A stretch of DNA of 32,000 nucleotides from Candidatus Minimicrobia sp. QA0096 (GCF_963967315.1 NZ_OZ017288.1:657352-689351); one strand, 5' to 3'; counted from the stretch's first letter, positions 1 through 32,000 are shown. Notes: generated from the letters alone by a model not told the origin. Numbers and translations are program-made.

Positions 1-431
1 GCGGCGAGGCTCTGGGCGAAGTCGAAACGAAGGTTGAAAAGCAGACATATAAGTTCAATCAAGAGGAAATTGATGAGATTGTTCAGGCGCGCTATGAAGA
101 GATCTTTGAAGCAATTGCTAAAGAGCTGAAGCGAGCTGGACGATTAGGAAAGCTACCGAGCGGCGTTGTGCTGGTTGGTGGTGCGGCGAAAGTAAAAGGT
201 ATGGTGGAGTTCACGAAAGATCAATTGAGTGTGGCGGCACGCTTGGGTGTTCCGGCTGGCTATAGCGGAGTTAGCGATGAAGTGAAAGGCGCGGAGTTTT
301 CAGCTGCGGTTGGTCTGATGTTGATCGACTCTATGGGTATTTCGCAGCAGATAAAACCGATAGTTGGCGCAAATGATGTCACTAAAAAAGCTGGCGGTTT
401 ACTCAAAAATATTTTCGCTAGATTTAAATAA
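1..431 (+). CDS. ftsA: Cell division protein FtsA, C-terminal fragment (5' end lies outside the window)
   Basis: Frame 3 is open from the window edge. The translation ...YEEIFEAIAKELKRAGRLGKLPSGVVLVGGAAKVKGMVEF...AAVGLMLID... looks like the actin-like FtsA C-terminal half. It ends in an amphipathic tail, GGLLKNIFARFK. The gene sits directly upstream of ftsZ. Confidence 0.8.
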   Translation, partial: GEALGEVETKVEKQTYKFNQEEIDEIVQARYEEIFEAIAKELKRAGRLGKLPSGVVLVGGAAKVKGMVEFTKDQLSVAARLGVPAGYSGVSDEVKGAEFSAAVGLMLIDSMGISQQIKPIVGANDVTKKAGGLLKNIFARFK

Positions 432-468
432 ATGATATACTTTATGTAAGGATTAAGAGAGGGAATAT

Positions 469-1662
469 ATGCCGCAAATACAACCAAGTGAAGTTCAAAC
501 ATTTGCCAGCATAAAAGTCGTCGGTGTCGGCGGCGCTGGTGGTTCAGCTATTAACCGAATGAAAGACGCTGGTCTGACTGGCGTTCAGTTCATTGCTATG
601 AATACGGACGCTCAGGCGTTGCATAATTCGAAGGCTGACGTAAAAATTCATCTTGGCCGTGATGCAACTAATGGTTTGGGTGCTGGTGCCGACCCTACTG
701 TTGGTGAGGCCGCAGCTAATGAATCTCGTGACGAAATCAGGGAAGCACTAGAAGGCGCGGACATGGTGTTTGTAACAATTGGTGCTGGTGGCGGAACTGG
801 TTCTGGTGCTGGTTATGTCGTGGCAGAAGTGGCGCGCGAGCTTGGTATTTTGGTAGTTGGCGTGGCAACTCGACCGTTTAGCTTTGAGGGTGAAAAGCGT
901 CGAGTTAACGCGGATTGGGCGATTTCTCACTTGGGACGCGAGGTTGATACCTTGATTACTATTCCAAATGACAGATTGTTGCAAACTATTGATCGCCGAA
1001 CGCCGCTACTAGAAACATTTAAGATTGCTGATGATGTTTTAAGGCAGGGCGTTCAAGGTATTTCTGAACTGATTACTGAGCATGGTTTGATTAACCTTGA
1101 CTTTGCCGATGTTAAGGCGATTATGAGTAATGCCGGTTCAGCTTTGATGGGAATTGGGCGAGCGAGCGGTGATGACCGAGCGGTTCAGGCGGCGCAACAA
1201 GCTATTGAAAGTCCGCTAATTGAGGTGTCGATTGATGGCGCCAAGGGTGTGCTATTCAACGTAACTGGCGGCTACGACATGAGTATGGCGGAAATTCAGG
1301 AAGCCGCAGAAATTATTACTAGTGCTGTTAGTCCGAACGCCAACATTATTTTTGGTGCGACTTTGAAGCCGGAAATGGAAGACGAGCTGGTTATTACGGT
1401 GATTGCGACAGGATTTGATAGCGATACATTCCGCCAGCAGGAAGTTAGCTTGACTGTAGGCGACGACGCGAAACCTGCCGAAACAGAAGTTGATGACGAA
1501 ATGGTTAAAAATATTGACCTAGAGTTGGATAAGGAAGAATCTGCCGAAAGTTTTGCGGCTGAGCCAGAGACTAATATTTGGGAAAATCCAACCGTTGAAG
1601 CTGACGATGATGAGGATGATACGCCGGCATTTCTGAGGCGACGAAAGAAGAACAAGGAGTAG
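469..1662 (+). CDS. ftsZ: Cell division GTPase FtsZ
   Basis: Contains VVGVGGAGGSAINRM and the tubulin signature GGGTGSGAG. Has an acidic linker and the conserved C-terminal peptide DDTPAFLRRRKK. A purine-rich SD-like AGAGAGGGA lies upstream. Confidence 0.97.
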   Translation: MPQIQPSEVQTFASIKVVGVGGAGGSAINRMKDAGLTGVQFIAMNTDAQALHNSKADVKIHLGRDATNGLGAGADPTVGEAAANESRDEIREALEGADMVFVTIGAGGGTGSGAGYVVAEVARELGILVVGVATRPFSFEGEKRRVNADWAISHLGREVDTLITIPNDRLLQTIDRRTPLLETFKIADDVLRQGVQGISELITEHGLINLDFADVKAIMSNAGSALMGIGRASGDDRAVQAAQQAIESPLIEVSIDGAKGVLFNVTGGYDMSMAEIQEAAEIITSAVSPNANIIFGATLKPEMEDELVITVIATGFDSDTFRQQEVSLTVGDDAKPAETEVDDEMVKNIDLELDKEESAESFAAEPETNIWENPTVEADDDEDDTPAFLRRRKKNKE

Positions 1663-1667
1663 ATGAA

Positions 1668-2123
1668 ATGGTGTTTAATATCGGCAATAGTCGCGTTATT
1701 GAATCACGCGAAGTTTCTGATGGTGCCGCAATTCGACGTCGCAGAGAAACTCCAGATGGCAAGCGATTTACTACGTATGAGCGAGTTGAAAAACCAAACC
1801 TGGCGGTGATAAAGAAAAATGGTGATCGTGAGCTGTTTGACCGAGTGAAATTGGCGAATTCGACACGCCGTTCGGTCGGAAAATTCTTTAAGTCTGACGA
1901 AGAAGTTGATAATATCATTACGGCGGTTGAAGACTCTTTATACGCGCTGGGCGAATCGGAAGTTACGTCAAAACAGATTGGCGATCAAGTTTTGGATGAA
2001 TTAGAAAAACGCAACGAAGTGGCGTATGTTCGTTTTGCTAGCGTTTTTTACGAGTTTAAGACGTTGGATGATTTTGTGGAGATTTTAGCGAAGCGACGCA
2101 GTAAGGGCGAGCGGGAATTGTAA
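1668..2123 (+). CDS. nrdR: NrdR-like ATP-cone transcriptional regulator lacking the zinc-ribbon cysteines
   Basis: The C-terminal segment EVAYVRFASVFYEFKTLDDF matches the NrdR ATP-cone hallmark (VAYIRFASVY.F). RVIESREVSDGAAIRRRRETPDGKRFTTYE aligns to the NrdR zinc-ribbon segment (KVIDSR....RRRR.C..C..RFTT.E), but no Cys is present. SD AAGGAG (1654-1659) lies 8 nt before the ATG. Confidence 0.8.
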   Translation: MVFNIGNSRVIESREVSDGAAIRRRRETPDGKRFTTYERVEKPNLAVIKKNGDRELFDRVKLANSTRRSVGKFFKSDEEVDNIITAVEDSLYALGESEVTSKQIGDQVLDELEKRNEVAYVRFASVFYEFKTLDDFVEILAKRRSKGEREL

Positions 2124-2380
2124 TGCGAGTAGTTGTGATTTATCGTTCGGAAAGCGATTATGAGCGCCAAGTTGCAGACTTTTTGCGTGATTTTAGTCGA
2201 CAAACTGGTCGGGTTTTAGAGGAAATGAGTCCTGATTCTGCAGAAGGTAATAATTTTTGCGAAGTGTATGACATTGTGGAGTATCCAACAATTATCGCGT
2301 TGAGCGACAGCGGTCAACTGCAAAACCTTTGGCGCGGATTACCATTACCAACAATTAGCGAAGTGAGTTTTTATGTTTAA
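2123..2380 (+). CDS. Small thioredoxin/NrdH-glutaredoxin-fold protein without a CxxC motif
   Basis: 85 aa. MRVVVIYRSESDYERQV...VEYPTIIAL...WRGLP follows the beta1 / (CxxC position) / alpha1 ... cis-Pro strand layout of NrdH/Trx proteins, with SDYE where CxxC would be. The start overlaps the nrdR stop (TAATG) and the 3' end overlaps the VKOR start by 8 nt. Confidence 0.45.
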   Translation: MRVVVIYRSESDYERQVADFLRDFSRQTGRVLEEMSPDSAEGNNFCEVYDIVEYPTIIALSDSGQLQNLWRGLPLPTISEVSFYV

Positions 2381-2981
2381 TAAAATCAAAAACTGGATAT
2401 TTCACGAAGACTTGAAAAAGCAAAATTTGGCGGCGTTTATAATGCTTCTCGGTAGTGGATTAGGGTTATTGGCGTCATTTGTATTATCTATTGAAGCTTT
2501 AGAATTAGCAAAAAATTCTCATGCTGTATTAAGTTGCGATTTTAGCTCGGCTCTGAGCTGTTCGGCGGTGGCGAATCATTGGTCGGCGGCTATTTTAGGA
2601 TTTCCAAATAGTTTCATCGGCGTGATGACCCTGCCTGTTATGGTAACAATTGCAGTGGCGTTGTTGGCGGGAGCAAAGTTTCCGAAGTGGTTTATGCAGG
2701 CAGCGCAGGCTGGTGCTATTATTGGAATGATATTTGCTATTTGGATGTTTTATATGAGCTATATTGAAATTGGCGTGCTTTGTCCGTGGTGCTTGACCTT
2801 GGATCTTGGAATGCTGATGATTATGTTCGGTTTGACGCGTTATAATGTTCTACAGAAAAATATTTCTTGTCGATATATGCAGAAGATTGTTGGCGGCGGA
2901 TATGATGTGCTTGTCGTGGTGTCGCTGGTCGTCGCGGTAATTGTCGCGATAATCGCCAAATTCGGCAGTCAATTGTTATAA
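2373..2981 (+). CDS. Vitamin K epoxide reductase (VKOR) family membrane thiol oxidoreductase
   Basis: Multi-TM protein with a loop cysteine pair CDFSSALSC (CX7C, as in VKOR) and a membrane-embedded CPWC active-site motif in the last helix bundle. Confidence 0.8.
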   Translation: MFNKIKNWIFHEDLKKQNLAAFIMLLGSGLGLLASFVLSIEALELAKNSHAVLSCDFSSALSCSAVANHWSAAILGFPNSFIGVMTLPVMVTIAVALLAGAKFPKWFMQAAQAGAIIGMIFAIWMFYMSYIEIGVLCPWCLTLDLGMLMIMFGLTRYNVLQKNISCRYMQKIVGGGYDVLVVVSLVVAVIVAIIAKFGSQLL

Positions 2982-3063
2982 CTGTGTGCTTATTTGCTTG
3001 CTTTATTTAAAGTGCTTATGGTATATTTATGATGTATATTTATGTTCAATTTATACCACCACT

Positions 3064-5484
3064 ATGAAACATAATAGACCGCTATCAATAATAAAAGACC
3101 GTAAAGCCAAGAGATTTTTTGCCCTTGGCAGTTTTATTGTCGTTAGTGTAGCCTTAGGGTTTATGTTTTTGAATTCTCAGCAAAGTCGTGCGACTATTCC
3201 TAGTAGTGGCAAGCAGATTGAAGTGGGGCAAGTTTCTTATCGATTATACGAATCTTCCAATGGTGTTAATCCAGGCAGTCCGCTTGCAAATACCAACATC
3301 GCTGCCACGTTACCAAAAGTCGGTGCCGATTTTCGACTGAGAGTTGGTCTGCAAAATAAGAGTGCATATTTTAAAAAATTAGCTGAATACGGAAGCGGGT
3401 ATGAACATAGCTGCGCCATTATGTCGGATGATAGTGCTTATTGTTGGGGTAATGGTCAGTATGGAGCTCTTGGTACTAATTCAACCACCTCATCAACAAC
3501 CCCAGTGCCTGTATATACACAAGACGTGCTTAACGGTAAGACTATAAAACAGATTACTACTGGTTATTATCACACTTGCGTAATTACTTCTGACAATAAA
3601 GACTATTGTTGGGGCTCTGGTGCAGTTGGAAGACTAGGAAATGGTGGCATAATTCAGCGCAACGCTCCATATCCAGTTAGAGAGACCACGACTACAGTCA
3701 TCTCTCAGATTGCCGCGGGTAATGAGCATACTTGTTCGCTTAACTCGGAGGGAAAATTGCACTGTTGGGGTAGAGGCATAAATGGAGAATTAGGTCGTGA
3801 CGTATTCCTAGCTTCATACACGCCAGCAGCGGTTAATATGAATAACTTTGGAACGGAATCGGTTAAGCAGGTTGTGTCAGGGGATAGATTCACGTGCGCT
3901 TCGACGGTCGAAGGTACAGCATTCTGCTGGGGGTATAATGCTACAGGAAGGACTGGAGTAGGGAGTGTTGCTGGTAGAACTCAATATCCCACTAAAGTCA
4001 AAGGTTTTAATGGGAAAAAAGTTGAGTCAATATCTGCTGGCGATTCGCATGCCTGTGCTGTTATTTCTGGCGGTCAAGAAGTGTATTGTTGGGGAAGAAA
4101 TCACAATGGTCAGTTGGGTAACACAGCATCTGGCTATAGAAATACTGCTTCAAGAGCTTCTTTTGGAAGTAGCATTCTTTCTGGAGGGAAGACTATTAAA
4201 AATGTTTACGCTGGCGGCGAATTTACGTGTATGGTATTAAACACTGGCGAAATTTATTGTTGGGGTGATAACTCTAAGGGTCAAATGGGCAGTGGAACTG
4301 CCACAGGATTTTTGCCCTCTCCCGTAAAAGTGAATGTTCCATTTACGAGTTCTGGTGAAACTTCCATGTATTTAGGTAAAGACTTTTTATGCGCTTTACG
4401 TACGGGCGAGATGTATTGTTGGGGTAATAATAACAAGGGGCAGGTAGGGAATGGCCAGTCGAGTAATAGTCCTGTCACGCGCCCTACGCTAATTGCGCCT
4501 CCAGGAGGAGCCGTTGAATCTTCATCAATGAAGCTGCGTGTCGAATACGCAAAAAAGGGTAGCGCGGCAACTTGTTCGGCTGTAAGTAGTTCAGATTGGC
4601 AAGTCGTGACCGGAGTATCAAAACTTGCTTATTCTGTGGGTGGTCCTGCTGACGGCACTAATATCAATAGTAACTCGACTGATCCAGAATTGCCGTCAGG
4701 AGCTATCGCTTCTCGACCTCAAAGTCTGGTGAGAAAAAGCGGAGTGGCTGGAACGTTCACGAATGTGCAAAAAATATCTGCTGGCGAAGTGGGTGTGTGG
4801 GATTTGGCGCTTGTCGATAAAGGGCTTGATAGGAACGAAAATTATTGTGTCCGCGTAGCAACTGACACAACTGCCGCTCCTGGATCTAGTATTGATAGCT
4901 ACACAATGTATCCAGAATTTAAGACCGCTCCTGGGTCGTTAGATATTCGTTTTAGGGATAATGCTGGCGCTACAATTGCAGATACTGGTACGAGGTTTGA
5001 TAATTCCATGATGAGTAGCAGCAGTGTAGCCACCAGCGCTCTCTTGTCCAACTCAAGCTCGAAGCAAATTGAAGTTACGAATACACAGACCATCTCTGGG
5101 TGGAGTGTTGTGTTGTCGGCATCTGACGGCGCGACCGCCAAATGGAAGCGAACTGCTGGCACAGAATCGTATATGTTCAACGGCACTAATGGCGATCAGG
5201 GATTTCTGTCTGTCAATTTTGGCACATCATCCGTCTTAGCTTCGGGTAGTTCATTGAGCGGGTCAACTTGCCAAATATCAGGAATATCAAAGGGCGTTGA
5301 TTCTCAATTTAAGGTAGGGACTGCTACGGCTAACGGCGTTACATTGATGAGTAGCAGCGGGTCAACTGGTCAATTGGGGTGCGCATTTTTGCTACAGAAC
5401 GTTCGATTAAACCAGACTATTCCGGCATATCAAAAACCAGGAGCTTATGAATTGCCAATGACATTAACAGTAACAGCGCAATAG
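3064..5484 (+). CDS. Exported surface protein: N-terminal signal/anchor, 7-bladed RCC1-repeat beta-propeller, beta-sandwich region and C-terminal WxL-like domain (CscC-like)
   Basis: Start placed at ATG 3064 (MKHNRPLSIIKDRKAKRFFALGSFIVVSVALGF...). The 26 codons upstream in the ORF track are AT-rich promoter-like sequence. There are seven repeats ending (Y/H/F)CWG.(N/G)..G(Q/E/A/R)(L/M/V/T)G. The last ~185 aa are paralogous to the 214-aa protein at 6251-6895. Confidence 0.85.
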   Translation: MKHNRPLSIIKDRKAKRFFALGSFIVVSVALGFMFLNSQQSRATIPSSGKQIEVGQVSYRLYESSNGVNPGSPLANTNIAATLPKVGADFRLRVGLQNKSAYFKKLAEYGSGYEHSCAIMSDDSAYCWGNGQYGALGTNSTTSSTTPVPVYTQDVLNGKTIKQITTGYYHTCVITSDNKDYCWGSGAVGRLGNGGIIQRNAPYPVRETTTTVISQIAAGNEHTCSLNSEGKLHCWGRGINGELGRDVFLASYTPAAVNMNNFGTESVKQVVSGDRFTCASTVEGTAFCWGYNATGRTGVGSVAGRTQYPTKVKGFNGKKVESISAGDSHACAVISGGQEVYCWGRNHNGQLGNTASGYRNTASRASFGSSILSGGKTIKNVYAGGEFTCMVLNTGEIYCWGDNSKGQMGSGTATGFLPSPVKVNVPFTSSGETSMYLGKDFLCALRTGEMYCWGNNNKGQVGNGQSSNSPVTRPTLIAPPGGAVESSSMKLRVEYAKKGSAATCSAVSSSDWQVVTGVSKLAYSVGGPADGTNINSNSTDPELPSGAIASRPQSLVRKSGVAGTFTNVQKISAGEVGVWDLALVDKGLDRNENYCVRVATDTTAAPGSSIDSYTMYPEFKTAPGSLDIRFRDNAGATIADTGTRFDNSMMSSSSVATSALLSNSSSKQIEVTNTQTISGWSVVLSASDGATAKWKRTAGTESYMFNGTNGDQGFLSVNFGTSSVLASGSSLSGSTCQISGISKGVDSQFKVGTATANGVTLMSSSGSTGQLGCAFLLQNVRLNQTIPAYQKPGAYELPMTLTVTAQ

Positions 5485-5492
5485 GGTTGAGT

Positions 5493-6200
5493 ATGAAAAA
5501 TAGAGTAAAAAAATTATTCATCGTCATAACATTACTAATCGCTCTGAGTAGTCCTTATTCGGCTTTTGCAGATTCGTCGGCTAATTCTAATTTGTCACAA
5601 GTGATTACTGATTGCGCTCGCGATTCTCTGGAAACAGGTAGCCAGATGAATGAGTCAATTTGTCCGATTTTTCCGTCAAAATTCTCTAAGTTTGATTTGG
5701 TAAATGGGAAAGACCTGTTGGTATATGGCGTTTATGATGCGGTCCATACGGTGGTTAATCCCGCTACAGGTCAGCACGATTTGAAGGTTGAGTTTGGTGG
5801 TCGAACTTTTGTTTTAGGGCGTAATCGTGAGCTTAAAGTTAAGGGAAATATATGGATGCTGGATTTTTCAAATTGGCAGAATAATCATCCAGGCGACAAT
5901 TTTATACCGTCAACTCCAGAATACACCCATAACGGTCGTGTTACAGCTAAACTTAAGGCTAATGCAACATCTCCAGAAGTAGTGCGGTTTGCTGATTTTT
6001 CATTTACTACTCCGAAAAAGACCGTGGAAAAGACCATTGAAGATGTTATTGTTATTCCAAAGATTGTTAAAGAGATAAGTAAGGCTTTGGCTAATACGGG
6101 AATTAATTTATGGATGATTATGGCTGCTGGTATTGGTGTAATTGTTGCGGCGTTCATTATGTTATTTATTGTTAAAAAACAGAAAAAGAGGGATGAATGA
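5493..6200 (+). CDS. Small secreted protein with a C-terminal LAxTG-type sortase sorting signal (CscD-like)
   Basis: Signal peptide MKNRVKKLFIVITLLIALSSPYSAFA. The C-terminus is LANTG (nt 6087-6101), then a 24-residue hydrophobic stretch, then KKQKKRDE. The start could also be TTG 5487. Confidence 0.7.
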   Translation: MKNRVKKLFIVITLLIALSSPYSAFADSSANSNLSQVITDCARDSLETGSQMNESICPIFPSKFSKFDLVNGKDLLVYGVYDAVHTVVNPATGQHDLKVEFGGRTFVLGRNRELKVKGNIWMLDFSNWQNNHPGDNFIPSTPEYTHNGRVTAKLKANATSPEVVRFADFSFTTPKKTVEKTIEDVIVIPKIVKEISKALANTGINLWMIMAAGIGVIVAAFIMLFIVKKQKKRDE

Positions 6201-6250
6201 AAAAATAAGCATAATAAGTTATAATGTAATAAATTAAGTAAGGAGAAAAA

Positions 6251-6895
6251 ATGAAAAAGTTAACGTTGTTGATCGTTGCGAGCGTAGGCGTAGTTGGTCT
6301 ATTGGGATTGTATAATATGACAAACTCTTCTGTAGCTAATGCCGCAACTACTGCTAACTCTAAACTCTCTCAGACAATTAATCCTGGAGTTTTGAGTACT
6401 GATATCCGTGATTCAACGAATTCCTTAGTTAATAATCCAACATTCGCTATGGGCGCTACGACAGTGTCATCTTCATTAGGATCGGGAACTGGTGTTTTTG
6501 GGAATAACGACAATCGAATTTATGCCGAAAACCCAGGTGCCGCAGATAATGGCTGGACGTTGACACTAAACGTAGCGATTCCAGGAACTGGTGTTTGGTC
6601 TGCAGGCGGTGGAAAACAGTATAAATACAATGGAACCATTAACGAAGGTCGCCTAACAGTTAATCCAGCTGGCGGTACGGTAACTCCTGTAATTGGTGCA
6701 GCTGCAGGTATTACCAAGGGTACTTCTACGACCTTTTCTGGTACTAGCCCCGTAACACTAATGAGCGCTTCAGCGACTGCTAGTAAAGTATGGGCTGGAT
6801 ATATAACTAATACCTCATTAGCCCAAACCATCCCAGCTGGTCAGGCAGCAGGTACATACGTATTGCCAATGGTTCAAACGATTACGGCTCTTTAG
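6251..6895 (+). CDS. Small secreted WxL-like domain protein (CscB-like)
   Basis: SD AAGGAG lies upstream. Signal peptide ends ...SSVANA. Contains an internal GWTLTLN motif and a terminal QTIPAGQAAGTYVLPMVQTITAL. It is collinear with the C-terminal domain of the RCC1 protein. A strong terminator follows. Confidence 0.7.
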   Translation: MKKLTLLIVASVGVVGLLGLYNMTNSSVANAATTANSKLSQTINPGVLSTDIRDSTNSLVNNPTFAMGATTVSSSLGSGTGVFGNNDNRIYAENPGAADNGWTLTLNVAIPGTGVWSAGGGKQYKYNGTINEGRLTVNPAGGTVTPVIGAAAGITKGTSTTFSGTSPVTLMSASATASKVWAGYITNTSLAQTIPAGQAAGTYVLPMVQTITAL

Positions 6896-6915
6896 CGGAC
6901 TTAAATTGTTAAACG

Positions 6916-6949
6916 AGAATAGACATTCTGATGAGTGTCTATTCTTTTA
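6916..6949 (+). terminator. Rho-independent terminator after the small WxL-like gene
   Basis: AGAATAGACA (6916-6925) pairs perfectly with TGTCTATTCT (6936-6945): 10 bp with a 10-nt loop, followed by TTTTAT. Confidence 0.75.
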
Positions 6950-6959
6950 TGTGTGACAT

Positions 6960-6968
6960 TGATATAAT
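6960..6968 (+). promoter_or_regulatory. Extended -10 box TGATATAAT for the DUF916-like gene
   Basis: TGATATAAT lies at 6960-6968, directly after the terminator and about 18 nt before SD AAGGAGG. Confidence 0.45.
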
Positions 6969-6995
6969 AAGCATAATGGGTTTTTAAGGAGGAAT

Positions 6996-7985
6996 ATGAA
7001 GAATTTATTGTGGAGTAAGGCTATTGGAGCGGCGATGATTGCAGGGTTGATTCTACCTGTGTCGGTGTCTGCTAATGGTATTGGTGGTCGACCAGCAAAT
7101 CCTGATCCGAATAATCCCAGGACAAGCTCAATTTTCATATATAATCTTTCTGGTGGCGCTTCGAAATCTGACCAATTGTATGTTCAAAACGGGTCTGATA
7201 AAGAAGAAACGATTGAAGTTTATTCGGTTGACGGCACGGTTACGACGACTGGTGATATGACTTGCAAAGAGAAGTCGGAGGATAAAGTTGGTGCGGGCAA
7301 ATGGGTTTCTGTCTCTAAAAAAGAGGTGACTCTTGGCGCGAATGAGAACACGCTTGTTGATTTTACGGTAAATGTTCCAAGCAAAGCAGATGTTGGCGAG
7401 CATAATGCATGCATGGTTGTTCAGCGGAAGGCTAATCAGGCGTCAAATAATGCTGGTGGCATTCAAGTCCAGACTCGTCAGGCTATCCGTATGGCGATAA
7501 CCGTTCCTGGCGATATTCACCGTGACGTGACGATTGAGAAGTTTAATATTAAGAATTCTAACAGTAGTCAATTGTATGAAATTGCCTTAAAAAACTCTGG
7601 CAATGTGTCGGCTGATGTTGACGTAAAGCTGGTCGTGAAAGACCCGATGGGGAATGTTGTCTATAAAAACGGTGGTGTGAATGCAACGATTGCGAATGAA
7701 ACGCGGCAGTTTAATTATGATAGTAATTTGGCGCCGTTTTGGGGCGGAAAATATAAGGTAGAGTTGTCGATTTCCTATAAAAAGAAGGCTGGCGAGTGGG
7801 GGATTAGCCAGGACAAAAATGAGCTAATCACCAAAACCGCCGAATCAAAAGAATTGTTCTTCTGGCCATCAACTACAGCGCTAATGATGATTGGCGGTGG
7901 AATACTTTTGTTCATTATCTTGATAGTGATAATTGTAATAAAATCAAAACGGAACAAAAAAACTGTTCAATTTAAAAAACGTTGA
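6996..7985 (+). CDS. Membrane-anchored surface protein resembling DUF916/DUF3324 WxL-interacting proteins (CscA-like)
   Basis: SD AAGGAGG lies upstream and the protein has a signal peptide. PANPDPNNPRTSSIFIYNLSGGASKSDQLYVQNGSDKEETIEVYSVDGTVTTTGDM fits the DUF916 pattern as I remember it (P.NQ...YFDL..PG..Q.L.V.L.N.S.KE..V.V....T...G). There is a second beta-rich module. The C-terminus has a TM helix plus the basic tail KSKRNKKTVQFKKR, with no LPXTG. Confidence 0.6.
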   Translation: MKNLLWSKAIGAAMIAGLILPVSVSANGIGGRPANPDPNNPRTSSIFIYNLSGGASKSDQLYVQNGSDKEETIEVYSVDGTVTTTGDMTCKEKSEDKVGAGKWVSVSKKEVTLGANENTLVDFTVNVPSKADVGEHNACMVVQRKANQASNNAGGIQVQTRQAIRMAITVPGDIHRDVTIEKFNIKNSNSSQLYEIALKNSGNVSADVDVKLVVKDPMGNVVYKNGGVNATIANETRQFNYDSNLAPFWGGKYKVELSISYKKKAGEWGISQDKNELITKTAESKELFFWPSTTALMMIGGGILLFIILIVIIVIKSKRNKKTVQFKKR

Positions 7986-7998
7986 GTTTATAAAAAAG

Positions 7999-8007
7999 TG
8001 ATAGAAT
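7999..8007 (+). promoter_or_regulatory. Extended -10 box TGATAGAAT for the LiaF-like gene (leaderless geometry)
   Basis: TGATAGAAT at 7999-8007 ends 6 nt before ATG 8014. There is no SD. Confidence 0.4.
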
Positions 8008-8013
8008 AGATGT

Positions 8014-8700
8014 ATGAAGAAAAGTTCTTTGATTAGAGCGTTTTTGAGCATTGTAGTCGTGGCGCTCGGCGGGGTTTTGCTATTGAAGAACCTCGATATT
8101 ATCAACATTAGCTGGGATATTTTCTGGGGTACGGTTTGGGCTGCAGGATTTGTATTGTCTGGGCTGGTGAATATATTCAATTATCGAAATAAAACGGCGT
8201 GGATTTGGGGATTATTACTAGTCGCTATTGGCGTTCTGATTGGCTTAAATTCCTACGGAATAGTTGATGTTAGTATCTGGAAGGTATTCTGGCCTGTAGT
8301 TTTGATTGCTGCTGGTTTGGCAATGATGTTTAATACTAGCCCTAAGGGTGTTAAGCGTTCTAAAAAGTTGGATAAAGACGGCGCAGGTAATGAGAAAATT
8401 GCTTGTTTTTGGGGCGAAGAAGACGCTGTAAAGGGTGATTATACTGGCGGTTCGTTGGTTGCGATATTTGGTGGCGTGGATTTGGATTTGCGTCAAGCAA
8501 AGATTAAAGACGGTTCTGTAATTGAAATTTTTACATTTTGCGGTGGCGTTAATATTACTTTGCCAGACGATGTAATTATCGAGAACGAAGTGCGCGGATT
8601 TTTGGGCGGAACTGATGATAAAACTCTACCTAAAGATTCTGCCAAAAAGACTCTATGCCTGAAGGGTGAGTGTATTTTAGGCGGTCTGGAAATTAAATAA
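8014..8700 (+). CDS. LiaF-like membrane protein (N-terminal TM bundle plus LiaF C-terminal-like domain)
   Basis: Has 4-5 TM segments, followed by FGGVDLDLRQAKIKDGSVIEIFTFCGGVNITLPDDVIIENEVRGFLGG. This resembles the repetitive beta C-terminal domain of LiaF/DUF2154 proteins. Confidence 0.55.
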   Translation: MKKSSLIRAFLSIVVVALGGVLLLKNLDIINISWDIFWGTVWAAGFVLSGLVNIFNYRNKTAWIWGLLLVAIGVLIGLNSYGIVDVSIWKVFWPVVLIAAGLAMMFNTSPKGVKRSKKLDKDGAGNEKIACFWGEEDAVKGDYTGGSLVAIFGGVDLDLRQAKIKDGSVIEIFTFCGGVNITLPDDVIIENEVRGFLGGTDDKTLPKDSAKKTLCLKGECILGGLEIK

Positions 8701-8705
8701 AGTTC

Positions 8706-8734
8706 TTGGGATTTTAATGAAAACGCGCTACAAT
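8706..8734 (+). promoter_or_regulatory. Candidate sigma70-type promoter for the ileS leader (TTGGGA-17-TACAAT)
   Basis: TTGGGA at 8706-8711, a 17-nt spacer, and TACAAT at 8729-8734. It overlaps a weak hairpin at 8720-8750, so the assignment is uncertain. Confidence 0.35.
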
Positions 8735-8740
8735 AGCAGT

Positions 8741-8957
8741 AGGGCGTTTTCGCGTATGTTGAATTGGCGTGAAATGAGCGGTTATCAGCCGTGAAGTCTG
8801 CGGGAAGAAATCGGCACAAAGTCGAGATTAGAACCTGCCGTGAGCTTGCGTAAATAGCAAATAAAGAGCTGAAAGAATCACTTCTTTTGGAATCGAGATG
8901 GTACCGTCCGCACAAAACACCTGAGCGGATTCTCGAAGTCAAAAGAGGTGATTTTTA
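8741..8957 (+). promoter_or_regulatory. T-box leader (tRNA-sensing riboswitch) upstream of ileS
   Basis: 8891-8908 AATCGAGATGGTACCGTC matches the T-box consensus AATTAGGGTGGTACCGCG at 12/18 positions, including the core TGGTACCG. It folds as a canonical antiterminator: helix A1 8893-8898/8931-8936, 7-nt bulge UGGUACC 8899-8905 (UGGU is complementary to the tRNA 3' ACCA), helix A2 8906-8911/8925-8930, and a 13-nt loop. Candidate Ile specifiers AUC followed by a purine lie at 8784, 8810 and 8877. I could not resolve Stem I by eye. Confidence 0.6.
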
Positions 8958-9003
8958 ATTGAAAATAATTGTCGAAGATCTAAAAAATAAAGGAGGCAAT
9001 ATA

Positions 9004-11913
9004 ATGAAATTCAAACATGGAACACGTCGTCGGGCTGCGGAATATGAGAAATATTGGGTGCGGCGATGGAAAGAGGATGATACATTTAACAAGTCGGTCG
9101 CGCAGCGTCCTGCCGATAATTCTTGGGTTTTTTATGACGGTCCTCCGTTTTTGACGGGAACGCCACACCACGGACATTTGTTGGTTAGCACGGTGAAGGA
9201 TACGATGGGACGATTTCACACGATGAAAGGTCAGCGAGTTGAGCGCCGTTGGGGTTGGGATTGTCACGGACTACCAGCAGAGGTTTACGTCGAAAAAACG
9301 CTAGGCATTTCTAACAAAAAAGAGATTGGCACGAAAATTAGCGTTTCAGACTATGTCAAGGAATGTCGAGCGGCTATGGTGCGAACTGGCACCGAGTGGG
9401 AAGACACGATTGAGCGAATTGGACGTTGGGTCGAGTTTAAGGGCGCTTATAAAACCATGGATAATAATTACATGGAATCTGTTTGGTGGGCATTCAAGAG
9501 ACTTTACGAAGAAGGCAAAATCTACGAAGGCGAAAAGATTTTGGTCTATTGTACGAAGGATGCGACACCAATCTCTAAGAGTGAAGTGGCTATGGAAAAT
9601 AGCTATCAAATAGACACTGATCCGAGCTTGTTTGTTTACTTTAAGCTGGAGGATGAAGATGAGTATTTGCTTGCGTGGACGACAACGCCGTGGACTTTGC
9701 CGGCAAATATGGTTTTGGCGGTGAATCAGGATGTCGATTATTCTTTGGTAGCGTACGGCGATAAAAAGTTTTACGTTGCAAGCGACCGTGTTGAGAAAGT
9801 TATGACGGATGAAAAACACCAGCCGCTGGAACATTCGATTGTTAAGACGATTAAGGGCTCCGAATTGGTAGGAAAGCGATTTGAGCCTTTGTTCGAAAAT
9901 CGTGGGCCGGTTGCGCATAAGATTCTTCACGCCGATTTCGTGACGACTGATGATGGTACGGGAATTGTTCATATTGCGCCAGCTTACGGTGAGGACGATT
10001 ATGAATTGTGCCGAAAAAATGACGTTCCAGTGCTATCGTTGGTTGACGGTGATGGAAATTACACAGAAGGCAGGTGGCTGGGTCGCAATATTTGGGAAGT
10101 AAATAAAGAGATAGCGAAGACTTTATTGGAAGAAGGTCGGGCGCTGAAAATTGAATATATTCGCCACGAATATCCACATTGCCATCGATGCGGCACGAAA
10201 TTGATGTACCGTGCTCACCCAAGTTGGTTTATGGATATTCAGAGTCAGAAAAAGGAAATGTTGGAGGCGAACGAGCAGACAAGCTGGACGCCAGACAATC
10301 TGAGGACTGGACGATTCCATAACATCATCGAGCAGGCGCCGGATTGGAATTTGAGCCGCGATCGTTACTGGGCAACACCAATTCCAGTGTGGAAGGGCGT
10401 GAAAAATGACGGCACGGAAGTGGTGAAGGTGATTGGTAGCTTTGCGGAATTTGAAGAAGTTACGGGCCGCAAGTTGGACGATTATCACTTGCCGCAAGTT
10501 ATGGACGTTACGTTTGAGTGCGACGGCGCAGAAATGCATCATATTGGTAAGGTTTTGGACTGTTGGTTTGAGTCTGGCTCGATGCCGTTTGCTCAGTTCC
10601 ATTATCCATTTGAGAACAAGGAAAAATTTGAAGCAAGTTTTCCTGCCGATTTCATCATTGAAGCGATTGATCAAACTCGTGGCTGGTTTTATAGCTTAAC
10701 GGCGGTAAACGTGGCTTTGTTTGGTAAATCTCCATGGAAGAATTTGATTTGTACTGGATTTATCAATGCCGCCGACGGTAAAAAAATGAGCAAGAAGCTA
10801 AAAAATTATACCGATCCGATGGAACTTATGAATAAGACTTCGGCCGACAGTTTCCGATTCTTGATGCTTTCAAGTCCGCTAACAAATGGCGAAAACTTTG
10901 CCTTGGCGGATAAGGACGTGATGGATGTAGCGCGTAAGCTTGGTATGATCTGGAATATGTACGATTTCTTCACGATGTATGCTGAAGTTGACGGCTGGGA
11001 GTTTAATAGCGATTTGTCAGATCCGCTTCATGATTTAACAAATCCGTTGGATATTTGGATTGTGTCGAGGCTGCATCAATTGATAGCAGAGGTTGAGCGA
11101 GGTCTTAATAATTACAATCTACAGGACGCAACCAAGCCGATCTTGCCGTTCTTAGACGACGCAAGTAACTGGTATGTCCGACGCAGCCGCCGCCGCTTCT
11201 GGAAATCTGAAGATGACAGTGATAAAAATGACGCTTACCGCACGCTCCATTATATTTTGGTGCGACTCAGTTATATGCTAGCGCCGTTTACGCCATTCTT
11301 AGCGGAAGAATTGTATCATAATTTGACGGGCGATAACGAGTCGATTCATCTTAAAGATTGGTTGCCAGCTGGTGAAATAGATAATTCAATGCTACGCGAC
11401 ATGAATGCACTGCGTACTGCGGTGAATGATGGCTTGTCGAAGCGCGCATCGGAGGGAATTAAGGTGCGTCAGCCGTTGGCGTCTGTGAAGCTTATCAACA
11501 CTATTTCTCAGGATACGCCAGCGGAAGTTGCGCAGTTCTTGATCGATATTGCTAAAGATGAATTGAACGTGAAATCGGTTGAAATTGTTACAGATTCAGA
11601 GTCTGAGTCGGCGCAACCGAGCGTTGTTTATGACTTAACAATCACTCCTGAACTAAAGCGCGAAGGTTTGATGCGTGAAATCGTTCGCCACGTTCAAAGC
11701 GCACGCAAGCAGGCTGGTCTACAGATAGATGATCGAATTATATTGAGTATTTTCAGTGACGATTCTGAAATATCTCAAGCTATTGATGCTTTCGCCGATG
11801 TCATTAAATCTGAGACTCTTGCTGTGGAATTGAACTCTGTGGTCGATGAATCAGAAAAATATGATGCCAAAATCGAGGGTAAATTGGTAGAAATTTCCCT
11901 GAAAGAAGCTTAA
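9004..11913 (+). CDS. ileS: Isoleucine--tRNA ligase, type 2 (eukaryote/actinobacterial-like)
   Basis: Start placed at ATG 9004 behind SD AAGGAGG (8990-8996). The ORF-track TTG at 8959 is unlikely. Contains FYDGPPFLTGTPHHGHLL (HIGH region in the type-2 FYDGPPF context), WTTTPWTLPAN, and KMSKKLKN (KMSKS). Confidence 0.97.
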   Translation: MKFKHGTRRRAAEYEKYWVRRWKEDDTFNKSVAQRPADNSWVFYDGPPFLTGTPHHGHLLVSTVKDTMGRFHTMKGQRVERRWGWDCHGLPAEVYVEKTLGISNKKEIGTKISVSDYVKECRAAMVRTGTEWEDTIERIGRWVEFKGAYKTMDNNYMESVWWAFKRLYEEGKIYEGEKILVYCTKDATPISKSEVAMENSYQIDTDPSLFVYFKLEDEDEYLLAWTTTPWTLPANMVLAVNQDVDYSLVAYGDKKFYVASDRVEKVMTDEKHQPLEHSIVKTIKGSELVGKRFEPLFENRGPVAHKILHADFVTTDDGTGIVHIAPAYGEDDYELCRKNDVPVLSLVDGDGNYTEGRWLGRNIWEVNKEIAKTLLEEGRALKIEYIRHEYPHCHRCGTKLMYRAHPSWFMDIQSQKKEMLEANEQTSWTPDNLRTGRFHNIIEQAPDWNLSRDRYWATPIPVWKGVKNDGTEVVKVIGSFAEFEEVTGRKLDDYHLPQVMDVTFECDGAEMHHIGKVLDCWFESGSMPFAQFHYPFENKEKFEASFPADFIIEAIDQTRGWFYSLTAVNVALFGKSPWKNLICTGFINAADGKKMSKKLKNYTDPMELMNKTSADSFRFLMLSSPLTNGENFALADKDVMDVARKLGMIWNMYDFFTMYAEVDGWEFNSDLSDPLHDLTNPLDIWIVSRLHQLIAEVERGLNNYNLQDATKPILPFLDDASNWYVRRSRRRFWKSEDDSDKNDAYRTLHYILVRLSYMLAPFTPFLAEELYHNLTGDNESIHLKDWLPAGEIDNSMLRDMNALRTAVNDGLSKRASEGIKVRQPLASVKLINTISQDTPAEVAQFLIDIAKDELNVKSVEIVTDSESESAQPSVVYDLTITPELKREGLMREIVRHVQSARKQAGLQIDDRIILSIFSDDSEISQAIDAFADVIKSETLAVELNSVVDESEKYDAKIEGKLVEISLKEA

Positions 11914-11932
11914 AGGCCAGTAAGTGAAATGA

Positions 11933-11963
11933 GAATACCCTCCTCTTCATGGGGAGGATATTC
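11933..11963 (+). terminator. Candidate intrinsic terminator after ileS
   Basis: GAATACCCTCC (11933-11943) pairs with GGAGGATATTC (11953-11963): 10 of 11 bp with a 9-nt loop. The U-tract is weak (TATTG). Confidence 0.45.
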
Positions 11964-11965
11964 TA

Positions 11966-11994
11966 TTGACTTTTAACCATACTTATGCTAATAT
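11966..11994 (+). promoter_or_regulatory. Candidate promoter TTGACT-17-TAATAT
   Basis: TTGACT at 11966-11971, a 17-nt spacer, and TAATAT at 11989-11994. It lies upstream of the small ORF at 12026. Confidence 0.5.
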
Positions 11995-12025
11995 ATAATT
12001 GTTAATTGATAAAAATAAAAAAGTT

Positions 12026-12214
12026 ATGCAAAATTTATTCAACAAATTATTTGGTAGTAAAATAGGGTTTTCGCCAATCGATCCGCTGGCAGACGGACTT
12101 GCTGAAGAAATTATTAAAGAACAGCGGGAGCCGCAGGCGATTCGTCTGGATGCCGACGATATAGAGGATATCCGCAAGTTTTGGTCTCGTGCGGATGATA
12201 GCTTTGACGATTGA
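12026..12214 (+). CDS. Small acidic hypothetical protein (62 aa)
   Basis: This is the first ATG after the predicted promoter. The ORF sits in an otherwise empty 350-nt gap. There is no SD and no recognisable motif (MQNLFNKLFGSKIGFSPIDPLADGLAEEII...ADDSFDD). Confidence 0.35.
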   Translation: MQNLFNKLFGSKIGFSPIDPLADGLAEEIIKEQREPQAIRLDADDIEDIRKFWSRADDSFDD

Positions 12215-12260
12215 TGATGTATAATTACTCTCACAAAGAGCTGAAAATGCAGGAGGTTCT

Positions 12261-13088
12261 ATGATTACTAAAGCTATTATTCCGGTTGCGGGCTGGGGCA
12301 CGCGAATGTTGCCGATTACCAAATCTATTGAAAAATGTATGCTGCCGGTCGGTACGAGGCCGGTGATTGATTATATCGTGCAAGACGTTGTGCGCGCTGG
12401 CGTTAAGGATATTTACTTCGTGGTTGGTGAACAAAGCACTCAAGTGCAGAGCTATTATCGATCAAATATTCAATTAAACGATTATCTGCGCCGTGCAGGA
12501 AAAGAAGATAAATTACCTCTGGTGGCGCCACTTCGCGACGTCCGAATACATTTTTTAACCCAACCGGGAACTGGTGGTTACGGCACAAGCATTCCAGTTG
12601 GTCTGGCGAGTGAATTTATTGAACAGGGCGAATCGGCCTTTGTGATTATGGGCGATCAATTCTTTTGGCGTGACGACGGCGGCTCAAATGCGGCTGATTT
12701 GGCGGAGTTGGTGGAATCGCGTGGATTGTCGGCTGGGCTATTGGGAAATCCTGTCGAAGAGGAGTTTATTCCGCAAACAGGAATTATTGAAACTGACGAT
12801 CAGGGCAATTTTGTGCGAATAATTGAAAAGCCGAAACTGGAAGAAGCTCCAAGCAACCTCAGCAATTCAAGTTTTTACGTTCTGAACAAAGAGATTTTTG
12901 AGTTGGCGCGAACCTTGCCAGCGAACCCTAAGAGAGGCGAGTTTGAGCTAACGGACGCGATTAATGCGTATATCGATGGCGGCGGCGTGATTGCTGTTGG
13001 TGAGGCTAAGGGCGAATATATGGAATGCGGCTCACCGAGTGGTTGGTTGAAGGCGAATAACGTTATGGCGAAAAACGTTAATTGTTAA
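12261..13088 (+). CDS. galU: UTP--glucose-1-phosphate uridylyltransferase-like sugar nucleotidyltransferase
   Basis: KAIIPVAGWGTRMLPITKSIEKCMLPV matches the GalU N-terminal G.GTR.LP.TK..PKEMLP motif. IIEKPKLEEAPSNLSNSSFYVL matches GalU VEKPK.EEAPSNL. SD AGGAGG lies upstream. Confidence 0.8.
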   Translation: MITKAIIPVAGWGTRMLPITKSIEKCMLPVGTRPVIDYIVQDVVRAGVKDIYFVVGEQSTQVQSYYRSNIQLNDYLRRAGKEDKLPLVAPLRDVRIHFLTQPGTGGYGTSIPVGLASEFIEQGESAFVIMGDQFFWRDDGGSNAADLAELVESRGLSAGLLGNPVEEEFIPQTGIIETDDQGNFVRIIEKPKLEEAPSNLSNSSFYVLNKEIFELARTLPANPKRGEFELTDAINAYIDGGGVIAVGEAKGEYMECGSPSGWLKANNVMAKNVNC

Positions 13089-13157
13089 CTGTACTTGATT
13101 TTATTGCTAATTTTTGATAGAATTGTTAGAGTTAATTCATAATAATTAAGGAACGAA

Positions 13158-13463
13158 ATGAAAGCAGTCGTAAAAATCTCTGGCAAACAATATCTTGTCA
13201 GTGAAAAAGAGTCCCTCTTGGTGGATCTCCTCCCTGAAGGCACAAAAGAACTCACTCTCGACGCACTTTTGGTGATTGATGGTGATAAAATCAAGGTTGG
13301 TACGCCAACTGTAAAAGGCTCTAGCGTTAAGGCTAAGGTCGTAGAAGCGGAAGTTAAGGGCGATAAGCTTCGTGTTATCCGCTACAAGAGTAAGAAGCGT
13401 GTGCACAAAGAAACTGGTCATCGCCAGAAGTACACGAAGATTGAAATTACGTCAATCAAATAG
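13158..13463 (+). CDS. rplU: 50S ribosomal protein L21
   Basis: MKAVVKISGKQYLVSEKESLLVD... fits the L21 N-terminus (M.AV....GKQY.V.EGD). The protein is 101 aa with a basic C-terminus. Confidence 0.95.
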   Translation: MKAVVKISGKQYLVSEKESLLVDLLPEGTKELTLDALLVIDGDKIKVGTPTVKGSSVKAKVVEAEVKGDKLRVIRYKSKKRVHKETGHRQKYTKIEITSIK

Positions 13464-13471
13464 TCTAAGAG

Positions 13472-13499
13472 CCGCTTTCGCAAAGGAAGCGGTTTTTTT
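13472..13499 (+). terminator. Rho-independent terminator after rplU
   Basis: CCGCTTTC (13472-13479) pairs with GGAAGCGG (13485-13492): 8 bp including one G-U, with a 5-nt loop, followed by T7. Confidence 0.85.
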
Positions 13500-13558
13500 G
13501 ATGTCTGTTATTTATGTTCTGCTCATGCTATAATTAAGGCAGGTAAAAAGGGGAACGA

Positions 13559-14323
13559 ATGACAAAAATCATTGCGGTGACAAATCAAAAAGGTGGCGTC
13601 GGCAAAACAACGACGTCAATTAACGTAGCATATTTTTTGGCAAAAGCTGGCAAGAAAACATTGTTGGTGGATTTTGATCCGCAGGGCAATGCCACTAGCG
13701 GACTTGGGATAGATAAGCAGAATTTGGGCGCAACAATATCAGAGGTGATTATGCGGCAAATTGACCTAGCGAATATCATATTGCCGACGGAATATAAAAA
13801 CTTATCAATCGCTCCAGCTACACCTCATTTGGCGAATACGGAAGTAGAATTGGCGCAGGCGCAGGGAAGATTTGTTCGTTTGCGAGAAGCTTTACAAAAG
13901 GCGACGGATTACGATTATATTATTATTGATAGCCCGCCGAGCTTGAGCTTGTTGACAGTCAACGGTATGATTGCCGCTAATTACGTATTGCTTCCAGTTC
14001 AGGCAGAATTTTACGCATTGGAAGGATTGGGGCAGCTTTTGGAAAGTATGAAATTGATAAAGAAGGGGCTTAATCCGCCTCTGGAATTATTGGGTGTTTT
14101 ATTGACGATGATGGACTCCAGGACTACGTTATCTGGGCAGGTTCATGCTGAGGTTAAAAAGTATTTTCCAGATAAGATTTTCAAGAATAGCATTCCGAGA
14201 AACATTCGCTTGGCTGAGGCTCCTAGCCATGGTGCGCCAGTTGGGGCGTATGATCGTTTTTCAAAAGGTTCTCGGGCTTATAAGGCACTAACGAAAGAAA
14301 TTATAGAGAGGGTGGAACGATGA
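13559..14323 (+). CDS. parA: Chromosome partitioning ATPase ParA/Soj
   Basis: Deviant Walker A KIIAVTNQKGGVGKTTT, plus LLVDFDPQGNATSGLG and IIIDSPPSL. An extended -10, TGCTATAAT (13526-13534), and an SD lie upstream. Confidence 0.93.
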   Translation: MTKIIAVTNQKGGVGKTTTSINVAYFLAKAGKKTLLVDFDPQGNATSGLGIDKQNLGATISEVIMRQIDLANIILPTEYKNLSIAPATPHLANTEVELAQAQGRFVRLREALQKATDYDYIIIDSPPSLSLLTVNGMIAANYVLLPVQAEFYALEGLGQLLESMKLIKKGLNPPLELLGVLLTMMDSRTTLSGQVHAEVKKYFPDKIFKNSIPRNIRLAEAPSHGAPVGAYDRFSKGSRAYKALTKEIIERVER

Positions 14324-15198
14324 AAAAAGGTTTAGGTAGAGGTTTTGGGTCATTGATTCCAACCAATTTGATCGATGAAACGTTTGATCCGACAGCACAA
14401 CAGGATGTGAAAGTTTCTCATTTGAGAGATATAGCTATTGACCAAGTTGTCCCAGACCCTGATCAGCCGCGTCGCTTTTTTGATGAAAATGCTTTGAATG
14501 AGTTGACGGAATCGGTGCGCGAGCATGGTGTGGTTCAGCCGATTGTTGTGACGCCAAAAGGCGATAAATATCTGATAGTGGCGGGCGAGCGACGTTGGCG
14601 TGCGGCGAATAGGGCGAATTTAGCAGAGGTGCCGTGTATCATCAGGAGTATGAGCGATCAAAATCGCCTGGAGATTTCTTTGATTGAAAACTTGCAGCGA
14701 CATGATTTGAATGCGCTCGAAACGGCGACTGCTTATCAAAAATTACGCGACCAATTCAATATGACGCTAGAGGAAATTGGCAAGCGTTTGGGCGGCAAAT
14801 CTATAAGTGCGGTCAGTAATACGTTGAGGTTGCTGAAGCTACCGAAGTCTGTGCAGCAGGCGTTGTTTGAGGGGCGATTAAATGAAGGGCAGGCAAGGCC
14901 TCTAATCGGTTTGCCTGATGACGCCGCGGAAGATATTATGGAGCGAGCTATTCGCGAGGAGTGGTCTGCGCGACGGATCGAGCAGGTTGTTACTTTATGG
15001 AAGCAGGCGAAGGCTAGTCCAATCGAGAATAAACGACGCCCAGCAGATATGCCGCATGCAGACGCTATTGAGAGTCTTTCTAAAAGGTTTGGTACGGGAG
15101 TAAAGATCCGGACGAATGGTCGTGGCGCTGGTCAAATCAGTATCAAGTTTAAGGACAATCTTGAATTCGAGCGAATAAGAGAATTACTCGAAAAATAA
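14320..15198 (+). CDS. parB: Chromosome partitioning protein ParB/Spo0J
   Basis: ATGA overlap with parA. Contains PDPDQPRR.F, VQPIVV, IVAGERRWRAA and an HTH segment LEEIGKRLGGKSISAVSNTLRLLKLP. Confidence 0.93.
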   Translation: MKKGLGRGFGSLIPTNLIDETFDPTAQQDVKVSHLRDIAIDQVVPDPDQPRRFFDENALNELTESVREHGVVQPIVVTPKGDKYLIVAGERRWRAANRANLAEVPCIIRSMSDQNRLEISLIENLQRHDLNALETATAYQKLRDQFNMTLEEIGKRLGGKSISAVSNTLRLLKLPKSVQQALFEGRLNEGQARPLIGLPDDAAEDIMERAIREEWSARRIEQVVTLWKQAKASPIENKRRPADMPHADAIESLSKRFGTGVKIRTNGRGAGQISIKFKDNLEFERIRELLEK

Positions 15199-15204
15199 TT
15201 TTTG

Positions 15205-15810
15205 TTAGAACGAGCGAATTTTATTGAAAGGAAATATTCGTAGGCTAACTGGCCCAACGATGTCATAAAGGGGGATCGGTCCCATGCAGTTTCGAGAGTC
15301 GCAAGAATAACTTCCTTGGCGGTGATCGCCCATAACGAATATTGTGCCTTCTGGTACGGTCGTATCGACATCTCCAGAAGTAGGCTGTCCTGGCTCATTT
15401 TTATTGACTAAAGTATCAGGGTTGAATCCGTCGGGATTTTCTGTATTGTAAACGGTTACGTTGCCGTTTTTTACGGTAACTCGTTCGCCGGCAAAGGCAA
15501 TGACTCGCTTGACGATATACTCATCTTTACCTGTCGAAGAATTGAAATTAGGATTCTTAAATACAATTATTTGCCCACGATTTGGAATATAATTTTTATT
15601 TTGCAATTTTGAGCTAGTGACGGGCAATCGATTGACGATCAGGCGATCACCAGTGTACATAGTTGTTTCCATACTGGCGCCTTCAACATTGAAAGTTTGA
15701 AATACAAAAGTGTTCAATAAAAGTGTACCAATCACTACGCCAACAACGAAAATGACCATTCCCAGGCCATCTTGTAATTTTGGATGACGATCCATAAAAG
15801 TAGCGTCCAT
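15205..15810 (-). CDS. lepB: Signal peptidase I
   Basis: Contains GASMETTMYTGDRLIVNR (catalytic Ser box), VKRVIAFAGE (Lys box) and GDHRQGSYSCDSR (GDNR..S.DSR). Start placed at Met31 of the tracked ORF (ATG 15810), since a longer version would overlap the divergent LCP gene. Confidence 0.9.
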   Translation of the reverse strand: MDATFMDRHPKLQDGLGMVIFVVGVVIGTLLLNTFVFQTFNVEGASMETTMYTGDRLIVNRLPVTSSKLQNKNYIPNRGQIIVFKNPNFNSSTGKDEYIVKRVIAFAGERVTVKNGNVTVYNTENPDGFNPDTLVNKNEPGQPTSGDVDTTVPEGTIFVMGDHRQGSYSCDSRNCMGPIPLYDIVGPVSLRIFPFNKIRSF

Positions 15811-15817
15811 TGTTTCA

Positions 15818-15843
15818 ATTATAAGCGTTTTGTGTGTTATAAT
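15818..15843. promoter_or_regulatory. Back-to-back -10 boxes of the divergent lepB and LCP genes (both apparently leaderless)
   Basis: On the minus strand, TATAAT (15818-15823) lies 7 nt before the lepB ATG (15810). On the plus strand, TATAAT (15838-15843) lies 8 nt before the LCP ATG (15852). There is no SD on either side. Confidence 0.5.
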
Positions 15844-15851
15844 CAATAGAT

Positions 15852-17495
15852 ATGAAACCACGCAAACAGTCGATGGACGGATTTGTCGCCAAGCGACCAC
15901 AGCGAACTTCGTTGGGGGAAATTACTAGCAAAAAAACGACTACGCTCGGGCATTCTCGTAGTAACGAAGATAGTCCGCAAGTGTCGAATAATGCGACAAG
16001 AAATATTCAGCAACCAACTTCTGCTAATAAATTAAAGCAGAATATTAGCGAATCGTTGGCGGCGATTGATGAAAACACCCAGCCTTCTCCTCGGCAGGAG
16101 CGTAAGCAGAAGCGTAAGAAAAAGTTAATTACCAGGATTGTTCTTGCGATTATCGGAATTATTATTGCAATTGCAGCTGGTTGGCTGTTGTTGAAGCTTT
16201 GGCATACAATGAACTCAGTATTCCATAACGGTGGAATCTTAGGACTATTTTCGCAGCAGAAGCTGAAAGAGGATGCTTATGGCAGAAGTAATGTGCTGAT
16301 TTTAGGTACAACAGATGACGATCCGGACCATCCAGGTGCGACATTGACTGACTCAATGATGATTCTTAGCGTCAATCAGACAAAGAAGGATGCGTATATG
16401 TTTAGCATTCCGCGTGACTTGTATGTAAAATTTGGCATGGCGTGTAATTCTGGCTACGCTGGTAAAATCAATGAGTATTTTGGTTGTGTAAATAGTGGAG
16501 ATAGCGCACAGGCAGAAGCCGAACGAATGGATAAAACTAAGAAATTCATCGGCGATATATTCGGTATGGATATTCAATACGTGGCGCATATTAATACCGC
16601 GGTAATTCGCGATGCTGTCAATGCGGTCGGCGGAGTTACCGTTGATGTGCAGAGTCGTGATCCACGAGGAATTCTTGATCCAAGTATGGACTGGATGTGC
16701 CGAGCGAAGGAATTGAATTATCAGCAACGTCGCGAACGATGCCCAACGGGTCACTATATGCAATTGACTAACGGCAAGCACGAAATGGACGGCGAAAAAG
16801 CGATGTGGTTCTCTCGAGCGCGTGGTTTGGTGGCACCAACTTACGGATTGGAACAATCTAACTTTGACCGAGAGAAAAACCAGCAATTGGTGCTTATGGC
16901 GCTGAAAAACAAAGCTACTTCCACAGGAACACTGACTGACTTTGGTAAGGTGACGTCTCTTATGGATGCCATGGGCAAAAACTTGCGCACAAACATTGAC
17001 ACGAAAGAAATCCGTACAATTATGAACCTTGGTTCAGAGATAAAAGAATCTGATATTCATAGACTGAGTTTTGTGGATGAAAACAACGTACTTATGACTA
17101 CTGGCACGGTAGGTGGCGCAAGCATAGTCCAGCCGGCTGCGGGATTGTATGATTATAACGACATTCGCGCTTATATAAAATCTGAGATTTACGCAACGCC
17201 GTTATCTAAGGAAAAAGCCACAGTTGCTGTCTTGAATGGTTCCGGCGTGGCTGGTGCAGCACAGAAAGAAGCGGACAAATTGACGGAATTAGGAATGAAA
17301 GTTGTTCATGTTGGCAATGCTCCAGGTAATGAAAAGCTAGGGAAGACTCAAGTTTATCAATTGCCAGCTGGTAAAGAAAAAACCGCCACAAAAGATAAAT
17401 TTAAGGAGTTGTACGGCTCGGTTTCATCAGATTCCTCGAAGTATAATTTGAATGTTGACGCGCAATTTATCGTTGTTGTGGGAACTGGCTCATAA
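15852..17495 (+). CDS. LytR-CpsA-Psr (LCP) family cell-wall glycopolymer ligase with a LytR_C-like C-terminal domain
   Basis: Has a basic cytoplasmic N-terminus and one TM segment. Contains NVLILGTTDDD...TDSMMILSVN...FSIPRDLYV (LCP core). The C-terminal ATVAVLNGSGVAGAAQKEADKLTELGMKV is LytR_C-like. Confidence 0.88.
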   Translation: MKPRKQSMDGFVAKRPQRTSLGEITSKKTTTLGHSRSNEDSPQVSNNATRNIQQPTSANKLKQNISESLAAIDENTQPSPRQERKQKRKKKLITRIVLAIIGIIIAIAAGWLLLKLWHTMNSVFHNGGILGLFSQQKLKEDAYGRSNVLILGTTDDDPDHPGATLTDSMMILSVNQTKKDAYMFSIPRDLYVKFGMACNSGYAGKINEYFGCVNSGDSAQAEAERMDKTKKFIGDIFGMDIQYVAHINTAVIRDAVNAVGGVTVDVQSRDPRGILDPSMDWMCRAKELNYQQRRERCPTGHYMQLTNGKHEMDGEKAMWFSRARGLVAPTYGLEQSNFDREKNQQLVLMALKNKATSTGTLTDFGKVTSLMDAMGKNLRTNIDTKEIRTIMNLGSEIKESDIHRLSFVDENNVLMTTGTVGGASIVQPAAGLYDYNDIRAYIKSEIYATPLSKEKATVAVLNGSGVAGAAQKEADKLTELGMKVVHVGNAPGNEKLGKTQVYQLPAGKEKTATKDKFKELYGSVSSDSSKYNLNVDAQFIVVVGTGS

Positions 17496-17516
17496 TTTGG
17501 TATAATAGAGTAAGTT

Positions 17517-18281
17517 ATGGAGTTACTGAAAACTGTTAAGCGAAGAACGTTTTGGAGCGAATTGGTTTACTATGTCTTAAATATTGGCTTGGCAGCTGCA
17601 TTGCTTGTCATTGCTCAAGCGTTTCAGACTCCATTTCCGGCGTTAGCGCTTGTTGTGCTGAGCAAATGGCGCATAATTGCCGTTCGTCCGCGTTTTTGGT
17701 GGGCAAACATTCAGGCTAACTTGGTTGACTTAACGGTCGGAATTGGTGTTGTTGGTCTGATGTATCTACCTACGTCAGTGTTTTATTTCCGCGTAACATT
17801 GGCAATACTATATGCAATTTGGCTGGTTGTGATTAAGCCGATGTCTAAGCGCTGGCAGGTTGCCATGCAGTCGTTGATCGCTATTTTCGTCGGTGTAACT
17901 GCGCTTATGGTGGTGTCATACGAGTGGCCAGTTTCTGTGGTTGTTATTCTGATGTTCTTGATCGGCTATAGTTCTGCGCGTCATTTCCTACACAGTTATG
18001 ACGAAGAACAAACGGTTTTACTTTCGGCAATCTGGGGACTTGTCTTTGCTGAGCTGGGTTGGCTGTCGTATTATTGGACTTATAGCTATGGAAAGTCATT
18101 ATTTGGCGGCGTTTCACAGGTTACAATAATCCTATTGCTATTCTCGCTCGTCGCCAGTAAAGCTTACCAATCTTACAACAAACACAAAGCTATCCGATTT
18201 TCAGACATATCCGCTCCGGTGATTCTTACTATCGGAATTATCTTAGCGATGCTAGTGTTCTTAAATTCTGTAGTAATTTAA
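17517..18281 (+). CDS. Polytopic membrane protein of unknown function (about 7 TM segments)
   Basis: Hydrophobic helices run throughout. TGGTATAAT (17498-17506) lies 10 nt upstream of the ATG. No recognisable motif. Confidence 0.6.
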   Translation: MELLKTVKRRTFWSELVYYVLNIGLAAALLVIAQAFQTPFPALALVVLSKWRIIAVRPRFWWANIQANLVDLTVGIGVVGLMYLPTSVFYFRVTLAILYAIWLVVIKPMSKRWQVAMQSLIAIFVGVTALMVVSYEWPVSVVVILMFLIGYSSARHFLHSYDEEQTVLLSAIWGLVFAELGWLSYYWTYSYGKSLFGGVSQVTIILLLFSLVASKAYQSYNKHKAIRFSDISAPVILTIGIILAMLVFLNSVVI

Positions 18282-19105
18282 TACTGCTGAGCACCCACAA
18301 ATCTTAAAACTAAAATGTAATTTAAGATTCTTTCTTTTATGAAGCCTTTTTTTGTAGCTTCGTCAATTATTCTATTGTGCTGCTGAGGATCTGCCTCTAT
18401 GAATAATAATCCATCTGGAGTAAGGCATTTTGGTGCTTGTGAGATCAATTGCAATATCAATTTCAATCCTTCGTCTTCGGCGAAAAGCGCAATTTCTGGT
18501 TCGTATTGAAGTTCTGGAGATACGTCCCAATTTTTGTCAACGTAAGGCAAATTGGCAAAGATATAGTCGACTGGTTTGAGTTGGCCATTAAGTAATGATT
18601 GCTGTTGAATATGGACGTCCGCATTTAAGGCATTCGCATTTTTTTCTGCAATATTTAAGGCTGGTTTGCTGATATCGGATAAAATTACCGACAAGTTACT
18701 CCTCTCTAATTTGGCAGTAATTCCCAGACAGCCAGATCCTGCGCCAACGTCAATTAAAACTTTTTCGGCAATTTCGCTGGCGGTCAGTTCTAAGAACAAT
18801 GAAATCAGATCTTCGGATTCAGGGCGGGGAATTAAAACGGAAGGAGATACGGTAAATCTACGGCCGTAAAATTCTTTATAGCCCAGAATGTAGGCGATCG
18901 GTACGCGGTCTAATCTTAGGTCTAATCTGGCATTTGCGATGTCAAATCTTCTGGGGTCAATTTCTTCGTCTAGGTGAGCGTGTAGGTAAGTGCGGTTTTT
19001 TCGTAAAGTGTTGGCTAATATCAATTCAGCGTCTAATCTGGCGGACGGGATGTTTGCCGTTTTTAAGGATTTTGTGGCAATTTTTAGCCATTCAGAGATA
19101 ATCAT
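18278..19105 (-). CDS. prmC: Release-factor glutamine N5-methyltransferase PrmC/HemK
   Basis: Has the HemK N-terminal helical domain (ARLDAELIL...), the SAM motif LIDVGAGSGCLGI, and the catalytic motif IV as NLPY (canonical NPPY). The gene lies near prfA. Confidence 0.88.
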   Translation of the reverse strand: MIISEWLKIATKSLKTANIPSARLDAELILANTLRKNRTYLHAHLDEEIDPRRFDIANARLDLRLDRVPIAYILGYKEFYGRRFTVSPSVLIPRPESEDLISLFLELTASEIAEKVLIDVGAGSGCLGITAKLERSNLSVILSDISKPALNIAEKNANALNADVHIQQQSLLNGQLKPVDYIFANLPYVDKNWDVSPELQYEPEIALFAEDEGLKLILQLISQAPKCLTPDGLLFIEADPQQHNRIIDEATKKGFIKERILNYILVLRFVGAQQY

Positions 19106-19162
19106 GTTGCTAATTATAACATATATCTATGGAATGTAAAAAGCGAGGGAAGATAGACGATA

Positions 19163-19191
19163 TTGACAAATAAAGAAAAAGATAGTATTGT
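19163..19191 (+). promoter_or_regulatory. Candidate promoter TTGACA-17-TATTGT for the orphan ORF at 19236
   Basis: TTGACA at 19163-19168, a 17-nt spacer, and TATTGT at 19186-19191. Confidence 0.5.
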
Positions 19192-19235
19192 ACAGATATA
19201 TTATTAAGCAGAAGAAAAGGATTATATTAGATAAT

Positions 19236-19565
19236 ATGACAAAAAAGTATGAGCTTCCTATCGCTAACGTGGTTATGGGAATAGGTCTTGAAACAGGGGC
19301 TGATTATGGATGGAATAGGACTAAAGAGACTCCAGTTGTAACAGTAGAGAGTGATACTGATGTGTTGTTGAATCAACGAGAGGAAGAGCGTCGAGAGATG
19401 ACCCCCGAGGAGCAGAAGGCAGCTGATGAAGCGGCAATTAAGAGTTTGTACGGAAAATATAAACGGCGCGCTAGCGACGAATCTTTAAGTCTTGACGACC
19501 GTGATAAGTGGAGTGAGGCTGCGCTTGATTTAGAATTTAGGAATCCAGACCTCTTTAATGATTAG
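19236..19565 (+). CDS. Hypothetical charged protein (109 aa)
   Basis: This is the first ATG downstream of the consensus-like promoter. The tracked start at 19188 is a TTG inside the -10 box. The 3' end overlaps the prfA 3' end by 11 nt in convergent orientation. No recognisable motif. Confidence 0.45.
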
Positions 19566-20625
19566 CATTCTGAGCTTTCAGCTCACGCTCATATCTCTGT
19601 AGATTTTCAATCAAATCATCGATATCCCCGTTCATTGCAGCGGGGATATTGCTGCGGCTGTAGTGAATGCGGTGGTCGGTGATTCGGTCTTGCGGGAAGT
19701 TGTAGGTTCGGATTTTTTCCGAGCGGTCGCCAGTTCCGACCAACGAGCGTCGCTCGGCGCTTAATTTGGCGTTTTCCTCGTCAATTTTCATCTGCAACAA
19801 TCGCGAACGAAGCACGCTCATGGCTTTTTCGCGGTTTTTAATTTGCGATTTTTCGTCTTGGTTTGTGACGATCATTCCAGTCGGCAAGTGGGTGATTCGC
19901 ACTGCTGAGTCTGTGGTATTCACGCTCTGTCCGCCGTGTCCGCTGGAGCGGTAAATGTCAACGCGCAAATCGTTCGGATTTATTTCAATGTCAGCCTCTT
20001 CTGCTTCTGGTAAAACTGCTACTGTTACGGTTGAAGTATGGACGCGGCCTTGGCTTTCGGTTACTGGTATGCGCTGGACTCGGTGAACGCCACCTTCGAA
20101 CTTCAATTTAGCATACGGTGCATCGCCTTTGATCATGAAAATTACTTCTTTATAGCCACCAGAATCATTGGCTGATTCGTTAATTAGCTCTATTTTATAG
20201 CCATTAGACTCACACCAGCGTAAATACATGCGGTACAGTTCCGCCGCGAATAGGGAGGCCTCATCGCCGCCAGCCCCAGCGCGGATTTCCATGATGATAT
20301 TTTTCTCGTCATTAGGATCTTTGGGTGTGAGTAAGATGAATAATTCTTCTTCCAGTTCAGCTAATCGGGTTTCAATTTCAGTGATTTCAAGCTTCGCTAA
20401 AGCAGCCAGCTCTCCACCCTCGTTTGCTAATTCTTTGGCTTCTGCTAAGTTTTTTTCTAAGTTTTCTCGTTCTTCACCCTTTGATATAAGTGTTTCCAGT
20501 TCTGAAAATCGTTTATTTTTTGTGGTAAAATCAGGTGAGCTATAGGCGTCAGGTTGCGCCAGAAAATTGCTCAAATCAGCTCGCTCACTTTTCAGAGAAT
20601 TCATATCTAAAGAAATCTTCGCCAT
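19555..20625 (-). CDS. prfA: Peptide chain release factor 1
   Basis: Contains the GGQ motif ([23 protein letters not shown]) and the RF1-type PxT tripeptide ([14 protein letters not shown]). Confidence 0.97.
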
Positions 20626-20647
20626 ATCTATAGAATTATATCATACA

Positions 20648-20676
20648 TTGACAAATGTTTCCTTGTATTATATTAT
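20648..20676 (+). promoter_or_regulatory. Candidate promoter TTGACA-17-TATTAT for the ParB/Srx-like gene (leaderless geometry)
   Basis: TTGACA at 20648-20653, a 17-nt spacer, and TATTAT at 20671-20676. GTG 20684 and ATG 20687 follow after 7-10 nt. Confidence 0.55.
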
Positions 20677-20683
20677 ATAGACC

Positions 20684-21286
20684 GTGATGAGAGAATACGA
20701 GGACAATTCGCATAACTTGGTTTACGAAAATGCTGATAAGTCGGCGTTTCGCGATGTTGGAGAGCCATCTGAACTGATGCGATGTATTGGAAATCTTCCA
20801 GAAGCTATACCAGCAAACGATCCGAGAGTTGATTTGATTGTGAAGAGTTTGTCTAAGATTGACGCTCATCCAATAGCGAAGCCTGTTCCACTACGCGATT
20901 TAAATGAATTAATTAAAGATAATATTGTCAGTGAAACGAAAATATCCATATATGAGGGTGGGTGGCCTGACATGAGAGCGATTCCGGGATCTGACATTCC
21001 GTTGCCGGTTGAGTTATTTGTGGCTGCACCGATGATTAAAGATTGGCGAGAAGGGCGAGTGTCGGAATCGAAAGGTGGGAAAAGCAGCCGCGATATTATT
21101 AGACAATACGCAGGAATGAATCCGAAAACTAGCCCTCCAATACGCAGTGTAGATGTTGTTGTGGATTCTGATGGCGGAGTATTTTTAGCTTTACAAGGGG
21201 ATGGTGCTCACCGCTTATGTGCTGCAAAAATGCGGGGAGACCGTGAAATATTATGTCGCGAGATAAGTATTGTCAGATTGAACTAA
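20684..21286 (+). CDS. Hypothetical protein with a C-terminal ParB/sulfiredoxin-like domain
   Basis: The C-terminal SPPIRSVDVVVDSDGGVFLALQGDGAHRLCAAKMRGDREILCREISIV fits the ParB N-terminal/Srx fold pattern (P.......y.l.DG.HR..AA...G...i...v). The N-terminal 130 aa show no recognisable motif. Confidence 0.5.
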   Translation: MMREYEDNSHNLVYENADKSAFRDVGEPSELMRCIGNLPEAIPANDPRVDLIVKSLSKIDAHPIAKPVPLRDLNELIKDNIVSETKISIYEGGWPDMRAIPGSDIPLPVELFVAAPMIKDWREGRVSESKGGKSSRDIIRQYAGMNPKTSPPIRSVDVVVDSDGGVFLALQGDGAHRLCAAKMRGDREILCREISIVRLN

Positions 21287-21294
21287 CGTAAAAT

Positions 21295-21321
21295 AAAACC
21301 GCCCAGTGATTGAGCGGTTTT
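21295..21321. terminator. Bidirectional intrinsic terminator between the ParB/Srx-like gene and rpmE
   Basis: AAAACCGC (21295-21302) pairs with GCGGTTTT (21314-21321) with an 11-nt loop. The A-run and T-run flanks allow function on both strands. Confidence 0.6.
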
Positions 21322-21346
21322 TGGATTGTCGGACTAATTTGTCAGA

Positions 21347-21691
21347 TTATTTAGTCTTTTTATCTGATTTTGGAGAATCAGTTTTAGCTGCTTTTTTAGC
21401 GTTAGCTTTTTTTGCTTTGTTTGCCAAAGCTGCTTTACGAGCTTCAGCGGCTGCTTGACGAGCCTTAAAGCGATCAACACGACCTTCGGTGTCGATAATC
21501 TTTTCCTCACCAGTAAAGAATGGGTGTGAAGCTGATGAAATGTGAACCTTAACCAATGGATATTCGTTGCCGTCTTCCCATTTGATGGTTTCGGTTGTTT
21601 GCGCTGTTGACTGAGTCAAGAACGCGAAGCCCGCTTGTTCGTCGCTAAATACGACAGGGCGATAGTTCTGTGGGTGAATACTGCTTTTCAT
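21347..21691 (-). CDS. rpmE: 50S ribosomal protein L31, type B (no zinc motif), with a Lys/Ala-rich C-terminal extension
   Basis: [29 protein letters not shown]...[35 protein letters not shown] matches type-B L31, with no CxxC. An extra ~35-aa tail follows: [36 protein letters not shown]. Confidence 0.92.
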
Positions 21692-21700
21692 AACTGTTCA

Positions 21701-21729
21701 ATTGTACATAATTTATCGGAAAATGTCAA
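21701..21729 (-). promoter_or_regulatory. Consensus-like promoter for rpmE (TTGACA-17-TACAAT), leaderless geometry
   Basis: On the minus strand, TTGACA is at 21729-21724, followed by a 17-nt spacer and TACAAT at 21706-21701. The ATG (21691) follows after 9 nt, with no SD. Confidence 0.6.
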
Positions 21730-21782
21730 AAGTCCGTAACCTTAACTTTGCTATTTTGGCGAAATTATGACATAATATAGAT

Positions 21783-22769
21783 ATGATTGAGTTACCGACT
21801 AATCCTGATGCTTTGAGTGAGTTAAGTCCAGTGGCGCCGCCAAAGTTATTATCGCAGGCTCAAGACGCTAGTCGAGATAATCTTATGGTCTATGTAAAAG
21901 CGGATAATTATCTGGGCACGGAAACGAGCGATCCTTCATTTATGGAAAGTCGATGTAAAACGACTGAATACGAAGCGATAAATGATTTTGTGCAATTTAT
22001 AGAGATGATAAAGCATTATTTACCTGATTATATGGAGGATTGCGCTAAAGAATTAATAGATGAATTGGCGTTTTTGGGCGTGCCGGAACTAAATTTCGCA
22101 GCAAACGCGTTAGCAAAAAGGCTGAGGTATCATTTGGAGGTTGATAATAAGCCAGTTTATATTGACGTAGGAAATTCGCTAAGTCAGTATCGTGCTAAAA
22201 ACGAGATGAAAAGTAGTCAGTATATTTTAAGTCTGGTCTTGTCTAAATTTCCAGACGATGAATTCGAAGAATATGAAGGTAGACTGAAAGTGTATGGCGG
22301 TAGGGGTGAGATTGGCAAGAGTTCTAAGATTTTATTTCTTGATGATTGGATTGTTAGTGGTGATCAGGTAAAGGAGCGAATTGCAGGATTTGAAGTGGAT
22401 AATGATCCTGAGGGCCATGAGGCAAGTGTTTTGGTTATGGCGGCTAGTGGAGATTATCTTGATAACGGCATAAGTGCGTACTCTCAGTATGGAGGAGCGA
22501 CATATTCTGTAGAGGCTTGCTACAGACTCAAGAATAGTCCTGATGCTGGGGGTATGAGTAGAGTGACAGGCATACATTCTTCGACCGATAACACATTTGG
22601 CTATGAAGTTGATGGTATAGCGTACTGTGCTATCGAAAGAGGAATTCTCAAAGGAGAGGGAATTGATGAGCTAAGTCTGCCTGCATTGGCAAATATAGTA
22701 CGGCCGTATCGAAATGGTGAGAATTTTGACGGTTTGTCGCGATTTAGACAATTGTTAGAGAAAGAGTAA
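21783..22769 (+). CDS. Hypothetical protein with a type-I phosphoribosyltransferase-like core (degenerate PRPP loop)
   Basis: ELAFLGVPELNFAANALAKRL is followed about 85 aa later by KILFLDDWIVSGDQV. This reproduces the spacing and pattern of PRT proteins (..vgVP.g...A..lA..l / vllvDDv.tTG.T), but with SGDQ in place of TG.T. CATAAT lies 6 nt before the ATG. Confidence 0.45.
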   Translation: MIELPTNPDALSELSPVAPPKLLSQAQDASRDNLMVYVKADNYLGTETSDPSFMESRCKTTEYEAINDFVQFIEMIKHYLPDYMEDCAKELIDELAFLGVPELNFAANALAKRLRYHLEVDNKPVYIDVGNSLSQYRAKNEMKSSQYILSLVLSKFPDDEFEEYEGRLKVYGGRGEIGKSSKILFLDDWIVSGDQVKERIAGFEVDNDPEGHEASVLVMAASGDYLDNGISAYSQYGGATYSVEACYRLKNSPDAGGMSRVTGIHSSTDNTFGYEVDGIAYCAIERGILKGEGIDELSLPALANIVRPYRNGENFDGLSRFRQLLEKE

Positions 22770-22878
22770 TATTTGCAGATTTATTGACTATTTGGTATAA
22801 TTGCCAAGTAACTAATTTTAATGACACAATCCGTTTCACACTCCAAATCGTGGGCGGATGAGGCAAAAGGAGAAGAGA

Positions 22879-23607
22879 ATGTCTGTAAAGGTAGACATTA
22901 AGGCTTTGCTGGAGTCAGGTGTTCATTTTGGACACAAAACCAGCCGCTGGCACCCAAAGATGGCGCCATATATTCACAGTAAGCGTCAGGATAGTCACAT
23001 TATTGACTTGACTAAGACCGTTGAAGCTTTGGATAAGGCTTTGCCGGAATTGACAAAGATTGCTGCATCAGGCCGCAAGGTTTTGTTTGTTGGTACTAAA
23101 AAACAAGCTAAAGACGTTGTTCGTGAAGCAGCTGAAAAGATCAACCAGCCATACGTAGTTGAGCGCTGGATTGGTGGTATGTTGACTAACGGTTCAACTA
23201 TTGCTCAGCAAATTAAGAAGCTGAAGAATCTTGAAAAGCGAATGGCTTCAGGTGATTTGGAAAAGCGTTACAATAAGCTTGAGGTGCAGCGTTTCCAAGA
23301 GGAAATCGACAGCTTGAATATGAAATATGGCGGCATCAAGGATTTGATGGGCAAGCCAGGCGCTGTTGTTGTAGTTGACGCATTGACCGACGCAAATGCA
23401 GTTCGCGAGGCTCAAACTTTGGGCGTTCCAGTATTTGCAATTGTTGACACCAACGTTAACCCAACGGGAATTGATTACGTAATTCCAGGTAATGACGACG
23501 CCGTTAAGGGTATTCAATTGCTATTAGATTACTTCACCGCAGCTGTTGCTGAAGGTGCAGGTAGCGTAAAGGTTGAAGAAAAACCAGCTAAAAAAGAGGA
23601 GAAATAG
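22879..23607 (+). CDS. rpsB: 30S ribosomal protein S2
   Basis: Start placed at ATG 22879 behind AAAGGAGAAG. Contains LLESGVHFGHKTSRWHPKMAPYI, ERWIGGMLTN and VVVDALTDANAVREAQTLGVPVFAIVDTN. Confidence 0.96.
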   Translation: MSVKVDIKALLESGVHFGHKTSRWHPKMAPYIHSKRQDSHIIDLTKTVEALDKALPELTKIAASGRKVLFVGTKKQAKDVVREAAEKINQPYVVERWIGGMLTNGSTIAQQIKKLKNLEKRMASGDLEKRYNKLEVQRFQEEIDSLNMKYGGIKDLMGKPGAVVVVDALTDANAVREAQTLGVPVFAIVDTNVNPTGIDYVIPGNDDAVKGIQLLLDYFTAAVAEGAGSVKVEEKPAKKEEK

Positions 23608-23608
23608 G

Positions 23609-24205
23609 ATGGGCGTTTCTGTTGACGATATTAAAAAATTGCGCGAATTGACCGGCGTAGGCTTGACTGACGCTAAAAAAGCTTTGGTTGAAGCTGAGGG
23701 CGATTTCGATAAAGCTTTGGAAGCTATGCGCAAAAAAGGCTTGACGAAAGCTGAAAAGAAGGGTGATCGTGAAGCCCGTGAAGGTTTGATCGAAAGTTAT
23801 GTTCACTCTGGCCGAATCGGCGTTATCGTTGAGGTGAACTGCGAAACCGACTTCGTGGCTCGACTTGACGACTTTAAGACGTTGGCGCACGAAATTGCTA
23901 TGCAGATTGCAGCGATGAGCCCAAAGTATGTTTCTGAAGCTGACATTCCAGCAGAGGAAATGGAGCGCGTTAAAGCTGAGCTTATGGCGAGCGAATCTTT
24001 GGCAAGCAAGCCTGAAGAAATGCGCGAAAAGATCGTTGAAGGTCAATTGAAGAAGCATTTTGCTGAGCAGGTTCTTATGAGCCAGGCTTACATCTTGGAC
24101 GATTCTAAGACTGTTGAGCAACACATTAAGGAAGCAATTGCTAAATTGGGCGAGAATATTGTTATTCGTCAGTTCAAGCGAATCGAGCTGGGTGTAAGCG
24201 AATAA
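23609..24205 (+). CDS. tsf: Elongation factor Ts (short form)
   Basis: Start placed at ATG 23609 behind AGAGGAG, 1 nt after the rpsB stop. Contains VDDIKKLRELTGVGLTDAKKALVEAEGDFDKALEAMRKKG (UBA-like N-domain) and VEVNCETDFVAR. Confidence 0.95.
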   Translation: MGVSVDDIKKLRELTGVGLTDAKKALVEAEGDFDKALEAMRKKGLTKAEKKGDREAREGLIESYVHSGRIGVIVEVNCETDFVARLDDFKTLAHEIAMQIAAMSPKYVSEADIPAEEMERVKAELMASESLASKPEEMREKIVEGQLKKHFAEQVLMSQAYILDDSKTVEQHIKEAIAKLGENIVIRQFKRIELGVSE

Positions 24206-24234
24206 TTCCTAGTTTAGAAAATTGCTCTGGAAAG

Positions 24235-24265
24235 AAATCGGCTGTAATAATGCGGCCGATTTTTA
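24235..24265. terminator. Bidirectional intrinsic terminator shared by tsf and recF
   Basis: AAATCGGC (24235-24242) pairs with GCCGATTT (24255-24262) with a 12-nt loop. A T-run follows on the plus strand. The element abuts and overlaps the recF stop codon. Confidence 0.6.
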
Positions 24266-25315
24266 TTGTGTGGAAATTATTGAGCAGCCGTCTTTTTGGT
24301 GGCGCGCATCTGTCGTGGTGACGATAAATTGGTGATTTTGGATGGTTTCTTGGAGGAGTTTTTCGCGAGTGGCGTCTAGCTCCGAGAAAACGTCATCCAG
24401 TAGAATTAGCGGTCGAGATTGACTAATTTCTGTCTGCATTTCAAGCTCTAATAATTTGAACGCCAGCATAATTGTGCGCATTTCGCCACGTGAAGCAACT
24501 TTAATAGCGGGCTGATCATGGAGGAAAATTGTGAAATCTTCACGGTGTGGGCCAGCCGAAGTAAATCCTGTGACTATTTCATATTCGCGGGATTTTCCTA
24601 AGCGATTAAGTAGGGCTTGGTCGTAATTTTCCAGAGGTACAATAGCTCCATATTCGATGGATAATTGTGTGTCTTTTCCCGCCAAAGATTCGTATAAATT
24701 TTTTATGCGGGGCTCGTTTATCTGGAGAAATTTGGCTCGTTTTTGGGCAATGTTGGTCGCGTATTGGACAAATTTTATGTCCCAAGCAAACAGATTGTCA
24801 CGCCAAATTGATGAGTCTTCTTGGTGGGATTTTAAGAGTTCGTTGCGCTGTAAAAGAGTGCGATTGAAAGCTCTTAAATCCGTGTCGTATTTGGGGTCAA
24901 GTCGGGCAATTAAGCCATCCAGAAAGTCGCGTCGTCGGGACGGTGAGGAGGAAATTAATCTTAGTTCGCTTGGCTCAAACAAAACGACAGGCAGACGATT
25001 TTTCCTGGTTAAAGCCTTTGATTTATTGTCATTGATGATGAATTCTTTGTTGATTTTTCCGGAAATTGAATCAAGCTTAATACGTCGCTCGCCGAAATCG
25101 CCCTCCAGGTGAATAATTGTTTGCGGAGCATTCAGCGTCATACAATCGCTAAGGCTACCTCGAAAACTACTGCCGCGTAGAGCTACGTAAACCGCTTCAA
25201 GCAGATTTGTTTTTCCTGTGCCGTTTGGCCCAACAATTACCGTCCCAGAATTACTAAAAGCCGCTTCGTGCAGATGATAAGACCGGAAATTGTATAGCTT
25301 AATCTTAGAAATCAC
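24263..25315 (-). CDS. recF: DNA replication and repair protein RecF
   Basis: Start placed at GTG 25315 (VISKIKLYNFRSY..., the canonical RecF N-terminus). Contains Walker A GPNGTGKTNLLEA, the signature region GEMRTIMLAFKL and Walker B ILLDDVFSELD. The longer tracked ORF overlaps the frr start. TATAAT (25327-25322) lies 6 nt upstream of the GTG. Confidence 0.9.
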   Translation of the reverse strand: MISKIKLYNFRSYHLHEAAFSNSGTVIVGPNGTGKTNLLEAVYVALRGSSFRGSLSDCMTLNAPQTIIHLEGDFGERRIKLDSISGKINKEFIINDNKSKALTRKNRLPVVLFEPSELRLISSSPSRRRDFLDGLIARLDPKYDTDLRAFNRTLLQRNELLKSHQEDSSIWRDNLFAWDIKFVQYATNIAQKRAKFLQINEPRIKNLYESLAGKDTQLSIEYGAIVPLENYDQALLNRLGKSREYEIVTGFTSAGPHREDFTIFLHDQPAIKVASRGEMRTIMLAFKLLELEMQTEISQSRPLILLDDVFSELDATREKLLQETIQNHQFIVTTTDARHQKDGCSIISTQ

Positions 25316-25405
25316 TCTGTTATTATAGCACGGGGCGTAAGGCAAAATTAGCAGACAAGACGCCCGAAGTTTGATATAATAACGGATAGATAAATTGGAG
25401 GAAAT

Positions 25406-25960
25406 ATGTTCGACACAAACCCTTATGAAGAAAAAATGAATGCAGCGTTTAGCTTTTTTCAAGATGAATTGAAGAAGGTGCGAACGGGCAGGGCGCACGC
25501 TGGAATGCTTGATGGAATTATGGTTGAGGCTTACGGCACGAAAATGCCGCTTAATCAGGTTGCAAACGTAACCGCTCCAGAGGCACAAATGTTGTTAGTT
25601 ACGCCATTTGACCCGAGTAATATTACAGCAATTTCTTCTGCAATTCGCGACAATCAAAGTCTAGGTTTTAATCCGTCTGACGATGGGCGAGTGGTTCGCG
25701 TTCCAGTTCCAGCTTTGACCGAAGAGCGCCGCCACCAACTGGTGAAACAGGTCAGCGAGAAGGTTGAGGAGGCTCGAATTGCGATGCGAAATATTCGTCA
25801 GGATGCCCTTAAGGACGCTAAGCGAATGAAGGACAATAAAGAGCTGAGCGAAGACGATTTGAAGCGTGTAGAGAAAGAAATTGACGGCTTAATGAGTAAG
25901 ATGCAAACGCAAATTGACGAGGCGTTTAAGGCGAAAGAAAAGGACGTCTTGACTGTTTAA
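25406..25960 (+). CDS. frr: Ribosome recycling factor
   Basis: Contains LKKVRTGRAHAGMLDGIMVEAYGTKMPLNQVANVTAPEAQMLLVTPFD, NPSDDGRVVRVPVPALTEERR and RNIRQDA. SD GGAGG lies upstream. Confidence 0.96.
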   Translation: MFDTNPYEEKMNAAFSFFQDELKKVRTGRAHAGMLDGIMVEAYGTKMPLNQVANVTAPEAQMLLVTPFDPSNITAISSAIRDNQSLGFNPSDDGRVVRVPVPALTEERRHQLVKQVSEKVEEARIAMRNIRQDALKDAKRMKDNKELSEDDLKRVEKEIDGLMSKMQTQIDEAFKAKEKDVLTV

Positions 25961-26379
25961 TGAGCGAAACTTTTGCCGATAAAGTGAAGGCGTTGAATTT
26001 GCCGTTGGATCAAATTATTGTTATTGGTAGCGGGATTTTGGATCAATTGGGGATTCGTCCAGCTAGTGATATTGATCTTGCGGCGAGTTCTGATTTGATG
26101 AAAAAGCTCTCTGAGGAAAGTGGTGATTGGCTTAAAAAGTTTGATGACAATCAGCGTTTTTATTTTGTAAAAGATGACGGTTCGGCTGAAGTCTGGGACG
26201 GCTGGGAGTTTGATGGGCAGGCTGTTAGTTATGATGATTTGCTTGATTATGCGGTGAAATATGATGGCGTGAGGTTTGTTGATTTGGAATTTCTGCGCAA
26301 ATGGAAGAGCTGGCGTGGACGTGAAAAAGACGTACGAGATGTTGAGCTAATTGATGAATGGAGGGCGAATAATGAGTGA
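25960..26379 (+). CDS. Minimal nucleotidyltransferase-fold (Pol-beta superfamily-like) protein, 139 aa
   Basis: IVIGSGILDQLGIRPASDIDLAA fits the G[SG]-x(9-13)-D.D NTase motif. The C-terminal FLRKWKSWRGREKDVRDVELI resembles the K..gR.KD..D tail of small stand-alone NTases. The start overlaps the frr stop (TAATG) and the 3' end overlaps the uppS start by 8 nt. Confidence 0.5.
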   Translation: MSETFADKVKALNLPLDQIIVIGSGILDQLGIRPASDIDLAASSDLMKKLSEESGDWLKKFDDNQRFYFVKDDGSAEVWDGWEFDGQAVSYDDLLDYAVKYDGVRFVDLEFLRKWKSWRGREKDVRDVELIDEWRANNE

Positions 26380-27067
26380 AGATGCTAATTTGCCGAGGCA
26401 CATCGGGTTTATTGTTGATGGAAATCGGCGGTGGGCAAAACAGCATGGCTTGCCGACATACGAAGGACATCTGGCGGGCTATAACGCGCTAAAAGACGTG
26501 GCATTGGAGGTTCTTCATCGAGGTGTGAAATATGCGAGTGCTTACGTTTTTAGTACGGAAAACTGGAAGCGGTCAGAGGAAGAGGTCCGACATTTGATGA
26601 AATTACTATTGAACATACTGAAGGCTGATCTTCCGATATTTATTGAAAACGAGGTTCGCTTGAGGGTTGTTGGGTCCAGGGAAGGCTTGTCGGATCAATT
26701 GATCAAAGCGATTGACGAGGCTGAGAAAAAGACCGCCGATCTGAAAAATGGAGAACTGGTCTTATGCTTGAACTATGGCGGACATTTGGAAATTGCTGAT
26801 GCGGTTAAAAAAATTGTTCAATCTGGAGTTTCTGCTGAGGAAATTACGCCCGAGTTGATTGCTCAAAATATATATGCGCCAGAGGTGCCGCCGTGTGATT
26901 TGATTGTCAGAACTTCTAGCGAACAGCGGCTCAGTAACTTTATGTTGTGGCGATCGGCGTACAGTGAGTTGATGTTTGTTGAGAAAAATTGGCCAGACAT
27001 GACGGTGGAAGACGTGTCGGTGATTTTAGAGGAATATGCTAATCGGAATAGGCGGTTTGGAAAATGA
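26372..27067 (+). CDS. uppS: Undecaprenyl (isoprenyl) diphosphate synthase
   Basis: Start placed at ATG 26372, 7 nt after GGAGG. Contains LPRHIGFIVDGNRRWA, YVFSTENWKRS and RTSSEQRLSNFMLWRSAYSEL. Confidence 0.93.
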   Translation: MSEDANLPRHIGFIVDGNRRWAKQHGLPTYEGHLAGYNALKDVALEVLHRGVKYASAYVFSTENWKRSEEEVRHLMKLLLNILKADLPIFIENEVRLRVVGSREGLSDQLIKAIDEAEKKTADLKNGELVLCLNYGGHLEIADAVKKIVQSGVSAEEITPELIAQNIYAPEVPPCDLIVRTSSEQRLSNFMLWRSAYSELMFVEKNWPDMTVEDVSVILEEYANRNRRFGK

Positions 27068-28224
27068 TTATTTGGGGAGTACTTTTAGGGCTATTTGTTC
27101 TCATTTTATTGGTGGTTTTGCATGAATTAGGTCATGCTATTGTCGCCAAGAGAAACGGCGTCAAGGTTGAGGAATTTGGAGTTGGATTTCCGCCTGCCGC
27201 AAAAAAATGGAAAGTAAAGCGAAGTTTCTTGGGTGAAAACGTAACGTTTAGTCTGAATTGGCTGCCGCTTGGTGGATTTGTTAGGTTGAAAGGTGAATAC
27301 GATTCTGCAAAAGGCGAGGGCACATATGGCGGTTCGACGTTTTGGGTGAAGACGAAAATCTTGCTGGCTGGCGTCGTGATGAACTGGATAACTGCGATTG
27401 TTTTGTTCACAATTCTTGCGATAATTGGCATGCCGAAAATCCTGTCGAACCAAGTTCAATTGCCGTTTGATACAGAGGTTAGGCGTTCGCCAGTAGCGAT
27501 AGTGAAAATCACCCCGAATTCTCCAGCGGATAAAATTGGACTTAAGGTTAATGACGAACTTATTAAGATAAATGGTCAGCCGCTTACGGAGGCGGAAAAA
27601 TTGCCAATTATAACTAAGCAAAGTTCTGGCAAGAAAGTCAGGGTTGAATATAGGCGTGACGGCAAAGAGTCATCTGTTGACGTCCAGTTGAATGATGAAA
27701 AGTCCGCGAAGGGAAGTGGATATTTGGGTGTTATTCCGGGACAGACGGAGAAAATGTATAGCACGTGGTCAGCTCCCATAGTGGGCGTGGCGACCACTGG
27801 GCAATTATCATATGAGACTCTGAAGGGTGTTGGCGTATTGTTGGCGAAGACGGCTCATGGATTAGTTGGACAAATATTTGGGTCTAACGAATCAAAGGAA
27901 TCGGCTCGTGCGGATTTGGCATCTGTTGGGCAGAGTGTAGCAGGACCAATTGGCATACTGGGTGTATTATTCCCGTCAGTTGTCAGTTCTGGAATTGAGC
28001 AAATCATTTTCGTAGCGGCGTTAATTTCACTGACGCTGGCGGTGATGAACATTTTACCAATTCCAGCGCTTGACGGCGGTCGCTGGTTCACGATGACAAT
28101 TTTCCGCTTATTTAAGAAAGATTTAACGAAAGAGCGCGAGGAAAATATTCAGGCAACCGGTATGCTAATTCTATTAATCTTAACAATTTTGGTGACGATC
28201 AGTGATGTTGGAAAACTCTTCTAA
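27064..28224 (+). CDS. rseP: RIP site-2 metalloprotease RseP/M50 family with one PDZ domain
   Basis: ATGA overlap with uppS. Contains HELGHAIVAK (HExxH), a PDZ-like segment (ITPNSPADKIGLKVNDELIKINGQPL) and NILPIPALDGG (the LDG motif). Confidence 0.9.
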   Translation: MIIWGVLLGLFVLILLVVLHELGHAIVAKRNGVKVEEFGVGFPPAAKKWKVKRSFLGENVTFSLNWLPLGGFVRLKGEYDSAKGEGTYGGSTFWVKTKILLAGVVMNWITAIVLFTILAIIGMPKILSNQVQLPFDTEVRRSPVAIVKITPNSPADKIGLKVNDELIKINGQPLTEAEKLPIITKQSSGKKVRVEYRRDGKESSVDVQLNDEKSAKGSGYLGVIPGQTEKMYSTWSAPIVGVATTGQLSYETLKGVGVLLAKTAHGLVGQIFGSNESKESARADLASVGQSVAGPIGILGVLFPSVVSSGIEQIIFVAALISLTLAVMNILPIPALDGGRWFTMTIFRLFKKDLTKEREENIQATGMLILLILTILVTISDVGKLF

Positions 28225-29011
28225 GAAATTAAAAAACCGCAAATGGTGGCTGATTTTGGCGCTCCCAGCTTGGGTTTATGGCGTATTTTTGGCGGTGGAA
28301 GTTGTTGCTTCATTGGCGGTCAGCGCTTTGATAAAAACTGGTGTACCGCTCAATTCTGTGAATCCAGTTATTTTTAACACGGTGCTTTCGGTTGTCGTAT
28401 ATATTTTGTCGCTAATTGTCGTGATTTCTGTGCCGTTTTTGGTTAAGAAGCGCCGAACAACTTTGGGCAATTTGGGCGTGAATGACTGGCCAACATTTTT
28501 GGAAATATTTATTTCTCCGTTTGCTTTTGTGGCTTACTTTTTACTAACAATGGTCGCGATGAGCATCGCCAGTGGTGTTTTCTCGGTGGATATGCAGCAA
28601 AAGCAGGTCATGCCGTTCAGTCAGAGTATGCTGGCGACTCATTGGCAATTTATCATGGCGTTTGTTGTGCTGGTGGTGCTGGCGCCGATTGTTGAGGAAC
28701 TTTTGTATCGCGGATATCTTTACGGCAAGTTGCGCAATTCTTTCTCGATTTGGTCATCAATTATCGTAACAAGCATAGCGTTTGGCGCGGCACATCTTTG
28801 GGTTGGTCCGGATTCGCCATTGCAATGGGCGGTGGCAGTTGATACACTTACTTTAAGCTTGGTGATGTGCGCAACTAGGGAATATACTGGCGCAATTTGG
28901 GTGCCTATTATGATGCATATGATGAAAAACGGAATAGCTTTTTATTTCTTGTTTATCAATACGGGCGCAATTAATCAGACAGAATCGTTATTGCCATTTA
29001 TATTTATGTAA
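28205..29011 (+). CDS. CPBP (CAAX protease/bacteriocin-processing) family intramembrane metalloprotease
   Basis: Contains EELLYRGYL, FGAAHL and HMMKNG, the three CPBP motifs (EE..R, F...H, H...N), in a polytopic protein. The gene overlaps the rseP 3' end by about 20 nt. Confidence 0.8.
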   Translation: MLENSSKKLKNRKWWLILALPAWVYGVFLAVEVVASLAVSALIKTGVPLNSVNPVIFNTVLSVVVYILSLIVVISVPFLVKKRRTTLGNLGVNDWPTFLEIFISPFAFVAYFLLTMVAMSIASGVFSVDMQQKQVMPFSQSMLATHWQFIMAFVVLVVLAPIVEELLYRGYLYGKLRNSFSIWSSIIVTSIAFGAAHLWVGPDSPLQWAVAVDTLTLSLVMCATREYTGAIWVPIMMHMMKNGIAFYFLFINTGAINQTESLLPFIFM

Positions 29012-29023
29012 AGGAGAAAAGAT

Positions 29024-30271
29024 ATGCGAATGACACAACTTTTTACTAGAACTTTGAAGCAGGCGCCAGCTGGCGAGGTTGCGCGAAATGCTCAGCTTTT
29101 GATTCGTGCTGGCTACGTACATAAAACGATGGCGGGTGTGTATTCGTTTTTACCGTTGGGTTTGAGAGTTCTTGAGAATATCAAGCAAATTGTTCGTGAG
29201 GAAATGGACAAGGTTAATAGCCAGGAATTGGTGATGAGTACTTTGCAGCGAAAGGAATTGTGGGAAGAAACTGGTCGCTGGAGTGATGAATTGGTCGACG
29301 TTTGGTTTAAATCTAAGTTGCAAGACGGCACGGACATTGGCTTTGGTTGGACGCACGAGGAGCCGATTGTTGATCTTCTTCGTAATTACTTAAAGAGCTA
29401 CAAAGATTTGCCAATTAGCGTTTATCAATTCCAGAACAAATTGCGAAACGAACTTCGCGCTAAGAGTGGAATTATGCGTGGTCGTGAATTTGTGATGAAG
29501 GATATGTATTCGATTCACGATAGCAAGGAGAGTCTAGATAGTTACTACAATTCAGTTATTGAGGCGTATAAGCGTTGTTATGACCGATTTGGAATTGGCG
29601 ATGAAACGTATGTAACATTTGCTTCTGGTGGCGCTTTCACGAAGTTTAGTCATGAATTTCAGACGATTTGCGAGGCTGGTGAGGATTATATTTATTTGCA
29701 TCGTGGTAAAAATATCGCTGTTAATGAAGAAATTTTGGACGAGGCAATTGAGGAACTCGGCGTTGATCGTAGTGAGTTGGAAAAGGTGAAAACTGCCGAA
29801 GTTGGCAATATCTTTAATTTCGGAACGCAGAAATCCGAAGAAATGAAGTTGGTATTTACTGACGCCGAAGGTAAAGAACAATACGCTTATATGGGAAGTT
29901 ATGGCATTGGAATTACGCGAGTTATGGGCGTGATTGTTGAGAAGTTCGCTGATGATAAAGGTTTGGTCTGGCCAGAAAATGTTGCGCCGTTTAAGGTTCA
30001 TATTGTTGCAATTGGTGAAAAAGGACAGGAATTGGCGGGCAAGTTTTATGACGAGCTAGCTAATAGCGGCGTCGATGCGCTGCTTGATGATCGTGATGAG
30101 CGTCCAGGCGTGAAATTTGCTGATGCTGAGCTCATGGGTTTGCCGTGGCGGATAACGATTGGCGATCGAGCGATTGACGGTGATGGCTTGTTTGAATTGA
30201 CGGAACGAGCAACTGGCGAAACGCGAAAAATGGATTATCAACAATTGATGGATTTTTGCCTTAGTCGGTAG
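29024..30271 (+). CDS. proS: Proline--tRNA ligase, bacterial-type N-terminus but lacking the INS editing domain
   Basis: MRMTQLFTRTLKQAPAGEVARNAQLLIRAGYV... is collinear with E. coli ProRS. Motif 2 is RGREFVMKDMYSIH and motif 3 is GSYGIGITRVMG. Only about 25 aa separate GEDYIYL from EVGNIFNFGTQ, where bacterial ProRS carries an editing insertion of about 180 aa. Confidence 0.93.
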   Translation: MRMTQLFTRTLKQAPAGEVARNAQLLIRAGYVHKTMAGVYSFLPLGLRVLENIKQIVREEMDKVNSQELVMSTLQRKELWEETGRWSDELVDVWFKSKLQDGTDIGFGWTHEEPIVDLLRNYLKSYKDLPISVYQFQNKLRNELRAKSGIMRGREFVMKDMYSIHDSKESLDSYYNSVIEAYKRCYDRFGIGDETYVTFASGGAFTKFSHEFQTICEAGEDYIYLHRGKNIAVNEEILDEAIEELGVDRSELEKVKTAEVGNIFNFGTQKSEEMKLVFTDAEGKEQYAYMGSYGIGITRVMGVIVEKFADDKGLVWPENVAPFKVHIVAIGEKGQELAGKFYDELANSGVDALLDDRDERPGVKFADAELMGLPWRITIGDRAIDGDGLFELTERATGETRKMDYQQLMDFCLSR

Positions 30272-30282
30272 GGCTGATTATG

Positions 30283-30311
30283 TTGACATAATAAATAGCG
30301 ATTGATATACT
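30283..30311 (+). promoter_or_regulatory. Candidate promoter TTGACA-17-TATACT for greA
   Basis: TTGACA at 30283-30288, a 17-nt spacer, and TATACT at 30306-30311. A leader of about 85 nt follows before SD GAGGAGGAG. Confidence 0.55.
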
Positions 30312-30403
30312 CAGATAGACTTAATCAAGACTAACTAAAAACACTATATTTAGTGTAGATCGTAGGGCTAATACCACTACATACAGTAGAGGAGGAGATT
30401 TTT

Positions 30404-30859
30404 ATGAAAAAAACTTATCAAATTACAGAATCTGGTAAAGCTGATTTAGAAAAAGAATTGGCAGAGTTGAAAGGCCGACGTGGTGAAATTGCTGAAAAAA
30501 TTGCGGCAGCGCGAGACTTTGGCGATTTGAGTGAAAACGCGGAATATGACGCTGCACGCGAAGAGCAAGGCTTGGTGGAAACGCGAATTTTGGAAATTGA
30601 AGATATTCTGCAGAACGCCGAAATTATTAAATCCAGCGGCAGCTCAAGTGTTGGTTTGGGTAGTACAGTTGAATTGCAATGTCCAGAGAAAACTGTGACT
30701 TATACGGTTGTCGGTCCAGTTGAGGCCGATCCATTGGCTGGACGAATCTCAGATCAGTCGCCAATTGGTAAAGAATTGATTGGTAAGAAAATCGGCGATG
30801 AAGTTACAATTAAAACTCCAAAAGCCGAAATTACTTACATTATTAAGTCGATATCTTAA
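30404..30859 (+). CDS. greA: Transcription elongation factor GreA
   Basis: Contains LEKELAELKGRRGEIAEKIAAARDFGDLSENAEYDAAREEQ (the coiled-coil with the acidic tip DLSENAEYD). The C-terminal globular domain includes ISDQSPIGKELIGKKIGDEV. Confidence 0.95.
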   Translation: MKKTYQITESGKADLEKELAELKGRRGEIAEKIAAARDFGDLSENAEYDAAREEQGLVETRILEIEDILQNAEIIKSSGSSSVGLGSTVELQCPEKTVTYTVVGPVEADPLAGRISDQSPIGKELIGKKIGDEVTIKTPKAEITYIIKSIS

Positions 30860-30905
30860 GTCTGGCGGGATTTACCGCGTATAATGTGCTATAATTATCT
30901 CTGTT

Positions 30906-32000
30906 ATGGCCACACTTCAAGATTATCGCAATGAACGACTACGAAAACTGGAAACATTACGTCAATTAGGCGTTGAACCATATCCAGCAAAATCAGAACG
31001 AACTCACACTTGTGCTGAGGTTTTATCTAAATACGATGAGCTAGCTGGTAAGGAAGTTGTTGTTGCGGGTCGTGTGGCATCTATTCGCAGTTTTGGTAAA
31101 TTGGCATTTATTAAGTTGCGTGATCAATCTGGTGATGTGCAACTTTACTTACAGCGTGATGACGTGGCGGAATTAGATGCTGCGCGCGGTGTGCTTGGAA
31201 TGAAGCAGCTTAAATTGCTGGACACGGGCGATTTTATCGAGGCGAAGGGCGTAATGACTACGACGCAAACGGGCGAAAAATCCGTTGGTGTACGCGAACT
31301 TAGATTGTTGACTAAATCGTTGAGGCCAATGCCAGAAAAATTAGAGAATAAGGAAGAGCGCTTGCGCCGACGTTATGTTGATATGAACGTCAATCCCGAA
31401 GTTCGCGAGCGGTTCATTCGCCGAAGTAAGTTTTGGCAGGCAACGCGAGATTATTTGAATAGTCATGGATTCATTGAGATTAATGTTCCTGTTTTGGAGC
31501 ATACAACTGGCGGTGCGGACGCGAACCCATTTGTGACGCATATGGATGCGCTGGGCGATCAGCAGTTTTATTTGCGAATTAGCCACGAATTACCATTAAA
31601 GCGATTAATTGGCGCTGGATTTGAGAAAGTTTACGACCTCGGTCCTCGTTTTCGCAATGAAAATTATTCGGACGAGCATCTGCCAGAACATATTGCCATG
31701 GAGTGGTATGCGGCTTACTGGAACTGGAAACAGGGAATGCGTTTCATGGAGTCGATGTATAAAGATGTGCTTCAGAAGACTTTTGGTACCCTGCAATTCC
31801 AATTGGGCAAGTTCAACGTCGATATGAGTGGCGAGTGGGAAGTTTGGGATTATGCTGAGGTTATTCGCAAGCATTACGGAATCGATGTTTATAACACGAC
31901 GATTGAAGAAGTTGCCGCTAAACTGAAAGAGTATAATTTGGAAGTTGAAAAAACTGACTCTATTCCGCGCAGTATTGATAAATTATGGAAGAATATTCGT
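30906..32000 (+). CDS. lysS: Lysine--tRNA ligase, class II (3' end lies outside the window)
   Basis: Not in the ORF track because the frame runs off the window end. My own translation from ATG 30906 is MATLQDYRNERLRKLETLRQLGVEPYP...VVVAGRVASIRSFGKLAFIKLRDQSGDVQLYL (OB fold) ...RRRYVDMNVNPEVRERFIRRSKFW...PVLEHTTGGADANPFVTHMDALGDQQFYLRISHELPLKRLIGAGFEKVYDLGPRFRNE. TGCTATAAT lies 11 nt upstream. Confidence 0.93.
   Translation, partial: MATLQDYRNERLRKLETLRQLGVEPYPAKSERTHTCAEVLSKYDELAGKEVVVAGRVASIRSFGKLAFIKLRDQSGDVQLYLQRDDVAELDAARGVLGMKQLKLLDTGDFIEAKGVMTTTQTGEKSVGVRELRLLTKSLRPMPEKLENKEERLRRRYVDMNVNPEVRERFIRRSKFWQATRDYLNSHGFIEINVPVLEHTTGGADANPFVTHMDALGDQQFYLRISHELPLKRLIGAGFEKVYDLGPRFRNENYSDEHLPEHIAMEWYAAYWNWKQGMRFMESMYKDVLQKTFGTLQFQLGKFNVDMSGEWEVWDYAEVIRKHYGIDVYNTTIEEVAAKLKEYNLEVEKTDSIPRSIDKLWKNIR

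Follow-up and report, generated by a model that had tools for sequence, protein, structure and literature searches.

A probable, highly divergent WxL/WxLIP-type surface cluster with an RCC1 propeller protein in a Saccharibacterium

The 32,000-nucleotide stretch of Candidatus Minimicrobia sp. QA0096 DNA analyzed here (the window) matches Candidatus Nanosynbacter of the oral TM7 lineage (Saccharibacteria, very small bacteria that live attached to other bacteria), in agreement with its earlier assignment to a CPR-type genome. Between positions 3064 and 7985 lie four consecutive genes on the plus strand that all encode exported proteins, as an earlier note on this DNA had described. Their products, P1 to P4, and the features discussed below are the following.

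2373..2981, plus strand: VKOR-family thiol oxidoreductase (PF07884, 106.9 bits), a context gene
3064-5484, plus strand: P1, the "large" protein; ORF of 806 aa counted from ATG
3361..4506, plus strand: head of P1, an RCC1 beta-propeller (residues ~100-481), strain variable and putatively displayed
4927..5484, plus strand: C-terminal WxL-like domain of P1 (residues 622-806), a paralogue of P3
5493-6200, plus strand: P2, putative sortase substrate; ORF of 235 aa, with an alternative TTG start at 5487
6197..6225, plus strand: promoter-like site directly 5' of P3 (ATGAAA-17-TATAAT)
6251-6895, plus strand: P3, the "small" protein; ORF of 214 aa with a signal peptide and a single WxL-like domain
6915..6946, plus strand: hairpin right after P3 with a perfect 14-bp stem, a candidate terminator or attenuator
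6996-7985, plus strand: P4, WxLIP homologue; ORF of 329 aa with a TM helix at residues 293-327
8014..8700, plus strand: LiaF-like membrane protein (PF18917, PF22570, PF09922), context only

The promoter-like site agrees with the consensus at 10 of 12 positions and is the best match in the region; it is only a lead, as shuffled sequence yields no fewer such sites. A strong hairpin of different sequence is found at the equivalent position in all six Nanosynbacter-group loci that were folded (L003, L021, L033, L037, L053, and L077).

P4, a genuine WxL-interacting protein (WxLIP), is composed of a signal peptide, a DUF916/PGBD Ig-like domain, a second Ig-like domain, a C-terminal TM helix, and a basic tail. 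The proposed resemblance of this 329-aa protein to DUF916/DUF3324 (CscA-like) proteins is borne out by PF06030 (WxLIP_PGBD, formerly DUF916), which it matches with 34.5 bits against a gathering score of 27.3, a threshold also passed by 24 of 24 aligned relatives. Likewise, phmmer aligns both of its domains (residues 27-273; E, 3.3e-6) with the solved EfmWxLIP1 (9i25_C), the Enterococcus faecium WxLIP in complex with a long WxL protein, and the AF2 model of P4 (pLDDT, 86.6) has 9i25_C (E, 7.6e-14) and 9i1y as its top Foldseek matches. The P4 family also aligns across both domains with a Paenibacillus DUF916/DUF3324 protein (hhalign E, 3e-16). In some relatives, a LysM domain is fused behind the TM helix.

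The last ~185 residues of P1 had been described as a paralogue of mature P3, and BLASTP indeed aligns the two at 29% identity over 183 aa (E, 7e-15). The P3-family HMM matches P1 residues ~633-806 (1.9e-26; 4.2e-32 with another family HMM), and the ordered blocks that the earlier note listed as common to both proteins are real conserved columns in a 38-sequence family alignment. The family counts 79 close homologues and 766 clusters at 50% identity. Its first W-x-L motif is near invariant, P3 retaining W102-T-L104, while the second is absent from the C-terminal domain of both P3 and P1; P3 ends in ...YVLPMVQTITAL. The domain is placed strictly C-terminally, as 220 of 222 domains stop within 1 residue of the end of the protein (216 of them exactly there), and this holds for small proteins as well as for large ones with many different heads.

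The assignment of this domain to the WxL family fared differently by method. No family member matches the Pfam WxL model (PF13731), even at E ≤ 10, and the AF2 model of P3 (pLDDT, 87.9) has no significant match to a solved structure (best Foldseek E, 0.02), the WxL chain of 9i25 being absent from its top 50 matches. In contrast, profile comparison supports a tie to a bona fide WxL protein: the P3 family aligns with the WxL protein of Bacillus anthracis pXO1 over 135 columns (hhalign probability, 88%; E, 3e-6; BLASTP E, 4e-4), and a broader family profile scores 29.9 against Paenibacillus WxL proteins, above 240 of 240 shuffled controls. The best sequence bridge to P3 is the B. anthracis/B. cereus pXO1-type small WxL protein (WP_001212544.1), whose plasmid surroundings include Flp/Tad-type genes. 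Its mature N terminus reads ATTADTKLNQSITGG, compared with ATTANSKLSQTINPG in P3, and both contain the GW-x-[IL] motif as well as the VT(I/L)(L/M)SA block, but unlike P3 it passes the Pfam WxL model (50.7 bits). The replacement of the distal tryptophan, correctly noticed before, is not special, as it is also lost in Pfam-passing Bacillus (LTYSI, in WP_001212544.1) and Paenibacillus (FTTTAT) proteins.

P2 consists of a signal peptide, a mature N terminus (...SNLSQVITDC), a body of ~150 aa, and a C terminus made up of LANTG, a hydrophobic segment, and a basic tail. Its reading as a sortase substrate, from the terminal LANTG, hydrophobic segment, and KKQKKRDE, gains from a match to the TIGR01167 LPXTG anchor (17.7 bits; cutoff, 15.9); a weak match to NF053819 (EF2685/EF0750 family) was also found. 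Apart from truncated or frameshifted orthologues, all keep the LA(N/S/D)TG signal, which reads LADTG in L091, a distant relative. The N-terminal S-x-[LF]-S-Q-x-I motif is conserved among intact orthologues. There is no sortase gene within the window; one lies near the cluster of a Saccharibacterium with a non-RCC1 large protein.

In P1, a signal/anchor helix is followed by a seven-bladed RCC1 propeller, a middle domain, and the WxL-like domain. The propeller proposed to head the locus is recovered as seven RCC1 repeats (PF25390, 261 bits, 2.7e-77; PF00415 and PF13540, seven stretches each). Judging from their position and even number, the 18 cysteines of P1 would form nine sequential pairs, seven of them one per blade. 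VKOR is a possible oxidative-folding partner for such cysteine-paired exported proteins. The RCC1 head is only 30 to 96% identical between strains and the small subunit 67 to 100%, compared with 95 to 100% for the flanking genes. At one locus (L003), VKOR (57%) and the head (35%) diverge together next to flanks of 97 to 100%. The C-terminal domain of P1 lacks the N-terminal L-x-Q-x-I strand motif that is conserved in small proteins.

Co-occurrence of the four genes in relatives was confirmed, with all components present at 71 of 80 related loci and the other 9 interrupted by contig ends. The four components are also found in distant Saccharibacteria at the same chromosomal place in a permuted order (small protein, DUF916 protein with LysM, RCC1-containing large protein, LAxTG or TM-anchored protein). 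Given these complete loci and the permuted recurrence, the four genes can hardly stand together by chance. Other Saccharibacteria carry large proteins without RCC1 heads. In the window and its relatives, the neighbors are ftsZ, nrdR, VKOR, the LiaF-like gene, and ileS; VKOR immediately precedes the cluster in both Nanosynbacter and distant Saccharibacteria, and the LiaF-like gene adjoins it in most related Nanosynbacter-group loci that reach that far.

By definition, WxL clusters combine a small and a large WxL protein with a DUF916-DUF3324-TM protein, often with an LPxTG protein (PMC9772566, PMC10599100). The suggested WxL/Csc-type component list is present here in full. Compared with the Bacillota clusters (E. 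faecium loci A to C, Enterococcus faecalis Elr, Lactobacillus plantarum csc, and Listeria; PF13731 with PF06030/PF11797), the locus shares the domain-only small protein, the large protein with its extreme C-terminal domain behind an adhesin-type head, the small sortase substrate, and the two-Ig-domain DUF916-type protein with a C-terminal TM helix, here homologous to EfmWxLIP1 in sequence and fold. The order along the sequence is the same for the first W-x-L motif, the N-terminal G-x-L strand region, and the C-terminal AG-x-Y...T block. The locus differs in that none of the members tested has a domain that reaches the Pfam WxL model, another residue takes the place of the second tryptophan, LAxTG stands in for LPxTG as the sorting signal, LysM occurs behind the WxLIP-like TM helix in relatives, the chromosomal place next to ftsZ/VKOR is fixed, and the host phylum is CPR/Saccharibacteria. 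A plasmid cluster of Paenibacillus urinalis (NZ_CP118110) similarly combines a WxLIP homologue, a small WxL protein, and an RCC1 large protein with a C-terminal WxL domain, and its WxL proteins also lack the second tryptophan. However, the resemblance between the RCC1 heads is no more than that generic to such repeats (BLASTP E, 5e-6 over 72 aa), the small-protein profiles match weakly (hhalign E, 0.008 to 0.001), and no LPXTG gene is annotated there.

We consider it likely that the locus is a highly divergent WxL/WxLIP-type surface cluster of a Saccharibacterium that presents the RCC1 head of P1 outward. In such a cluster, P4, with its two Ig-like domains, would be the membrane-anchored WxL-interacting protein that holds P1 and P3 at the envelope via their shared C-terminal WxL-like beta-sandwich domain, through which both are probably also held by the wall. 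P2 would be joined covalently to peptidoglycan by sortase through its LAxTG signal. The disulfide-rich, strain-variable propeller would then be displayed as a ligand-binding head, most likely for a glycan or protein on the surface of the actinobacterial host or from the oral environment. The analysis shows how each part is related to known proteins, how the parts are built, and that the cluster is conserved; that the proteins form a physical complex, bind the wall, and serve in adhesion is what we infer. A precedent for RCC1 as a host-binding head is PilX2 of the close relative Nanosynbacter lyticus TM7x, an exposed seven-bladed RCC1 propeller whose deletion halves host binding (PMC11623550). 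PilX2 (GAST content, 36.4%, versus 41.4% for P1) is type IV pilus associated, with a pilin-like N terminus and a pilin locus (TM7x_02975-02995), whereas the C-terminal anchor of P1 is WxL-like and its neighbors are WxLIP and LAxTG proteins. A role of the P1 propeller in host attachment is plausible, albeit probably a non-essential one. In Tn-seq of Southlakia in co-culture, the probable counterpart (SEML1_0623-0628) was non-essential and disruption of SEML1_0625 even conferred a growth advantage, making an indispensable role in epibiotic growth unlikely.

A mechanistic refinement of this cluster model, rather than a replacement, is that P4 acts as a membrane-anchored PapD/PamC-like chaperone in a donor-strand fiber, which we regard as possible but rather unlikely. 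P3 would polymerize as its conserved N-terminal strand (S-x-L-S-Q-x-I) fills the groove of the following WxL-like domain, P1, devoid of that strand, would cap the fiber as an RCC1 tip adhesin, and P2, with the same strand, would plug the base and be fixed to the wall by sortase. Consistent with this, the motif is common to mature P2 and P3 and missing from most large proteins, P1 included, and in a few two-domain proteins it sits between head and C-domain like a Pam-type linker strand. The obligatorily C-terminal position of the WxL-like domain recalls chaperone-usher subunits, the C-terminal carboxylate of which is clamped by the chaperone, and the hairpin 3' of the small-subunit gene resembles pilus operons. 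When the bacterial matches of the P4 model are ranked, WxLIP is followed by chaperone-usher chaperones (CsuC, 1.1e-8; CfaA, EcpB, Caf1M, FimC, and CupB2), but the two-domain Ig-like fold is common, and RbmA and CEP192 match P4 too. For the P3 model, chaperone-usher pilins and donor-strand fibers match best (CsuA/B, probability 0.97; FimA, Caf1, and CanA), though weakly and not significantly, and the Southlakia small protein is assigned to ECOD e6fjyB1, which is CsuE. In an AF2 prediction, a strand contributed by WxLIP makes the WxL sandwich complete (PMC10599100); published WxL work, however, describes peptidoglycan-bound complexes, not fibers. From the same phylum come the Pam pili of Candidatus Mycosynbacter amalyticus, with Sec-exported components and no usher or outer membrane, PapD-like two-domain Ig-like proteins with a C-terminal TM helix (PamC/D, comparable to P4), donor-strand exchange, and subunits that, as in chaperone-usher pili, end in a conserved Ig-like domain after a conserved strand (Troman et al. 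2026, bioRxiv 10.64898/2026.03.03.709456). That preprint does not mention WxL, DUF916, or RCC1, the pam operon lies in a different context (beside ATP synthase, CorB, and MFS genes), and Pam pilins are two-domain proteins of 39 to 55 kDa, unlike P3; no filament is known for the P1-P4 locus.

Carbohydrate utilization, which Siezen is said to have proposed for csc in 2006, would have the complex capture or degrade plant or host polysaccharides at the surface for uptake. Some actinobacterial DUF916 clusters do adjoin genes for GH43 or LamG proteins and for sugar ABC transporters, Laminin_G_3 or DUF4082 heads occasionally occur on the large proteins of the CPR family, and RCC1 propellers can be lectin-like (PMC11623550). 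Here, however, the head is a non-enzymatic propeller, and no glycosidase, sugar transporter, or regulator is found near the cluster in the window or relatives, so that we give this reading very little credence. Marginally less improbable is a housekeeping envelope or division structure, in which the place between ftsA-ftsZ-nrdR-VKOR and LiaF-ileS would be fixed because of co-regulation with wall growth. The unchanged position from Nanosynbacter to distant Saccharibacteria, the LiaF-like envelope-stress protein just downstream, and the gain of LysM by the WxLIP-like protein in relatives would fit. Against it, the divergence of head and small subunit relative to the flanks is typical of exposed, diversifying surface molecules, and the probable Southlakia counterpart is located elsewhere in the genome and is non-essential.

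In conclusion, the novelty of this probable WxL/WxLIP-type cluster is lower than was originally claimed. The Paenibacillus plasmids provide a precedent for an RCC1 head on a large protein of WxL type, and the supposed lack of any description in CPR genomes is undercut by the NCBI name "DUF916 domain-containing protein" in Saccharibacteria and by the Southlakia structure-annotation supplementary table, which has WxL, DUF916, and LPXTG matches for SEML1_0625-0627. The locus would represent a phylum-wide, Saccharibacterial version of a known WxL system, for which a donor-strand, pilus-like assembly is the more interesting possibility.

Four consecutive ORFs on the same strand, all with export signals, occupy positions 3064-7985, just as the earlier note had read them:

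3064-5484, + strand, ORF of 806 aa: P1, the large RCC1-propeller protein
5493-6200, + strand, ORF of 235 aa: P2, the LANTG sortase substrate
6251-6895, + strand, ORF of 214 aa: P3, the small single-domain protein
6996-7985, + strand, ORF of 329 aa: P4, the homologue of WxL-interacting proteins (WxLIPs)

The four-gene observation is confirmed, and its interpretation as a WxL-type cluster is supported. The genes are separated by 8, 50, and 100 nt, respectively. The neighbors are ftsZ, nrdR, a small ORF, and a VKOR-family (DsbB-like) gene on the upstream side and a gene for a LiaF-like membrane protein and ileS downstream; none of them provides the genomic link to sugar transport or glycoside hydrolases of csc-type loci (Siezen 2006). 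A protein of Nanosynbacter sp. TM7-076 matches P3 at 100% identity, and several Nanosynbacter genomes carry the genes flanking the cluster at 97 to 100% identity. These identities place the window in Candidatus Nanosynbacter, an oral lineage of TM7/Saccharibacteria, and the guess of a CPR-like reduced genome was therefore correct. A hairpin with a perfect 14-bp stem (6915-6946) directly follows the P3 gene, and a strong hairpin was found 3' of the small-subunit gene in six Nanosynbacter-group loci that were folded (L003, L021, L033, L037, L053, and L077). In the more distant of these its sequence differs, yet it is still stable and is followed by a U-rich stretch, in keeping with a conserved terminator or attenuator by which P3 would be expressed more strongly than P4.

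P4 is a WxL-interacting protein. Its signal peptide is followed by two beta-sandwich domains and a C-terminal TM helix (AF2 pLDDT, 86.6), the latter placed by the model at residues 293 to 327, with a basic tail (sequence ...MMIGGGILLFIILIVIIVIKSKRNKK). The resemblance to DUF916 proteins that had been proposed from the sequence is borne out at several levels. P4 scores above the gathering threshold of PF06030 (WxLIP_PGBD/DUF916; 34.5 versus 27.3 bits), a model that matches 24 of 24 aligned P4 relatives (best, 8.6e-14). A phmmer search of PDB sequences retrieved EfmWxLIP1 (9i25_C, 9i1y) with an E value of 3.3e-6 over residues 27 to 273, thus covering both domains, and the top Foldseek match of the P4 model was the same chain 9i25_C, entitled "WxLIP from Enterococcus faecium locus A bound to long WxL" (E = 7.6e-14, 276 columns). 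Likewise, the P4 family profile aligned over both domains with a Paenibacillus DUF916/DUF3324 protein (hhalign E = 3e-16). The DUF3324 model itself (HBD, PF11797) found no match in P4 and matched 2 of 24 relatives (E of about 0.002). A link to histidine-brace or copper proteins, raised by a paper that mentions DUF916, was dismissed as irrelevant here. In more distant Saccharibacteria the WxLIP-like proteins carry a LysM domain after the TM helix and basic tail (P0122, P0132, P0150, P0165, P0177, and others in columns 340 to 430 of alignment A5; loci L083, L085, L091, and L093). The standard N-out/C-in topology would put this LysM in the cytoplasm, which calls into question either that topology or the function of the "TM" segment. 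That the WxLIP helix sits in the bacterial membrane has also been doubted by Hassan and Williamson.

The identity of the domain shared by P3 and P1 was less straightforward to assess. P3 comprises a signal peptide and one beta-rich domain (AF2 pLDDT, 87.9), and the last ~185 aa of P1 are, as claimed from the sequence, a paralogue of its mature part (BLASTP E = 7e-15; family HMM, 1.9e-26). The expected profile match to WxL domains failed: neither P1 nor P3 matched PF13731 at an E value of ≤1 (Pfam gathering threshold, 25 bits), nor did any of 38 family members at ≤10 or any of 50 large members at ≤0.001, and scans of P3 and of these 38 and 50 members against Pfam and NCBIfam returned no WxL. 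Similarity to genuine WxL proteins was nevertheless found when WxLIP sequences were used as bait to gather bona fide WxL clusters from plasmids. The small WxL protein of Bacillus anthracis pXO1, which scores 50.7 bits to PF13731, aligned with the family profile over 135 columns (hhalign probability, 88.2%; E = 3e-6) and with P3 itself (BLASTP E = 4e-4). Their mature N termini are near-identical (ATTADTKLNQSITGG against ATTANSKLSQTINPG), and further blocks, GW-x-[LI] and VT(I/L)(L/M)SA, are common to both. A profile of 210 family domains aligned collinearly over the first motif with a profile of 19 Paenibacillus WxL proteins, with a score of 29.9 (E = 1e-3) that exceeded all 240 shuffles (120 by column, mean 12.5; 120 by block, maximum 25.3), and the C-terminal block gave a separate collinear alignment (E = 0.008). 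Alignments of the family with single small proteins of Paenibacillus and Clavibacter (hhalign E = 0.26 and 0.7) are too weak to count alone.

At the level of motifs, the first Trp-x-Leu (W102-T103-L104) is near-invariant, preceded by R89...N94-P95-G, and its region aligns to DDRGNGxGW in Paenibacillus and GSGNGWRI in Bacillus. The second is missing from the family, the C terminus of which reads Y-T-[LI]-x-M-T-[LQ]-T-V-T-A-x without a Trp. The replaced distal Trp noticed earlier is thus real, but a second Trp is not universal among true WxL proteins: Pfam-passing members from Bacillus (LTYSI; ...LTYSIVTGP) and Paenibacillus (FTTTAT; ...AGTYRSTFTTTATSGI) also lack it, and its loss is therefore no bar to membership. 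Searches of the PDB did not add a match, although the fold has some indirect support from the probable Southlakia homologue, SEML1_0627, whose best AFDB match is a "WxL domain-containing protein" (TM 0.85). Compared with the PDB by Foldseek, the P3 model found nothing at an E value of ≤0.001, with the 9i25 WxL chain outside the top 50, PDB sequence searches with the P3-family profile and the Paenibacillus WxL profile retrieved no WxL chain, and an approximate consensus WxL query for the 9i25 WxL chain yielded noise only; L107, a sequence near the E. faecium locus A, was too frameshifted to supply the long WxL sequence.

The placement of the domain within proteins is strict. A family profile search recovered 766 protein clusters (E ≤ 1e-3; clusters at 50% identity), and in 220 of 222 complete domains the domain ends 0 to 1 residues from the end of the protein, 74 of these in proteins 300 aa or longer. 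It is the sole mature domain of small proteins and the extreme C-terminal domain of large ones, where it follows heads such as Laminin_G_3, DUF2341, SdiA-regulated propeller, PATR, beta-helix, BNR, and Ig. From these sequence relationships we conclude that the P3/P1 domain is a divergent WxL subfamily that is missed by current models. A WxL cluster has been defined as at least one WxLIP plus two WxL proteins within four genes (Hassan, Chaudhuri & Williamson 2023); if the divergent domain counts as WxL, then P4, P1, and P3 make up this set within four consecutive genes.

The head of P1 contains seven RCC1 repeats above Pfam thresholds (PF25390, 261 bits; PF00415, 177.6 bits, and PF13540, 182.6 bits, with seven stretches each), in agreement with the propeller that had been proposed. 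The 18 cysteines of P1 fall into nine putative pairs along the sequence, one in each RCC1 blade and two more at C504/C595 and C736/C773; P2 has two cysteines and P4 two invariant ones. Such even numbers in exported proteins, together with the VKOR gene directly 5' of P1, suggest a local coupling to disulfide formation. Between strains the RCC1 head is 30 to 96% identical, versus 95 to 100% for the flanking genes. Among strains in which ftsZ, nrdR, P3, P4, and ileS are 97 to 100% identical, at least three head allele classes (about 88 to 96%, 68 to 71%, and 30 to 42% identity) were counted over window positions 2373-4926 (L001, L003, L004 to L009, and L020 versus the window). In L003, the sole divergent-head locus that extends to VKOR, the VKOR is just 57% and the P1 middle domain 55% identical; the VKOR-plus-head segment looks like a swapped cassette, through recombination or diversifying selection. 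P3 (6251-6895) also occurs in two allele classes (96 to 100% and 67 to 72% identity; L019 to L036 versus the window), and in genomes with either class the P1 C-terminal domain, P2, and P4 remain 89 to 98% identical. P1 was distinguished from PilX2, the published type IV pilus-associated RCC1 protein of Nanosynbacter lyticus TM7x, by locus composition and GAST content rather than by sequence comparison. A specific kinship with the RCC1 head of a Paenibacillus protein was also rejected, the similarity being that of generic repeats.

P2 combines a signal peptide with a C-terminal LANTG, a hydrophobic stretch, and a basic tail. Its designation as a sortase substrate holds, given that it passes TIGR01167 (17.7 bits versus a cutoff of 15.9) and that the signal is conserved: LA(N/S)TG is retained in every intact P2 orthologue, and a distant relative (L091) has LADTG. 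LAxTG is the motif favored by class E sortases. No TLxTC sortase signature occurs within the 32-kb window; in the distant relative L083, a sortase gene (PF04203) is located close to the cluster.

The co-occurrence that had been anticipated is found in relatives. The complete set of four is encoded at 71 of the 80 related genome loci, the nine exceptions being truncated contigs; VKOR precedes the cluster in the loci that extend that far and a LiaF-like gene follows it in most. In distant Saccharibacteria the order is permuted (small protein, DUF916 plus LysM, RCC1-large protein, then an LAxTG or TM-anchored protein) at the same chromosomal place, ftsA-ftsZ-nrdR-x-VKOR ... ileS, and the RCC1 head is therefore old in the locus. 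Other relatives have the small protein, DUF916 plus LysM, and a non-RCC1 large protein, one with a nearby sortase gene. Three Nanosynbacter loci carry a second small paralogue, ~50% identical to P3, between P3 and P4 (L007, 1853-2503; L010, 8435-9085; L013, 8764-9414), and this layout of two small proteins plus one large resembles that of some Firmicutes WxL clusters.

Several observations concern related proteins elsewhere. In another Saccharibacterium, a 385-aa protein with a DUF4082 head, an L-x-Q-x-L strand motif, and a C-terminal WxL-like domain is encoded alone between rplU and parA (L095, 1295-2452), and domain-bearing proteins therefore occur outside the cluster too. A second RCC1-repeat protein lies a few kilobases 3' of the cluster in a distant Saccharibacterium (L093/L094, 20212-21185), and Southlakia has several RCC1 proteins (SEML1_0623, 0624, and 0628); the RCC1 propeller appears to be a recurrent surface module in the phylum. 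On pXO1-type plasmids of B. anthracis and B. cereus (L102 and L106), the WxL/WxLIP cluster adjoins Flp-type pilin-like genes, with three tandem 67- to 68-aa proteins, a CpaF/VirB11 ATPase, and a prepilin-peptidase-like membrane protein. Directly 5' of DUF916 genes, and next to genes for large proteins with LamG or GH43, plasmids of Clavibacter (L082, 5095-5721) and Cellulosimicrobium (L089, 5055-5699) encode unannotated secreted proteins of ~210 aa. They probably represent a further unrecognized WxL-like subfamily, this one within the phylum of the Saccharibacterial hosts.

More than 91% of known WxL sequences are found in Firmicutes (PMC9772566, PMC10599100), and no paper text in the literature was found to join WxL or DUF916 to Saccharibacteria, where NCBI does name "DUF916 domain-containing" proteins. 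A supplementary structure-annotation table for Southlakia epibionticum contains a matching set, SEML1_0625 to 0628: 0628 with two RCC1 propellers, 0627 with "WxL domain-containing protein" as best AFDB match (TM 0.85) and CsuE-like in ECOD, 0626 as DUF916, and 0625 as LPXTG-like. In the same study, Tn-seq found the set to be nonessential, and disruption of SEML1_0625 gave a growth advantage. An RCC1 protein on a WxL anchor, of which the earlier note knew no description, does have a precedent: a Paenibacillus urinalis plasmid encodes DUF916, WxL, and an RCC1 protein with a C-terminal WxL domain. The system is of a known kind, and the locus represents a new form of it that extends across the phylum.

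Our comparison establishes the homology and architecture of the four parts, the presence of export signals, the strict confinement of the domain to the C terminus, and the conservation of the cluster. By analogy with the enterococcal system and the 9i25 complex, membrane-anchored P4 would bind the WxL-like domains of P1 and P3, a sortase would fix P2 to the peptidoglycan, and the complex would expose the RCC1 propeller. Adhesion is a plausible function, since the pilus-associated RCC1 propeller PilX2 of TM7x contributes to host binding (PMC11623550) and the head varies between strains amid conserved flanks. The nonessential nature of the probable Southlakia counterpart argues for an accessory role, whether in determining host range, in the early steps of binding, in competition, or in adhesion to the environment.

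The same parts could conceivably be assembled in another manner. Instead of mere platforms on the wall, WxL-type clusters, that of Saccharibacteria among them, might be donor-strand assembly systems that lack an usher and are akin in mechanism, and perhaps by descent, to chaperone-usher pili and the CPR Pam pili, with P4 acting as a membrane-anchored chaperone, P3 as a shaft that would polymerize via its N-terminal L-x-Q-x-I strand, P1 as the tip adhesin, and P2 as a sortase-fixed base. We consider this unlikely, although several features point in its direction. After WxLIP, the P4 model matches the chaperones CsuC, CfaA, EcpB, Caf1M, FimC, and CupB2 (E = 1e-8 to 2e-6; target TM, 0.5 to 0.58), a resemblance of fold only, and the best Foldseek matches of P3, weak and none significant, are chaperone-usher pilins and donor-strand fibers. 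P2 and P3 share a mature N-terminal S-x-[LF]-S-Q-x-I:

5574-5600, + strand, P2 N-terminal motif, residues 28-36: SSANSNLSQVITDC
6353-6379, + strand, P3 N-terminal motif, residues 35-43: TTANSKLSQTINPG

Every intact P2 orthologue and ~80% of small family members keep this motif, which most large proteins, including P1, lack. Similar strands of alternating hydrophobicity stand at the start of canonical LPXTG partners and small WxL proteins of Firmicutes. The hairpin following the small-subunit gene in the six folded loci would also fit. Furthermore, Saccharibacterial Pam pili are reported to use donor-strand exchange and PapD-like chaperones with a C-terminal TM helix (bioRxiv 10.64898/2026.03.03.709456). 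The locus is not itself a pam operon, as judged by genomic context rather than by sequence. If assembly does proceed in this way, the epibiont would carry a short, strain-variable attachment fiber.

Saccharibacteria live on Actinobacteria, and type IV pili explain only in part how the host is recognized and held. The anchored complex that we favor would add a conserved, phylum-wide surface system, the domain of which recurs in the 766 clusters with many adhesin-type heads and yet is not recognized as WxL by domain databases. Its placement among WxL/WxLIP systems opens the experimental and structural knowledge of enterococci and lactobacilli to CPR biology. The fold likeness of WxLIPs and chaperones, together with the strand common to P2 and P3, suggests that the WxL complexes of Gram-positive bacteria are linked to donor-strand pili. 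Finally, the strain-variable RCC1 head, swapping along with the VKOR gene, is a candidate for host-range or niche specificity that is accessible to the existing genetic tools of TM7x and Southlakia.
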